A DNA stretch of 64,000 nt, taken from positions 96,001 to 160,000 of IMG/VR virus record IMGVR_UViG_3300028833_000061. One strand, given 5' to 3'. The stretch is from a virus. Its lineage: Duplodnaviria; Caudoviricetes. Of this stretch, positions 1 to 64,000 are shown piece by piece. The first letter of the stretch is position 1; every line of letters begins with the position of its first letter. The notes below the pieces were generated by a model that saw only the letters and a program-made list of their open reading frames with translations, was not told where the DNA came from and ran no database searches. The position numbers were made by a program, and so were the translations under genes.

Positions 1-44
1 AGCAGTATTGCCGCTGCAGTTATCCATCCGCTTGATTCAATCAT
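1..44 (-). CDS. partial hypothetical protein, runs off window start (MIESSGWITAAAIL...)
   Basis: ATG at 42-44 overlaps the stop of 41..241 (ATGA coupling); frame stays open to the edge. Confidence 0.4.
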   Translation of the reverse strand, partial: MIESSGWITAAAIL

Positions 45-241
45 TCGAAGACATCCTCGTGTTTGATTTGTCCAGACATGGACAGCTGCCAGATTATCGT
101 GTGTTCGGCCATTTCGAGGGTATAAAGATCATTATTGCATTCGACCCAGTACGGTATGAACGGGAACGGCTTGTACGCCAGTGAATATCCCCGCAGTTTT
201 CCAGTCTCTTTGTTGAAATGTGCGATTATTTTCCACTTCAT
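41..241 (-). CDS. hypothetical protein
   Basis: ORF 41..259; ATG at 241 (MKWKII) preferred over the upstream TTG; co-oriented with neighbours. Confidence 0.55.
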   Translation of the reverse strand: MKWKIIAHFNKETGKLRGYSLAYKPFPFIPYWVECNNDLYTLEMAEHTIIWQLSMSGQIKHEDVFE

Positions 242-297
242 TTGTTTTTTTTTCTCCAATAGGTAAACGCAAGGAGAGCTGTAGTTAAAGGACGGTA

Positions 298-327
298 GGC
301 ACGACGCGGATTTCTCCGCGTCGTGCC
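298..327 (-). terminator. 13-bp hairpin with GAAA loop (terminator or processing site)
   Basis: GGCACGACGCGGA-TTTC-TCCGCGTCGTGCC perfect inverted repeat just downstream of 337..696; weak U-tract. Confidence 0.5.
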
Positions 328-336
328 ACCATCCCG

Positions 337-696
337 TTAATCTCGTATGAATATCCAGTTAAGGACGATCCATACGAGAGCCACCCAGACGATCACTTTC
401 GTCACTCCGGGCGCCAAAAGTTGGAGCACGAAGCATACGACTGCTATAGCCTTTGCTTGTGCTCCGAACTTTTCTTCGTCTGTGGAGGCTACGGTGACAC
501 CGTATTTCTCCATCCGGCTGCGCATGTGAAACACCGCAACCATCAGTAGAAAAGTCGCACCGAAGAACTTCGCGAACTCCGCGACGGCATTTCCGGCAAT
601 GCCATGCCCAAGGGCTTTCATCCCAATAAGCATGGCAAAACCGAATGGTATGAGCCAGAAACCAGTCTGGCCCTCCTCTTCATCTTGGTTTTCCAT
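337..696 (-). CDS. small multi-pass membrane protein
   Basis: 3-4 hydrophobic segments; ATG lies 6 nt after TATAAT (probably leaderless). Confidence 0.7.
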   Translation of the reverse strand: MENQDEEEGQTGFWLIPFGFAMLIGMKALGHGIAGNAVAEFAKFFGATFLLMVAVFHMRSRMEKYGVTVASTDEEKFGAQAKAIAVVCFVLQLLAPGVTKVIVWVALVWIVLNWIFIRD

Positions 697-703
697 CAAT
701 ACA

Positions 704-730
704 TTATAACGTTTTGTTGGATTTTATTTA
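704..730 (-). promoter_or_regulatory. conserved phage promoter motif TAAA-N15-CGTTATAA
   Basis: one of six intergenic copies with identical spacing. Confidence 0.65.
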
Positions 731-856
731 CTTGGCCGAAGTTTCACGCATAAACTCTATCGCGTTCTTAAATCCTTTTACGCCTTTTATGAAACTGTTT
801 ACAAAAATAGCCATGACTATCAAAATACCGAGAAGTTCAAACGGATTTTCTTTCAT
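728..856 (-). CDS. 42-aa membrane peptide (MKENPFELLGILIVMAIFVNSF...)
   Basis: translated by hand; fills the gap between 696 and 866; one TM segment. Confidence 0.5.
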   Translation of the reverse strand: MKENPFELLGILIVMAIFVNSFIKGVKGFKNAIEFMRETSAK

Positions 857-865
857 CGTTTTTAC

Positions 866-1129
866 TCAGTAGTATTTTCTGCGTTCTATGTCATACGACG
901 TTCTTCTTGTAGTCGGAGTCGTATGTAGACCGTATCTGTTTCTCATTTCTGCAACAAGTCCTGCTACAGGGACTGCTCTAGCATCCTCAGATTTGTCGTT
1001 TTCAAGGTATTCTCTTGATCTATCAAGTCTAAGGTACCAGTATGGAGACTTCGACGTTTTGCGCTCAACACATCCTCGTCTAACTGGACAGTCAGGCGCT
1101 GAGTATTCTTTTACGTGTATTGTTTCCAT
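866..1129 (-). CDS. hypothetical protein
   Basis: 87-aa ORF with AAGGA upstream. Confidence 0.6.
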   Translation of the reverse strand: METIHVKEYSAPDCPVRRGCVERKTSKSPYWYLRLDRSREYLENDKSEDARAVPVAGLVAEMRNRYGLHTTPTTRRTSYDIERRKYY

Positions 1130-1250
1130 TGACTTGTAGATCCTTTTGTTGCAGACTAATCAGTACTTTGATTCATGTACGCAGGAACATACCTCACGTC
1201 AATACCACGAATCGCAGTTGAAACACAGTTTACAGCAGATTTACCGATAG

Positions 1251-3248
1251 ATGCAAGAACATCATACGTCTGAATCGCAGGCTGCAGCTTCTTGTTCATA
1301 TGGCGAGACCAGTCTCGAAGAAACTTTCCGCCACTCTGGTCTCTCCTTAGAAGAGACTGCCGAAGTTTTGCCAGATCAAACGACTCGTTCGGAGTCCTCT
1401 GGCGAACTGCCTGCCGACCTTGCGATGTTTGGTGTAGGCAAGAATCCGAAGAAAGTTGAGTATCACGATAGAGAACTAGACCTTTCTGAGAAAATTTCAT
1501 CTAATTTATCCAGTGAAAGTTTGAGGGACATCCGATCCTACATACAAATCCCCAACATTACGCGGACGTTGCGAACCGTCCACAGATCGGAGTTTCTTCC
1601 TGGACTGTTTCGTCTAAACGGGAGGCCTTTTCATCTGAGAGGCCGCGAGCCGTTCAAGGTACTGTTCGAACACGAGCAACCAAAACGGCTTATTGTGTTA
1701 TCCGGTCGCCAATGCGGTAAGTCTGTGTCATTGGCCTACTCAGAAATCTTCGACTGTATCAGCATTCCCAATTTCAAGATCCTCTACGTTGCGCCTCAGG
1801 AAGTACAGGCACAACGCTTCGGAAACGGTTACTTGTCAGAGTCTCTTAATTCGTGTGCGCTCGCGAAGCTCCTGCAGGCAAAGGACCTGGAAGGAGTGTT
1901 CACGGACACGAAGATCCTTACTGCAGTCATGCACCAGTCGTTCGCCAACGGATCTTCAATACAGTTGACGTACGCAAAGACCAGCGCAGACCGAGCCCGC
2001 GGTATCACCGCAGACAGGATCGATTTCGATGAGATCCAGGATCAATTGATAGACAACATCCCGATCATTACCGCCTCGCTGACAACGTCCGACTTTCAGT
2101 TCGAGCGTTACACAGGAACGGCGAAAACCATCGACAACACGATCGAGTCCTTGTGGCAGGATTCGAGCATGTGCGAATGGGTGATGCCTTGCGAAGGCTG
2201 CGGAAACTGGAACATACCGAACGACGACAATCACGTCTACGACGGAACTATGATCCAGGCCGACGGCCTTCACTGCACCAAGTGCGGGAAGAAGCTTGAC
2301 GTTCTTCGCGGAGAGTGGATGGCCACATACGAAAACAAGATGACCGAATTCCAGGGCTATCATACTCCGCAGATCATCTTCCCGGCTATTGTCAACAACC
2401 CCAACCTGTGGTCCAGAGTCGTCACGAACAAGATCAAGCAGACAGAAGCCGCTTTCAAGCAGGAGACTTTGGGAATATCCTGCTCCACAGGCAGTAGAAT
2501 CATAACTCAAAGGGACATCGACGAGCATTCGCTGCTTCCGTCGATGCTTGAGCTGCAGAAGGACTTGAAGCGCTATCCAATGCTCGTAGGCGGTCTTGAC
2601 TGGGGTGGCGCGGAAGAGCAGTCGTTCACTGTTCACACGATCATTGGAATACGTGCAGACGGAAGACTTGACGTCGTGTACGGCCACAGATACCAGGGAT
2701 TCTCGCCTGACGAGGTCATGCCGTCGATCGCAAAGGCGCACCGTTTCTACGGATGCGACTCGCTGGCGGCAGACTATGGAATGGGCTTCGACAAGAACAT
2801 CATGCTGCAAAAGCTGTTCGGCATCAAAATGTGCCAGATGATGTTCTGCCACCAGAACAAGCTTCTGTCCTACTCTCCCACCCTCGGGTATCCAAGGTGG
2901 ACCGTCGACAAGACAACGGCTTTGGACACGCTGTTCATGGCGATCAAGAATCACCGTATGTTCTTCCCGAGAGAAGGATTCGAGACGCTGACGAAAGACC
3001 TGCTGTCGCCATTTGAAGAGGTGTCTGACGTAGGCGGGCTTTCAAGAAGAAGATACCTTAGAAACCCGAATCAGCCAGACGACTTCTGCATGGCCTTGTG
3101 CTTCGGAGCTATGTTGGCCATGAAGCTGGTTTACGGCTCCGACAACATCGACATGATACCCGACTCCGCGTTCAACAGGGGCATTACGGACGACACGCCG
3201 CCGGATCTTACAGTGCTCGATCCGGCAGACGTGCTCACAAGCTTATAA
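1251..3248 (+). CDS. terL: terminase large subunit (true start may be ATG 1425)
   Basis: Walker A SGRQCGKS; RARG and Walker B IDFDEIQD; TGT motif III; CxxC...CxxC zinc ribbon; nuclease motifs GGLDWGG and PDDFCMA. Confidence 0.88.
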   Translation: MQEHHTSESQAAASCSYGETSLEETFRHSGLSLEETAEVLPDQTTRSESSGELPADLAMFGVGKNPKKVEYHDRELDLSEKISSNLSSESLRDIRSYIQIPNITRTLRTVHRSEFLPGLFRLNGRPFHLRGREPFKVLFEHEQPKRLIVLSGRQCGKSVSLAYSEIFDCISIPNFKILYVAPQEVQAQRFGNGYLSESLNSCALAKLLQAKDLEGVFTDTKILTAVMHQSFANGSSIQLTYAKTSADRARGITADRIDFDEIQDQLIDNIPIITASLTTSDFQFERYTGTAKTIDNTIESLWQDSSMCEWVMPCEGCGNWNIPNDDNHVYDGTMIQADGLHCTKCGKKLDVLRGEWMATYENKMTEFQGYHTPQIIFPAIVNNPNLWSRVVTNKIKQTEAAFKQETLGISCSTGSRIITQRDIDEHSLLPSMLELQKDLKRYPMLVGGLDWGGAEEQSFTVHTIIGIRADGRLDVVYGHRYQGFSPDEVMPSIAKAHRFYGCDSLAADYGMGFDKNIMLQKLFGIKMCQMMFCHQNKLLSYSPTLGYPRWTVDKTTALDTLFMAIKNHRMFFPREGFETLTKDLLSPFEEVSDVGGLSRRRYLRNPNQPDDFCMALCFGAMLAMKLVYGSDNIDMIPDSAFNRGITDDTPPDLTVLDPADVLTSL

Positions 3249-3507
3249 CTTTTAGTTTGTTGTACAGATCAGACATCCTCTTGCAGTATTCCAGTTTTCC
3301 TCTCAGAAATTCTGCGATGCTTGGTTTAAACCCATCTACATACCAAGTATTAGGAGTCCACCATTTGCAGTCCCTGCTGGCGAAAGCTGGATACTTCAAA
3401 ACTGTGCTCTCAGTAACAACGACGGCATAATTCGGCCAATCGTTCTTAAGAGTATCCAGGTCCTTGCTGTTCTCTAGTACGACCTGGAATTCATCGAAGT
3501 AGATCAT
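3235..3507 (-). CDS. hypothetical protein
   Basis: 90-aa ORF with AAGGAAA RBS; converges on terL. Confidence 0.6.
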   Translation of the reverse strand: MIYFDEFQVVLENSKDLDTLKNDWPNYAVVVTESTVLKYPAFASRDCKWWTPNTWYVDGFKPSIAEFLRGKLEYCKRMSDLYNKLKVISL

Positions 3508-3521
3508 TTATTTTCCTTTCT

Positions 3522-3920
3522 TCATATCCAGTCGTCCTTCTTCAACGAAAACAAGACATTAAGCTCGTCGATAATATTGGTGCCCTCTATATACGAGTCT
3601 CCGCTGTGCACGAGGAACGTATTCGAGAACGGACATTTCTCTGCCCATTCCAGAATGTGATCGACGAAGCCTGCCGGTGTCATTATTTTCTTTATGTTCT
3701 CATTGACTATAACCGAACTTGAATACTTTTTGGCAAAATTAAGAGCGGTGATGGCCTTGTATAGCTTCTCCATTTCGTCTAATGGCACACCGTGATTTCT
3801 TTTAGAATCGGCCCCGTTCGTCCTACTGAAAAGCTCCTTTTTGACTAGAGCAATGAAGTCGTCTGGGGCGTCGAGCAGGTTAGAATACGTCATAGCCATA
3901 GTTTTGATTGACTGCATCAC
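3522..3920 (-). CDS. hypothetical protein (start may be 3899)
   Basis: ORF in a tightly packed minus-strand run. Confidence 0.6.
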   Translation of the reverse strand: MMQSIKTMAMTYSNLLDAPDDFIALVKKELFSRTNGADSKRNHGVPLDEMEKLYKAITALNFAKKYSSSVIVNENIKKIMTPAGFVDHILEWAEKCPFSNTFLVHSGDSYIEGTNIIDELNVLFSLKKDDWI

Positions 3921-4242
3921 TCAGCATGTTTCTCAGTCCTATCATGGCGTAAGCAGGATCGTTGTCGAAGATTTTTCTGAACGAGCAACTGTAGCGCGAT
4001 ATATCCTTAAGCCGCTTGAACAGCGACTCTCCGCTATAAGACAAGAACCTTTCCCTAAGGTCTTCCCTGAAGGAGCATCCTTTGGCGAACATATCCTTGT
4101 TTAGTAGCTCAAGCGCACGTTTCACAGCGATATTTACGTACCACTCGTTAAGCGTGCTTGGATAGTCTCTGGCTTCTTCCATAATCTTTACGAAGTCCTG
4201 CCATCGTTTCGTATTCTTCTTGCGTTCTTCAGCTATTGTCAT
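3880..4242 (-). CDS. hypothetical protein
   Basis: 120-aa ORF, ATGA-coupled to 4239..4397. Confidence 0.6.
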   Translation of the reverse strand: MTIAEERKKNTKRWQDFVKIMEEARDYPSTLNEWYVNIAVKRALELLNKDMFAKGCSFREDLRERFLSYSGESLFKRLKDISRYSCSFRKIFDNDPAYAMIGLRNMLSDAVNQNYGYDVF

Positions 4243-4397
4243 TTCTTGTCGTACCAGAATGCAGCCGAGAAAAGGAACCCGAAGGCGGCTACTGCTAATA
4301 TTCCGCTGACAACGATGTTCCCGTTAAGCCCGAACAAAACAGACGACACCAGATCGAGGATCGCGGCAGCAAGGTTAAGAACGAATGTCCTGTTCAT
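4239..4397 (-). CDS. 52-aa two-TM membrane protein (MNRTFVLNLAAAILDLV...)
   Basis: translated by hand; ATGA overlaps at both ends. Confidence 0.6.
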   Translation of the reverse strand: MNRTFVLNLAAAILDLVSSVLFGLNGNIVVSGILAVAAFGFLFSAAFWYDKK

Positions 4398-4852
4398 TCG
4401 CTTACTCTCCAGACTGCTGCATACGGCGCCTCGTGCGCAAGATATACGAGGTCGTCGATAGCCTTCTTGGCGTTCGACGGAATGGGCGTCCAGTAATCGA
4501 TCTTGAACGGCCCGTTTCCGAAGCCTTTCTTCTCAAGCTCGTCGTGATGCTTCCTTGCCTTGTCTATATACGGGCCGTCTGGAAGCATCAAAAGGTACAC
4601 GGAACACGAGATGAGCTTCTTTATCGTGTCCTTGCACTTCTTTCCGTCCAGCCAGTCGATTCCTTTCTTTCCGAACATCTGTTTCCTTCGATAGAAAACA
4701 TGATAGTTTCCGGTGATGCTCATCTCGAGGTTGGAGTCAGGAATTACATCTCCGGTCCTTGGATCTATCCTGACGTTGGGACCGGACACCACTCTTGGGT
4801 TCTTGGCGGTGCATACTTCACCGTCCAAGACAACGGATACTGTTGAACTCAT
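4394..4852 (-). CDS. hypothetical protein
   Basis: 152-aa ORF coupled to both neighbours. Confidence 0.65.
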   Translation of the reverse strand: MSSTVSVVLDGEVCTAKNPRVVSGPNVRIDPRTGDVIPDSNLEMSITGNYHVFYRRKQMFGKKGIDWLDGKKCKDTIKKLISCSVYLLMLPDGPYIDKARKHHDELEKKGFGNGPFKIDYWTPIPSNAKKAIDDLVYLAHEAPYAAVWRVSE

Positions 4853-5286
4853 TTCTTTTTGTTATTCTTCTGCGAAGATTTTTCTGCCTGGGCCAGGATG
4901 ACTTTAAGTATTTCTGCGTTGTCATAGTTGCGAATGTAATCCTTGTGAGTACTGCTGAGCAGCTTGTGTAAATCTGCGACTTTTTTTGTAAGTGCGCTAT
5001 GAGATTCAAGGTATGAAGCCAGAACGCGCTGTAGATCTGAAATAAGCCTGTCTGAGCGCTCTTCGAGGTGCCACATGGTACTTCCGAGAGCTGTTGTTGC
5101 TCCTCCGCATACGATTATTGGATACACCAACTTCGAGAATCTCTCATCTTCAAAATCAACGAAGTCGTCTTGGTTTAAGTCTCCGACCTTAGTTGTAAAC
5201 AAAGCTTTTTTCGCGTGTTTGAACAGAATAGCGTCTTCCGGCGTTGAAATAACCGTACCGAAAAAAGCACTGATTTTTAAAATCAT
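4849..5286 (-). CDS. hypothetical protein
   Basis: 145-aa ORF with AGGA upstream. Confidence 0.6.
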   Translation of the reverse strand: MILKISAFFGTVISTPEDAILFKHAKKALFTTKVGDLNQDDFVDFEDERFSKLVYPIIVCGGATTALGSTMWHLEERSDRLISDLQRVLASYLESHSALTKKVADLHKLLSSTHKDYIRNYDNAEILKVILAQAEKSSQKNNKKK

Positions 5287-5386
5287 TTCCTATTCCTGGT
5301 GTGGTGGAACTTCCTTTTCACAGGAAACCAGAAAAACCACATTGAACAAGGGCTGGTCCAGACCTTATTTCTTACTTTGCTTTTCT

Positions 5387-5545
5387 TCATTTCCTTCTTC
5401 TCCTGCGTTTGAAGTCAGGTACGACTATATGACCTTTGTCAGGATGATTCAGGTCGGGCTTCTCCCACCACTCCATGGTTCTGACAGGCGGTGGTTCGAA
5501 CGCGTGCAGTGCTACTACTGCCAATGCCTTCTGTTCTTTGCTCAT
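5387..5545 (-). CDS. 52-aa basic-tailed peptide (MSKEQKALAVV...FKRRRRRK)
   Basis: translated by hand; GAGG RBS. Confidence 0.45.
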   Translation of the reverse strand: MSKEQKALAVVALHAFEPPPVRTMEWWEKPDLNHPDKGHIVVPDFKRRRRRK

Positions 5546-5570
5546 GTTGTCCTCATTTTATTACCTTGGT

Positions 5571-5642
5571 AAAAGAAAAGCCGCCAGCATCAGTTCATGA
5601 CCGTGAATTTTCCCCTTTTCCAGAAAGACTGATGCTGACGGC
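5571..5642 (-). terminator. long hairpin plus U-tract, 3' end of a short promoter-proximal RNA
   Basis: 5580-5594 pairs with 5628-5642, followed on the minus strand by TTTTCTTTT. Confidence 0.55.
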
Positions 5643-5675
5643 GTAAATCAAATGTGAAGGATTCCCTTCAAATAT

Positions 5676-5702
5676 TTATAACGTTTTTAGTACCGATATT
5701 CA
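5676..5702 (-). promoter_or_regulatory. promoter motif TGAA-N15-CGTTATAA
   Basis: copy of the six-member motif. Confidence 0.55.
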
Positions 5703-6211
5703 GGGATTTCCAACGTCAATCCTCCGTCTTCGTCAAAGCCGGATGTCATTATCTCGTAGTCGTAGTCCTGTATACCGGCACGCATGGCCTCGACAACGTC
5801 TTTTGGAACGTTGTGTATGTCCTTGTGCTCTCCGGTCATTCTGAAGACGACCTGTGGAATGCCCATGGAATCTGCAAAATTTATAAGATCCATCATATGA
5901 ATCTGCTTGATGAACGTGTTGGATACGATAACAGTCGCTCCACGCATCATAGACTGGATAGCACCACTGTTGCACCACTCGATCGCGTCAGGCAGTCTTT
6001 CCTTGGACCACTCATATTTTCCATTCTTCATGAAGAACTGGTCATTCTCGTAGTGAACGATACCATGATCGGACGTACTTAGCTCAAGGAGCCTGTTTGC
6101 GAACGTAGTTTTGCCTGATCCAGGTGCTCCGCGAACGATTATCAGCTTCTGAGGATGGAAAACAAACCGAAGCCACGATGTGGTTTCTGTCGCATCAAGT
6201 TTGATTGTCAT
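5687..6211 (-). CDS. P-loop kinase (AAA_33 / polynucleotide-kinase-like)
   Basis: IIVRGAPGSGKT Walker A; VIVSNTF; HNVP motif. Confidence 0.8.
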   Translation of the reverse strand: MTIKLDATETTSWLRFVFHPQKLIIVRGAPGSGKTTFANRLLELSTSDHGIVHYENDQFFMKNGKYEWSKERLPDAIEWCNSGAIQSMMRGATVIVSNTFIKQIHMMDLINFADSMGIPQVVFRMTGEHKDIHNVPKDVVEAMRAGIQDYDYEIMTSGFDEDGGLTLEIPEYRY

Positions 6212-6250
6212 TTTTTGGTTGTTTGGTTGGTTGTTTTTGGCGTAAAAACT

Positions 6251-6285
6251 AAGAAAAAACGCAGCCTTTTACGGCTACGCTTTTC
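6251..6285 (-). terminator. intrinsic-terminator-like hairpin
   Basis: GCGTAGCC-GTAAAA-GGCTGCGT followed by TTTTTC. Confidence 0.55.
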
Positions 6286-6296
6286 CGTTCATGTAA

Positions 6297-6323
6297 TTAT
6301 AACGCAATTTTTAACAAAAATAA
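6297..6323 (-). promoter_or_regulatory. promoter motif TTAT-N15-CGTTATAA
   Basis: copy of the six-member motif. Confidence 0.55.
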
Positions 6324-6332
6324 CGTTTTTCG

Positions 6333-7724
6333 CTATTTTGCGAGCGCTCTAACAGCAGGAGCGACAAGATGCTCTATTTTCGGGTAAACTCCGAAGAAAA
6401 ACGGGTACGCCATAGCGGCTCCGCGGTCATCCGCTATGCCCCTGTTAAGTTCTTCTACATTATAGTTCATCGCTTCCCTGGCCGCGTCTGCATATCTATC
6501 GAAAACACCAGCAAATTCCGGCTTTTTTAAGTCCTCTGGGCCAATTCCGAGCATCGAAAGACGTTCTCCGAACGCTCTATTGAACGACTCATTGTCCGTT
6601 ATGTGATACGCATTAAGTATAGATTCTACGTTGGATCTGTATTCATCTGCCTTTTCCATGTCTCCAGACCCAATCGCATCGGCATAATCATACACTGTCT
6701 TAAGGTCTTCCAGTGTTTTGTTTATTTCGTTGGCCTTAGCGATCATGTTGCTGCGCGCTTCTCGCTTGTCTAGAATTCCATTGATTGCGGAAAGCGAATG
6801 CCCTAGTATGTTTGCCTGTCCAAGCGGGCTGAATGAATCCGAAAACGTCGGTGTCATACCGAGCATTATCTTAGACGTATCAGAAAATCCCTTAGAGTCG
6901 TCCTGTACAGGCGGAACAGTGACATCGCCTAGAACACCGTGTGTAGCTCCGTATGAAGGATCCCTGCCTGCTCGTGTAACAGTCTCTATTCCCATGGGAA
7001 CAGCCTTAGCCATAGCTTGTGCATACGCTATCGGTGCCTTTGCTATAGCGGTTCCGCTGCCAAGTTCCATTGCCAAAAGGCTTGCATCGGCTATAGGCTT
7101 TTCTGCAGTCACAACCCCGCCTGGATTGTCCGGGTCAGAATACAAAGAGTGTCTTAGCTTTTCGTGGTTGTAGTTAAGCCACTTTTCCCAGTCCTTTGCG
7201 TTTCTTTCTCTCCCAAACGGTGCTCCAGCTATGTCTGCTATTCTTGCACTTCCGAGCATGGCCCTGTTTTTAAGGTCGTCAGCTGCCACTACAGGGGCAA
7301 AGAACGCATCGTGTACCCGTGTTAGCGCAGAATTGTCTACAGTACCGGCTATTCCATTGTCAGGCGTATATCCAGAGCCTGTCATCCAGTTGACTGTGCC
7401 GTTTACAGCTCCTCTAGTCGCATGTACCAAGTCTCTTGGTGTATCGTATGCGACAGCTTTAGCGGCGGCAGGCAAGTCTCTAGTGATGAAATCCTTGCCC
7501 ATTCGATACAGGTCTTTTCCTGTATCTACAACGGTTCCGCCAATTACCTTTCCCCAGTCTGTGCGTCCGTGCGATTCCGGGTCGCTCTGCACTGCTATCG
7601 AGTCTTGTACACGCTGTACATTGCTTGGATCTTTCCATATAGCCTTTACGGCATCTCTTTCGGCCGGACGAGGCCCGGCCTGTTTTTGCATACCTAGCAG
7701 GTGTAATAGCGCCCTTGTTTTCAT
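6333..7724 (-). CDS. probable internal head / ejection protein with short K-x-A propeptide
   Basis: 463 aa, Ala/Gly-rich and helical; MQKQA-G near the N-terminus. Confidence 0.5.
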   Translation of the reverse strand: MKTRALLHLLGMQKQAGPRPAERDAVKAIWKDPSNVQRVQDSIAVQSDPESHGRTDWGKVIGGTVVDTGKDLYRMGKDFITRDLPAAAKAVAYDTPRDLVHATRGAVNGTVNWMTGSGYTPDNGIAGTVDNSALTRVHDAFFAPVVAADDLKNRAMLGSARIADIAGAPFGRERNAKDWEKWLNYNHEKLRHSLYSDPDNPGGVVTAEKPIADASLLAMELGSGTAIAKAPIAYAQAMAKAVPMGIETVTRAGRDPSYGATHGVLGDVTVPPVQDDSKGFSDTSKIMLGMTPTFSDSFSPLGQANILGHSLSAINGILDKREARSNMIAKANEINKTLEDLKTVYDYADAIGSGDMEKADEYRSNVESILNAYHITDNESFNRAFGERLSMLGIGPEDLKKPEFAGVFDRYADAAREAMNYNVEELNRGIADDRGAAMAYPFFFGVYPKIEHLVAPAVRALAK

Positions 7725-9071
7725 CTATACGTTTATGTAATGGATGGACACTAGTCCGTTGTGTGCATCCCATGTAAATACCTGATGCTTCTTAACAGCG
7801 CCGATGAATCTTTCAAGATAGCTCCAAGAGTCGGATTCACACGGTGATCCTATTCTGCGCGTGATGAGCCCTGCATTCTCGTCCACCACCTTTTCGCAAT
7901 GCAGATGGCCCATGTGCAGCTCCCTGTACACCGTGCTTCCCCACTCCTTCGGGAACTCGGCCGGAATTGAAGCTATCGTACGTTTCTGATTTACATCTCC
8001 GTGGTTGTAGAACAGGCCTACGTTTCCGAAAGTAAACGCCTGCGTAGGGGTGTAGTCTTCCTTAAAATGAATAATGTCCTTGTTGTCGGAGAAGTACTCC
8101 TTTAGAGCGCAGTACAGGAAGAACTCCATCGCCCTTGCGTGATTTCCTGCACAAAGCATGACGTTCACGACAGGAAACACCTTGGCTAGCTGCTCGATGA
8201 AATACTTGTACATGTCTAGTCCGCCCATGAACATCTTCCTGAAGTCAGCGGCATTCTGTTGAGGGGTTCCCTTTGTCGTAGTAGTCGTTGACTCGCTGTT
8301 GAAGAAGTCTGACCCTATTACTAGCAGGCACTCGTCGGCGTTTGTCGTTGTCTGCAGATCTATGATTGAGTTGACGATCTTGTAGAAATACTCTTCCGCG
8401 ATATCCAGGTCGTAAGACGTGTGTGAAGCTATGTCGTTTGCTATCCTGCCGTAATGAAGTTCGATCGGTGGTATCTCTAGAAGCCTTGGAGCCCTGCCTA
8501 TGTTAGAGCCATCACGAACGTGTGGTGCTTTCTTGAGCTTTTCGCACTTTCCGATCTTTCCAGAAAACGCCTCTTTTGCGAGCGCCTCGTAGTCCTTGGC
8601 AGTGAGATCGGCCTCGTTCTTCGGCAGAATGACAGCCTTGATGGCGAAGCAGTCCTTGTTAACGCTCTTGGACGGAACGTCCCAGTTGGACAGCGTGTAC
8701 TTTCCAAGCTTGAACAGCTTAGGATCGTATCCTAGCGCCTGCAGAATGACCTCAGGTGTCTTCTTTACGTCATGGTCGAAGTATGCCTTCTTGAAAAGCT
8801 TGATACGGTTGAAGTCCGCATCTACATACTCCTTGCCGTCTTCTGGCTGGAAGTCAGTGTCGTATGCCGGAGCAGAGAGATCTTCTACATACTCTGTAGC
8901 GTCAGCAGGTTCTGCGCACGAGGCATACCAGCGGGAGTATCTTTTCCTGAGCTGCTCTCCTGTTACTTTTTGCTTTGTTTCCTTGTTGAAATATACGGCT
9001 GCTTCGTTCCAGGATTTTCCTGACTCACGCAGGAACATTACGTGGTGGAATATTTCTGTTATGTCTTTCAT
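7725..9071 (-). CDS. calcineurin-like metallophosphoesterase with N-terminal HTH-like region
   Basis: motifs ELHYG, GSDFF, GNHA, HGD and GHLH. Confidence 0.8.
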   Translation of the reverse strand: MKDITEIFHHVMFLRESGKSWNEAAVYFNKETKQKVTGEQLRKRYSRWYASCAEPADATEYVEDLSAPAYDTDFQPEDGKEYVDADFNRIKLFKKAYFDHDVKKTPEVILQALGYDPKLFKLGKYTLSNWDVPSKSVNKDCFAIKAVILPKNEADLTAKDYEALAKEAFSGKIGKCEKLKKAPHVRDGSNIGRAPRLLEIPPIELHYGRIANDIASHTSYDLDIAEEYFYKIVNSIIDLQTTTNADECLLVIGSDFFNSESTTTTTKGTPQQNAADFRKMFMGGLDMYKYFIEQLAKVFPVVNVMLCAGNHARAMEFFLYCALKEYFSDNKDIIHFKEDYTPTQAFTFGNVGLFYNHGDVNQKRTIASIPAEFPKEWGSTVYRELHMGHLHCEKVVDENAGLITRRIGSPCESDSWSYLERFIGAVKKHQVFTWDAHNGLVSIHYINV

Positions 9072-9091
9072 TGGCTGGTTTGGTTTGTGGT

Positions 9092-10300
9092 TTATTTGAG
9101 TTTTTTGATGAAAAGATCGCCATCGTCTGATACGTGGAATCTGAATATTCTTCCATTAGGCGACACTAAATCTATGTGCTCGACCGGCGTATTGATATCG
9201 TTGAGCGTAAGGCCTGAGTAGTTTTTGACCGTAGTCATTTGAAAAACAGTCTCAGCTACCCCCTGGACTATTACATTTTGAATATGTTCGCACGTCGTGG
9301 TGTATTCATTTGCTTCTGCTCCGTCACAAGTCACACTATAGGTCACACTCGGCGAGGCGCCTACGTTTACATGTACATCTACTGAATACTCGTGCTCCGT
9401 TTCAACCGTGAACGAGCCGTCGTACACGTTAGCCGTGTCTTGCGAGTAATCAAGCTCGATATCTGCCTTGTATATGTAGATTACACACTCGTTTGACTCT
9501 GCCGACTTTTCGCGAAGCTTTATACTTCCGCAAATCTTTGCTTTAGATCCAGAACTTGTGGAATACGTCATTATCCCGTCTATCGTAATCGAGTTAGTAC
9601 TGTAGAATAGAGCTACGGCTCGAACAGATCCTGGACGTATAGACAGATCTCCTGTCATTGAGTCTCCGGCCTTGCTGACCTTTGCAGATCCCATCGAATT
9701 GGTTGCATCTATAAGATCAGTCTCGCTAACGGCCCAAGGTGCCGAATCTGCAGGTATATAGCCTGAATCGTCTACAAGTACTGTCGATCTGAACTTCAAC
9801 GTGTTTTCGACGTCGTTTGTTCCGTCACCGAGTTGTATGGCACCGTTTGCATCTGCCTGTGCGCCCTTTCCAACAGCTACGCGGTTCGACCCTACAAACG
9901 AATAGAACTCAGGATCTGTCTCATATGTAGCTAGGTTCTGTATAAGGTTTGATACTGCAGAATCAGCGACACGCATGGCCGTGTTTGTTGCCATCTCTAT
10001 AGTTGAATCAAGCCTGAATGTCACGTTTTCAGAAAGACGGGCCAGTTCTTCCTGATCTCTGCGGCTTCCGTTTTCATTGACCCACTGAAAGACATCAGTA
10101 AACACGTGGTTTGTAGGGATGACGGAATAGTCAAGCGTGCCTTCGGGCCCGAGAAGAGGTATGTAGTTCTCGTACCTTGGAACACCACCTTCTTTTGTCG
10201 TACCCTTGGTTCTAAGAGTGGCTAGGATCGTTGACGCTGACTGCCCCATAGAGCAGGAGCACGCCACAAGAAACACAACTATTGTATTTAGAAACTTCAT
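9092..10300 (-). CDS. fibre/adhesin-like protein with signal-peptide-like N-terminus
   Basis: MKFLNTIVVFLVACSC; AVGKGAQA/AIQLG beta-roll motif; KAGDSMTGDL fibre motif; C-terminal LVSPNGRIFRFHVSDDGDL. Confidence 0.55.
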   Translation of the reverse strand: MKFLNTIVVFLVACSCSMGQSASTILATLRTKGTTKEGGVPRYENYIPLLGPEGTLDYSVIPTNHVFTDVFQWVNENGSRRDQEELARLSENVTFRLDSTIEMATNTAMRVADSAVSNLIQNLATYETDPEFYSFVGSNRVAVGKGAQADANGAIQLGDGTNDVENTLKFRSTVLVDDSGYIPADSAPWAVSETDLIDATNSMGSAKVSKAGDSMTGDLSIRPGSVRAVALFYSTNSITIDGIMTYSTSSGSKAKICGSIKLREKSAESNECVIYIYKADIELDYSQDTANVYDGSFTVETEHEYSVDVHVNVGASPSVTYSVTCDGAEANEYTTTCEHIQNVIVQGVAETVFQMTTVKNYSGLTLNDINTPVEHIDLVSPNGRIFRFHVSDDGDLFIKKLK

Positions 10301-10743
10301 TTATTTCTCAGCTTTCTTCTGCTTATCTTGTCCCCTGGCTCTATGCCGTGTTTCTTGCAAAAGTCGTACGGAAGCTCATATGCGTCGCGCGACTCGCGTT
10401 TCTCTGCAGAATACGACTTTTTCCCTTCTTTATCAACCTCCATCTGCAGTATCTCGGTGATCGTACCTTCCGGGTCTGCAAACACAAGGTCGAGCGGAAA
10501 ATTCGTATCCTTCATCCAGAAGTTTCGGCTTCCTGGAAACACCATGCCGCCGAATGGCTCCAACGCATCCCTATTTGACAGCCCCTTTCTCTTCTTCTTG
10601 TACGTATCGGCTATCTGCAGCAGGGATCCGGCCTTCTTCTTGCCGTCCTTGCCGCTGAAAACGTACAGGCGGCGTTCAAGCGGTTCTGACGCCTCAACGC
10701 CGCCTGCGGGTACGTTTTTCACCATTTCGGCGAATTTTACCAT
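10297..10743 (-). CDS. DUF192-family protein
   Basis: GLSNR...GMVF...FWMKDTNFPLDLVF...ELP signature. Confidence 0.8.
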   Translation of the reverse strand: MVKFAEMVKNVPAGGVEASEPLERRLYVFSGKDGKKKAGSLLQIADTYKKKRKGLSNRDALEPFGGMVFPGSRNFWMKDTNFPLDLVFADPEGTITEILQMEVDKEGKKSYSAEKRESRDAYELPYDFCKKHGIEPGDKISRRKLRNK

Positions 10744-11042
10744 CAGATCATTCCAAGGTTCTTCGCTGTTGCCACGATGTTGTCTTCGGCAGATTGTGCG
10801 TTGACGACAGTGTCGGTCGGTGCAAGCCTTGCCTGAACTGTAGCGTTGAACACGTCACGCCGCTCCTTGCTCTTGTTGATGAGGTATGTAACAACTGTAG
10901 CGATCGACATGATTCCGCCGATGATCGTAGGAGCGGCCTTCGTGATGACGTCCGCTGTCTCCTGCGACATGCCGAATACCATAACTGCAATTCCGACAAT
11001 GTTGGCTACGAGAGCTGTGATACCTTCGTTGGTTACTTTCAT
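10743..11042 (-). CDS. holin-like two-TM membrane protein
   Basis: 99 aa; two hydrophobic helices and a charged C-terminal region. Confidence 0.5.
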   Translation of the reverse strand: MKVTNEGITALVANIVGIAVMVFGMSQETADVITKAAPTIIGGIMSIATVVTYLINKSKERRDVFNATVQARLAPTDTVVNAQSAEDNIVATAKNLGMI

Positions 11043-11257
11043 TTGTTTTTATTTGCTTTTGTGAGTTGGTTTATTTTTTTCTGTATAGACGCAAATTTCT
11101 TAAGCTCTCTTGCGAGTACGCGCATCTTCGCGCTTTCTACCTGTTCAGCAGCTTTTCTAAGTTTTATTTCGTTTGCAGTAGGAACCTTGTAGCCTGCTCT
11201 CTTGCACAAAGCGCTAAGTCTGTTTATGAATTTATCTGTGACAGGTGTATGTGTCAT
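11039..11257 (-). CDS. small basic K-x-A-containing protein
   Basis: 72 aa with KRA, KAA and KFA; coupled to neighbours. Confidence 0.55.
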   Translation of the reverse strand: MTHTPVTDKFINRLSALCKRAGYKVPTANEIKLRKAAEQVESAKMRVLARELKKFASIQKKINQLTKANKNK

Positions 11258-11916
11258 TTGTTGTCCCTCAATGCCTTATGTAGACCCTTCGACAATATTT
11301 CATTGTCCACGTTCTTAAGGTCAGGTATCCGATTGAACTGTGACGCCATGTCCTGGATGTTCTCTTTTAGATACCTGTCTATGTTCAAAGTGTTGCCAAG
11401 CGAGGCGAGGCTGTTTCTTATGGCCTGCTCGTCAGGCTCTGTGTCGAACACCTGGTCGAATATAGGATGGAACGCCGTGTCGTTGTAACCGTCGTTCTTC
11501 ATCGTAGCACGTATATAATCCTTTATAGTAGGCGAGAAAGGCAGCATATCGCGATTCATACCTATCTCTGCAATACCCCACGCAGCCTCCTCTGTAGTCA
11601 CAGGATCGAACATATCTGCGTATGGCTCGCCAGAGGCAAGCGTGTTGCATACTCCTAGGAAGGCGTCTATCCTTCTGAAGAACGCGTCGGATACCATAGC
11701 CACCTGAATGGCACACCAGCGGTCCATAACAGTAGTGCACGGCTCGCATTCAAACTCCGCCTTGCACTCAAGAGCCACGGTAACAGGTTCCCATCCGTAT
11801 ATCTCCTGCCCGAACCGGTCGAGCAGGATTGCATGCACAGTGGTGCCTAGCGTCTGGCTTGATTGGAGCAGCTCCTGCCTTGCGGCAATCCCAGCTCCAG
11901 ACAGATTAAACGGCAT
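11254..11916 (-). CDS. hypothetical protein, probably head-assembly associated
   Basis: 220-aa ORF in an operon with K-x-A proteins. Confidence 0.6.
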   Translation of the reverse strand: MPFNLSGAGIAARQELLQSSQTLGTTVHAILLDRFGQEIYGWEPVTVALECKAEFECEPCTTVMDRWCAIQVAMVSDAFFRRIDAFLGVCNTLASGEPYADMFDPVTTEEAAWGIAEIGMNRDMLPFSPTIKDYIRATMKNDGYNDTAFHPIFDQVFDTEPDEQAIRNSLASLGNTLNIDRYLKENIQDMASQFNRIPDLKNVDNEILSKGLHKALRDNK

Positions 11917-12952
11917 AGCTCTGGATTGACCTCACTAGCGCTTTCTTGTCAGGCAGCGGAAGAGAATACAGCTCATCACGAAGCTTGGACTCGTCGATCT
12001 TCTCTGCAGTCTTGATCCTGTCTCCGAAATCATCGCCCAGAGCATTAGTGTAAACGTCTACAGGCAGCTCAGCAAGCTTCTTCAGGCTGAACACGTGTCC
12101 ACCCATCTCGACAGAATCCTTGACCTGCTCCTCGGCCTCCTTGATGGAGATGTCGAAGCAGAAACGAGAAGGAGGCAGAACTGTGCGATTGTACTGCTTG
12201 TCGAGGCCGAGATCGTGGTCAAGGTCCTCGATATAGCCTGCCAGCTTTTCAAGATTCTCGGAGAACTCCTTCGTATCGGCTTTCATAAGAGCCTCTGCCA
12301 TCTTTGAAACCTTGACCTGCGTGGCAGGATCCTTGATACGGCTTACGCGGTCTATGACGTTCTCCATTAGGAATGAGCGATCCGGCACGCCGAGTCCGGC
12401 TTCCATTCTAACGGTGTCGTTATAGTCCATTCCGTATTCTGCGCACTTCTTTACGATATTACGCGCAACCTCATGCCGATCTACCGGAAGCAGTTTATAG
12501 CAATTCTCCTCGAAATAAGCGTTTGCCTGCTTTACGCCCTCCTTGTCGAACATAGGATACAGCTTCTTGCTGAAGCATCCCCAGTTCTCGGCATAGTCGG
12601 CAGCCTGCTTTTCCTGTTTTGGAGTGCGAATGCGCTCCATCACATCATCGACATCCTTTCTGATTCCATGGACGTCGGCAGCCTTCTTGATCCTGCCTTC
12701 CATGTAGTCGCGAACAGCCTTGTTCTTATAGTCGATCTCGGCGGTCTTTGCGAAGTACGCGGCCGAAAGCCATGTGCTTGCCTTGGAGTCGAGCGGGAAC
12801 TGCCTGCGGTCTTCGTCTGCAAACAGGGTGTCCCTGAAATCGTAAGACGCGGTTTTCTCAAGCGCTTCCGAATCTAGAACGTACTTCGGAATCTGGCAGG
12901 TGTTGCCGATGTTGAGCAGAACCGCTTTCGTACTGTCGTGTAGTATGTCCAT
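11906..12952 (-). CDS. K-x-A-rich probable head assembly/core protein with internal duplication
   Basis: about 12 K-x-A motifs; RQFPLDSK...AAYF and KLYPMFDK...NAYF repeat. Confidence 0.6.
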   Translation of the reverse strand: MDILHDSTKAVLLNIGNTCQIPKYVLDSEALEKTASYDFRDTLFADEDRRQFPLDSKASTWLSAAYFAKTAEIDYKNKAVRDYMEGRIKKAADVHGIRKDVDDVMERIRTPKQEKQAADYAENWGCFSKKLYPMFDKEGVKQANAYFEENCYKLLPVDRHEVARNIVKKCAEYGMDYNDTVRMEAGLGVPDRSFLMENVIDRVSRIKDPATQVKVSKMAEALMKADTKEFSENLEKLAGYIEDLDHDLGLDKQYNRTVLPPSRFCFDISIKEAEEQVKDSVEMGGHVFSLKKLAELPVDVYTNALGDDFGDRIKTAEKIDESKLRDELYSLPLPDKKALVRSIQSYAV

Positions 12953-13055
12953 TTGGTACCTTTTGTTTAGACGGAAACAGCTTTAAGGCTTGTTTCTTTA
13001 CTTTTTTGTGCACAGGCAATATGATAGACTTATTGAAAAGAAAACGCAATAGTAG

Positions 13056-15800
13056 ATGAAAATCGATCCCAAACTGTTTCTGAGGGCTCTAGGCTCGAGT
13101 TTACCAGAGGATCCCTCGGAACACAACCACAGCAAGCCTATAAAATGCAGGTGTCCTCTCCACGCAGGCGATGATACCATGTCCGTCATGTATACTTCGG
13201 ACGGAAATATGGTGTTTCGCTGCGTAGAGCATACCTGTAATTTCAATGGCGACGCCATCGCTCTTGTATGTGCCAGGTTCAATGTATCAATAAAGGCCGC
13301 CGTAGAGATGTTCAAGCCAGGCGGAATGCTGGCTTCATGCACCAGGGAGCCGATGAGCACCGACGATGCCAACGTATATCTAGGCAAGGCAAATACTCAG
13401 CAGCGTATAAAAAGCTACCTATCCAAATGCCAACAGTTGCTAGCCAGGAATCCGTCGAAGTGCAAGCTTAGGCCAGGCCTGACACCGGCTAATCTTAAAT
13501 TGCTTCCTCCAGAGGTCGGTTTGCTCGACATAAGCGATGACATGCCTGAGGCGTTTTCTGAATTCAGGAAGTCAAAATACAAAAAAGCGAATCTAATAAC
13601 ATTTCCATTCACTTATAACGGAGAGGTGACGCACGTGCTTGTAGTCGACGCAGACAATACTGCGTTCAGGCGTGATATCTGCATAACCAGACAAGGACTT
13701 GGTGTATTCGGCGAGGACATAACTGCCTATACCAGGAATCACACAATAGCGGCATTTACAGATCCTGTTACTGCATCTATCTACTATGGCACCATACAGC
13801 CAACCTCAAGCAGCAGACCGCCTGTCATGGCTGTTTCTGGGTTCCCACTTCCACACTCTTTCTCTGGTTTGCACGGTATAAGCATTGTAGGAACAGCCGA
13901 CGCTCCTATAACTTTGGATTATCTGCTTAGCGCAGTAGAAGCAGACGATGTCGTCGAAGGAGAAGAACTTCAGCCTTATGTAGGAGTGTACTCCTGTACA
14001 CGTGACATTCGCGATGTCAAAGAAGTCCTGTATTCTGCCATGTCGCAGGCAGAGCAGGAGGTGAAGACTCTAGAGCGGGCAATTGCCGACGAGATCAACA
14101 GGCTTGTAAAGGCAGGAAAGCGCGAACTTGTATTCGACGCGTTCCAGCAGCATCAGCCGCCTCAGCATTTAATCGAGGCGGTCGCGGAAGCCATAAATAC
14201 GTGCAAATACGACGAAGATTGCCTGTCTATCGTAAGAAGTATAGCTGTCACAGAAGTAGGAAAGCACGTACTCGGAAACAAGAAGACAATACTTTCGTCT
14301 GCTACCGGTACTATCTGTGCAGGGTCTAAAGGAGCAAATGACGTTCTGTCGAACTTTGGAATAAGGATCGACAAAAGAGTTCGCGGAGCAGATGGCTCTG
14401 ATTACTTCGTCTGCCTGATATCTCCGGCGGACAGGAGCGTTACCCCAGTATACGTAAACATACCCGAAAGTACGTGTAGCTCGGTTTCACGCATGCGGAG
14501 CCTTATATCCAAGGCATTCTCGGCCTCTGGACAGTCTCCTTACATAGCTATGTACGACGTACCTGGCGTAAGCTGGTATGACGTAATGTCAAAGCTGGCG
14601 GAGGGTTGCAGTGTCAGGAAGGAAGTGACCTCTCTCGGTGTAAACGACATAAGAGATATATACTTCCCGAACTCCATAATTTCAACTAGGACGAACGAGG
14701 TTCTCAACCAAGACGACGTTTCTCACGTCGACGAGGACGCCTGTAACAGATATTCTGCCGTGCACAACACGGAGAACGCCAACTTCATGCTGCCGTTCAA
14801 GCTGCTTGCAGAGAAATGTGACAATATCGAAGTTGGAGCGTTCTTGGCTGGCCTTATGCACTTTATGGGCCACACTGTAGTGCTTGCAAGGTACGGGCGC
14901 TGGGCATCAAACAAGGCAAAACACCTGTTTTTCGTCGAAACAGAGCCTGGCTGCTTCGATTCTGCTATAGCCAAGCTGAATTCTGTATTCACGGACGAGC
15001 CTTTAGCAGAGATAAGCACCAGCGCTCCAGTCAGATCTCTTTCAAGGTATAGCCAACTTGGAACGCTCCCGCTCATCTGCAGAATTCCAAGGGTAGACAA
15101 CATACAACGTCTGCTTAAGGCGGTTGATTCTTCCGAGTTTCCGATAATAGGGATCGTGGATTCGTTCACAGCAAGCGCTTTGAACGGCAGAGTAAACGCT
15201 GCCTACATAACTCCGTCAAACGAGGCAACAGCAGCATACTCCATACACGACAAGACCGTACACGACATCCGTGAGTCTTTTCCGCACATGCTCCTCAAGA
15301 TGTGTACAGACAGCAAGGTTCAGGAGGAGATACAGGATGGCCAGGTGTGCACGCGCGCGTTCGAGCACCTGTGCTCAGTGTTAGGCATACCCCCGTCAAA
15401 GCTGCTGCAAAACATGTGCAGTAAGGTATTTGCTGGGGCGGGAATGTCCGGCGTTGACTCGTTCTTCGACAGGCTACATTTCGGCACGACCGGAATAAGC
15501 TCGAAGATGAACCTGTGTATCGTGTACGGGAAACCGCAGCGAGATTTTAGCTTCACCAAGCGCGGACAGCACATATTCGTAATGGAAGACCGTGTTCTTA
15601 TAGGCAAATACGTGGTAGACTTGGTGAACAAGTTCTCTCACAACGTATTCAGCGTCGATCAGCTGAACGAAGAGCTTAATCAGCGTGAAATGCTTGTCGC
15701 TCTTCCAGACGATGTCGACGTCGACGAAAGCCGCTGCTGGTGCATACCCAGAGATATTTACGACGAAAAGATAATTAAAAAACCAATCCAACTTGACTAG
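13056..15800 (+). CDS. primase-like replication protein with N-terminal CHC2-type zinc finger; catalytic motifs not recognisable
   Basis: CRCPLH...FRCVEHTC...GDAIAL is a DnaG-type zinc-binding domain; 914 aa. Confidence 0.6.
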   Translation: MKIDPKLFLRALGSSLPEDPSEHNHSKPIKCRCPLHAGDDTMSVMYTSDGNMVFRCVEHTCNFNGDAIALVCARFNVSIKAAVEMFKPGGMLASCTREPMSTDDANVYLGKANTQQRIKSYLSKCQQLLARNPSKCKLRPGLTPANLKLLPPEVGLLDISDDMPEAFSEFRKSKYKKANLITFPFTYNGEVTHVLVVDADNTAFRRDICITRQGLGVFGEDITAYTRNHTIAAFTDPVTASIYYGTIQPTSSSRPPVMAVSGFPLPHSFSGLHGISIVGTADAPITLDYLLSAVEADDVVEGEELQPYVGVYSCTRDIRDVKEVLYSAMSQAEQEVKTLERAIADEINRLVKAGKRELVFDAFQQHQPPQHLIEAVAEAINTCKYDEDCLSIVRSIAVTEVGKHVLGNKKTILSSATGTICAGSKGANDVLSNFGIRIDKRVRGADGSDYFVCLISPADRSVTPVYVNIPESTCSSVSRMRSLISKAFSASGQSPYIAMYDVPGVSWYDVMSKLAEGCSVRKEVTSLGVNDIRDIYFPNSIISTRTNEVLNQDDVSHVDEDACNRYSAVHNTENANFMLPFKLLAEKCDNIEVGAFLAGLMHFMGHTVVLARYGRWASNKAKHLFFVETEPGCFDSAIAKLNSVFTDEPLAEISTSAPVRSLSRYSQLGTLPLICRIPRVDNIQRLLKAVDSSEFPIIGIVDSFTASALNGRVNAAYITPSNEATAAYSIHDKTVHDIRESFPHMLLKMCTDSKVQEEIQDGQVCTRAFEHLCSVLGIPPSKLLQNMCSKVFAGAGMSGVDSFFDRLHFGTTGISSKMNLCIVYGKPQRDFSFTKRGQHIFVMEDRVLIGKYVVDLVNKFSHNVFSVDQLNEELNQREMLVALPDDVDVDESRCWCIPRDIYDEKIIKKPIQLD

Positions 15801-18800
15801 AACGGACATGACCTCCGCAAAGATCAATAACTTCGCGCTTTTTCTGACGCGAAAAGAGAAGAATAGGCTGCTCCACACGCAGGAGTATAAGACTGTACTT
15901 GGTGAGGCTGCGTTCATTTTTACAGCGTTGAGCGACGAGAATATAAACAGGTTGCCAGATAGCATGACCTGTATCGTAGCACCGGATATAACGGGTACAA
16001 AGCCTAGACAATTCATAGCTGATCTTGTAAATGCTGTAGAAAACGACGATGACCGTGTATACGCTTATTCAGGATATAGGTTCAAGGATGTCTTAGGTAC
16101 GGTCAATGCGCTGCAGAAAGTAGACGCGTACAATCGCATGCCGTTTGTTCCTCGGCATACTGTCGGAGATTCTCGGCCTGAAAAGATAGATGTAATAACA
16201 AACGGAACGTTTGCGTGTTCGGCCGGAACGCTGAAGTACGCCATGTCAAAGGCTGTTTCATTCGGAAGATACGATGTAAATCTCTCTGTAGCTTTCTCCA
16301 AGACAGGTACAGAGATTGTGTGCATCGTTCCGTCTACCGACTGGTCTGATCTTCCAAAGACGTCGAAGCCAGTAGAAGTCATGGTACGGATGGCCGATGA
16401 ATCTAGGTATCCTCTGTTTTCTTACAACGGATGGCATGTCGTTACAGACAAGCGCGCTGTCTCGTCAAGAGCATGCCCGTCGGATCCTGACTCCGTCGCA
16501 GTGATAATCACTACGCATAACAGGACTGATACAGCCAAGACGACAATAGAAAGTCTCGTCAGCAGGTTGAAATATCCAAAACTGCATTGGTTTATAGCAG
16601 ACGACAGGTCAGACCCGGGGCACGTTAAGCAGCTTGTGGACAAGTTCGTAGAACTAGGAATAAAAGACGTATACGTTACTGAGACAAACGACGAGCACTG
16701 GGGACTTGGGGCTTCGCTGAACAACGCGCTCACCGCTGCTTTTAAGCTGACAGACGTCGTACTTACTACAGAAGATGACTGGTATCTTCAATATGACCTA
16801 GATATTTCTGAGTTTGTAGATACCATTAAAAACGATCAGACAGTAGGTGTAATACGACTAGGTGCCGCCAATCACTTGAGCAAGTATATGGAAGAGTACA
16901 CAGACTCTCTTGCCTGTGTTTCTGTTGAAAAATATAAAAGAGACCGAGACAAGACTGGAAGACTGAACAGTCTTCAGGTGGCCATAAGGCATAAAAGGCT
17001 ATTTGATCGTATAGGGTTCTATATTGAAAACAGCAACCCTGACGTCGTCGAGACGGATATGAACTCAAGGTTCGTTAACTATGGGTTGTTAAAAATCCTG
17101 TGGCCTAAAGCATACTGTACATACGATCTTGTGTGCACAGAGAATCCGTTTATGCATTTTGGAGAGTCGACGGTTGGGCATAGTTTCGAGTACATAGACC
17201 CGTGTACGTCACTTGGATGTACCACCGAGGTAGGAGACACCTCCACCCCGTTTTTCGGGGTTGTAATACCTGTATACAAGTCATGCGAAACGCTTAAACG
17301 AGCGCTTACGTCCATAAAAAAACAGACGTACGGCGGATACAGGGTATACGTGTGCGATGATGAGTCTGGCGAGCCGTATGCGTCTGAAAACGAAAGATCA
17401 GTAAATACGATACTTGGTGCCCGCGGAAAATTCATACGAGCAGGAAGCAAGGTCTATGCCGGTGGAGCTCGTGACAAATGCCTTGAGCAAGCAGAAAAGG
17501 ACAACGTTGAGTATATTCTATTCCTGGATGCCGACGACCTTTATGCATACAACGAATTTTTTGAAGAGCTGCGTAACTGCATACACCACAACAACAATCC
17601 AGACCTTGTAGTTATTCCTGCATATTTTGAAACAACTGAAACAAATACTCTAGAGCAGGTTCTGAAGTGCAAAAATATAGAGGCATATTACAAGCAGTCG
17701 ATCCTCTGCACTCCATGGGCCAAATGTATAAAGGCCAAGCTTTGCCCTAGGTTTGAATCTGGACTACGCCGTGCAAACGATGTGTTACAGCACATGCGTG
17801 TGCTCGATACCGTAAAAACAATCGTGCCATTTAAGAAAATAGCCGTAACACGAAAGAAGGACGGCGAGACCACACTGCATGGCACGGCCAAGAAAAAGAA
17901 CATACAGTCTATCGGGGCTCTTACGGGTCTTTTAAAATGTGCATGTCAAATACTTGAAGAGAAATACGAGCATGAATACATGCGGTGGCCCGTAGCCAGA
18001 TTCGTGAAGATGATTCTTACAACACAAGTCGGAGATGTGCTAAATGCCATGGGTACAAACCTTCAGAATTTGATAGATGTCGGATCGGTGAAAAGAGTGC
18101 ATGACTCCGACAACAGGCTTGTAACCGTAGATCTTGGAGGAAGGCTCGGAAATATAATGCTGTCCATATATACATGTTTCTGGTATGCAAAGACGCACGG
18201 AATGCCTGAAGACGTAGTGAAGATAAATGAAAACTATATTCGCACTGGATTAGCAGGCGACCTTCCTGAGTATTTCAAGATGAACATGCCTATATTCAGC
18301 AATGTAAGAAAACATATAATTCCAGAAGAACAGTACAACAAAGAGGTCCAAGTTGCAGACGTGACCATGCTCAATACTCCAACGCGCTCTGTCGATTCTA
18401 TTGACGCGCTTGATCGCGTATGCTTTCCAAAATACGTGTGGCACTATCCTAAGACAGGCTCAGACAGGGAACAGTTCTGCAAACTATTCAGGGTTCCAGA
18501 GCTAGAGGACGAGCTTAGAAAAAAATACCCGGAATATTTTAAAAATAAAAACGTGGCACTGCACGTTCGACGAACAGATTTTCAGTGGTATGCAAATGGA
18601 AAATACATGGAAGATACGGCATCGATCGTTAAAAAGCTAGACGCACACGCCGGAAAGACAGTTGTCGTATTCTCTGATGATATAGATTGGTGTAAAAACA
18701 ACATAACGTCAGACAAGTGCAATATAATATTCCATGAATCGCAGACGCCTGACTGCATGGACATGGTCTTGATGAGCTTGTTCGATTGCATAGAATCTAA

Positions 18801-18882
18801 CCCGTACTCTACGTTTTCATATTGCGCGAAACTATTGAACAAAAATTTGCCACTTACACGAAGAGTCGGAAAACCGGCATAA
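15793..18882 (+). CDS. multi-domain glycosyltransferase (two GT2 domains plus GT11 fucosyltransferase-like domain)
   Basis: GT2: IITTHNR/ADDRS/TEDDW and VVIPVYK/DDES/FLDADD; GT11: GRLGN, HVRRTDF, VFSDDIDWCK, STFSY. Confidence 0.85.
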   Translation: MTRTDMTSAKINNFALFLTRKEKNRLLHTQEYKTVLGEAAFIFTALSDENINRLPDSMTCIVAPDITGTKPRQFIADLVNAVENDDDRVYAYSGYRFKDVLGTVNALQKVDAYNRMPFVPRHTVGDSRPEKIDVITNGTFACSAGTLKYAMSKAVSFGRYDVNLSVAFSKTGTEIVCIVPSTDWSDLPKTSKPVEVMVRMADESRYPLFSYNGWHVVTDKRAVSSRACPSDPDSVAVIITTHNRTDTAKTTIESLVSRLKYPKLHWFIADDRSDPGHVKQLVDKFVELGIKDVYVTETNDEHWGLGASLNNALTAAFKLTDVVLTTEDDWYLQYDLDISEFVDTIKNDQTVGVIRLGAANHLSKYMEEYTDSLACVSVEKYKRDRDKTGRLNSLQVAIRHKRLFDRIGFYIENSNPDVVETDMNSRFVNYGLLKILWPKAYCTYDLVCTENPFMHFGESTVGHSFEYIDPCTSLGCTTEVGDTSTPFFGVVIPVYKSCETLKRALTSIKKQTYGGYRVYVCDDESGEPYASENERSVNTILGARGKFIRAGSKVYAGGARDKCLEQAEKDNVEYILFLDADDLYAYNEFFEELRNCIHHNNNPDLVVIPAYFETTETNTLEQVLKCKNIEAYYKQSILCTPWAKCIKAKLCPRFESGLRRANDVLQHMRVLDTVKTIVPFKKIAVTRKKDGETTLHGTAKKKNIQSIGALTGLLKCACQILEEKYEHEYMRWPVARFVKMILTTQVGDVLNAMGTNLQNLIDVGSVKRVHDSDNRLVTVDLGGRLGNIMLSIYTCFWYAKTHGMPEDVVKINENYIRTGLAGDLPEYFKMNMPIFSNVRKHIIPEEQYNKEVQVADVTMLNTPTRSVDSIDALDRVCFPKYVWHYPKTGSDREQFCKLFRVPELEDELRKKYPEYFKNKNVALHVRRTDFQWYANGKYMEDTASIVKKLDAHAGKTVVVFSDDIDWCKNNITSDKCNIIFHESQTPDCMDMVLMSLFDCIESNPYSTFSYCAKLLNKNLPLTRRVGKPA

Positions 18883-18914
18883 TTACGAGAAAACAAGGTT
18901 AATTGTACAATATA

Positions 18915-19037
18915 TTAAAACAGAACCGACAGGTCCTCTCCAACCTGTCGGTTCCGACGATATGTCCCACGCCCACGGGTAACCAGCCCGCTTTCTAACC
19001 CATAACCAGCAATCAACCAATACCAACCATAACCTCA
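18915..19037 (-). ncRNA. candidate ~120-nt small RNA with G/U-rich 5' region and terminator hairpin
   Basis: only a 5-codon ORF; TTGACA-type promoter upstream; perfect 12-bp stem 18923-18954 then TGTTTT. Confidence 0.5.
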
Positions 19038-19042
19038 CCTAT

Positions 19043-19072
19043 AATTTAAAACGTAAACGGTTCCAGTGTCAA
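19043..19072 (-). promoter_or_regulatory. sigma70-type promoter TTGACA-N18-TAAATT
   Basis: perfect -35 box at 19067-19072, just after the stop of 19077..19889. Confidence 0.55.
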
Positions 19073-19076
19073 GCAT

Positions 19077-19889
19077 TTATTCTGGCTTCTTCGGGTAGCT
19101 GTACCACGGTGGCCTTAGAATAAACGGTTTAACATGCGGAGGAGGTGGAGGTGGAATCGGACAGGGAGGACGTTTGTCCATAGCTTCCTTAACAGCAGTA
19201 ACAAGCTGTTCTATTGAAGAAGCCATATCTGATAACGCCTTCTCTACATCTGTCTGCTCTGTTTCTTTATCGTCCTTGTCATCCTTGTGCGGACAGCCAG
19301 ACTTAGCGCCGACAAGGTATTCTGCTATAAGCTTTACACCTTCCTCTACGTTTCCAAATGAACTGTGCCCTGCCTCGATATCCGCAAGAACAGCACGAAG
19401 TCTCTCTTTCTGCTCGTCCGTCATCCCCTGAATGCACTTGCATACTGCAGAAGCGGCAGTCTCGTCGTCCCTGTAAGGAATATCGTGAACGGACGAAGAA
19501 GGTTCGTACTCGACTTCGAAGTGTCCAGAAAGCTGCGTCTGACGATGTCGACCGTCAATATCTGTAACGGCTAAAGAAAAAGCGTATGTGCCTCTTCTGA
19601 GGCTGTTTGACACCTTGTCAGGTACGACGACGTGCACAAGACCAGGAATTACTTCGTCTGAAAAAACGCCTTTCGACCACTCGCCGACCCAAATCGGGAA
19701 GTGATTAAATTTCGTCTCTGAAAGCACGAATTTGACGATCGTGTTCCTGTAGTTTGCAGGCATGCCGTTTGAAGGGTTTATAAGCTTTGCGTCAACCTTC
19801 CACGCGTCGCCTGAAACGACCTTGACGATGTGCATCCTGTCGCACTCAAGCGGCTTGTTGCACCCAGGAGGATTTGGTTTTACGAACAT
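19077..19889 (-). CDS. hypothetical protein with beta-sandwich-like N-terminus and Pro-rich tail
   Basis: GDAW...SLRRGTYAFSL beta-rich region, coiled segment and PPPPPP. Confidence 0.55.
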   Translation of the reverse strand: MFVKPNPPGCNKPLECDRMHIVKVVSGDAWKVDAKLINPSNGMPANYRNTIVKFVLSETKFNHFPIWVGEWSKGVFSDEVIPGLVHVVVPDKVSNSLRRGTYAFSLAVTDIDGRHRQTQLSGHFEVEYEPSSSVHDIPYRDDETAASAVCKCIQGMTDEQKERLRAVLADIEAGHSSFGNVEEGVKLIAEYLVGAKSGCPHKDDKDDKETEQTDVEKALSDMASSIEQLVTAVKEAMDKRPPCPIPPPPPPHVKPFILRPPWYSYPKKPE

Positions 19890-19892
19890 GTT

Positions 19893-20867
19893 TTATCCTA
19901 TCTTTATCTTGTTCCACAGCCACTTCCAGAAAGACTGCGTCTTCGGCTTCGTGGCAACCCTAGGGTCTTTTCTGAACACAGGAATACCCCATCCGAACTC
20001 TTCATCCCTGCCTTCAGGCCCTACATCATATGCTATTTTTCTCAATTCGTCACGAAGATCCGCAGGCTTCAGGAAAAGGCCTGTGCGTTTCTTGAAGTCG
20101 CTCTGTATCAATGCACCGACAGCCGCAACCGCAGGACAGGAGAAGCTTGTTCCTGACATTGACGCATACGTATTGTTCAGGAACGTGCTGAATACGTCTA
20201 CACCGCCTGCTGCAAACTCGACCTCAGGTCCTCTTGACGAGAAATCTGCAAGCTTCTGCTTTCTGTCTACTGCAGCTACAGCTATTACAGTATCGAATCT
20301 TGCAGGGAAGTTCACCTCTCCGGAATCGTTTCCAGCTGCTGCAAATAACGTAGCCCCCTTGGAGTACGCATACTCACAGGCCTTCTCCAATGCAGGATCT
20401 ACATAGTAGTTTGAAGGAATTCCAAGCGACATATTGATGATCTGGGCCTTTACGACATCCACTGCCCAGTATATGCCTTCTATGAGGTATCTAGTGGATC
20501 CGCTGCCATACTTGTCAAGAACAGCTCCGTAGTAGTCCTGGCAGTCAGGTGCTATCCCCTTGATTCCTACTCCGTTATCTGCTGTGGCTGCTATCACACC
20601 GCCGCAGAATGTTGAATGGCCCGCCAAATCTAGGCCATACCCAGGTACAAATGAAGTGCTGCCAGCAACAGTTATATCCCTGTGCGTAGGCGTTCCTGTA
20701 TCAAGAATCGCAACCTTTACGCCTTCGCCCCTTGAATTCCTCCAAGCGGAAGGAATGTTCATAAGATCGTGGTTGTAGTCAGTAACCTCGGATAGGGTCT
20801 GCACCTTGAATGCAGGCACTATCGACGGAACCATTGGAAGAAGTTCGTTTAAAGGAAGCTTTTTCAT
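19893..20867 (-). CDS. subtilisin-family (S8) serine protease
   Basis: catalytic motifs ILDTG, GHSTFCGG, AAAGN and GTSFSCP. Confidence 0.92.
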   Translation of the reverse strand: MKKLPLNELLPMVPSIVPAFKVQTLSEVTDYNHDLMNIPSAWRNSRGEGVKVAILDTGTPTHRDITVAGSTSFVPGYGLDLAGHSTFCGGVIAATADNGVGIKGIAPDCQDYYGAVLDKYGSGSTRYLIEGIYWAVDVVKAQIINMSLGIPSNYYVDPALEKACEYAYSKGATLFAAAGNDSGEVNFPARFDTVIAVAAVDRKQKLADFSSRGPEVEFAAGGVDVFSTFLNNTYASMSGTSFSCPAVAAVGALIQSDFKKRTGLFLKPADLRDELRKIAYDVGPEGRDEEFGWGIPVFRKDPRVATKPKTQSFWKWLWNKIKIG

Positions 20868-20895
20868 CCAAGACAGTATAGCATATATAAAATGT

Positions 20896-20933
20896 AAAGA
20901 GAAGCCCCGAGCCCGCTTGCGCGGGCCGGGGCT
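20896..20933 (-). terminator. intrinsic terminator
   Basis: GC stem with GCAA loop followed by TTCTCTTT. Confidence 0.7.
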
Positions 20934-20946
20934 GTCGGGCTAGGAT

Positions 20947-21363
20947 TTAGTAATCCATAGCGATTTGGTATCCAACCCCTTGCTGTCCTTGGGTGAATAG
21001 AGTTCTCCACCCTACACGGACCGCGGACCGGACCGCACAGCGATCCTCGGTGAAGTTGAGGAAGTAGAGGGCATCACGCATGGCGGGAAGTCCCTCCTGC
21101 TCCTCAGTTTCGCGCATCTTTCTGTCGAATTCTGCCGTCCTGATTATCATCCTGTTTGACCACCTCCTTACAGGAGCGAGCGATTTCCACTCCTGTTCTC
21201 CTCGTACAACCACTCTTGCCTGCGACAGGTCGTATCCCGCGTCCCAGAACCTGGCCTCTTCGGCCAGTTTGCTCGGATCATACCCAAGCATTCTTGCGAG
21301 CTTTTTGGTGTACTGGAACACGCCACCGTGGGCGATTGCAGCCTTCATTTGCCGTTTCTTCAT
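20947..21363 (-). CDS. hypothetical protein
   Basis: start MKKRQ with AAAGGAAG RBS. Confidence 0.65.
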   Translation of the reverse strand: MKKRQMKAAIAHGGVFQYTKKLARMLGYDPSKLAEEARFWDAGYDLSQARVVVRGEQEWKSLAPVRRWSNRMIIRTAEFDRKMRETEEQEGLPAMRDALYFLNFTEDRCAVRSAVRVGWRTLFTQGQQGVGYQIAMDY

Positions 21364-21515
21364 CTTGCTTCCTTTCTGGGCGATTGCCCGGTTGCCGTCC
21401 GCGACGAAGCAACGATCGCGAACGGTTGTTTTTGACGGAGACGCCATGTGCTGACCACCCGGCCAGCATGCACGACGATCGTTCCGTCGAACAATCGCCT
21501 TTCGGCTTCAATTAT

Positions 21516-21542
21516 TTATACCGCGAAAATGCCTGGAATTAA
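21516..21542 (-). promoter_or_regulatory. promoter motif TTAA-N15-CGGTATAA
   Basis: copy of the six-member motif, directly after a terminator. Confidence 0.65.
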
Positions 21543-21558
21543 GTCTTCGTACAACGGG

Positions 21559-21589
21559 TAAAAGAAAGCCCCGGAACATACTCCGGGGC
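21559..21589 (-). terminator. intrinsic terminator
   Basis: GCCCCGGA...TCCGGGGC followed by TTTCTTTT. Confidence 0.7.
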
Positions 21590-21595
21590 ATTCCA

Positions 21596-22063
21596 TTAAC
21601 GGGCTTCCATAAGGCGCTTCAACCTGGCTGGATGGCGCAGCTTTCGCAGCGACCGAGCCTCTATCTGGCGAACTCGCTCGCGCGTTATGCCGAGGCGTTC
21701 GCCGACCTCTTCGAGAGTAAGCGGCTTATTGCCGCTAAGGCCGAACCTGAGAGACATTACAATTCTCTCTCGCTCCTTAAGAGTATTTAGGACCGAGTGC
21801 ACGACATCGAAGATATCGACGATCGCCATGTTGTCGGTAGGAAGCCTGGGCTGTGTCCTTGCTTCCTCGAAAACCTCCTCGGCCAGCTTTTTCTTTTTAA
21901 GCCTCTTCGATACGTGGGCCGAATCAATAATACGGCCATTCTTTGTTGTCTGGAGGCCACATCTGTTGTGCTTGCCTCCAGTGCATTCGACACACGTGGC
22001 ACATCTGTCTGTGTCACGTTGCTCGCCCGTAACAGGGCAAAGGAATCTTGCGTGTGTTTTCAT
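21596..22063 (-). CDS. stand-alone sigma70 region-4 protein with N-terminal Cys cluster
   Basis: LKERERIVMSLRFGL...TLEEVGERLGITRERVRQIEARSLRKLRHP closely resembles RpoD region 4; CPVTG...CATCVEC...C. Confidence 0.85.
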   Translation of the reverse strand: MKTHARFLCPVTGEQRDTDRCATCVECTGGKHNRCGLQTTKNGRIIDSAHVSKRLKKKKLAEEVFEEARTQPRLPTDNMAIVDIFDVVHSVLNTLKERERIVMSLRFGLSGNKPLTLEEVGERLGITRERVRQIEARSLRKLRHPARLKRLMEAR

Positions 22064-22088
22064 GGTTTTGGTTGGTTGTGGTTGGTGT

Positions 22089-22126
22089 AAAAGTAAAGAA
22101 ACGCACGGAGACTGGTCGCGCGTTTC
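22089..22126 (-). terminator. terminator-like hairpin
   Basis: GAAACGCGCG...CGTGCGTTTC followed by TTTACTTTT. Confidence 0.55.
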
Positions 22127-22133
22127 ATCTGGG

Positions 22134-22637
22134 TTAGTGTTTGTACTCAAGAACGATGACGTCGTCCACGAGTTCGAGAAGCACACGGGCTGCCATGTGC
22201 GAGTCGTACGACTTTTGCGCTGTCGTTAGAGGAATCTCGCGAAATGCCTCCTTTACTGCAACACTGTACGGCTTCGTGCATGCCTTCGTTTTTGCAAGCT
22301 TCTTCACAGCCGCAACACGAACGACAGCCGCAGACACTGCGAACTCGTCCTTGCGTGACGTCCAGACATCAAGCTTGGACCAGCGCAAGAACATGTCCTC
22401 CAGTCCGTTGATGATAACGGACGGATACCAGTCGAGCGCGCGGTTGACTGCGCAGACTACATCGTACCGCGACAGCTCTTTGGAATCTTCGTCCAGCATC
22501 TCGTGCGCGACCGCACGAGTGTTTGACATCGCACGATCGAGAAAACGAGTCTTGTTCTTTACATGGATGTGCTCGTTGCCCCATGATCGAACGACCTGGA
22601 TCTGCGCGCAGCAGCACGTTAGTGAGAGAGTGTTCAT
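22134..22637 (-). CDS. hypothetical protein
   Basis: start MNTLSL after a C/A-rich leader. Confidence 0.6.
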   Translation of the reverse strand: MNTLSLTCCCAQIQVVRSWGNEHIHVKNKTRFLDRAMSNTRAVAHEMLDEDSKELSRYDVVCAVNRALDWYPSVIINGLEDMFLRWSKLDVWTSRKDEFAVSAAVVRVAAVKKLAKTKACTKPYSVAVKEAFREIPLTTAQKSYDSHMAARVLLELVDDVIVLEYKH

Positions 22638-22670
22638 GGTGTGTAGTTGTTGTTGGTTGTCGTTGATGCA

Positions 22671-22703
22671 AGTAAAGAAGCGCGGATGTTGAGTCCGCGC
22701 TTC
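22671..22703 (-). terminator. terminator-like hairpin
   Basis: GAAGCGCGGA...TCCGCGCTTC followed by TTTACT. Confidence 0.55.
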
Positions 22704-22707
22704 CTGG

Positions 22708-22881
22708 CTAGCGAGCGTGCTCAATCGCACAGTGCTCGCTGCATCCCTTCGTTGCACTGCCCCATTGTGGGCAGCCGGGGCAGCACGGGCCCCAGTTATC
22801 GTGGGAGGACTGGATTGCCTCCCAATCGACGGACGGCTTGTTCGGCTCGTCCGATTTCTTTGAATTGTTTTCGTTATTCAT
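22708..22881 (-). CDS. 57-aa Cys-rich peptide (CCPGCP...C...HC)
   Basis: lies between a promoter copy and a hairpin; C/A-rich leader. Confidence 0.5.
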   Translation of the reverse strand: MNNENNSKKSDEPNKPSVDWEAIQSSHDNWGPCCPGCPQWGSATKGCSEHCAIEHAR

Positions 22882-22915
22882 GTGTGTGGTACGAGTTGGT
22901 TTTCCTCGCAATAAG

Positions 22916-22942
22916 TTATAACTTATTCCATACAATATTTAA
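22916..22942 (-). promoter_or_regulatory. promoter motif TTAA-N15-AGTTATAA
   Basis: copy of the six-member motif. Confidence 0.55.
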
Positions 22943-22966
22943 AAGAAGGCCGGAGGCCGACCTTCT
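22941..22966 (-). terminator. intrinsic terminator
   Basis: AGAAGGTCGG...CCGGCCTTCT followed by TTT. Confidence 0.6.
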
Positions 22967-22976
22967 GCTGCAAGGA

Positions 22977-23642
22977 TTACTCCTCCAGCCCCAGCTTGAT
23001 GCTGTCCTCCATGAGCTTGACTGCGTCCTGGATGCTGTTGGCAAGCTTTAGGGCGTCCTCTTTGTCGCCGACACGTCCAAGCTCCCAGAACTCGCGGAAG
23101 AAATGCATCGTTACTTCGCGTGCGTTCTTCAGGGTCTCTAGAACCTTGTTGAAGGCGTCGAGCCGTTCCTGCTTGGCTTCCTCGGCTTCGTCCGCAAGCA
23201 TCTCCTCGACATCTTCCGGTGCGCACATCTTGTGCGCCAAGGCCATGTCTTCGGATGAATGTTTGTTTTCGAATGACCACTGTATCCAGCTAGGAGGCTT
23301 TCCTCCGAACGTAGAAGTCCAGCCTGCGCGATTGTTCTTCACTTCGAACTCGGTGGATTCTGCAACGAGCTCTCCGATGAACTTTGGCGTCATGGATGCT
23401 CCTAGCAGCGGAAGCGCGAAGAACTTGCCTGTTCCGGCAGGCATCAGGTGTCCGGTGTTATCCGTGCACGAGAAGCCCTTGCATGGACAGACGATCCACG
23501 AGAGGACTTCGCCGTTGTCGCCTGACATCCACGAAGTGATGACGAGCGAAGGAACGCCGTTGATGAGCCGAACGTCGCCTGGCTTGATGGCGTCACCGCT
23601 TTTGGCAGGAGGGGTGATCGAACCTTTGTTGTTTGTGTCCAT
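22977..23642 (-). CDS. hypothetical protein with acidic coiled-coil C-terminus
   Basis: 221-aa ORF bounded by hairpins. Confidence 0.7.
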   Translation of the reverse strand: MDTNNKGSITPPAKSGDAIKPGDVRLINGVPSLVITSWMSGDNGEVLSWIVCPCKGFSCTDNTGHLMPAGTGKFFALPLLGASMTPKFIGELVAESTEFEVKNNRAGWTSTFGGKPPSWIQWSFENKHSSEDMALAHKMCAPEDVEEMLADEAEEAKQERLDAFNKVLETLKNAREVTMHFFREFWELGRVGDKEDALKLANSIQDAVKLMEDSIKLGLEE

Positions 23643-23712
23643 AGTGAAAAATCCTGAGGGGTAAACAGACTATTTATAATCCGCCGTCTGCCAGGGCGGA
23701 GTTGGTGGTTGA

Positions 23713-24201
23713 TTAGTAGTCGTGGCGCTGGCAACCGCACCAGCCCCAATTGGAGAGGAGGGGATCGGGTCTGCCATCGTCTTGTTCGGTGAACTTCGCA
23801 TAGAGCTTGAGCTCCTCACCGCGAAGTTTCAAACTCCGTGCGTTGGTGTAGAACAGCGAGCGAACATGCTCGCGGTCTCGCCTGCTTCTGGATACCCAGT
23901 CCGTCATTTCGTTGATGTCGATCTTGTCGGTGCCTACGACGCGAGCATCGTGGCAAGCTACGAGGCAGAGCGCCTCGTTGAGATCTGTCTGAGCCATCCT
24001 GATTTTGTGCAGGAGTTGGCACTGGGTCCAGTTCCTGTCCTCGATTTTCTCCGGGACCTGCTCGGCAGCGTCCTGGATGATCTTGGCGAAGGCGGCGCAA
24101 GCCGCCAGCAGGACTTTGTAGCCACGCTGGATGATGTTCAGCGGCGTGGACGCTGCGGGGATGTGCTCCCCGTACTTGAGCGGGAGGAGGTTGATTTTCA
24201 T
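23713..24201 (-). CDS. hypothetical protein
   Basis: start MKINLL preceded by CCAACC. Confidence 0.65.
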   Translation of the reverse strand: MKINLLPLKYGEHIPAASTPLNIIQRGYKVLLAACAAFAKIIQDAAEQVPEKIEDRNWTQCQLLHKIRMAQTDLNEALCLVACHDARVVGTDKIDINEMTDWVSRSRRDREHVRSLFYTNARSLKLRGEELKLYAKFTEQDDGRPDPLLSNWGWCGCQRHDY

Positions 24202-24325
24202 GGTTGGCGGGGTGCTGGTACTTTGTCGCAAGCACGATCCTTTTCATCGTGGCATGCAACTGCCTCTCCGCAACCTGTGTAGGGTGCGTAGATTTAATCC
24301 GATTTGGAAGCTTCCCAGCAACTAT

Positions 24326-24352
24326 TTATAACGCAATACCGCCGTGTTTTTA
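24326..24352 (-). promoter_or_regulatory. promoter motif TAAA-N15-CGTTATAA
   Basis: copy of the six-member motif at the head of the small-gene island. Confidence 0.65.
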
Positions 24353-24356
24353 GACG

Positions 24357-24668
24357 TCAGAAAGAGACGGTTTCTATCTTTCTGGCTATCCTGTTAACCT
24401 TGTTGTACTTTATTGTATCGACACCAAAATACTTCTTCAGACGTTCCTTTCCGTCGTCTGTAAGCGTCGGAAGCATTCTCATGAAATCTGCGTTAACGGA
24501 GCTTATCATTCTTCGTGCCTGGCACGGTGCACAACCCTTTTTCGAGTTGGTCCGCATGGCATCCATCTTTACTTTAAGCGATGCAAACTCAGGTACCTTT
24601 TCGAAGAATGTAGCATCCGACAGCGCGTTCGAGATTTCGCTCGGACCGAATGTCATGATCTTAGCCAT
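24357..24668 (-). CDS. hypothetical CxxC protein, last gene of the tail operon
   Basis: GCAPC motif; overlaps 24661..25056. Confidence 0.6.
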   Translation of the reverse strand: MAKIMTFGPSEISNALSDATFFEKVPEFASLKVKMDAMRTNSKKGCAPCQARRMISSVNADFMRMLPTLTDDGKERLKKYFGVDTIKYNKVNRIARKIETVSF

Positions 24669-25056
24669 AGGTTTTCACCTCTTGTTCTGTGTATTGGTTT
24701 TCGTCATTAAGCATTCTAAGGTTGTCAAGCAGCCTGGCCACGTCTGAGTCTATTCTTGTTTCTATCTCGTCAAGCCAGTCTGCAGAGCGCGTCCACAGTG
24801 TTACGCTTTTTCTCCTGTAGTAAGGATTTTTACTGGACATGTCAGGCTCGTTCTCAGGAGTCTCCTCGATATCTGCCGGAGAGGCTACGTTCGAGAATGT
24901 GTCTACAACCTTACCAGACGGAAGTTCCGGTGTACCTGCACGGTACATGAAAATATACGGCGTAACTCCCTCGGCTTCAACTACCTCGGCCTTGAAGCCG
25001 TAGCTGAAATACTGGTCGCCGGTCGTGGTCTTTGTGTATTTTACCTTCAGTCTCAT
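24661..25056 (-). CDS. hypothetical tail-associated protein
   Basis: 131-aa ORF in the structural operon. Confidence 0.65.
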   Translation of the reverse strand: MRLKVKYTKTTTGDQYFSYGFKAEVVEAEGVTPYIFMYRAGTPELPSGKVVDTFSNVASPADIEETPENEPDMSSKNPYYRRKSVTLWTRSADWLDEIETRIDSDVARLLDNLRMLNDENQYTEQEVKTYG

Positions 25057-25085
25057 CTTTTGTCAGACTTTTTGCATGTATGTTA

Positions 25086-26882
25086 CTAAAAAGTGTAATC
25101 AAAGTAAAATCCTACATCACACATAGAATTATATGTTGCTGTCGCCGACGCGGTTGGAAGAGACCAGCTACCGCCATCACCGCAGCTTGTAAGCTTACTT
25201 CCATACGCTGTTCCTGATGCTTCACGATCGGTTATGCCCTGCAAGGTCCGCTTCAGAGACCCAGGAACTACAAGATTCGTAAGATTTACTTTTCGACACT
25301 TATTCTTTGCTACAGAGCCTATCGATCCGCTTTTGCTAGGAGCAAGGTCTACGAAGCACAGGGTCTCCGTATAGATAAAGTAACAGCTTTCCTCATCCTT
25401 CCAATCAACATCCTCGGTCTCCTCGTTACACCAGCTCGCGTCTTTAGTGTGTACCTCATTTATATCTACGTCTTTTTTCCAATAATGTTTTGAGCGGTCG
25501 TTTCCAAGTTTTGACATGTATCTGCCGTCATATTCACAATATGAATAATACCTCATACCTTCGTGCGTAGGCATCGACGGTCCTTTTGCCCTGACACCGG
25601 GTATTTTCGAGTCAACCTGTGTTTGTTTATTAACCTGCGCGAACCACGGGTGTTTCACCTGTGTTGGACAGCGTTCTGTCACTACGAATCCGAACGCGTT
25701 ATACCCGTGTATAGGCATCATACCCCAGCAATCTCTAAGAACATCTGCGCCGGTAGAAGCACCGAAAGGCCCCGAAGCATTGCAATTTTGCCGCTCTTGC
25801 TCTTCTTCGGTGATTGAAAACTTAAATTCAACAGGAGTCTGTTTCCATTTATATTCTTTTTGCTTACACGAAAGAAACCCATGGCCCGTAGGATCCACGA
25901 CCCATGTGACAATATAATTAAACGTAGCAGAACATTCTCCAGGGTTCAAAGAGAACTGGCACGATTGAGAAGCTCCGTAGGCGTAGCAGTCTCCAAATTC
26001 TCCAACACTATACTCCTCGACTATCGGAGAATTGTACAACTTGTAGCCATTACCATATCTGAAATTTTCTAGAGCGCCGTACCCAGGCACATAAGATGTA
26101 TCGTTAGTGCCTGTTCCAGCCTGATTAGGAGACTCGACTCCACCATAGCCAGGATCGTTCTTGTATATATGATGCTCACAATTATTTACAGTTGAACCTA
26201 CAAGATAGTAGTGCAACGTAGCATCAAACGGAGCCTGATTTTCAATAGAAATTTCTTTTTCAGGCATGTTTTCCAGGTCATACCCGTAATAATGCTCGGT
26301 CCTGTGAGAGTACCCTGTCTTATACTGTTTCGACGGGTAGTCAGGGGCAGCCTTCTCCCTCTCTCCGTACTCTATGCTTGTAATCCTGTTTGTAATTACG
26401 GAAAAATCATATGGTTCGCAGTGATAGCCGTAGTGATCCGGCACCCGCCTGCAGTATGTTGCTCCGCCAGCAGGTACAATATGCAATTCGTCCATTAGCG
26501 CCTCTGCGTCTGATACAAACTGCTCTACGCGTGATATTACTTTGGGATCGAACATGTTCTCTGCGGTTCCAGGGAGATGCATACCCACGTTCCTGTGCCT
26601 GGCCGTTACGCGTCCTGGCGTGTAATATACCGGGAAGTTTGTAAAATGCGCGGCCGCGTAGTCCACGTTTGGATCGACATACTGCTCTGCTACCGCAAAA
26701 ACAGCATCTTGAAGACACTCGAGTATACCAGGAGTGAACGGCAACCTCTTGTATATCTGGCTGCACATCGGCACACGCATGCCGACAGCCGCGGCACGTT
26801 TGGACAGCTTGTCCAGAAGCGATTTGAACGATTCCGAGCTGGCGACTGTGTACGGGCTGTCTGGTATGTCGATCGTGGGCAT
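25086..26882 (-). CDS. putative tail fibre / receptor-binding protein
   Basis: about 600 aa, rich in Tyr/Gly/Cys; distal position; GGAGGT before ATG 26882. Confidence 0.5.
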   Translation of the reverse strand: MPTIDIPDSPYTVASSESFKSLLDKLSKRAAAVGMRVPMCSQIYKRLPFTPGILECLQDAVFAVAEQYVDPNVDYAAAHFTNFPVYYTPGRVTARHRNVGMHLPGTAENMFDPKVISRVEQFVSDAEALMDELHIVPAGGATYCRRVPDHYGYHCEPYDFSVITNRITSIEYGEREKAAPDYPSKQYKTGYSHRTEHYYGYDLENMPEKEISIENQAPFDATLHYYLVGSTVNNCEHHIYKNDPGYGGVESPNQAGTGTNDTSYVPGYGALENFRYGNGYKLYNSPIVEEYSVGEFGDCYAYGASQSCQFSLNPGECSATFNYIVTWVVDPTGHGFLSCKQKEYKWKQTPVEFKFSITEEEQERQNCNASGPFGASTGADVLRDCWGMMPIHGYNAFGFVVTERCPTQVKHPWFAQVNKQTQVDSKIPGVRAKGPSMPTHEGMRYYSYCEYDGRYMSKLGNDRSKHYWKKDVDINEVHTKDASWCNEETEDVDWKDEESCYFIYTETLCFVDLAPSKSGSIGSVAKNKCRKVNLTNLVVPGSLKRTLQGITDREASGTAYGSKLTSCGDGGSWSLPTASATATYNSMCDVGFYFDYTF

Positions 26883-26887
26883 GCTGC

Positions 26888-28216
26888 CTACCTCCAAGCC
26901 ATAGAGAACGCGGCGGATAGCTTTTCTCCGTTGTTCGGGTTGTAGAAAGAAAAGCCAACCTGTTTTATTCCTGAGACATCAAAGTCCTTCATGTGCGTAA
27001 AATTCCTATCCCGTGTAACCCCACGATACACCCGCCCATCCTTGTTTTCCTTCATCATCTTTCTGCTCGAATCTAATTTGTATATACGTGCGCCGGAATT
27101 CATACCAAAAAGAGCGTATGCCGGTTTTCCTCCTTCTACTACGACATGAAATTTCCTTGTGCCGCCAAGCGTTATCTGCCCGACAGATATGTAATGTGAC
27201 TTGTTACCTTCTTCGATGAATTCGCTTGTTACGTCATACCCGTCTACATTCTTTGTAAGCTTCGCTCTGACGTACTTTTTCCTGGACGTACCTTCTGTCT
27301 TGCCTGTAGGAAGGTCAAGCTCGACATACTCCATTCTCTCATAAAACTTTCCAGATAAAATCTTCGAACCGGATGCCGCTTCATCCTTAGAAATCGTGGT
27401 ACTGTCAAACACAAATCTGCAGAACTCACCAAACTCCAGCCCGTATGGCGCATAATAGTCATTTTTTTTAACAAGTCTATATCCGTTTGTCTCATCTACG
27501 GCAAATTCTACGCTAAATCCGCCGTCACCGTACCTGCCGTGGCTGATCGTACCTACTTTCATCTTAGACAGGTTATACCCGTACAGTTTCGTAAGATTCC
27601 ACATTGGATCGCTTAAGCCACTCTTGTACTCAGGAAACTGAAACACAGGACACCCAAGCAGTAGTTTCTGCGGCTTACCGTAGCCGGTGTCAAACGCTTT
27701 CGAATACAGGCCGGCATACGGTACAAGCGTGCCAGAACAAAAGTCTACTCCACCCGTCGCACCAGATCCTACATACCGATACCCGACACCAGCTCCCTTC
27801 AGTGTAACAGCGTCACCAGATACTATGTCGTTGTATGTAACGATGCTGCCAGCTCCTGGAAGCCCGCTTCCCCTGTAGAATCCACAAGGCGAGTTATCGT
27901 CAGGGCACCTGGAATAGAACGGCTCGGTTCCTTTTGCAGTAACTATGTTGTCATACGAATCAGAATATGATTTGTACAACACACCAGAACCAGAGAAAAA
28001 AGGATATCCGTTGTATACAGACCCAGAACTGACCTCGAGGTTTCCAGACATCTTACCACCGAGCTCTATATGAGGCTTGTAGTACAGGCTACAACCAGAT
28101 GATCCTCCTCTCCCGACTTGTATAAGCGTGTATCCATCTCCGAAATCAAAGTATCCGCCTCGGTACACCGACGCAGTGTCGGGCCTGAATATCGCTCCGT
28201 TGCGTATAGTAAGCAT
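26888..28216 (-). CDS. putative tail fibre / receptor-binding protein
   Basis: 442 aa, Gly/Tyr/Ser-rich beta composition. Confidence 0.5.
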   Translation of the reverse strand: MLTIRNGAIFRPDTASVYRGGYFDFGDGYTLIQVGRGGSSGCSLYYKPHIELGGKMSGNLEVSSGSVYNGYPFFSGSGVLYKSYSDSYDNIVTAKGTEPFYSRCPDDNSPCGFYRGSGLPGAGSIVTYNDIVSGDAVTLKGAGVGYRYVGSGATGGVDFCSGTLVPYAGLYSKAFDTGYGKPQKLLLGCPVFQFPEYKSGLSDPMWNLTKLYGYNLSKMKVGTISHGRYGDGGFSVEFAVDETNGYRLVKKNDYYAPYGLEFGEFCRFVFDSTTISKDEAASGSKILSGKFYERMEYVELDLPTGKTEGTSRKKYVRAKLTKNVDGYDVTSEFIEEGNKSHYISVGQITLGGTRKFHVVVEGGKPAYALFGMNSGARIYKLDSSRKMMKENKDGRVYRGVTRDRNFTHMKDFDVSGIKQVGFSFYNPNNGEKLSAAFSMAWR

Positions 28217-28230
28217 GTGTGGCTGCCTCT

Positions 28231-28752
28231 CTAGCTTATAGCAAACACATTGTCTGACGACAGCGTTATGACCATATACATGCTGCCTGCAGTCCTATCT
28301 CCCTGGCCTATCGGAGTAGCCCCGGTGTTTTCACCTGTAAATGCATCCAATATCGCCCCTCCCTCGCTAGATACAACTCCAAGAGTAACACTGCTTTTCG
28401 GTGCAGGAAGATCCAGCATTATGTCTACAGAATCAAGCGTGCACGTATCATCTTTTCTTCCCAATGTAACGCGTGACTCGTTGGCAGCTGTCTCTCCTGA
28501 AAACCGCACATCGAACTTCGTGTCTTTTTCAAGCGCACAATCAAATTTAGGAAGTTCTACAGGAAACGGTTCCACAACAGGCAGAAGATTGTCGAATATA
28601 GGCGCCTTTCTAGAAGCAGACGCCAGCATCCCATGTATCCTGGCCGGATCTAGGTCACTGCAAGGAGACATGTCCGGGAATGTCGGTATCGTATACCCCG
28701 GGCATCCGTCATGCGCAGCAAACGCTGTTCTTGTACAGTCCAGTGCCATCAC
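28231..28752 (-). CDS. tail-associated hypothetical protein
   Basis: 173 aa with a Pro/Cys-rich N-terminus. Confidence 0.55.
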   Translation of the reverse strand: MMALDCTRTAFAAHDGCPGYTIPTFPDMSPCSDLDPARIHGMLASASRKAPIFDNLLPVVEPFPVELPKFDCALEKDTKFDVRFSGETAANESRVTLGRKDDTCTLDSVDIMLDLPAPKSSVTLGVVSSEGGAILDAFTGENTGATPIGQGDRTAGSMYMVITLSSDNVFAIS

Positions 28753-29489
28753 AGTGCCCCAGTCAGGTTTCCGGCCGCCTTCACATACACAGCAGGAACT
28801 TTCTTGCCGTCTATGCTGACAGCCTTTCCAGAGTCGACGACAACGCCTGTGCCGCCCACTATATTTATGTTTCCTTCTGCATCTGCTCTCTGGCCGTTGA
28901 TAAACAGAAGAGCATTGGAACAGTTAAAGGTATTACGTCCGCCGCAGTACTGGCCAAGGCCGTATCCGTTGCCTATGCGAACGAATAACTTGTTATTGTG
29001 TATTCTGGCCGTTGTGTTGTAGCCGTCCTTTATCTTTATTGTTCCCGTCAGTCCGGCTATAGACATAACCTTCATGTTTCTGTTTGTCTCTATCAGCCTG
29101 GACTCAAGGACCGGGATGGATACATCGTGGACACCTTCCGAAAGATCCAACGTGTATTCGTTTTCTCCGCCGTATGTCGCGAATTTTATCTTTATCCCGT
29201 CGTCGATGTCTATTGTTCCTACGGAAATACCAGATCCTAATTGTATCGGCACCTCGAACACGAAAGTAGCCTCGCTCGTAGAATACTCGAAGACAAGACT
29301 TACCGAGGATCTATCGACGTTTACAGACTCGCATACAAGGGTAGATTCACCTGCAGTTCCGCTGAAATCTGCGTTTACAAGCAGCATATCCAGCAAAAGC
29401 CAGTTAGGTATCCCGTCTGGAACTGTATCCTCCTTGAACGGATATGCCCTGTGCTTGTTTGAAGAAAGCCACTCCTGAATTTTTCTCAT
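28749..29489 (-). CDS. distal tail/baseplate paralog 5
   Basis: N-terminal EWLSSNKHRAYPF; C-terminal C...C...FINGQ. Confidence 0.65.
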   Translation of the reverse strand: MRKIQEWLSSNKHRAYPFKEDTVPDGIPNWLLLDMLLVNADFSGTAGESTLVCESVNVDRSSVSLVFEYSTSEATFVFEVPIQLGSGISVGTIDIDDGIKIKFATYGGENEYTLDLSEGVHDVSIPVLESRLIETNRNMKVMSIAGLTGTIKIKDGYNTTARIHNNKLFVRIGNGYGLGQYCGGRNTFNCSNALLFINGQRADAEGNINIVGGTGVVVDSGKAVSIDGKKVPAVYVKAAGNLTGAL

Positions 29490-29491
29490 GG

Positions 29492-32140
29492 CTATACTCC
29501 CGGAACACTTATTTCAACCCCAGTATTCTTGAGATTCGTCTTAACTAGATTTCCTATCTCTTCGCCTACCTCATGGTAGTCAGTGGGGTCGGATATGTCA
29601 ACGGACGCTGGCGCTATAACTCCAGTTACAGGAGCGACATGAATAGGGTTGTTGTACGACACATCGTCAGCAACAAAATCTGTGACATTGAACGACAGCA
29701 TATTTCTTCTATCAGCGGTCATTCTATACTTCAGAACTACGTCGTCTCTGAGTATGTCGACTTCTTCAGGCTCATCAGGTTCTTCTGGTTCGTCCGGCTC
29801 GTCTGGCTCTGTGTAATCATATTCGTCAGGTTCTTCGTCGTCTTTATACCACGGAAGATCTTTCCAGTCCGGTATGACTATATCCAAGTCGGCATACCTC
29901 ATCGGACCGACGAGCGTGCTTCCATAAAAACATTTATCGGCTTTCTTGTCCCGGTATACCGGAGAATCCACAGGCTGGACAATCTCCTGTGAATCGGCGT
30001 CAACTCTGTTATTGTAGTAGAAGCATGTCCTGTCGAGGGCATCAAGCGTTTTCTCGTCGAAAACGTCATCCATGTACTTGAACGTAGGATCGTATTCTGG
30101 CGTGTAGTCCTTGTACAGATAATCCTCCGGGAACGAACCCCACCACAGGTGATCGGCCATACAGGGATATCCACCACCAAGACTTGCGTCTCCTGTATAC
30201 AAGATATGGCTCAGTGCGCAAGACCAATCGTCGTGATAAGTTTCAGGCCTATTCCAATACGGAGCATGCCTACTGTCTTCAAGAACAGCATATTTTTCAG
30301 ATTTAGTATAATCCCTGTAATCCTTGGCCCAAAAGTCTCCAGTAAACACAGTAATTCCTCTTCCTGGAGGTAGTAGGAATAGCCGCAGCTGATTCCCGTT
30401 CTTGCTGTGTCTTTTCCACCACACAAGACGACTTATCCCTGTTCGCGAGTATGTATACTCTTTCCCGTCTCCTCCTGTAAATGTAAGAGGCATGTTACCG
30501 CCAGAGAAATAATTTCCTCCAGGGACCTTGTCGTTGCCCTCGAACCATCCAACAAGCCATCTTGCCTCGTCGCATACGTTTTCTGAAATCTCCCAGTTCT
30601 TGCATCCGAAGTGCTCGAAAAACGATTTTGCCGGTACGATGTAGACTAGCTTCGCCTTGTTCAGCAATCCGTCTGTGGCAAGACGCTGCTTTATCAGCTC
30701 GGTCATTCTCCACGATATTTTCTCGTCGAATTCCTCTTGGCTGACACCCCAGTCTTCGGCTGTTCCAGGCGGTATAGGTGTGTTTCTTTCCTGTGCTTCA
30801 AAATAATCATATGGTATGTCTCCAGACAGCCACCCGTGCTTTGCACATATATCTACTATCTCCTTCCTTCCTAGAAAGCCAAGGCCTCCGTTTCCACGCA
30901 TTACAAAATACTCGTAGAATTCACGGTATTTGCTTGGCTTCAAGCACAGCAGCATATTACCGCTCATACCTAGTCCGTCATTATATGTTCTCACGTATCC
31001 AGCGCCAGTATTTACTCTTCCGTCGCCTGCCATCTGCGCGATCGTGTAGTCATCTGCGATCTTGTCACCAAAAAGGCGTATAGTGCTGTATGTGTCTTTG
31101 AAGAACACGTCTACACATACCCATCCGTTCAATGGGAAGGAAAACTTGAACCAGATTTCTCGCTCTATATTCATAACCGTCATAGTGCTCTGGCCACCTC
31201 CAAGTCTACTCGAGCCATTCCATGAGTAGGAGACTACAGTATATGGCGGAGGTATAAGCTTGCTGTCCCAGGCAGCCTTGTCTGATACGCACTTCTTGCG
31301 TATCTCCCTTCCAGTAGAACCTGCAACAATACGTTCCACGTCGTTTACTACCGGGACTCCTGTTGGAACGGGAACAACGCCTGGGACAACCCCACAGTTA
31401 ACTTTCGAATTCTTTTCCTTGTAGTCCTTTATTGCTGCACTATCGTCGCTTCTTGCACAGATGTCCTCTCGGTCTATAAGACTGTACTGATCCATGAACC
31501 CCGTACTCGTTAGATACAAGTACGGTTCTCCGTCCTTATCCATTATGTTGAACAAGGATCCAGGCTTCCTTACGACATACAGCGTGTTGACTCCTGTACC
31601 TCCAAGTCCCTTATTTGCAGGAACAACGTCGAACCTTATGGAGTTCTCATCCTTGTCAACGACAGGTTTTATAACGGCAGTGCTACCGCTGGATATGAAT
31701 TCTATTCTTCCTCTGGTATCTACTCCTGAAAATACAGCTGACGACACTCCGTCTCCAGGAAGCTCGAACTGGCACGTCTCTGCAAACCTCACATTTTCAT
31801 ATGTCCTCGAGGATTTCCCTGAAAAGAGTTCTTTTGCTCCGTTTCCTAGGACGAGAGTACCCCTGTGAAATCCGTTTGTATCGAAGAGTTCTGATGTACG
31901 CGAATCGGCAGAGAATGTACCGCGCATGCCCGAAACGACGATTGTCGCTGTATTTCTGTCATCAGAAAGCACTATACTTTCAAGATTGCACAGGCCGCTA
32001 GCTGGATACAGAACAGCGTCTACTAGGAACGCCTGTGGCAAAGCCGCTCCGTCTGTATCAGCAAGGTTTGAGTCTGCAGAAAACGGATAGCTTCTGCTGA
32101 TGTTCTCGCTCTCGTATTCCTGGTATATTGGTGTACTCAT
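29492..32140 (-). CDS. distal tail/baseplate paralog 4 with large inserted domain
   Basis: N-terminal EYESENISRSYPF; about 500-aa insert between Pro/Val and EPDE linkers. Confidence 0.65.
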   Translation of the reverse strand: MSTPIYQEYESENISRSYPFSADSNLADTDGAALPQAFLVDAVLYPASGLCNLESIVLSDDRNTATIVVSGMRGTFSADSRTSELFDTNGFHRGTLVLGNGAKELFSGKSSRTYENVRFAETCQFELPGDGVSSAVFSGVDTRGRIEFISSGSTAVIKPVVDKDENSIRFDVVPANKGLGGTGVNTLYVVRKPGSLFNIMDKDGEPYLYLTSTGFMDQYSLIDREDICARSDDSAAIKDYKEKNSKVNCGVVPGVVPVPTGVPVVNDVERIVAGSTGREIRKKCVSDKAAWDSKLIPPPYTVVSYSWNGSSRLGGGQSTMTVMNIEREIWFKFSFPLNGWVCVDVFFKDTYSTIRLFGDKIADDYTIAQMAGDGRVNTGAGYVRTYNDGLGMSGNMLLCLKPSKYREFYEYFVMRGNGGLGFLGRKEIVDICAKHGWLSGDIPYDYFEAQERNTPIPPGTAEDWGVSQEEFDEKISWRMTELIKQRLATDGLLNKAKLVYIVPAKSFFEHFGCKNWEISENVCDEARWLVGWFEGNDKVPGGNYFSGGNMPLTFTGGDGKEYTYSRTGISRLVWWKRHSKNGNQLRLFLLPPGRGITVFTGDFWAKDYRDYTKSEKYAVLEDSRHAPYWNRPETYHDDWSCALSHILYTGDASLGGGYPCMADHLWWGSFPEDYLYKDYTPEYDPTFKYMDDVFDEKTLDALDRTCFYYNNRVDADSQEIVQPVDSPVYRDKKADKCFYGSTLVGPMRYADLDIVIPDWKDLPWYKDDEEPDEYDYTEPDEPDEPEEPDEPEEVDILRDDVVLKYRMTADRRNMLSFNVTDFVADDVSYNNPIHVAPVTGVIAPASVDISDPTDYHEVGEEIGNLVKTNLKNTGVEISVPGV

Positions 32141-32796
32141 TCGAAGACCACGGCGAATTCGCCATCTGAGTTAACGTTCATTCCATTTATAGTCTGTATA
32201 ACCGGAGATACGCACGAATCGTTCAATGAAGTAGGCATACATCTGTCTGCAATCGCATTTTTAGCAGACTGAGATAGCTCCATCGTGACTATATCTGTGC
32301 CGTCGTCAGTAGATGAAACTGTGGTTGATACCTGCCCTCCAAAGTCGAACTCGACGGACCCTGTGGCCGTTTCTCCAGACGACGCATCTTCAAGCATGTA
32401 TACACCTACACGAGGAAACGACAATACACAAAATTCGCTTATGCTGGACTGCTTGAAGCTTGAAAATCTAAATTTCATAGGCGAATCAAACGAAGCATGC
32501 CCGAACTCCACTGTACCGAACACGCCATCTCGCATCGATTTTAGCGCAGCTACGCTGTCATACTCTCCTGACGCAGTAGCAACTACTCCTGAAGAATCGG
32601 ATAAAACTACGGATATGATCCCAGGTCCGACATAGATACTTGAGATTCTAAACAGTGGCAATGCGACATACGTGGTGACAGACAAGCCGACAATTACGTC
32701 ATACGGAATCTCAGAACCGGAATCGGACAATCCCGTGGCATCCTCGGACAGAGGATACTTTCTCAGGTAGTTTTCATTTTCTATCTGTATGCTCAT
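32137..32796 (-). CDS. distal tail/baseplate paralog 3
   Basis: N-terminal ENENYLRKYPL; C-terminal C...C...TINGM. Confidence 0.65.
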   Translation of the reverse strand: MSIQIENENYLRKYPLSEDATGLSDSGSEIPYDVIVGLSVTTYVALPLFRISSIYVGPGIISVVLSDSSGVVATASGEYDSVAALKSMRDGVFGTVEFGHASFDSPMKFRFSSFKQSSISEFCVLSFPRVGVYMLEDASSGETATGSVEFDFGGQVSTTVSSTDDGTDIVTMELSQSAKNAIADRCMPTSLNDSCVSPVIQTINGMNVNSDGEFAVVFE

Positions 32797-34481
32797 ATGT
32801 TGGACGCCGTAACTCTTGTTTCCTTGCCGTTAGTAAAGTCGAAGAACAGTATGTCTACTATGTTCCTGCTTACCTTCTTGGCCTCTTCTTCCGTGTACCC
32901 GATGCCGTACTGCTTGTCCAGGGTGAACTCAGTCACTATGTCATACTTATCATCGTCGTTCAATGTGACGTTTGTGACAGGCCGTGCCCTGTTATACGCC
33001 GATGCGTACATCATCATAGGAGCATACGCCGCTGCTAGAAACCACACTTTTATTCCGCGCGACGATGCTACTGTGTCACCGGGGACGCTATACATTGCAG
33101 ATACGCAGAACGACTGCCCCGCTCCCAGCAAATACCCATAGTCGTCGTATAGTTTGCTTGTCTCTGAGAACATGTCCTTGCTAGACAACGGCTTCCCGCT
33201 TGTAAGATCGACCAAGGCCCGGTTCATCAGCTTTGCACTTACGGAAGCAAGATCCAGCCTATCGTAATAGCCAGGCTCCGATTGAAGTATGATTTCCGGC
33301 TTAACGTACTCGCCGGTCTTCTTATTGTATACGGCCTGTGTCTCTGTCCTCGATCTCACACAATACCTTGACGGGTTAAGCACGCTTGATTTACCAGGGC
33401 CTCCGCTATCTACCATCTCGATATATATTCCGTTTCGTGTCTGTCCGAAAGATATCTCCGAGTCTCCCTTTTGCCATCTGTCTGGCACCGTTATGTAGCA
33501 CGGGACTCCAGATACGTTGGTAACCTTGCATGTTATCTTGAAATATCCTGGATCGGCTGCGTAATTAACTATGCTGTCATTTGCCGCGAGGGCAGCCATA
33601 TCGGCGTCTGGAACTATCGAGAACTGCACGTCTATCTGCGGACTTGTCCCATGCTTGAGCTCGAATAGATCTATAAGTCCATAGTAGCTTCCCTCGTGGA
33701 CGTCCACGACCCTGTCTCTGAGGTCGTACACTCTTGTCGCTATGTCATACAGGTCGTTCACCTTGTCCATGTAATCCTGGCACTGACAGCAGGCAACGCA
33801 TTTTCCATGTATGGTAATGGTGTCATTCTTCTGTGTTATCTCATAACACCCGTCGCCGGTTATCAGCGAATGGCCGTCCTTCGAAGGAAGAGGGCTGCCT
33901 ATAGATGTGCGCTCCTGCTCGCAATCGTTATCGCACGGAACGCGCCCTAGGCCTTCCCCCGGCGAGAACTCAAGACGTACAGCGTCTAACTCTGAATCAG
34001 TCGTTGATTCTGCGGATATAACCGAATTGTATCCAGGTACGACAGAGAAATCTTCAGTTATTATCGCGTCTGGAACGCCAGTACCGTCTCCTCCGTTGAA
34101 AATTTCAATTGAAGTCACGCCTGTGTACTGGGGAAAGAAGCACGACGTCTCGAACCTTGCGTCTAAATCTGCGGAAAACGAGCCTAGACTTTTCAGTCTT
34201 GCAACGTCAAGAACGACCGACGACATTCCGTTATTTACAACAACAAATGCACGACCGTCTGCAAACTCGTCGTCATCTACTCCGAACACGGTGTCTCCTA
34301 TCTGGAATTCAGTATATTTGTCTGCGACGGATCTGCTGAATCTAGTCATGGACGCGTCAAAATCTTCCATGTCTAATGCCGCGTCGACAAATACAGAAAC
34401 AAGGCTTTCAGGGACAGATTCACTGTCCCTGAACGGATACGCGATAAGCGTGTTGGATGTCAGAAATTCGCCTTCAGGCAT
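32793..34481 (-). CDS. distal tail/baseplate paralog 2
   Basis: N-terminal EFLTSNTLIAYPF; CVACCQC followed by coiled coil. Confidence 0.65.
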   Translation of the reverse strand: MPEGEFLTSNTLIAYPFRDSESVPESLVSVFVDAALDMEDFDASMTRFSRSVADKYTEFQIGDTVFGVDDDEFADGRAFVVVNNGMSSVVLDVARLKSLGSFSADLDARFETSCFFPQYTGVTSIEIFNGGDGTGVPDAIITEDFSVVPGYNSVISAESTTDSELDAVRLEFSPGEGLGRVPCDNDCEQERTSIGSPLPSKDGHSLITGDGCYEITQKNDTITIHGKCVACCQCQDYMDKVNDLYDIATRVYDLRDRVVDVHEGSYYGLIDLFELKHGTSPQIDVQFSIVPDADMAALAANDSIVNYAADPGYFKITCKVTNVSGVPCYITVPDRWQKGDSEISFGQTRNGIYIEMVDSGGPGKSSVLNPSRYCVRSRTETQAVYNKKTGEYVKPEIILQSEPGYYDRLDLASVSAKLMNRALVDLTSGKPLSSKDMFSETSKLYDDYGYLLGAGQSFCVSAMYSVPGDTVASSRGIKVWFLAAAYAPMMMYASAYNRARPVTNVTLNDDDKYDIVTEFTLDKQYGIGYTEEEAKKVSRNIVDILFFDFTNGKETRVTASNI

Positions 34482-34510
34482 GACAAAACTCCTGCCGGAA
34501 ACCGTGAAAA

Positions 34511-35488
34511 CTACTGGCCCTGCTCTTCTCCTGAGTCGTCCGACTCCGCAGACTTGTTTTCATCTTCTGTCTCATCGGGATCATCTTGTCCGAGCTCGGC
34601 CATGTCATAGTATGCACGAAGCTCGGTTATTCTCCTGTCAATTGTACCTGCGAATGAATTAAGCTGCATAACGGATGAGTTCAGAAGGGCTATCTTGTCG
34701 TTGATGAAATCAAGCTCTGCACATCCACAGCACGGCTTTGAACATTTGTCAGATATTTTTATTACACCGTCACTGGTTGTCACGTCTATGCACTCGTCGC
34801 CCTCGAGCACTATATTCTCGACAGACAGGCCGTTAAGCGTCTTAACGGTAGTATCCGTGCCGCAGTCGCACATGTCGTTGTAGCCTGCATTGCTGTCTGC
34901 GCTAATCCATAACGCATTCTTCTCTGCGTCATATTTCAAGGATACGTTTCTTCCAGCTATGAGCTTTATATCTCCTCTGAGCTTTTTCGATCTATACCCT
35001 GTCGTCGAATCGTATATGGACAGGCTAGCTATGTTTCTTATGGAAGGCCTTACGCATCTCTGCTCGAACAGCGTCTCGGCCTTCTCAAACGCATAAACAC
35101 CGTCCGGTACGTCGTCATCGATGCTCGAAAGGTCGCCAACGACGATACAGCCTTTCGAACCGGCGTACTCATTCACACCAACGAACTGATACGGAGTGTT
35201 TTGTCTGTGCGATCTAACATCGATGGTAACCGATGCCACGATTCCTAGCTCACCGCCGATTGTAAGTATAAGTTCGTTGTTGGCGTACGTCAGACCGGAT
35301 AGATATATCTCGTTTGACAGCTCGCTACTTATCGACATAACGAAGTCAACTATGATGTAGTTCGGCAAAACAAACGGATCGTTTCCGAGATCCACATCAT
35401 TCGTGGCTCTACGCGTAGCATTTTCGCGTATCGGGTAGCTCCGAAGCGAATTCTGGTTAAGCCACTCTATCTGTGTTGTATTAGGCAT
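34511..35488 (-). CDS. distal tail/baseplate paralog 1
   Basis: N-terminal EWLNQNSLRSYPI; TLNGL; CSKPCCGC followed by coiled coil. Confidence 0.65.
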   Translation of the reverse strand: MPNTTQIEWLNQNSLRSYPIRENATRRATNDVDLGNDPFVLPNYIIVDFVMSISSELSNEIYLSGLTYANNELILTIGGELGIVASVTIDVRSHRQNTPYQFVGVNEYAGSKGCIVVGDLSSIDDDVPDGVYAFEKAETLFEQRCVRPSIRNIASLSIYDSTTGYRSKKLRGDIKLIAGRNVSLKYDAEKNALWISADSNAGYNDMCDCGTDTTVKTLNGLSVENIVLEGDECIDVTTSDGVIKISDKCSKPCCGCAELDFINDKIALLNSSVMQLNSFAGTIDRRITELRAYYDMAELGQDDPDETEDENKSAESDDSGEEQGQ

Positions 35489-38127
35489 CAGACCACCATG
35501 TCTAGCGACCAGCGCATGTTTATGAACCCAATCGGAGCCGTGTATGGACTTGCACCGGACGCGATTCCACTTCGTGAAATTCTAACGGCTACTGTGTATC
35601 CAGGTCTTATACCGAAAGAAGAAATTGAAACGTCCTCGTGCTTGCTCAGGTACTTGGAGCACTCGTTGAAATCCGGCAGCTGGCTGCCAATCGCGTCATA
35701 AAGTCTGCAAGGTATGTTGTCTGTGCCGTCTTCTGTGTGAATAAGCACAGGATCGAATGCACGATACGTTGTCGTGTCATCGGTAATAGCAGACACGATC
35801 GGGATCTCTACAATCCTAGCAGTATCAGGTTTGATGAGATCGTCCTGCACGTTAGCTGCCTCATACGTACCAGTACCGTCTGCGTCTACTGGATTGAGAT
35901 CGGGCAGTACGTTGTAGTCCATCAGAACACCAGCGTATCTTATAGAGCTGTCGGTGTACGACTGGGTACCAAAGACATTGGCATACAGATTTACCCTATA
36001 CAGTGCATTGGCTGTACTATATGGCACATGGAACTTTAGTACGAAAGCCGATGGGATGTTCTGGACGTCTGTTCCGTCGTTCCATCCAAGAAGTCTTACG
36101 TACGGGAACATACCAACCATGTCCTGCTTCGCGTTTTGCAACGCTACTTCCTCGAAGTCTCCCTGCACTCCTCCTTCGATTGTACTTATAATGACAGTAC
36201 CCTGACCTTTAGGCTGAGAACCCCACCGAGTTAGCTTTATTCCGGTGCCTGCAACTATCCTTTCGACTACAGGGCCTGTCTTCAGCTTTCCACCAGACCC
36301 GCTCTTGACTACCTTATATCCCTCTAATTCGTCTTCTACAACGTCTCCAATCGGATCAAAGTCTATCTCGAGGTCGCCGACATCGCTCTCGGAATCAGAG
36401 CCACAGCTGTAAATATGCAAACCAGACCCTTTCCTGGCCCTTATAGACGTGACAGGTCCTGTAGACGATGACGTAGCTTTTGTAAAATGAAGCACAAGTC
36501 TGTGCTCTTCCCATGCCTCTGTATCAGTATATCTGCTCGTATAGTTTACAGGCCACGGAGCATGCCCCCAGGTGTCATCGTACCAGTATATGGAGTCGCT
36601 TTCGATCGAGAACACGTACTTTCCACCAAGACTCTTCGATGAAAGTTCGACGCCATTCATAACAAGAGAAGCGGCACCTGCTGGAACAGGCGGATAATAT
36701 GTCTGCATAGCCCTGTCGAAACCTATGTTGTATACGAACTTAGGCTTGGTAGACTCTGGGCCAGAAAATCTAGACAGCTCCTCGTCGCTAAGATCTCTCC
36801 ATCCTTTCGCGATATCTGGAAATACCATGCCTGTAGACCAGGTACGCTTTTCGTCAGAGTCATCAGCCACTCTATACACCAAAGACTCGTCGTCCGAGTT
36901 TTCAGGCTTTCTGAGCTCGACAAACATGCCGTGCTCTACAGGATATCTTACCTTGAATCCTTCGACCTGTATGCTGCCAGACGTGCCCTCTGTCTTGTTG
37001 TACCAGTGCAGAAAAACGCCAGGGTTGTTTCCGAAAGCAAGCTGTTCTGCACGAGTCTCGTCATCCTCCGCTATCGGGCCTCCAAGCACGAATTCGTATT
37101 TGCAATCATCCGTGTTAAGCCACTCGCCGGAGAATACCAGTCGTGGAAAGATATCGGTATCAGGAAATGCTTCTGCGTCCCTTTCCGGGTTTACATACAC
37201 ATCAGGTGCAAATCCTACAAACACATGCTTGCCATCAGGAATCTCGCCTTCTACATACTGCCCGCCTGCGGGAAGTCCTCCTATAAGATACGCCCTGTGC
37301 ACGTGCGACTCAGCCATGTCCTTATGTTCAATGGACAAAAGCGCTTTGTCAGCAAACACAACGCCGTTCTTGCTTCTACCGACGAAGCTGCCTATGAATA
37401 CCTTTGGACCACTTGGATATGCGGTTATCTTTCCAGGCTCAGTGCTGGACAGATAGTACATGCCGTCTCTGAACGCCTCGCCATCCTCAAGCATCCCTGA
37501 AATGTCGAACGACTTGCTCGACATATCTACCAGTCCTGCAAGAGCTATCTTTCCGGTTGTTCCTCCGCGCGCGATAACCATACCTACAGCATATGCCGAA
37601 TTCGAGGCTGAAAACTGATCGAATAGACTAACAGACGCAACGGCTTTGGCATATGATCCCGTGTCTGCGTCAAAATACACTATATCACCGACGCCTGGAG
37701 TATCTGTGGAAGCAAGCTTAGCGTTCAAGATGACAAGAAGAGCCATAGGATTTTCTCTGTCGAACGCTCTCAGCTTGTCATATAGATAGCCTGTTCTTTC
37801 TGTAAGTTCCTGTAGAGGCTTATTCAGAGTCTCTGCATCAACAGGATCACCGTCAGACAACGCGTGCACAGCCGGCCAGCTTGATGATAGCTGCACCTCT
37901 ATTACGTCAGATCCATCTCCGTCTACTGACGTAAGAGTCAACTTGCCACCGGCGAGTCTGAATACGTAATCTATTCCGGTTATGTCGTCCTGTATTATCG
38001 CGCCGCTGGTCACAGGAGTATCGTCATCCTGAGACAGCTTTACGAGGCTAAGCTTTCCACCGGACAGCTGTACGCTGTACTTGGACGAATCAGTCGTGTC
38101 CTCAATGATTATCTGGCTAACTGCCAT
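35488..38127 (-). CDS. baseplate / fibre-attachment protein
   Basis: 879 aa; DGDPVDAETLNKPLQELTERTGYL fibre-proximal motif; two short N-terminal repeats. Confidence 0.6.
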   Translation of the reverse strand: MAVSQIIIEDTTDSSKYSVQLSGGKLSLVKLSQDDDTPVTSGAIIQDDITGIDYVFRLAGGKLTLTSVDGDGSDVIEVQLSSSWPAVHALSDGDPVDAETLNKPLQELTERTGYLYDKLRAFDRENPMALLVILNAKLASTDTPGVGDIVYFDADTGSYAKAVASVSLFDQFSASNSAYAVGMVIARGGTTGKIALAGLVDMSSKSFDISGMLEDGEAFRDGMYYLSSTEPGKITAYPSGPKVFIGSFVGRSKNGVVFADKALLSIEHKDMAESHVHRAYLIGGLPAGGQYVEGEIPDGKHVFVGFAPDVYVNPERDAEAFPDTDIFPRLVFSGEWLNTDDCKYEFVLGGPIAEDDETRAEQLAFGNNPGVFLHWYNKTEGTSGSIQVEGFKVRYPVEHGMFVELRKPENSDDESLVYRVADDSDEKRTWSTGMVFPDIAKGWRDLSDEELSRFSGPESTKPKFVYNIGFDRAMQTYYPPVPAGAASLVMNGVELSSKSLGGKYVFSIESDSIYWYDDTWGHAPWPVNYTSRYTDTEAWEEHRLVLHFTKATSSSTGPVTSIRARKGSGLHIYSCGSDSESDVGDLEIDFDPIGDVVEDELEGYKVVKSGSGGKLKTGPVVERIVAGTGIKLTRWGSQPKGQGTVIISTIEGGVQGDFEEVALQNAKQDMVGMFPYVRLLGWNDGTDVQNIPSAFVLKFHVPYSTANALYRVNLYANVFGTQSYTDSSIRYAGVLMDYNVLPDLNPVDADGTGTYEAANVQDDLIKPDTARIVEIPIVSAITDDTTTYRAFDPVLIHTEDGTDNIPCRLYDAIGSQLPDFNECSKYLSKHEDVSISSFGIRPGYTVAVRISRSGIASGASPYTAPIGFINMRWSLDMVV

Positions 38128-38139
38128 CTGACAACTCCG

Positions 38140-38685
38140 TTATCTGAACTTAACTGCCCAGTCGATCGACATCTCGAAGTCTCTAGGCTTCGGTTTGTAT
38201 GTTCCGTCGACACCAAGATCAACGACGGCGAGAAGCGAATAGTCTGCGCCATCTGTTCCTTTTCCAAGCAGACAAGCCTTATACACGTACTTGTTGTCTG
38301 GAATGTCCTCCGTACGGCCGTGGAACGTTATCTTGTTGAATTTGTAGACATCATCGTCCGAAGACAGCGTAGGGGCGTAGCTAAACCCGGTTATTACATA
38401 AGAATTGTTGTTCTTGACGTCACCCCAGGTTGTCTCCCTTGTATATCCTGAAGTAACGGAAGGAGAGTCTCCGAATATAAAAGCTATCTTCTTTGGAATA
38501 TACGTGGAGTCTCCGGCGTATGCAGCCGCTACCGCGTCTGCCGCGGCATACGTTGTCATGTTGTGCTTGCTGCAGAATTCAACAGATTCGCCGGTCTTTC
38601 CGACGAGTCTGCAATTGACGCTGCCTTCGGCGCACGGTGTGGTTGTTCTATTTTGCCTAGTATTCATCGTCGTCATCGTCATCAT
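38140..38685 (-). CDS. baseplate / tail-collar-like protein (start probably 38667)
   Basis: HNMTT...IDWAVKF pattern; position after the wedge genes. Confidence 0.55.
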   Translation of the reverse strand: MMTMTTMNTRQNRTTTPCAEGSVNCRLVGKTGESVEFCSKHNMTTYAAADAVAAAYAGDSTYIPKKIAFIFGDSPSVTSGYTRETTWGDVKNNNSYVITGFSYAPTLSSDDDVYKFNKITFHGRTEDIPDNKYVYKACLLGKGTDGADYSLLAVVDLGVDGTYKPKPRDFEMSIDWAVKFR

Positions 38686-40360
38686 GCCTTCTTCTGCACC
38701 TCTTTGTCCACTTCGAACTTACAACGTAGTCGTCAATGTCGTCAAACTCATCGTCGCTCTCGTCATAGTTCGATCCTGCCGTCACGGAAACATCTGAATC
38801 ATCCTGCTCGTCTATCTCGTCGTCCTGTCCGTCTATGGCATTTCCATGCTCTATGAAATAGAGTCTTATATGAGCCGGGATAAGCTGCCTAAGCGTGTTG
38901 TAAAAGTTTGGATCAAAAAGTGGTGCCTCCGCTGCTAGTTTATCGGTATCGACAAAAACGAACAGTGTGTTCGCCCCTATCAAATTTTTAAGAAAAAACG
39001 CAATGGGCTGTACACTTCCGCACACAGAACCCTCTGAAATACTATCATTTTTGATGCCATCAAAGCAATCTTCTATCGACACCTTTGACTTTTCGGCCTC
39101 GGACCATACGAAATTCCAGTATTTGAGCTCTTTTTCTGCATTGCCGGTACCGAGATCGAACATAAGTTTCGGATTTCCGTTTGCATCGAAACCTCTGCAA
39201 ACAACATCCTTCTCGTCCCAACCGGCATAAAAACCCGTGTCTAGCGGGCCACGTATGATTGCCTTCGGAATAGAGACCGACGATATATCCTTTTTGAACG
39301 TGTATTCAGAAAATTCTGTCTTTCTTGTCACGTCAGCTACACTTGTTATAAACGGATACAGCCTGACGGCCGTGTCTAGAAAGTCACCGTGAAAGATAGT
39401 GTTTCCAGCCTTGACGCAGTCTCTTAGCACTGCATTCTCTCCGAACGTGTAGACATTCTTGTCTGTTATGACATGCCGCATCCCGTCGCATGTATAGATG
39501 GTCTGTATTGTCTCCGCATCCTCTATCACAGTCGGGACTCCGCACAATGCACCTATCACTATCCTAAGATGCGCCGGGCTCAACCCATCGCTCGTAGCAT
39601 CCCAGACAGCCCGTACCACGTTTCTATACAGCTCGCTCGACTTGCCTTTTAGATCTACAGCATAGCCAGAATGCTTGAATACGAAATCCTTGTCTATAAG
39701 AGTATCGCAGGCCCACAGAACGGTCTCTTGCGTGCTCTCTCCCGTAATCTCGTCAACGACGTCAAACTTAGGAAACAGCGAATCATCGTTAAACGGATCG
39801 TGCTCCTTAGATATGACGATAGACTTTCTATCTATCCTGAAATCAGATCCGTTGTTAAGTATCACAGAAGGTTTGGCTATGCTGTCCACGACGCACGACA
39901 CGACATCCACAACGTCGTCGTCAAGACTGTAGGCAACAACGTCAGAACGATCCACGTGTCTTCCGATGCGTATTTTGCTTTCAAATCCAGCCTGGGTTCC
40001 ATTTGTAAGAACCGCATCGTCGCCTATGCGCATTGTTGCGGCGTCGGCGTTGTTGCGCCTGTTCTTCCTGACAACGATAGGATACCAGCGTTCCCTGTGA
40101 AATACCGGTGTGTCGGTGTGATCGAGCAACTGTATGTTTTCAAGCAGATCCAAATACAGCTGAGCGTATCTTAGCGCCCTCGATCCTTGTAAGCTCTTCA
40201 GAAATTGCTTGTCCTTGTACAGATGTGTCCAGAAGGTTCTCATCCAGCTGAACAGCTGATCTGCCGTTGACGGAACAATGCATCCGTCGATTGCGGGAAG
40301 TCCTAGCTTTGTTGTGGCTGTGTCCTGATTCATTTCCTTTTTATTATTCAGGAATTGCAA
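38657..40360 (-). CDS. baseplate wedge protein (gpI/gp7 position)
   Basis: follows baseplate J; LRQLIPAH motif; acidic tail. Confidence 0.6.
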   Translation of the reverse strand: MQFLNNKKEMNQDTATTKLGLPAIDGCIVPSTADQLFSWMRTFWTHLYKDKQFLKSLQGSRALRYAQLYLDLLENIQLLDHTDTPVFHRERWYPIVVRKNRRNNADAATMRIGDDAVLTNGTQAGFESKIRIGRHVDRSDVVAYSLDDDVVDVVSCVVDSIAKPSVILNNGSDFRIDRKSIVISKEHDPFNDDSLFPKFDVVDEITGESTQETVLWACDTLIDKDFVFKHSGYAVDLKGKSSELYRNVVRAVWDATSDGLSPAHLRIVIGALCGVPTVIEDAETIQTIYTCDGMRHVITDKNVYTFGENAVLRDCVKAGNTIFHGDFLDTAVRLYPFITSVADVTRKTEFSEYTFKKDISSVSIPKAIIRGPLDTGFYAGWDEKDVVCRGFDANGNPKLMFDLGTGNAEKELKYWNFVWSEAEKSKVSIEDCFDGIKNDSISEGSVCGSVQPIAFFLKNLIGANTLFVFVDTDKLAAEAPLFDPNFYNTLRQLIPAHIRLYFIEHGNAIDGQDDEIDEQDDSDVSVTAGSNYDESDDEFDDIDDYVVSSKWTKRCRRRHDDDDDDEY

Positions 40361-41963
40361 CTATGTTTACTTTATTTCTAGACGTAACAAACACCGCTGT
40401 CTTCCCAGACACGAGAATATCCTGTCCTAGCAGCGAGTCAAGATCGAGCGAATCTCCTACAAGACCGTGTGAAACGCCGTCGGCATCCCTTATTGAACCA
40501 ACGAGAGCGTGCTCGTCATCAAGAGCAACGCTTGTAGCTCCCTTCTCACGCAGTATGCAAGCGATCTCAGACCGTGTAAGCCTTCCTACGAAACCAGATC
40601 TATTAATATAATCGACTACGGCATCTGCGGCTCCGTCTACGTCGAATCCGGCTCCTGACTTGTACCTGCAGCTCATGTTTACAAACACGCGGCACAGCAT
40701 AGGACACCGTGCAACATAGTCTGCTGCTACGTTTCTTACCGTATCGTCATCCAGCACAGACTGTATTTCTGTAGCGTCTGGCAGAGCTATTACGTTTATG
40801 TTGAACGTCCTTGTCTCATCGGTATGGCCACTGTTGTGTATTCTCACAGAACACCCGCGCCACACTGTTCCTGCCAACTCTCTTCCATTCTTGTCGGACA
40901 CGTCAAAATCGTGCCACGTGTCTGGAGCCGAGTTCGTGCCGTACGATACTGAATAATCGTATGATGCCAGGGCTTCTGATCCAGCATCGGATACAGAATC
41001 GATACACAGCATGCCTGGTGCGTCGTCTGGACCGATGCTCGTGACATAATCTCCAGTGGCGCTGTCAAACGAGCATTCAAGTGTAAGAGCAGTTACCGGA
41101 GCCGCTGTAAAGTTTCTCACGTACACGTCCGCTCTGCCGCCTACTGAAATTCCAAACGGGTTGTGCCTGTCTCTCATCTGCACAGGGTCGCCGAATCCGG
41201 CTACAGACACGTCGACTATTGGATTCTGACCAGCGTCGAACCTGTCTCTAAGCACAGCCTCCACCGACGTTTTTGTAAGTAGACCGCGCAAGGATAGCGC
41301 CGACTTGATTCTATGTCCTATCGACTCTATTCCTTCAACGTCCGAACCACCGGAAAAATCAGCATACGCAGCCGCAGATATAAATCCAGTAAAAGCGTTC
41401 TTGAAGTACAATACCGTATTTTTCGCTATGTTTCCTACGCTACCGGCTGTCAGGCACGTAACTGGAACAATGAAACAGTAGTACCCATCAGCCTTGTATA
41501 CACCTTTAGGCACGCTGCTGCTGCTGCTTGTTACTGGAGAATATGTAGTCGTACTGTCTACCGAAAACTGCAAACCTGTTATAGTCTCGAATACAGAGCC
41601 AGCTGAAACTACATACGTTCTCGGATCTGTAACGCGTACTACGACAGATCCTTTTGCCGCAGTACCGAGCTTTCCTGCCATGTTGAAATTCGTAAGGATT
41701 CTGTTCAGGTCGTCGGTGTCGATGCCTTTTCCGTTGTTGAATCCTTCGATCAACGAAACAAGGGATGAGCGTTCTCGCTGTATTTCGGCTTCTTTCGAAA
41801 ACAAAGCAAAAATATGCGCGTCAGGACGTATTAGCAAGTCGCGAAGAGCGGTTCCTTCACGAAGATCGAGGTACGGATAGGCCGTTCTGATCTGATCGAG
41901 AAGCGTTTGCTCCGCCTTTGTCCTGTCAGAGTCTGTTATGTCGGCAAGACTTATGCTGTTCAT
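40344..41963 (-). CDS. baseplate J-like wedge protein
   Basis: DLREGTALRDLLIRP; AKGSV; AGSVGNI; FSGGSDVE. Confidence 0.8.
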   Translation of the reverse strand: MNSISLADITDSDRTKAEQTLLDQIRTAYPYLDLREGTALRDLLIRPDAHIFALFSKEAEIQRERSSLVSLIEGFNNGKGIDTDDLNRILTNFNMAGKLGTAAKGSVVVRVTDPRTYVVSAGSVFETITGLQFSVDSTTTYSPVTSSSSSVPKGVYKADGYYCFIVPVTCLTAGSVGNIAKNTVLYFKNAFTGFISAAAYADFSGGSDVEGIESIGHRIKSALSLRGLLTKTSVEAVLRDRFDAGQNPIVDVSVAGFGDPVQMRDRHNPFGISVGGRADVYVRNFTAAPVTALTLECSFDSATGDYVTSIGPDDAPGMLCIDSVSDAGSEALASYDYSVSYGTNSAPDTWHDFDVSDKNGRELAGTVWRGCSVRIHNSGHTDETRTFNINVIALPDATEIQSVLDDDTVRNVAADYVARCPMLCRVFVNMSCRYKSGAGFDVDGAADAVVDYINRSGFVGRLTRSEIACILREKGATSVALDDEHALVGSIRDADGVSHGLVGDSLDLDSLLGQDILVSGKTAVFVTSRNKVNIVAIPE

Positions 41964-42472
41964 TTAAAAACCCCGTATGTTGTAGGTACGACGAATGTCA
42001 CGCTGTCGCCTGCTACAGAACGAATTGACACATGTATGCGTATTGTTCTGGTTACAGTATCTAGAGTCACGTCTACTATCCTGCTTTCTTGCAGCTTTTC
42101 GTCGTCTGGCTGATCTCCATATCTGGCGGCATTGGATTCGTCGTCGTGCTTTATCTTGTCCTGTGTCTTGAAATTGGCCGTGTTGGCCATCAGATCTACA
42201 TAAGAAAGGCCTGGTACGTTTCCCCTAGAGCATACGTCCACAAGGTTTGTTCCTATATACTTGTTAAACACATCACTGCCTGTGAGTGTTGTAAACAGAA
42301 CGACATACCGCTGCACAAGCTTTTGAATGCCTGAAACAGCCTTTGTCTGGTTTTTCGATGCGGATGGTGTAAGTTCCTGGTACTCCGTACTTGGAGTAAC
42401 CATAGACTGGAGACATTCTATGTCTAGCTGTCTCTTGTAATAATTTGTCGTTGTTTTGACGCTCGTCTGCAT
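41960..42472 (-). CDS. gp25/gpW-like baseplate wedge (sheath initiator)
   Basis: GIQKLVQR...LFTT.GSD...GT; immediately upstream of baseplate J. Confidence 0.7.
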   Translation of the reverse strand: MQTSVKTTTNYYKRQLDIECLQSMVTPSTEYQELTPSASKNQTKAVSGIQKLVQRYVVLFTTLTGSDVFNKYIGTNLVDVCSRGNVPGLSYVDLMANTANFKTQDKIKHDDESNAARYGDQPDDEKLQESRIVDVTLDTVTRTIRIHVSIRSVAGDSVTFVVPTTYGVFK

Positions 42473-42484
42473 ATGACTTATGCA

Positions 42485-42883
42485 CTACTCGGTTGTATCC
42501 GGCTTGGCAACGTTAAGCTTTGTTACCTCGAGCGAATTCAATCCACTGTTTATGAAACCGACATCGTCGTTGAAAACAACGTCCACGTCAGTCTTCTTGG
42601 TACATGCTCGCAACAGCGCCTTTTTCCACATAGCCATGAATCCGACTATTATTCTAAGACGGACGCCCTCCTTCTCCTCGTCGTTCTCAGGATTTGAAAC
42701 AAGATTTACCCACTCGTTATTGTAACTATCTGTGTTGAACAAGTCGTCAAGCAGGTCTTTCAGCGAATCATAATCGCCTAGCGTGTCCATGAACGGGGTC
42801 TGCTCCTTGTTGCCTAGAAGCTGTTCTCCAAGCTCCTTGAAAGCATCCTTCAAGGTCGCTATTGTCTTGTCTATATCGCTCAT
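42485..42883 (-). CDS. hypothetical protein
   Basis: 132 aa, ATGA-coupled to the sigma gene. Confidence 0.6.
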   Translation of the reverse strand: MSDIDKTIATLKDAFKELGEQLLGNKEQTPFMDTLGDYDSLKDLLDDLFNTDSYNNEWVNLVSNPENDEEKEGVRLRIIVGFMAMWKKALLRACTKKTDVDVVFNDDVGFINSGLNSLEVTKLNVAKPDTTE

Positions 42884-43590
42884 GACAAAGCAATGTCCTG
42901 TATCATCCTGCCAATCGCATCGGCTCTTTGAGATACCCTCGGAGCACTTATTCCAAGCCTATTCGCTATTTGGGCCGTAGAGGCCGGTCTTTTTCCGTGC
43001 GACCCTGTTCTAAGATCGTACAAAAGTTGGTCGTCCGGGCCTAGCGACATATACACGGCATCTGCTGCAAACGGTACCGTGCTTGGCGTATATACGCCGG
43101 GCTGCTGTGCCTGCTCCTCGTTTGCTACGTCGTTCATTTCAAAACGGCCTGTGTTGATCGACGCCGCGACCTGATGACGTATGCGCTGTATTCTCTTTGG
43201 AGATATTCCAATCTCGTCTGCCAACTCGATGTCGGTAGGGGCTCTGCCGAGCTCGTCTTCTAGCTGCTTGGATACTCTGTCTATCTCCGCAGCGTGCCGT
43301 ATGGCAAGTTCTGGAGCCTTCACATCCCTTAGACCCTGGCCATACCTTGAAAGCTGCTTCAAGTTTGTCGTAACCCATGACTGCAGTTTTGCTCCGCTCA
43401 TAGGGTTGAACGTCTTTACCGCTTTTACGGCAATAGCCTTCGCCTTAGACCGAAGATGGGTCTTCGGACCCTCGTATCGCATTATTTCCGAATTTATAGT
43501 AGGCATCAACGCATCAAGAACCCCGGACATGTTTTCCGGGGTCTGGTCGACAACCCATTTATCGTATGCTTCCTGGTAGCTACTCTTCAT
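42880..43590 (-). CDS. phage alternative RNA polymerase sigma factor (FliA/WhiG-like regions 2-3-4)
   Basis: KAVKTFNPMSGAKLQSWV (region 2); LEDELGRAPTDIELADEIGIS (region 3); AQIANRLGISAPRVSQ (region 4). Confidence 0.85.
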   Translation of the reverse strand: MKSSYQEAYDKWVVDQTPENMSGVLDALMPTINSEIMRYEGPKTHLRSKAKAIAVKAVKTFNPMSGAKLQSWVTTNLKQLSRYGQGLRDVKAPELAIRHAAEIDRVSKQLEDELGRAPTDIELADEIGISPKRIQRIRHQVAASINTGRFEMNDVANEEQAQQPGVYTPSTVPFAADAVYMSLGPDDQLLYDLRTGSHGKRPASTAQIANRLGISAPRVSQRADAIGRMIQDIALS

Positions 43591-43648
43591 TTGCCTGGAT
43601 AATACTACTAAATCCGTGTTATTGCCACACTTTATTGACCGGCTTATC

Positions 43649-45226
43649 TCATTCAGCCGTAGCGCCGTCTCCAAACACTTTATTTTCTGGCATTTTTCCT
43701 CCTATGTCCGGAGGGTCTCCGCAGTATGCCATATTTACTGTAAACCTGCACGTTCCTCCAGAGCTGGACCCCTCGACTACAATACCCGTAACCATGCCGG
43801 TTATGTCCTTTCCTCCGGTACCGACAGATACCGATGCAAACGTACCTATGCCAGGGAAACTGTCTGCCACTAGCGCGCACGACGCAGACACAATCTGTCT
43901 TGCCTTATACTGCTGGCAGAAGAGCGCCTCGGCCGTAACATTATGAACATCGTCAAGAATGGTGATAGACGCTGACTTGCTGTTACCGACAACATTTATA
44001 GAATCTGCTGGATCCTCTACGTGATCTCTCGGTACGACGTTATCGTCTTCAGAATGTGTAGAAGTTTTTCCGCTGCTTGCAGGATTTGACACCAGCTTTG
44101 CAGCCAGTCCTAGCATCTTTCCAAGAAAGTCGGGAGTCGTCGTGTTTATTATCGCTCCCTTTGACGAATAATAAAACATGGTGTCGCTAGAGGCATTTGC
44201 CGACGCATCCAGTGGCCTGAAGCTGCCAAGGGTACTTACTATAGTAGTGTCGGCATTCGTCGAAGTCAGACGTATTCCACAGATAGGGGACGTGTCGGGA
44301 GATATTTTCACACTCTCTATTATTTCATCTGGTATTGCAGTTACACTTTCTCGACCAGCCCACGGGTTAAGCTTCTCCAGAGATGCCCGTTCGTCGTCAT
44401 AGTTTATACGAATATAGAATCCAAGCATTCTCGCAAGAACAAGCACGGCGTCAAGCGGAACAGAGTTTCTAAGATCAAAAAACTGGTAGGCAAGCATAAC
44501 CTTGCAGGCCTTTTCAAGCGCAGACATATCTGCGTTTCCCCAGTTTATGCCAGCAGAATCAACATAAGGAAGACCTAGAGAATCGTCTATATACTCTGAA
44601 AGCTTTACGTTATACACCTCTGCGGCAGACTCTATGTTCCACCTTACTCCGCCTTCCCTGGATCCTCGGTCATCTATCATCTCCTTCAGCTTTTCAGTTA
44701 CGCTATCGCCAATCTCTATAATTCCACCTCCGTCGATATCATTTGCGAATTTTTCAAAGTCAAGACCACTCACATAGAAAAATCCAGGTGTAGACCTAAG
44801 CCTGCACATGGGATGTTCTATCTGAAGAATAACACCACCAGGACTAGTCTTATTCTGTGGCTGCAGCGTGACGTTTGTTATTTTCCATCCGTCCAACGTC
44901 ATACTGGTTAAAGGAGCCGAAAATCCGCCAGAGATAACCTCTTCAACGGTTATAGTCACACTTACACTGTTGCTGCTGTCATCTCCCTCCTTGAGATCGT
45001 TAAGAATATCGAACGTCTTAGTTTCGGCGCTTCTGCTGGGGTCGTCGCTCTTGTACGCCTCGAACGTTTCCTCAGAAGAATAGTTAAGAGGAAGAACCAG
45101 GTTTGCATATGGAATTATGTTTATACCCCACGCAACACTGAAACTATTTGCGTGACAAATCCCTTCAAGACCCGGCACAGACACAGTGGCGTCTACGTTA
45201 AGTATTCTGTAAGAGTCAGCCGCCAT
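43649..45226 (-). CDS. baseplate hub protein (gp27/gpD position)
   Basis: about 525 aa after the TMP-adjacent genes; beta-rich. Confidence 0.55.
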   Translation of the reverse strand: MAADSYRILNVDATVSVPGLEGICHANSFSVAWGINIIPYANLVLPLNYSSEETFEAYKSDDPSRSAETKTFDILNDLKEGDDSSNSVSVTITVEEVISGGFSAPLTSMTLDGWKITNVTLQPQNKTSPGGVILQIEHPMCRLRSTPGFFYVSGLDFEKFANDIDGGGIIEIGDSVTEKLKEMIDDRGSREGGVRWNIESAAEVYNVKLSEYIDDSLGLPYVDSAGINWGNADMSALEKACKVMLAYQFFDLRNSVPLDAVLVLARMLGFYIRINYDDERASLEKLNPWAGRESVTAIPDEIIESVKISPDTSPICGIRLTSTNADTTIVSTLGSFRPLDASANASSDTMFYYSSKGAIINTTTPDFLGKMLGLAAKLVSNPASSGKTSTHSEDDNVVPRDHVEDPADSINVVGNSKSASITILDDVHNVTAEALFCQQYKARQIVSASCALVADSFPGIGTFASVSVGTGGKDITGMVTGIVVEGSSSGGTCRFTVNMAYCGDPPDIGGKMPENKVFGDGATAE

Positions 45227-45707
45227 CTCTCGACCTCCTGACAGCCTCAAGTTGCGCTACAAGCGCAAGCAAACACGAAACCTCGGTGCTGTTTCCGTCT
45301 AGCGAGACAACTCCAATTCGTTCAAGTACATCCAGCATAGAATCTATATCGTCAAATCCAGTCTTAGCAAACAGCACTCTGGATGCCACGGAAGGCTCTA
45401 TAGAATTTACAGACACCTGTACATACTTGTAGTCATCGGGCAGCGGCGTAACTCTTTTATCATAGAACGTGACGAACCTCGCAAAATCTACACGGTCAAG
45501 CATCCTACAAATAGAATTCACGATATCTAGCCTGCCTTTTATCCCTGCGCCTGCAAAAAGCCTGTTCTCGATTATATCTCCAAGTCTGGCAGGTATGCTA
45601 AGCGGAACGAACTTCTCATCGATATAGAACTCGCCATCCAGGCCTTCTATATCGGAGTACATTCTGTTTAAAAGAAGTGTCTTAATGTGATTTACCATTT
45701 TAATCAA
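45216..45707 (-). CDS. tail/baseplate hypothetical protein
   Basis: 163-aa ORF overlapping both neighbours. Confidence 0.55.
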   Translation of the reverse strand: MIKMVNHIKTLLLNRMYSDIEGLDGEFYIDEKFVPLSIPARLGDIIENRLFAGAGIKGRLDIVNSICRMLDRVDFARFVTFYDKRVTPLPDDYKYVQVSVNSIEPSVASRVLFAKTGFDDIDSMLDVLERIGVVSLDGNSTEVSCLLALVAQLEAVRRSRDGG

Positions 45708-46182
45708 GTGAAGTCATGAACGTCAGTGTGACTGTAACCGCGTTCAATCCGGGGTCGTACCCCTTTATGTACATCGAAATAAGGAATCCTGTCGAATACT
45801 TACCGTCCTTGCCTATCGTAATGCCTACCTTTTCTCCCTTTGAAACTCTATTTTCATCGTACCAATCGGATATCGTGCCAATAACTGACACGTTGTCACC
45901 TGTCGAACAGCTCTGTGTGACGCCTAAGAATATCAAAACGGTTACAGAGCTTCTGCTCGTTCCAACATCGCTTCCGTATGCAAATACATAGTTTCTTTTT
46001 CCGAAGCACGGCATTACAGAATACCTTTCAGCACACGCAGCGCTAAAATCAAGCACAAACGCATTATTGTTACTCAAATCGTCAGTAAGTCCATCTATAT
46101 GGACTATTGACGACGCATCTAATCCGTCTGTCGGGTACCGTACTACGGTTCCCTTGTCTATCTCTCCAAAAATGTCTTCCAT
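45700..46182 (-). CDS. tail-tube-like initiator protein
   Basis: 160 aa directly after TMP; FGK.NYVFAYG resembles the FGKDVI segment of the tube protein. Confidence 0.5.
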   Translation of the reverse strand: MEDIFGEIDKGTVVRYPTDGLDASSIVHIDGLTDDLSNNNAFVLDFSAACAERYSVMPCFGKRNYVFAYGSDVGTSRSSVTVLIFLGVTQSCSTGDNVSVIGTISDWYDENRVSKGEKVGITIGKDGKYSTGFLISMYIKGYDPGLNAVTVTLTFMTSLD

Positions 46183-46197
46183 GGCTACTGTTCTAGA

Positions 46198-49100
46198 TTA
46201 CAAGGATGGATTTACTGCCGGAGCTGACGATGAGTCTGATACCTCAACCGAGCATCCAGGAACGATTGATACGAATATAGGATTGTCCGACGAAGACCCG
46301 ATAGAAGCCTGTTCTGACTCGCCCTGTTTCACATTAACGTCGTCTAGCTTATAACTGCCGCCTGTGCCCCTTTGCTCTTCTGTTTTAGCTGCCTCCTCTG
46401 TGCTTCCTACGTGCTTTCCTGCAGTGGCTGTAGCTGACTCTTCACGTATGATTTCAGCGTTTTCACTCATACTTCCGCCTTCTACCGGAGCTTCTGCACC
46501 GCCAGCTACTGTAGGGGTAGACCCCTTGCCAGGTACATCTTTTCCGCCAGCAACAGCGTTAAGTTCGTTGGTAATGGCTTCTTCGTTGTCGACTATCTTG
46601 TCTTTCCAGTCTTCAGAGACATTGCCTTCTTCGTCTAGTATTCCAAACTTTGTAAGAATACCCTTTACCTTGGCTATGCCAGCAGCCTTCTCTTCGTCGG
46701 TAGTGCCAGGCTTGAACATCATATCAATTGCTTCATCGAGATTGCCGGTAGTAAGTCCGCTTATCACAGCCTGCGACATCGTCATATATGCAGCCGGTGC
46801 GTTTTCGTCGACCATAGCCTGTATATGCTTTCCAAGCATCTCAAGGTATTCGCCAGTAGACAACACCCTCTTATCGAGAGACTTGAGCGAACCAGACAAC
46901 TTGTTTGCGGCAACCATCGCACCACCAAAACCAGAATCTGCCGCATTTGCTGTAGCAACTGTCTCTACTACACCACCCATGTCTGCATCTGATGCAGCCA
47001 GTGCAGTTCCGCCAACCGTTTCAAGAGCAGAAAGAAACTTCTCCTTGTCCTCATCCCCTAGGGCGGCTACAGCCTTGTATAGATCTTCTCCACTAAGTCC
47101 GGAAAGAGCAGCGAGGGCTGAACCTTCTTCGGCGCCTTCTGCCGCTTTCTTGGCAGCCTCTGAGAACATTGTGTCCACGGTAGCTCTGTTGTAGCTCCTG
47201 TCTCCTATTGTAACTACGTCCTGAAACGCTGTTTCGGAACCCATGACCTTGATAAGAGTGCGGGCGTCTGTACCAGAAAAAACCTTTTTCTTCTCTCCGT
47301 TCTCGTCTTCAATTTCCAAAGCAGACAAGGCTGTGTCGAGCTTCTCGTTTACTTGATTATCAGCAAACACATCCGCATACTCCGAGTTAGGTCCAGTCAG
47401 CTCGCCAAGCTCTCTGTAGGCCTCTTGCATCTTCTCGTCCCTGTCCGGGCCTGTAGCGTTCTTGGCCTCCTCGAACTTCTTTCTTACGCCTTCAAGCTTT
47501 GCCTTGAATTCGGCAGCCTTCTCTTTTCTCTTGTTCGTCTGGTCGGCGTCATACTTCGCAGACCACTCCTCCTTTGTGTCTCCGAAGCCCAGCTCCTTTA
47601 TCTCTTCGTCTGTCTTGCCTTCTGCCTTGAGCTCGTCTCTTTTCGCTTTGTATTTCTCGTATTCGGCATCTTTTACGCTGTCATACTTCTTATCCTTGAA
47701 ATACTTGTCTCCAAACGCCTGCTCGTCTTCCGCGAGTCCGACAAGTGTGTCAATGATTGCCTCTCCGCCTTCGAATACAAGACCACGCTGATTCTCGTCC
47801 AAGTGCCCAGCTCCGGCATAGTATCTCCTGTCAACAGAAATACCGGTCTCACTCGCACGAATCTCGTCCGCTATCATTCTAGCCGTCTTCGTGCTAGATC
47901 TAGCCGTATGGATGTCTGGGCGTGTGAACGTACTATTGGTGTATACGAGCGCTACAGTGTCATCAGAGGTCAGAACGCCTCCATCGGCCGACAACTCGTT
48001 CAACGCATTGACAACCGCTTCGTCAGAGCCATCTCTAAGTGCATCCTGCACTATCTTCGCCGTCTTCGCATCTACCTTTGTAAGACCTGAATCCCTTAGC
48101 TGCGTCAGTACCTTTCTAGCGTCGGCAGCCCGTATTCCGTCAGACGCGTCTCCTCCGTGGGATTCTATTATCTCCTTTATGCGATCTTCATTGGTCAAAG
48201 CAGTTTTCGAGTCCAGCTTCCTGTTTGCAAACTCATTCGTTACAGCATCCGCAGCGGCTGCAGTGGCATTGGTTCTAAGCATAGTCACGAAATCTGAATC
48301 GCCTAGATTCCCGGACATCTCCTCGAACACTCGTAAAGCAGCACCTACGCCACCATCCTTGTCGTCTTTGTGCTCCTGCATAGCCTTAAGCATATATTCC
48401 TCTAGAGCGCCTGCGCCTGCGATCTGTCCTGCATGATCGTGTAATGCCTTTTGTATCTCGGCAAATTTGGCCTGGTTTGCTTTTTGTTTGATGTCTTCGC
48501 TCTTGTAGCCTGCATCCTTTGCCATGTTCGTGGCCATGTCGAGACCGGTATTTGCGATTGTCCTTTCCATGATGGACCGGTCTTCCCTTGCCGATGCCTG
48601 CAGTCCTCTATCCAGAAGATCATTCAACGCTTCAGGGTCGTTTCCTACGGCATCCGCAAACATTTTGTATGTCGTATCGTTGAATATATCCTCCCTCGTA
48701 AGCCCCATTGCGTCGGCTACCATCGAAACAGCCATAGACATGCTCCTCTGGTCGCCGCTGGAAAACAACTGTCCTATTCTATGTGCAGTGGTGCTGTCAC
48801 GGGCTATGACGCCCTTCATCATCGCATATTCGAAAGCTGTCATGGCCTTGTTGGCCGAAGACCCTGCGAACTCTATCGCGCGCCAGTTTGCCCTGGCCTT
48901 CAATCGCTGCACCTGCACCGGATTAAGGCCAGCTCCGCCATCCTGCATGTTCGCGAGCTCATTTGCGAGAAATCTTTGCGATATTCCTTGTACGGTAGGA
49001 GTATTTACATACCCGCCTGCGACATCTGCCGGAGAGTATCCCATAGCTTGTTGCACGCCTGCCATTCCTGTCGCAAGCATATTGCCTACAACCTGATGGT

Positions 49101-50094
49101 CGAGTCCGTTCATCTGGCCAAGCGCCTGCAGTCCTCGTGTCTGATTTACAACACGTTGCAGCGCGTCGGCAGACATATTGGACCAGCCGCCTCCTGTTAT
49201 CTGGTTAAGCATTCGCTTTGCTGCGTCTGCGCTTCCAAACAGATCTCTAAACGCCTCGAGCGTCTTTATCGCCTGCTTTCCTACGGTTTCGAATCTAGCA
49301 CCGAGATCCTCTCCTGCACCGGCCGACGCTGCTACTTGCTCAAGCACACTGGATACGTCAGATATTGAAAATCCGCGCATGAAGTCTTCGTTGCGTATAA
49401 ACGTATCGCCTTTGTACATGGAAGCACGTGCCGCACGAGTATAATCATTCACTACACCGCTAGCTCTGTCGCTCCAAGTGTTTGACAGAACATTCCTGTC
49501 CTGCATCATTATACTCCTCGACTCAGGACTTAACCGAGACATCGTCAGCGCTTCGCTTCGCTGCGCAGCACGGATTCCCTCTAGACCGTAATCCTCTACG
49601 CCGAATATCCCCTGGAATATGCTTATAGCTGTATCAGACAGCCCGGACTCGTCGTTCAGTACCGACTTTTCAAGCTCATCAAGTTCGGCCTGCCTTGCAG
49701 AATCGTTTCCGGCAGCTCGTCTTGCAAGTCCGGTGAGAACCTTTCCAAACGCCTTTCTTGACTGCAGCCTGCTGTTTCTTACGGCTCCTCCCATGCGCTT
49801 TGCGTTGTCAGAGAACCTACCATAGGCATATGCACCTAGTTCTCCGGCGTTAGGCTCGTTCCACGAAGGAATCCTGAACGGATTTCGCATCCCAAGCATG
49901 CTACGAGTAACATAATCCATGATGACAGAACCGAATTCGCCAAGCATGCCTGAACCGCCGCCGACGGTTGTATTATACGGATCTACAAACGGATCATCCT
50001 GGCCGGCAAAACCATACGTTCCAACGGCAATATCTCCATATATGTCGTTGGCCCTGGCCCTATTGGCTCCTCCGTAGTAGTATCCTTGGCTCAT
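46198..50094 (-). CDS. tail tape measure protein
   Basis: 1298 aa, Ala/Gly-rich and helical; follows the frameshifted chaperone pair. Confidence 0.8.
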   Translation of the reverse strand: MSQGYYYGGANRARANDIYGDIAVGTYGFAGQDDPFVDPYNTTVGGGSGMLGEFGSVIMDYVTRSMLGMRNPFRIPSWNEPNAGELGAYAYGRFSDNAKRMGGAVRNSRLQSRKAFGKVLTGLARRAAGNDSARQAELDELEKSVLNDESGLSDTAISIFQGIFGVEDYGLEGIRAAQRSEALTMSRLSPESRSIMMQDRNVLSNTWSDRASGVVNDYTRAARASMYKGDTFIRNEDFMRGFSISDVSSVLEQVAASAGAGEDLGARFETVGKQAIKTLEAFRDLFGSADAAKRMLNQITGGGWSNMSADALQRVVNQTRGLQALGQMNGLDHQVVGNMLATGMAGVQQAMGYSPADVAGGYVNTPTVQGISQRFLANELANMQDGGAGLNPVQVQRLKARANWRAIEFAGSSANKAMTAFEYAMMKGVIARDSTTAHRIGQLFSSGDQRSMSMAVSMVADAMGLTREDIFNDTTYKMFADAVGNDPEALNDLLDRGLQASAREDRSIMERTIANTGLDMATNMAKDAGYKSEDIKQKANQAKFAEIQKALHDHAGQIAGAGALEEYMLKAMQEHKDDKDGGVGAALRVFEEMSGNLGDSDFVTMLRTNATAAAADAVTNEFANRKLDSKTALTNEDRIKEIIESHGGDASDGIRAADARKVLTQLRDSGLTKVDAKTAKIVQDALRDGSDEAVVNALNELSADGGVLTSDDTVALVYTNSTFTRPDIHTARSSTKTARMIADEIRASETGISVDRRYYAGAGHLDENQRGLVFEGGEAIIDTLVGLAEDEQAFGDKYFKDKKYDSVKDAEYEKYKAKRDELKAEGKTDEEIKELGFGDTKEEWSAKYDADQTNKRKEKAAEFKAKLEGVRKKFEEAKNATGPDRDEKMQEAYRELGELTGPNSEYADVFADNQVNEKLDTALSALEIEDENGEKKKVFSGTDARTLIKVMGSETAFQDVVTIGDRSYNRATVDTMFSEAAKKAAEGAEEGSALAALSGLSGEDLYKAVAALGDEDKEKFLSALETVGGTALAASDADMGGVVETVATANAADSGFGGAMVAANKLSGSLKSLDKRVLSTGEYLEMLGKHIQAMVDENAPAAYMTMSQAVISGLTTGNLDEAIDMMFKPGTTDEEKAAGIAKVKGILTKFGILDEEGNVSEDWKDKIVDNEEAITNELNAVAGGKDVPGKGSTPTVAGGAEAPVEGGSMSENAEIIREESATATAGKHVGSTEEAAKTEEQRGTGGSYKLDDVNVKQGESEQASIGSSSDNPIFVSIVPGCSVEVSDSSSAPAVNPSL

Positions 50095-50106
50095 TCAGTG
50101 TCTCCG

Positions 50107-50559
50107 CTACTTATCTGCTTTTTCAGTTTCCTTGGCCTCCTGAGCTTTCTTTTTAGCTTGCTCAGCCAGCTCGCGCTGCCTTTTCTTGTATGCGTTATAG
50201 TATTCTGCCAATTCTCTTCCGTTTGTCGGTCTGCCCATAGCTCTGTTAGCTTCTACTTTAGACTTCTTAACAGCATCGCGATGCTGGTGCATTCCTATGT
50301 ATGGAAGTATGTCGAAAGCCTTTTTCGCTGCATCGTTGGCTCCAGAAAGAGCCTTCGAGTCCTTCGGGCCTGAAGCCCATGAAGCTTTGGCTACGTAATC
50401 TGAAAGCCGTATGTTAAGCAGATCCTTCGTTTCAAGTACGTCTCTCACAAACCCTTTCGTTATTTCTGAATGCGGAAGCCTTAAAGACGTATTCGCAGTG
50501 TGGTCTATGCAGTGCACGCGCTCTACTTCCCGGTAGACCCACCGGGATTCCAAAAATTT
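50107..50559 (-). CDS. tail assembly chaperone, -1 frame extension (gpT equivalent)
   Basis: frame opens at the slippery site, with no ATG or RBS of its own. Confidence 0.7.
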   Translation of the reverse strand, partial: KFLESRWVYREVERVHCIDHTANTSLRLPHSEITKGFVRDVLETKDLLNIRLSDYVAKASWASGPKDSKALSGANDAAKKAFDILPYIGMHQHRDAVKKSKVEANRAMGRPTNGRELAEYYNAYKKRQRELAEQAKKKAQEAKETEKADK

Positions 50560-51221
50560 TCATCTCTAGAAGCTCCAACCATCTTCCAGTATTTAGCCTC
50601 AAACTCTACAAGAGCTGCACCAAGTGCAGAGATTAGAGACTCTGGCTTGCTGCGCCATATATCCAAGTCAGCCTCCCAAGCCGGCGGATGTACACCATCG
50701 AGGTCCTCAGTAAATTTCAGAGGCTTCTTCATTTCGGCGTACTCTACGCCATTAATTTCTGCCACCTGTGCAACAAGAAGGGCGGCTAACGACGTATCTG
50801 ACACATCTGCCTTCGTTACGAACTTTCCGTCAATCCCGCTCTTATGCATATATGCCAATATAGCCTCGGTCTCGTCTACGCTTCTCGACCTAAACTTCAC
50901 CCTTAGATTTCCGCCGAAAAGATCAACGGTCTGCACAAACCTATTACCGGTTGTCACGGCCTTAAGAAACTCCAGCTTGTCGCTGTTTGTTATAGTGACG
51001 CGCTCCTGGGTCTTGTCGAGCACGGTCCTGTCATCATCTGCGTTGTCAGCAGATCGAACTAAAGTGTCGAACTTCTTGACCGTGGACGTATCTGTATCTG
51101 TCACGCCCTTCAATGGAACATATGTATCGTTCGACGGATTCTTTGCTGCAGTGTTTTCTTGCGGGCCTTGCGCCTGCGTGGGCTGGGCGCCTGCGTTTTC
51201 TTTTGTTTCGGTTATTTTCAT
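50523..51221 (-). CDS. tail assembly chaperone (gpG equivalent)
   Basis: ends ...DENFW; upstream of TMP. Confidence 0.75.
   Translation of the reverse strand: MKITETKENAGAQPTQAQGPQENTAAKNPSNDTYVPLKGVTDTDTSTVKKFDTLVRSADNADDDRTVLDKTQERVTITNSDKLEFLKAVTTGNRFVQTVDLFGGNLRVKFRSRSVDETEAILAYMHKSGIDGKFVTKADVSDTSLAALLVAQVAEINGVEYAEMKKPLKFTEDLDGVHPPAWEADLDIWRSKPESLISALGAALVEFEAKYWKMVGASRDENFWNPGGSTGK
50527..50559 (-). promoter_or_regulatory. programmed -1 ribosomal frameshift signal A AAT TTT plus hairpin
   Basis: in-frame heptamer at 50559-50553; TCCCGGT-GGGTCT-ACCGGGA stem 5 nt downstream. Confidence 0.75.
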
Positions 51222-51230
51222 TTTTGCTGG

Positions 51231-53798
51231 CTATTTTTTCTTGTTCTTGGATTTTGAATCATCTTCGTCGTCGTCAGGATGCAGTACTGGAACTACAAAA
51301 TCTGACAACGGATCTAGCTCTATCATGTATTCGTCTCGTTCTTCCTCAATGTCTATATTATCATATTCATTGTCGCAAAGCATTGAAACGGTTTTATCTT
51401 TAGTTCCTTCTTTTATCTTGCGCTCGATCTTTATCTGATTCAGCGTAGGATCCTTGAATTTTTTGAGGTGTGCATACTTGCCGTCTTTAACGGCTGAAGT
51501 ACCTGGCCACGGATATCGTCCGTCGACTGGATGATCCTCGCCCCACTCCGAAAGCGAAAGATTCTTATCTCCGCTCTTTCCTTTTAGATCCTCGACTAGC
51601 GGATATATCTCGTTCTCTACAAGCACAGACCAGTATGGCTGGTACAACATAAACTTGCCGAACCTGTCTGTTATGTCTGAACTCTTCGCAGTACCGCACT
51701 CCTTCGACGACCTGAATGAGAACAGCGATTTGGATATCGTGCTTGTAGGACTCAGAGGAGAACTCGTGAATATCTTGTTTGATGCCGTAGCAAATTTCTC
51801 GAGGTACGATGTAAACCTGCTGCTGTAGTCCTGGCCGAAGTCGAGCCATATAGGAACACCAACCTGCCCAGATGTCGTAAACACGACGCCTCCCGAACCG
51901 GAAACAATGGCGGTATCCCCTACAATAGCCGCAGTTCCTCCGTTAAACATCGCTCCGCACCCTGAACCAGACAGCATAATACCGTTGGCAGCTGACATTC
52001 CGGCTCTATCTCCGTCTATCATTACTAGGTTGTCGCTTACGATGCTCGTCGTAGTCTTGGAATACACGGAGGCATCGTCGGCTAATATTGCAACGCCGGA
52101 ATCCTTTGCCTTTATGACAATTCCTGTGCCATCATACTCTTCGCCTTTATTGGACGAGCCCTTGACTTTCTGCTTTGAGAAGCTTTCAAGAACAATGCTC
52201 CCTCTGTCTTCAGTATCATCAGAGCCTGCGGCTATCCTTACGTTGCAATCTGCATGTATTGTAACGTCATTGTCAGAAGCGAGTATGTCTACGCTCTTAA
52301 GCGCCTTGACGACAGCGTCATCACCAGCCATTGCCACGAAAGATCTTCCAGGCTGAATATTTATGTTTCCGCATGCGCTTATGGTTATACTACCGCCCTC
52401 CATAACTATCTCTGAACCCCAGGCATCCCTTATGATTATCGCACCGGACGGAAGACAATACACTCCTGCCTTCCTTCCGACGTTTTCCTCGAGGTTGTCT
52501 TCCTTGATTGACTTAGCAGACGTACCTGACTCATCCTGCAAAGGATCCAGGTCCTTTACTTCCTTAAGGTAAAATTCGTCATTGTCGCTAGATGAGCCGC
52601 TTTTCTCTACATACTCAAGAAATCTGGCATACGACTGCTTGTATTCGTGCACCATCCTGTCTGCAAGAGCAATCGCATCGTAATGCCCAGAACTTTTTTC
52701 GTCGCTGTCCTTTGGCTTTACAAACTTGACGACGTCCTTTCGTTCTATGTCTGCACTGTCTATTCCTTCTGGATCGTCAAATTCACGTATCCTTATAGGA
52801 ACTGGTATCATATCGCTTCTCTCTAAAGCGAATCCTCCCGCCGACCTGTACAGTAGTCTTCCATTGTCATTGATATGAAGCTGCATAAGGCCCAGATCAT
52901 CCGGCTCCTTGTCAGCCGTAGTACGCAGCGTCTTGCTGTCGTCCTTATCGCAGTCTGGAGACCTGGACAAGAAACTGCTTATTATTCCGCCCAGGTATCC
53001 CTTGTATGTTCTAAGCCTGTATTTTCCTACAGGACGATTCTCGTCCTCGTCGTCCGGTCGCTCTGCCTTTATGCCATAGCCGCCCTTACGTTCGCCAAGG
53101 TACGGGGCAAAGAAAGCCTCCTCTGTTATATAACCGCCGTCTAGAAATGCTTTTTTAAATCCAGATATATCATACTGTCTGAAATTCTTCGAAACTATCT
53201 CTACGCAGTTATCTACTATGGAAGCAGATACACGAGCCTGGCCGCCTCTTAGAGACATCGTGAGCGTATCTCCGTCCAAGCCTACGCCATACTCGTTCAA
53301 TCTTACAAAATCACCTGGGAATACATCGCCAGGCCTGTGGTTTCCGGCCCAGAAAGAAGTACCGTCGTTTTTCTCTATTGGGTCGGAATATATAAGCTCT
53401 GTATTTGTATTTGGTCCTTCAAACAGTGTCAAAAGCTGCTTGAGACGATCTTCTGGCTTTTTATCCTTCTCTAGGTTGAACGCACGTGTATCCAAAGTAC
53501 CTAAAATATAGCCTAGGCCACTTGAATCAGCATTCAACATAACAACAACGACAGATCCCTCTTTTGGCATATCGCAATCTGCATATCCAAAAGGAGATCC
53601 CTGTGCCGTTCTGGCCAACGTGCATGTTCGATTTCCTACGCCTGATATAGCGACAAGAAAATCGTATGAGCCAACTCCAGTTCTGATTATAGTACCGACA
53701 CGCAGCCTGCCGGCTTTAAGCTGGGCGACATCATCCATAACACGATGCAGCTCTTCTGTGATCTTAGAAACCTGTTCTCTTGAAAATGTGTCTTCCAT
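51231..53798 (-). CDS. baseplate central spike (gp5/VgrG-like)
   Basis: OB-fold signature MPKEGSVVVV...GYILG; beta-helix-like repeats (IIIRDAWGSEIVMEGGSITISACGNINI). Confidence 0.7.
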   Translation of the reverse strand: MEDTFSREQVSKITEELHRVMDDVAQLKAGRLRVGTIIRTGVGSYDFLVAISGVGNRTCTLARTAQGSPFGYADCDMPKEGSVVVVMLNADSSGLGYILGTLDTRAFNLEKDKKPEDRLKQLLTLFEGPNTNTELIYSDPIEKNDGTSFWAGNHRPGDVFPGDFVRLNEYGVGLDGDTLTMSLRGGQARVSASIVDNCVEIVSKNFRQYDISGFKKAFLDGGYITEEAFFAPYLGERKGGYGIKAERPDDEDENRPVGKYRLRTYKGYLGGIISSFLSRSPDCDKDDSKTLRTTADKEPDDLGLMQLHINDNGRLLYRSAGGFALERSDMIPVPIRIREFDDPEGIDSADIERKDVVKFVKPKDSDEKSSGHYDAIALADRMVHEYKQSYARFLEYVEKSGSSSDNDEFYLKEVKDLDPLQDESGTSAKSIKEDNLEENVGRKAGVYCLPSGAIIIRDAWGSEIVMEGGSITISACGNINIQPGRSFVAMAGDDAVVKALKSVDILASDNDVTIHADCNVRIAAGSDDTEDRGSIVLESFSKQKVKGSSNKGEEYDGTGIVIKAKDSGVAILADDASVYSKTTTSIVSDNLVMIDGDRAGMSAANGIMLSGSGCGAMFNGGTAAIVGDTAIVSGSGGVVFTTSGQVGVPIWLDFGQDYSSRFTSYLEKFATASNKIFTSSPLSPTSTISKSLFSFRSSKECGTAKSSDITDRFGKFMLYQPYWSVLVENEIYPLVEDLKGKSGDKNLSLSEWGEDHPVDGRYPWPGTSAVKDGKYAHLKKFKDPTLNQIKIERKIKEGTKDKTVSMLCDNEYDNIDIEEERDEYMIELDPLSDFVVPVLHPDDDEDDSKSKNKKK

Positions 53799-53823
53799 TC
53801 CTTTTAGTATACTAAAAACATCT

Positions 53824-53858
53824 AAAAAAAAGAAGCGGGCAAAGGCCCGCTCCTTTTT
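53824..53858 (-). terminator. intrinsic terminator after the tail tube gene
   Basis: AGCGGGC...GCCCGCT stem flanked by T-tracts on both strands. Confidence 0.75.
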
Positions 53859-53887
53859 GAGTCATCTCCTTGCGGAGAAAACCTACG

Positions 53888-54358
53888 TTACTCATTTCCA
53901 AGATAGTGGAATACGCCTCCAGCGTTCTCCGTGAAGAACGTATCCTGTGCCTGGCCCTGTATAGAGAACTGGGTCCATATTGCATGCTGGCAGACCACCG
54001 TTGTTGCCTGGTTTGATCCTTGCAGAATTTTTATCTTCGTGCCTAGATCGCATGTCTGGTCAGGTGTGAACGTAATCGTAACAGCCGTAGGAATGCAGTC
54101 TTCGATGCTTGTCTTAACGCCCTTCGCAAGCTCGCCAGCTCCAGCTACATGGCTGAACGAGAATGTGCCCTGTGCAACGCCTTTGGCCATGATAACGTCC
54201 TTTCCAAACGTAAGCACTGGCTGTACCGGCATGTTATATGTGACGTTGGCACCTAGAACGAAAGCGTCTCCGCTCGTTCCTGACACCGTTATCGTTGCCA
54301 TGTTCTGATCTATAACCACGAAGTTTCCTACTTCATTTCCAAAAATGTCTGATGCCAT
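53888..54358 (-). CDS. tail tube protein
   Basis: 156 aa directly after the sheath; strong AAGGAG RBS; followed by a terminator. Confidence 0.7.
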   Translation of the reverse strand: MASDIFGNEVGNFVVIDQNMATITVSGTSGDAFVLGANVTYNMPVQPVLTFGKDVIMAKGVAQGTFSFSHVAGAGELAKGVKTSIEDCIPTAVTITFTPDQTCDLGTKIKILQGSNQATTVVCQHAIWTQFSIQGQAQDTFFTENAGGVFHYLGNE

Positions 54359-54400
54359 GTTTAACTCCTTGTTTTAATCGTTCGATCGTTGTCAGACTTG

Positions 54401-56455
54401 CTAGACCAATCCAACGGTCGCCTCTGTGGTTTCAGTTACTTCAGTGCTGACGTCGACGGTCAGATACAGATCCATCTCGTTGAACGGAGCAGGCAGAACC
54501 ACGACAACGTGTGCGATAATTCTAGTTGCATTGGTAGGGTCGACATTGATGCTCTCGATACGGCCATCGAGGATCTGAGATCCAACAAGATCGTTTGACG
54601 CTGTGTTGTGTGCAAGATAGTACAGACGAGCCAGGATATCTGCCCTTATTCTCCTGATCAACGATGGCGTCACATTGTACGATCCCTTGTATCCTTCGAT
54701 CAGCGAATCGAACTGGTACGTGATGTTATCGAAGTTGACGACCATGGACAGCTCTGACTTCGCTAGCACGTTGGATGACACACCGGTCGTGATCTGCTTC
54801 CTGACATACACCGCGTCACCGGCCTGATCCTGCTTCATCACAAGGCAGCCTCCGGCCGCAGCAGTATCAAGGTCTGCGTCGGTAAACACAGCATAGGTAT
54901 CAGGAACATCGTCTACTCCAGGTATGACCGCGTTGGTGATCGGCGCTTGAGGAACAACGCTGGCCTTCATGCCCGCGATGATAGGAGCAGCGAACAGCGA
55001 GCTGTACGTCTCTCCACCGAATTTATATGTCTTCGGGAACACGTCGACGGCTCTGTGTGTGCCATAGCTCTTAGCAGCGCCTGCAGCAGCGGCGGCCGTC
55101 TCGTGGCTCGTAAGCGTATGAGTAATCGTAGCATCGACCGTCTCGCCATCTACGAAGGCATACTCGTCATCTACGCCAGACTCAGGATCGACATACTTCG
55201 TCTTGGTGAGTATAGACGTCCTGTTCATCTTTCTCGCAGCTACGAACTTGCGTCCATCAGCCAGCTCGATGACATCTCCCTCGACTGCGTCAGGCGCGCC
55301 GCCGTCAGCCTTGACCACAACATATTTCACTCCGTTCTGCGAATACACGCCGAGTCCGGTCACTTCGAAGTCGGTGGTTGTGCTGTCTTCAACCGCAGAG
55401 CACAAAAACGCTGTTCTCCAGTGTTTCACATTCTCGTTAGACATGTTTGTGACATGTGCGACAACGGCAGTGAGAACACCTGCGTCCTGAGACATTGGAA
55501 CCAGGTAGTACAGCGTCTTGTTGTGTCTTGACAGCTCAAGAGCCCGCGTGAATTCAGCGACTGATTCACCGCCTGTGACGTAGTAATACACAACGAACGC
55601 GCCGCCAACGAATGCGTTGAACACGCCCATTGCAATCGGGTTGGCAGGATCTGCCTTTCCTAGCACGTCCTCGACGTCAGCCATCGATGTAGCGACATGA
55701 ATTCCAACAGACGCAGACTTGTGCAGAGTTCTGTATCCGACGGCAACATCTGCCACGAGAACAAGCCTGTTGTTATCACCGATCTTTACAGTCGTATTGG
55801 TGCCAATCTCTACGACTTCAGATGTAACCTTGGACGGCTCGACCTTGACCGATGCAAACTTTCTGCAGATATAAACCTCTGCGTTTCCGTCGCTTACAAA
55901 ATCTGGAAGGCCGTCGACAAGCGTAACAACAGTGTCTGCGCCATCAATCTCGATCTTAAGGATGTTCACGAACTCCCAAGACCCGTCTCCTGTTGTAGGC
56001 CTGAAGGCAATGACATCAGTCAGAGCAACCGGAGATGCGAGATCTGGATCAACTGATTTTCCAATCAACTTCTTTCCGTTGAATCTCAGCACTCCATCGA
56101 GATAATCTCCGACGACTGTAACGTCAGCAAGCTCTCCGAGCTCGTAGAACGAAACACCAGGAAGAAGATTGATGTAGGCATTTTCCGCGTAAACCTCGAC
56201 ACTTGCCTCATCGAGCACGTTTACGGCTGAGACCTCGAACGGCTCTTTGATCACAAGATTAGTCCTGCTGTCGTCGGCTCCGGCCTTCTTCGCCTCGAAG
56301 TAGTGCCTTGTGAGCTGCTCCCTCTCGTCAACGTCGCTGTATCTGTGAAGGTCGTACTGTGGTCCAAACACAAACACATTCTGATCAAGCGGAGTACCAG
56401 CCGTAGGGGTTCCCCAATTCTGGAACACTCTGAATTTGCTGCTGTAATTTGCCAT
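54401..56455 (-). CDS. tail sheath protein
   Basis: 684 aa; C-terminal sheath motifs VRKQITT, ELSMVVNFD and LPAPFNEMDL. Confidence 0.85.
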   Translation of the reverse strand: MANYSSKFRVFQNWGTPTAGTPLDQNVFVFGPQYDLHRYSDVDEREQLTRHYFEAKKAGADDSRTNLVIKEPFEVSAVNVLDEASVEVYAENAYINLLPGVSFYELGELADVTVVGDYLDGVLRFNGKKLIGKSVDPDLASPVALTDVIAFRPTTGDGSWEFVNILKIEIDGADTVVTLVDGLPDFVSDGNAEVYICRKFASVKVEPSKVTSEVVEIGTNTTVKIGDNNRLVLVADVAVGYRTLHKSASVGIHVATSMADVEDVLGKADPANPIAMGVFNAFVGGAFVVYYYVTGGESVAEFTRALELSRHNKTLYYLVPMSQDAGVLTAVVAHVTNMSNENVKHWRTAFLCSAVEDSTTTDFEVTGLGVYSQNGVKYVVVKADGGAPDAVEGDVIELADGRKFVAARKMNRTSILTKTKYVDPESGVDDEYAFVDGETVDATITHTLTSHETAAAAAGAAKSYGTHRAVDVFPKTYKFGGETYSSLFAAPIIAGMKASVVPQAPITNAVIPGVDDVPDTYAVFTDADLDTAAAGGCLVMKQDQAGDAVYVRKQITTGVSSNVLAKSELSMVVNFDNITYQFDSLIEGYKGSYNVTPSLIRRIRADILARLYYLAHNTASNDLVGSQILDGRIESINVDPTNATRIIAHVVVVLPAPFNEMDLYLTVDVSTEVTETTEATVGLV

Positions 56456-56460
56456 GTGAA

Positions 56461-57183
56461 TTAAACTCCTTGTCCTTTTCCTTGTCTTGGTTTATCAAGG
56501 TCTGTTCTTAATATATCACGAGGTATTTTATCTTGTAAAGGTTTAAAAATAATATCCTGAAGAACGGGTGCCTCAGGCCGCGTTCCAGTCATGTCGATGA
56601 ATTCAAATTCAAAGCTGCATGTGCTTACCCACTGTTCTTTAGATGCACCCTGCATCTTTTCTATCGGAGTCTGCGCCACCGGTCTAAACTTAGACAGGCA
56701 GTAGTCCTTCTTGATAGGATATGAAAAATTCCATAAATAGTCTAGGGTGTTGTCGCACAGCACGTTGGCCTCTCCAGAGGTCTTTGCAATATGCGCAAAC
56801 GAAACAACTCCAGATACCTGCCGCATAAAGTACGTTGTTCCTGTTTTTCCTTCTATTCCGTACGGCAATCTACCTGTTGGATATTCGAACTTAAGAGGGC
56901 TTAACTTGACTATTATAGCCGGCCTGAACTCTGGATGTTCATCCTCCCATCGCATCTCCTTGTCTATCCATATGCCGGTTTTATTTTTATCGTAGTCGAA
57001 TCTGCGCTCAGGACACCCTTTTATGAACTCGGATCCCGTCTTGTAATATTGGCGTATGACATCTACGAACAAACCATACAAAACACTGCTGTGCTTTGTA
57101 AGCTCGCATATAAGCTTCTTATCCTCTATCGAGTGGTCGAAATATATCTCGAATGGCTCTACGTCAAGCGGCTTCTCGTTCAT
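56461..57183 (-). CDS. tail completion / terminator-like neck protein
   Basis: RPAIIVK motif; just upstream of the sheath. Confidence 0.6.
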   Translation of the reverse strand: MNEKPLDVEPFEIYFDHSIEDKKLICELTKHSSVLYGLFVDVIRQYYKTGSEFIKGCPERRFDYDKNKTGIWIDKEMRWEDEHPEFRPAIIVKLSPLKFEYPTGRLPYGIEGKTGTTYFMRQVSGVVSFAHIAKTSGEANVLCDNTLDYLWNFSYPIKKDYCLSKFRPVAQTPIEKMQGASKEQWVSTCSFEFEFIDMTGTRPEAPVLQDIIFKPLQDKIPRDILRTDLDKPRQGKGQGV

Positions 57184-57962
57184 CTTGCAGTTTCGATCTT
57201 GTAGATTTTATCGGAGACAGGTGCCTCGCTGACAACAAGTGACTGTACCAGAGGTATTCTTCGCAGCTCCGCTATCACAGACGCCTTGTTTACATAGTAT
57301 CTCTTGTCAGAACCTATATCAACTATAACATCATTTTTCTTTGCGACTATACTGGAAGCCATTCTCACTTCAAATATCTTTCTCTCCAGAGTACCTGCAC
57401 CTTCATCGACGACGTCGTGGTTTGAGTCTGAAGAAAACGTCATCCACATATCATACGGTCCGTTGTACGGGTTAATCCTGCCAGTTCCAAAACACTGGTC
57501 ACAGTCAGCGAACCTAATCTCACCTGTTATAGGATCTCTGCACTTCAAGCAAGGTGGCCCAAACGTAGTGACTGTAAACAGCTGACCGGCTGTTCCTGCC
57601 ATTTTTTTCATATGCAAGACCTCTTTTCGCATTATGTCTCTTGCGATCAGAAAGTCCTTTCTATTCAAATCACCGTACGGATTAACAACACTAGAAAAAT
57701 ATTTCGTATTGTCTGCAACAAGTACAACTCTGAAATATAGCACAGAAGACTTGTTTATAAGGCGCCTTCTGTCTTCCTTGTAGAAATATCTATCTACAAT
57801 CGGACCGGAGATGTCTATCCACGGGCCTGTAATAGATGTGGCCTGCTCTACTCTGAACACCCACGGAGGAGCGACATTGAAATCGCCAGATACGCGCCAC
57901 GTAAACAGAAAGCCTGCCCCGTAGCTAGGAAAAATATCTACACTGGATATCACAGTGTCCAT
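57180..57962 (-). CDS. neck / head-closure protein with CxxC...CxxC
   Basis: CLKCRD...CDQCFGTG; position in the neck block. Confidence 0.6.
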   Translation of the reverse strand: MDTVISSVDIFPSYGAGFLFTWRVSGDFNVAPPWVFRVEQATSITGPWIDISGPIVDRYFYKEDRRRLINKSSVLYFRVVLVADNTKYFSSVVNPYGDLNRKDFLIARDIMRKEVLHMKKMAGTAGQLFTVTTFGPPCLKCRDPITGEIRFADCDQCFGTGRINPYNGPYDMWMTFSSDSNHDVVDEGAGTLERKIFEVRMASSIVAKKNDVIVDIGSDKRYYVNKASVIAELRRIPLVQSLVVSEAPVSDKIYKIETAR

Positions 57963-58393
57963 TAGAAAGTAGCAAACCCGTTAGACGCGTTTATACTTCT
58001 CTTGTTCTGCCTCACCCACAGCTTATACTCTTCCCAAAGCCTGGCTGACGCTGCATCGTACGCCTGCGCCTTATTATCGTCGTCGACAGTTAAGCCGCCT
58101 GCCTGATACTGCAAATGATTTCTGCGGTATCTGTTTGCAGCTATTGCCAAGAGATTTCCGACAGTACCCTTTAGAAGATTGAACCTGAACGGATTGCGAT
58201 CATAGTCTATGTTTCCTATGTATGGCGGCTGCTCGTTCCAATAATCCTGCGCATACGTCAACGCCTGTCGTATCTCCTCAGGTGTAAATTCATAATCGTC
58301 AAGAAGCGTGTTCAGCTCTGGCTCGTTGTCGCGAAGCCAGAATCTTATGTCGTTCTCGACTAAAAAAGTGTCACCGCCCTGCAACTTCGCCAT
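57962..58393 (-). CDS. head-tail adaptor-like protein
   Basis: 143 aa; IRFWLRD...YQAGGLTVDD; downstream of MCP. Confidence 0.6.
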   Translation of the reverse strand: MAKLQGGDTFLVENDIRFWLRDNEPELNTLLDDYEFTPEEIRQALTYAQDYWNEQPPYIGNIDYDRNPFRFNLLKGTVGNLLAIAANRYRRNHLQYQAGGLTVDDDNKAQAYDAASARLWEEYKLWVRQNKRSINASNGFATF

Positions 58394-58395
58394 GA

Positions 58396-58929
58396 CTAGT
58401 TACCCGAATTACCAGACTGTTTGTCTGACGACGAAGACCTGCCACGTATGTCAGGAACCTTCATGGCATTTACTCTGTCTGCGGCAGCGTCATATTTGTC
58501 TTTCAAAGAAGTCAACGTATTATCAGTATACTGCTTTATATCAGGCCAGTAATTTCCAAGAGCGAATCCACCTGCGCCTATGCCTGCGTAAAGCGCCCAT
58601 CTCTTTATCTTGTCTACAAGAGATTCTTCCTCGTCGTCATCGTCTTCATCTTCGGGCTGCATCGCTGCAGGCATAGGTACTCCGTACATAGGATTCTGCC
58701 TGTAGAAATCTCTTGAGTCTCCTCCGTCGTCAAAAAACATAAGTTTACTGGCCTTCTTTTCAAGCGCCTCGGCAAACCCTTCGTAAAAGTCTTCTGGGCT
58801 CAAACTACCTAAGTTCTGGTATTCGGCCTGCTTGACACAGAATTCTGCTATATCTGGATCTACGCCTCTTTCAACAAGTGAACACGTAAATCCATGCTTC
58901 ATCAGCGCATTTTGCTCGTAGTTATTCAT
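58396..58929 (-). CDS. K-x-A-bearing virion protein with a Gly-rich hydrophobic segment
   Basis: VKQA and EKKA motifs; WALYAGIGAGGFALG. Confidence 0.55.
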   Translation of the reverse strand: MNNYEQNALMKHGFTCSLVERGVDPDIAEFCVKQAEYQNLGSLSPEDFYEGFAEALEKKASKLMFFDDGGDSRDFYRQNPMYGVPMPAAMQPEDEDDDDEEESLVDKIKRWALYAGIGAGGFALGNYWPDIKQYTDNTLTSLKDKYDAAADRVNAMKVPDIRGRSSSSDKQSGNSGN

Positions 58930-58983
58930 TTTGTATGTGTAGATGTTTGTTAGCGTCGTATCAAATATTACACCCTTTCATAT

Positions 58984-59016
58984 AAAAAAGCCACCGGCTT
59001 TTTACACCGGTGGCTT
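58984..59016 (-). terminator. intrinsic terminator after the capsid gene
   Basis: AAGCCACCGG...CCGGTGGCTTTTTT. Confidence 0.8.
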
Positions 59017-59049
59017 GAGGTACGAGAGCCTTGTGGACTCTTACGACTC

Positions 59050-60015
59050 TTACGACTCCTGCTTCTTGCTGTTGAAGATGGCGAGCGCAACGCCGGCAAC
59101 GTTTCCGATGCCGACACCGCCGAGCCAGTAGGAGAACATCTCGATGAAGTATGCCTCCTTCTTCATGTACATCGTCCAGTCCGTGAGATAGAACGCACGG
59201 CCGAGGAACTTAGGAGCAGCGAAGAAGAACACGTAGCCGTCTGGGATCAGGTCGTCCTTGATAGTGAAGAGGACCTTGACGCCCATGAACTTGTCGATCG
59301 TCAGACCGTCGGTGAAGAAGGTCTGGGAGAGATCGCCACCAACCTCGTCGCGGCCGAAGGTGAGCAGCTCGCCCGCGGTGATCTCGTTCATGAGGCAGAG
59401 ATCGTTGCGGAGGCGGTACTTGCCCTCCTTGTTGCCACGAGGAAGCATGTTGCGAGCTTCCGCGAACGTACGACGGTTGAGGCCGCCCTCGAACTCCATC
59501 TTCTGGATCTTGCCAGTCATATGGTTGCGGCCGTCCTCGTCGCAGTCGTTGACGATCGAGTAGCAGAGCTCGATGAACTTGCGGTCGTACTCCGTGTGGG
59601 CATCCTTGAGCGCATTGTCCGTGAGGATCTTGCGGATGTCCATGCGGGTCGTGCGGAGCTCGTCGATGTCCTTCTGGAACTTCGGCGTGAGCAGACGCGC
59701 GAACGGGATGCGGAAGTTCGTCGACTCGATGTACTCGGCATCGGGCACCGTCTGGAACGGAACGAACTTGGCTCCAGGGGAGTCAGGCTCGAGCTCGATG
59801 GTGATCGAGAGGCCCTCCTGCATGCCACGATCGAGCATGTCGTCGGTAGCCTGCTCCGGAGGAAGGATCTTCATTGCGAAGGAATCCTCGCGGAGGCCCG
59901 TGCGGATGTAGTCGGTCGAAGCCTGAGCGGTCTTCTCGATGTTGTTGGAATTCTCGCGAGTGAGCTCGCCGAGAATCGCGTTGTTCATGACGTCTGTAGG
60001 AACGTTCTGTGTCAT
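59050..60015 (-). CDS. major capsid protein (HK97-fold inferred)
   Basis: 321 aa; strongest codon bias; AAAGGAAA RBS; terminator after; order protease-scaffold-decoration-MCP-neck. Confidence 0.8.
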   Translation of the reverse strand: MTQNVPTDVMNNAILGELTRENSNNIEKTAQASTDYIRTGLREDSFAMKILPPEQATDDMLDRGMQEGLSITIELEPDSPGAKFVPFQTVPDAEYIESTNFRIPFARLLTPKFQKDIDELRTTRMDIRKILTDNALKDAHTEYDRKFIELCYSIVNDCDEDGRNHMTGKIQKMEFEGGLNRRTFAEARNMLPRGNKEGKYRLRNDLCLMNEITAGELLTFGRDEVGGDLSQTFFTDGLTIDKFMGVKVLFTIKDDLIPDGYVFFFAAPKFLGRAFYLTDWTMYMKKEAYFIEMFSYWLGGVGIGNVAGVALAIFNSKKQES

Positions 60016-60035
60016 TGTATGTTTCCTTTCCTAGC

Positions 60036-60584
60036 TTAGATGCCCGTGAACTGGATCACAGTCCTGTTGGCACCGCGGCGCCAAGGCAGGCCATCCTTGC
60101 CATCCTTTGCAATGGCATTGTTGACCCAGCGAGTGAACGGAGGAACGGTAACAACCGCAACCGCGTTCTCCTCGGTGCCCTTGGAGAGCATGCCGTCCTT
60201 GACCGTGAGGAAGTCGCCGACCTTGAAGTCGTCGCCGTCGTAGACATCGGTCTGGTACTCTTCCTTGCGGAGGAGGAGGCCGGTGAGACGAGGCTGAGAC
60301 TGGATGACGTTGGAGCGCATGTCGGGCTTCTGTGTGATCGCAATGTCACCAGCCTCGTACACGACGCCACCAGCCATCGCGGCCTGCGTGTCAGCGTAGT
60401 CCTGAAGAGCAATGTAGACCAGCTTCTGAGAGCCGTCTGCAAGCTCGAATGCGCCCTTGTCGTTCGCCTGAATGATTGAACCGCGGACGATCTTCTCATT
60501 CGCTTCGGCGGGGTCTACAGGAAGGGTCTTGTCAACCTGTGCCATCGAATAGGTGGCGCCCTTAATAGGTGTGAACCATCCCAT
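60036..60584 (-). CDS. capsid decoration / cement protein
   Basis: 182 aa immediately before MCP; same codon bias; FKVGDFLTVKDGML motif. Confidence 0.65.
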   Translation of the reverse strand: MGWFTPIKGATYSMAQVDKTLPVDPAEANEKIVRGSIIQANDKGAFELADGSQKLVYIALQDYADTQAAMAGGVVYEAGDIAITQKPDMRSNVIQSQPRLTGLLLRKEEYQTDVYDGDDFKVGDFLTVKDGMLSKGTEENAVAVVTVPPFTRWVNNAIAKDGKDGLPWRRGANRTVIQFTGI

Positions 60585-60605
60585 GGTTGTACTCCTTTGT
60601 TTTGT

Positions 60606-60974
60606 TTAGTCAATCGTACCTGTATTTCCTCCACGAGGGAAGAAAATCCGTTCGAAAGGATCGTCGCCGGTACTCACGGCAATCTTTTCGTTTGAAGCGA
60701 CCCCGAGAGAATCAGGCCCGATTTCTCCGGCAAGCTTCTCAACGTAGTCGAAAATCAATTCAGGTGCCTCCGCAACCTTGTCGATGAAAGCACTCTCGTT
60801 TGTCTTTGAGAGAAGGCCTCTCTCGACAAGTACGGAGGCAGCCTTCGTTGCGCGCTCTACGAATGCAGACTTCTTGGCCTCGGCCTCCGCAAGCTTTTCG
60901 AGCTTGGGCTCCGTCTCCTCGATGTACTGCACGGCCTTCTGGGCCAGCGCGTTGTAAGACTGCTCCGTAATCAT
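60606..60974 (-). CDS. small K-x-A-rich head assembly protein
   Basis: 6 K-x-A motifs in about 122 aa; helical. Confidence 0.6.
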   Translation of the reverse strand: MITEQSYNALAQKAVQYIEETEPKLEKLAEAEAKKSAFVERATKAASVLVERGLLSKTNESAFIDKVAEAPELIFDYVEKLAGEIGPDSLGVASNEKIAVSTGDDPFERIFFPRGGNTGTID

Positions 60975-60984
60975 CGATTGCACC

Positions 60985-62280
60985 TTACTTTCCGAGGTGA
61001 GCAACAAGCAGCTTGGAAGCGGCGGCGATCTTGCTCATCATAGAGGCTCTCTTGTATATGAGAGATGCCTGCTTGCTGACGGGCTTCTTGGAGATCTTCT
61101 TGGCCGCAACCTTCTTCGCGGAGGCCTTCTTGGCAGATGCCTTCTTTGCAGAAGCCTCCTTCTCACCGTCGTCAGCCTCGGGCTCCGCCTCTGGCTCCTC
61201 TCCGGATGGCTCAGCTGAAGTATCTACAGCGGCCTCGTCGCCGCCCTCGGCTGCCTCGTCTCCGACGCCGACATCCAGGCCTAGCTCCTCCGCCGCCTCG
61301 GGCTCCTCGGCCGCGAGCTCCTCGACGATTTCTGCGAGATCCTCCTCGGTGAGAGCTCCAGACTCAAGCTGTGACATCAGGACCTGTGCAACCGCATCCT
61401 CTGGAAGCATCTCGCCGTCATCGGCTACGTCAGCTTCCGCGGCAACGTCTGCTGGAACGTCCTCGGCCGCTGGCTCCTCTGGAACTGCCTCCGGCTCCTG
61501 GGCTGCCATTGCCGCAATGGCGGCATCTGCTTCGTTAGCGCCTAGATCCTGTGCCTGCTTGATGCGAACATACTGAGCGGCTGCGCGCTGTCCTGCTACA
61601 TATTCCTGAGCTGCACGCTGACCAGCTGCATATTCCTCTGCTGCCTTCTCCTGCCCTGAGATGAAGTTGAAGACATCCTCTGCCTGCTTGGCTCCGGCCT
61701 GCTTGGCCATAACCTTCTCCGCAAGATCTGCTCCCTCCTTTTCTGCGAGCATGGCGCACGCGAGTTTGGCGAGAATATCTGTTGTAAGCTCAAGATTCAG
61801 TTCGGGAGCGCCAGCAGACTTCGTATCCGGCTTGGACTCGACCTTCTTCTCCTTCTTCTGTTCTACCGCGGGAGCGGCGGCCTGCTTCGTCTGAGCGGCC
61901 TGCTTCGTCTGAGCAGTCTGCTGTCCGTGGATCAGAGAAAGGATGTCGTTGACAAGAGTCTTCTGCGCAGACGCCTCCTTGGCATTTGCATCGGCTGTCT
62001 CGAGCGGCTTCTCCTCTGGGTTGACGATTGACTCGTCGGACTCGAACAGGTCGCCGGCCGTGATAGGACGATCGTCGCCCTTGCCTTCTGTTGAACGAGT
62101 TGACTCTGGACCCATCGATCCGTCATTCACCTCGGGATCCTCCTTCGGCAGAGTAACGTCCTTGTCGTTCTCCGCACCGGGCATGTTGTCGGGATCCTCT
62201 CCCGAAATTTCAGCGAGCTTTGCCTGTGCACGCTTCGTCATAGCCTGCACTTCCTTGAGCATCTGAGAGTATGTTGCCAT
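60985..62280 (-). CDS. capsid scaffold-like protein
   Basis: Ala/Glu-rich low complexity; about 18 K-x-A motifs; AAGGAATAA RBS before ATG 62280. Confidence 0.7.
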   Translation of the reverse strand: MATYSQMLKEVQAMTKRAQAKLAEISGEDPDNMPGAENDKDVTLPKEDPEVNDGSMGPESTRSTEGKGDDRPITAGDLFESDESIVNPEEKPLETADANAKEASAQKTLVNDILSLIHGQQTAQTKQAAQTKQAAAPAVEQKKEKKVESKPDTKSAGAPELNLELTTDILAKLACAMLAEKEGADLAEKVMAKQAGAKQAEDVFNFISGQEKAAEEYAAGQRAAQEYVAGQRAAAQYVRIKQAQDLGANEADAAIAAMAAQEPEAVPEEPAAEDVPADVAAEADVADDGEMLPEDAVAQVLMSQLESGALTEEDLAEIVEELAAEEPEAAEELGLDVGVGDEAAEGGDEAAVDTSAEPSGEEPEAEPEADDGEKEASAKKASAKKASAKKVAAKKISKKPVSKQASLIYKRASMMSKIAAASKLLVAHLGK

Positions 62281-62285
62281 GTTTT

Positions 62286-63836
62286 TTATTCCTTCTGCAT
62301 GTCTTGAAGCGCTCCTAGCGCCGTCATGCATTCTGCTATTTTAGATGTTTTTTGGTTCGAAGTTTCGCCACATCGGCTGGTTATGACTGCGTCTATAGCA
62401 GCTAGTTTGTAAGCAGCGTATTTCTCCGCTAATTTCTTAGTTACATAACCATTTAAAATCTTTAATGAAGAATTGTCAACAACAAAATTAGGTTTAGTTC
62501 CTTTTATTGTCGCGGACACTACAGAATCCTCTAGCGAGTCAATGCAAGACGCTTCCTTCAGCTCCTCTTTCAACTCAAAAAGATTCTGTCTCGAGATCGG
62601 AAAAGAGCATCCAAGTGGCCACGCGTCAAAATTTAGATCGTTGCACAGTTTCTGCAAACAGGACGTATCTTTAGCCTCTTTAAGTACTTCAGCAACTTTC
62701 TGCGAAACACCGTTTAAATAAGGCTTAACTGTGTTGAAGTCATCTCCCATCGCATACTTGAAGAAAGACGTCGAATCCATGACAACGCCAGCATCGCCTA
62801 GAACCCTGAAGGCTGCTCCAGGATCAAGTTCGCGAAGCTTGTCTATTGTTGAATCTTTCAAAGGATGTGATGCTATCTTGCACAGCTGTACAAGAAACTT
62901 GTCGCGCGCCGAATCTGCAGAGGCTGTCTTTGTTATAAATCCAACATACTTGTCGTGCATGTCTATAAGCTGATTGGCATACGCTAGTTTCCTGAGTCCA
63001 GAAGGAGACGTGATCGCCAGCCTGTCTGACGCCTCTACACCATAGTATTCAGCAAGCTTCACGGAATCGAACGGAAGCGTGTACGACGCCTCCTTCTCTT
63101 CTTTGTCGTCGTCTTTGTCCTTCTCTTTATTTTCCTCGTCCTTGTTGTCCTTGTCCTCGTCTTCCTCGTCTGGCATTACTTTCATAAGATCCCACGCGAT
63201 TCTATCTGCTGGCTTACCTACAAACGAGATATCGAAGAACTTAGGTTCGTCGTTGAACGTAAATATATGCCTTCCGTCCTCCATCATTTCTCCAAGATGG
63301 TCACGGACATGCTCGCACTCAAGCTCGTCTCCCGCGTGCTTTCTCTTCGCGCCGCAAATAGAGCAACGATCATGGTCTACCATGCAAGCCATCGAAAAGC
63401 AGATCTCGCCATCGCGCTCTAGACGCTCAAGCTCTGGAGCTGCCTTCTCTCTGTCAGCATGTATGAACAGCTCTACACGATCCATCATATCGTTAAAAGC
63501 AGAAGCAATTATATCGCCTATGGACTTCTTGGGGTCCTTATTCCTGTGATGCCTGAATACGTGTCCGAACTCTACAAAAGTCGGATGATACTTCTTGCAC
63601 GCCTCACGAGTAAAACCGTCACCGTTCCTGTTTGCTCTGTATGCCTCTGTGTCACCAAGTGCTACAACGTGAATACCTACATGATTCTTGTCTGGCTTCA
63701 GTTCATCGTAGCTCTTACCAAAAATAGTCTCTGTCTCTTTCTTTTCAGCTGTCTTTACAGAATTGCCGGAGTCGACAATCTCCATGCCGACTCCTATGTC
63801 AGGATCGAACTGCGATGACTGTATCAGCTTTATCAT
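62286..63836 (-). CDS. putative prohead maturation protease with K-x-A-rich C-terminal extension
   Basis: NRNGDGF; VFRHH; FSMAC...CSICG...CEH; FFDISFVGKPAD resembles the E.S.V..PA motif of HK97-type proteases. Confidence 0.6.
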   Translation of the reverse strand: MIKLIQSSQFDPDIGVGMEIVDSGNSVKTAEKKETETIFGKSYDELKPDKNHVGIHVVALGDTEAYRANRNGDGFTREACKKYHPTFVEFGHVFRHHRNKDPKKSIGDIIASAFNDMMDRVELFIHADREKAAPELERLERDGEICFSMACMVDHDRCSICGAKRKHAGDELECEHVRDHLGEMMEDGRHIFTFNDEPKFFDISFVGKPADRIAWDLMKVMPDEEDEDKDNKDEENKEKDKDDDKEEKEASYTLPFDSVKLAEYYGVEASDRLAITSPSGLRKLAYANQLIDMHDKYVGFITKTASADSARDKFLVQLCKIASHPLKDSTIDKLRELDPGAAFRVLGDAGVVMDSTSFFKYAMGDDFNTVKPYLNGVSQKVAEVLKEAKDTSCLQKLCNDLNFDAWPLGCSFPISRQNLFELKEELKEASCIDSLEDSVVSATIKGTKPNFVVDNSSLKILNGYVTKKLAEKYAAYKLAAIDAVITSRCGETSNQKTSKIAECMTALGALQDMQKE

Positions 63837-63839
63837 CGT

Positions 63840-64000
63840 CTACTTTCCCTCGTTAAAATCAGTGTGTGCCTCGTCTGGATACAACGCATTTCCAAGTCTC
63901 TGCAAACCGTCAAGGACCAGACCGCCGCCAACCAATCCAGCAACGCCAGTGCCTACAGCTCCTGGTCTTGTATTTTTATCAGCAAGACTTCTAATCCACC
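63840..64000 (-). CDS. 3' end of a gene with a glycine-zipper segment (partial)
   Basis: ...GAVGTGVAGLVGGGLVL...EGK*; frame open from the window edge. Confidence 0.55.
   Translation of the reverse strand, partial: WIRSLADKNTRPGAVGTGVAGLVGGGLVLDGLQRLGNALYPDEAHTDFNEGK

Follow-up and report, generated by a model that had tools for sequence, protein, structure and literature searches.

A conserved candidate small RNA gene of a rumen phage lineage and its predicted pairing with C/A-only leaders of the same phage

Results

Genes and features at the locus

The window analysed here is a 64,000-nt stretch of DNA, bases 96001-160000 of a 201,401-bp viral contig from a rumen phage lineage of about 200 kb. 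DNA of this phage is present in sheep-gut metagenomes, and partial matches were found in goat and bovine gut runs. The unit under study, located on the minus strand (19072-18917), fills the gap between two converging genes, one coding for a 270-aa protein on the minus strand and the other for a glycosyltransferase with three domains on the plus strand (15793-18882). No other terminator was found between the stop codon of the 270-aa gene at 19077 and the hairpin at 18956-18921, so that transcripts of this gene, too, should stop at the hairpin of the unit. Elsewhere in the genome, the phage encodes a multisubunit RNA polymerase (genome 177712-182142 and 167406-169277; L118, L119), with a 1476-aa chain combining the beta domains and the N-terminal beta-prime domains, and with beta-prime domain 5 in a separate 623-aa protein.

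The tRNA search of the 64-kb window returned none, and the search of GenBank phage DNA with 18600-19400 gave zero matches. IMG/VR scans with the 270-aa protein and the protease gave no relatives, and the glycosyltransferase led only to distant domain hits. In the same way, exact-pattern scans of viral, metagenome and genome collections gave no match, the first two patterns having contained bases that are variable in relatives. The sigma region-4 protein, used as a host clue, had matches of 50-68% in many phyla and gave no host call.

The S8-type protease gene (19893-20867) exhibits a TG-n-TATACT extended -10 element that ends 7 nt before the ATG, with no SD, and a leaderless mRNA is therefore predicted for it. 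This element is kept in every relative examined, those devoid of the unit included. In the 98% relative (L023:1730-3997 / L030:5652-7919) the protease has 755 aa, compared to 324 aa in the window; the longer protein contains intein and LAGLIDADG homing-endonuclease domains, so that an intein is missing from the window copy.

Anatomy of the unit

A first-pass annotation, made from the letters of the sequence, had proposed a phage small RNA in this gap, and all of the sequence elements that it listed were found in place. The TTGACA-N18-TAAATT promoter that it had described has 10/12 matches and is the top promoter-like site in 17.5-25 kb, although the score alone is ordinary, 26 sites with at least 10/12 matches being present in the 201-kb genome, 3-4 of them intergenic. 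The hairpin is present as well and is followed by UUUU at 18920-18917, but 15 pairs were counted, G.U pairs included, and not the 12 that had been announced; it is the strongest hairpin in 17.5-25 kb. The positions of all these elements are collected in Table 1.

The 5' part of the predicted RNA is a tract spanning 19034-18994 on the minus strand, composed almost purely of G and U, in which TGGTT repeats within 19030-19004 recur with 10- and 11-nt spacing. The first 26 nt, invariant in every copy, contain UUGGUUG, the exact complement of the word CAACCAA found in the leaders described below. The predicted fold has an energy of -42.3 kcal/mol (z = -2.8) and leaves the G/U 5' part, with the 26-nt tract, mostly unpaired. 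No Rfam family matched the unit, and the window gave no hit at the gathering threshold; RefA9 and NrrF gave weak hits (E 0.6-1.7), which lie at the terminator but on its wrong strand and were attributed to chance. A second G/T-rich tract (genome 95826-95842), located among a series of small hydrophobic ORFs, has no relation to the unit.

Table 1. Coordinates of the unit, of the candidate target leaders and of neighbouring features. Positions are those of the window unless a relative or the genome is named.
Feature	Position	Strand	Remark
Upstream 270-aa gene, function unassigned	19077..19889	-	own terminator absent; RNA contigs bridge the stop codon
-35 hexamer TTGACA	19067..19072	-	invariant in the window, L023/L030, L024, L025 and L035
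Promoter spacer, 18 nt	19049..19066	-	length fixed, sequence free
-10 hexamer TAAATT	19043..19048	-	invariant across all copies
Variable discriminator, from the -10 to the inferred start (about A19035)	19036..19042	-	differs in all four copies
G/U-rich 5' end, 26 nt, proposed seed	19010..19035	-	100% identity in every copy
G/U tract extension, variable	18993..19009	-	C19009 changed to U and last GGGUUAG unit degraded in L025, L035 and X9
Conserved middle segment with small CGGG/CCCG hairpin	18957..18992	-	loop shows another UGGUU; 97% identity to L025
Terminator hairpin, 15 bp	18921..18956	-	two one-sided changes in relatives, pairs kept
U tract	18917..18920	-	end point of similarity to all relatives
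ORFs in the unit	51-aa GTG 19038-18883; 33-aa TTG 19016-18915; 5-codon ATG mini-ORF at 19030	-	
C/A-only leader of the sigma region-4 gene (21596-22063)	22064..22089	-	predicted target; conserved in L030 and L035
C/A-only leader of the 167-aa gene (22134-22637)	22638..22665	-	predicted target
C/A-only leader of the SbcD-like exonuclease gene (7725-9071)	9072..9095	-	predicted target
C/A-only leader of the kinase-like ATPase gene (5687-6211)	6212..6243	-	predicted target
Short CCAACC leader of the 162-aa gene (23713-24201)	24202..24209	-	weak candidate target, across the AUG
C/A-leader sites adjacent to tRNA genes	genome 50731-50760, 54109-54135, 56417-56445 (L032)		
Terminator-like hairpins before C/A leaders	22090-22130, 22666-22700, 21560-21590, 6244-6290		
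Extended -10 of the S8-type protease gene	20868-20905	-	
Extended -10 of the S8-type protease gene in relatives	L019:4985-5022, L025:366-403, L029:52-89, L030:5614-5651, L035:8985-9022		conserved

Conservation of the unit among relatives

Homologues of the 270-aa protein were found with identities from 98% down to 37%, and the DNA around eleven of them was targeted for comparison. The unit is located behind four of these homologues, namely at 98% (L023/L030), at 88% (L024) and in two cases at 68% identity (L025, L035); the L024 contig stops inside the tract and L035 comes from a 172-kb contig. A goat-gut contig from a different study covers 18917-19127 with substitutions of the L025/L035 type and with flanks unlike those of the window. 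The P0011 contig was set aside because its downstream DNA is unrelated. Behind the homologues at 64%, 62%, 61%, 57% and 49% identity the unit is absent, and in these relatives a gap of 6-37 nt separates the converging genes, or the homologue is followed by other genes. Judged by this distribution, the unit is a trait of one sub-lineage. Terminase relatives at 51% identity (L014, L015/G001, 52 kb) have neither the unit nor C/A leaders, and are too distant to inform.

The first-pass annotation had named conservation in related phages as a check of its proposal, and the GGUU tract, the promoter and the hairpin were indeed all kept. Within the promoter, 13 of the 18 spacer positions differ in L024 and 2-4 in L023 and L025, the length of the spacer being always 18, and the eight bases right after the -10 hexamer are variable in every copy. 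Compared with L025, the 3' half of the 270-aa gene has 40-60% nucleotide identity, the unit 87-97% (97% for the middle segment and the hairpin) and the DNA beyond the U run 23%. The substitutions in the hairpin of relatives change a G.U into an A-U pair and a U-A into a U.G pair, and none of them breaks a pair. The downstream neighbour changes by lineage, being the glycosyltransferase, a 253-aa gene or an ATP-grasp gene. On these alignments the pattern is beyond chance or neutral drift, and the way in which the positions change is the mark of a promoter followed by a functional RNA 5' end and a terminator, and not of a neutral spacer or a recently copied block. We consider it very probable that the unit is a functional, conserved phage non-coding RNA (sRNA) gene; on comparison it exhibits its own promoter, an intrinsic 3' terminator and a conserved accessible seed, with no conserved ORF.

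The last 30 nt of the 270-aa gene (19080-19109) are 93-100% identical in L024 and L025, compared to 40-77% for the remaining 3' half, so that the conserved island starts before the stop codon. These 30 nt may correspond to an upstream promoter element or to a conserved C-terminal peptide.

Transcript data

RNA contigs covering 18965-19544 and 18972-19557 were present in two metatranscriptome runs from one sheep-gut sample; such contigs do not reveal where a transcript ends, its strand or its level, and may stem from carried-over DNA. They join the G/U tract to the 3' part of the 270-aa gene across its stop codon, and leave 18812-18964, hairpin included, uncovered. Since both runs come from one sample, no 3' end should be read from the points 18965 and 18972 at which the contigs stop. 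The bridging of the stop codon means that a 3'UTR form of the RNA is also possible, and a read-through mRNA ending at the hairpin of the unit is likely. The putative form initiated at the promoter of the unit itself is proposed from the comparative evidence.

A class of C/A-only leaders

An SD-like core was found in 113 of the 250 ORFs of the phage, many being of the GGAGG type. Eight genes have at least 18 C/A bases among the 20 directly before the ATG and no SD core, and looser C/A leaders precede a few more, for a total of about 8-12. Chance falls far short of explaining this leader class. The C/A tracts (ten or more) are all on the coding strand, sense to their own gene, and the 7-mer CAACCAA has 21 coding-strand copies compared to 5 on the other strand, one of these five being the complement of the G/U tract of the sRNA. 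The products of the genes with C/A leaders are a sigma-70 region-4 protein, an SbcD-like exonuclease, a DnaB-like helicase, an HNH endonuclease, a kinase-like ATPase and several unassigned proteins. The C/A tract is absent from the structural genes with SD, and its length and its register relative to the ATG are variable. The five leaders quoted in the first-pass annotation (genes beginning at 6211, 9071, 22063, 22637 and 24201) have the sequences given there, the leader at 24201 being weak; with only 8 C/A bases it may be a chance match. The C/A tract at 23698-23714 does not count as a leader, as it lies across a stop codon.

Three genes with C/A leaders begin within about 10-12 nt of the 3' ends of tRNA genes, and tRNA processing could leave them with short unstructured 5' leaders. 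Terminator-like hairpins with a common TTTCTTTAC-like tail are located directly upstream of several other C/A leaders. Transcripts of the genes behind these hairpins would arise by read-through of the terminator or by processing, and an attenuation layer is possible there.

C/A leaders in relatives

In both L030 and L035 the sigma region-4 gene has a C/A-only leader with small changes, and one of these turns a predicted G-C pair into a G.U pair; the leader of the SbcD-like gene is C/A-only in L035. In the 20-kb locus of L035 these same two genes, sigma region-4 and SbcD-like, give the best duplexes with the local RNA. L036, a relative without the unit, has an SbcD-like gene with an ordinary leader, not C/A, and no C/A leaders were found in the 3-13 kb available for each of L019, L020, L021 and L026, where the unit is also absent. 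The 57% relative L029 has no G/U unit after the homologous gene and exhibits two genes with C/A-only leaders in the 8 kb read, which indicates that the leaders are independent of the RNA. When own and swapped sRNA-leader pairs were compared between lineages, the differences were at most 2 kcal/mol, in mixed directions, with no clear co-variation.

The two C/A-leader genes of L029 are located at L029:2064-2725, one of them directly behind a hairpin. The start called at 2662 is probably an error; the C/A tract precedes an ATG at 2722. The sigma region-4 gene and two other genes with C/A leaders form a variable cassette (window 20947-24300) that is absent in L019-type relatives (L019:4971-5023) and has a different content in L030 (3442-5652) and in L035.

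Predicted pairing of the 5' end with the leaders

The 33-nt 5' part of the RNA was compared by RNAduplex with 305 candidate start regions (-30 to +6). The best partners have energies of -30 to -24 kcal/mol and are chiefly genes with C/A leaders; the eight strict C/A leaders have a mean duplex energy of -25 kcal/mol, compared to -13.8 for all start regions. Comparison with shuffled controls, which the first-pass annotation had asked for, came out modestly in favour of pairing: the top-5 mean is -28.0 kcal/mol against -23.9 ± 1.4, 1 of 150 dinucleotide shuffles being as good, and the top-10 mean is -25.8 against -22.6 ± 1.2 kcal/mol for shuffled seeds, again with 1 of 150 equal. The advantage of the real seed over the shuffles is about 2.6-2.9 sd, and the single best duplex value is unexceptional, as it was matched by 10 of 150 shuffles. 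Relative to random 36-nt windows, start regions are 8-fold enriched (odds ratio) at -27 kcal/mol or below (p=0.003), and only 2.4-fold at -24 kcal/mol or below (p=0.04). After cofolding with the full-length RNA, genes with C/A leaders account for 9 of the 16 best start regions by energy gain, with top values of -27.7 to -26.6 kcal/mol compared to a mean of -9.4 ± 4.8. Pairing thus has a real signal of moderate size, which is what low-complexity sequence would give. In a genome scan by RNAduplex with sliding 50-nt windows, long imperfect duplexes rich in GC prevailed, and nothing could be learned from it.

Discussion

Proposed action of the RNA

The best reading of these data, for which we see about even chances, is that the unit is a gene for an RNA of about 119 nt that silences the C/A leaders of the phage itself in a GcvB-like manner. 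Host RNA polymerase would start at about A19035, and the unstructured G/U 5' end of the RNA would pair over 15-30 nt with the unstructured C/A leaders abutting the AUG in about 8-12 phage genes, the pairing spanning -25 to the AUG. As the C/A leaders have no SD, the C/A tract is presumably their ribosome-loading element; once this tract, and sometimes the AUG too, was covered, 30S binding would be blocked and the whole set would be silenced jointly. The seed would also be present in the 3'UTR of mRNA reading through from the upstream operon. Because the phage has its own RNA polymerase, the sigma-70-type promoter of the unit suggests, speculatively, an early host-dependent synthesis. More tentatively, the leaders and the RNA might together form a self-contained regime, in which an SD-less regulon of the CAACCAA type, with replication, repair and transcription-takeover functions, is shut off by one anti-leader RNA; produced both from a host-type promoter and as the 3' end of a neighbouring operon mRNA, this RNA would then work as a developmental timer.

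Alternative explanations

It is possible, though we hold it rather unlikely, that the unit is a real independent sRNA with a different job than the silencing of phage C/A leaders, such as the targeting of host mRNAs, activation or protection by masking of Rho-loading sites, or titration of an RNA-binding protein. The evidence at the level of the gene fits this explanation equally, the invariant stretch of 26 nt exceeds the need of a simple seed, and L029 has C/A leaders with no unit at the locus. Rho-loading sites are C-rich and G-poor, and the C/A-rich, G-free leaders resemble them. However, strong complementarity to the seed was seen, within the phage sequence searched, solely in the start regions of the phage itself, and the duplexes extend to the AUG, which would normally block initiation.

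It is improbable that a separate RNA gene is lacking and that the stretch serves just as 3'UTR and terminator for the 270-aa mRNA, possibly contributing in cis to its stability. The terminator-free path from the stop codon at 19077 to the hairpin and the RNA contigs of two runs, which go from the gene into the tract, agree with it; it leaves unexplained, however, the invariant hexamers held at a fixed 18-nt spacing around a free spacer, as well as an invariant 26-nt tract next to a variable segment of 8 nt, and relatives with a homologue at 49-64% identity manage without the stretch, in gaps of 6-37 nt.

Slightly less probable again is a DNA-level element, in which the TGGTT repeats and the CAACCA tracts would serve as binding sites for one DNA-binding protein of the phage or as promoters for its RNA polymerase. 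The TGGTT spacing of 10-11 bp, the location of C/A tracts directly after terminators or tRNA genes and directly before the ATG, and the presence of both an RNA polymerase and a sigma region-4 protein among the phage products speak in its favour, and with a multisubunit enzyme of its own the phage could use such tracts for transcription. But the leader tracts are all sense, the tract of the unit alone being opposite relative to its own promoter and terminator, and this strict orientation rule, expected for RNA complementarity, disfavours a site acting as DNA; moreover, the length of the C/A tract and its ATG register vary, and structural genes bearing an SD have no tract.

A small protein encoded by one of the three ORFs of the unit (Table 1) is hardly credible, even with an SD-like AGGUGA before the mini-ORF: the GTG start (19038-19036) and the AGGUGA are lost through variation of the discriminator, and in L025 and L035 all long frames are disrupted by two 1-nt indels. 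Coding is therefore excluded except for the 5-codon mini-ORF, which survives as part of the invariant tract, with a ribosome site that is not conserved. A plus-strand transcript starting near TACAAT (18906-18911) and acting as a C/A decoy had also been suggested and is rejected here: the hexamer exists, but in a segment unconserved in any relative, and the T run is missing on the plus-strand side of the hairpin.

Significance and comparison with known systems

Few phage regulatory RNAs are known, mostly from temperate phages of model hosts and acting on host genes. Here one uncultured rumen phage of about 200 kb, with an RNA polymerase of its own, combines an SD-less class of C/A-only leaders with a conserved RNA whose invariant 5' end mirrors them. 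A functional link between the two would represent an RNA-only timing by a virus of the translation of a gene set, and a natural case of enhancer masking beyond the enterobacterial GcvB. The C/A leaders alone inform how ribosomes start without SD pairing, and both the unit and the leaders are short, portable pieces.

GcvB silences many mRNAs by pairing of a G/U-rich region with C/A-rich translation enhancers (PMC3879156). The likeness of the unit is functional only, and consists in a single-stranded G/U region complementary to C/A-rich target start sites; the GcvB model (RF00022) gave no hit at E up to 10 in 18850-19120. In contrast to GcvB, the unit is phage-encoded, has about 119 nt with the seed at the extreme 5' end, and has no gcvA-linked locus, and its predicted targets are SD-less and come from the phage itself, whereas GcvB is enterobacterial and Hfq-dependent. 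DapZ of Salmonella is an sRNA located in a 3'UTR, with its own promoter and a GcvB-like G/U seed. The unit shows a likeness of the DapZ/MicL type: located at the 3' end of a protein gene, it shares a common terminator with the upstream mRNA, its promoter is separate, and its seed is G/U-rich. It differs from DapZ in that the promoter begins 5 nt past the stop codon and not within the coding sequence, in its phage context and in having an unrelated sequence.

Among the sRNAs of phages and prophages, VpdS (VP882), PreS (lambda), StxS and DicF are of temperate origin and act mainly on host mRNAs or sRNAs (PMC12197685). The unit resembles them in being encoded in a phage genome and in its proposed base-pairing action, but none of them is described with a G/U-only seed matching SD-less leaders of its own phage, and a search of the open-access literature gave no description of a phage RNA that matches a class of such leaders. 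The c4 RNA of P1/P7 and the sar RNA of P22 occlude the ribosome-binding region of an mRNA of their own phage, each for a single gene (ant) and through specific complementary sites in one operon, whereas the unit matches a dispersed set of about ten genes with a common leader. In its proposed action the unit is like GcvB and DapZ, but it belongs to neither family.
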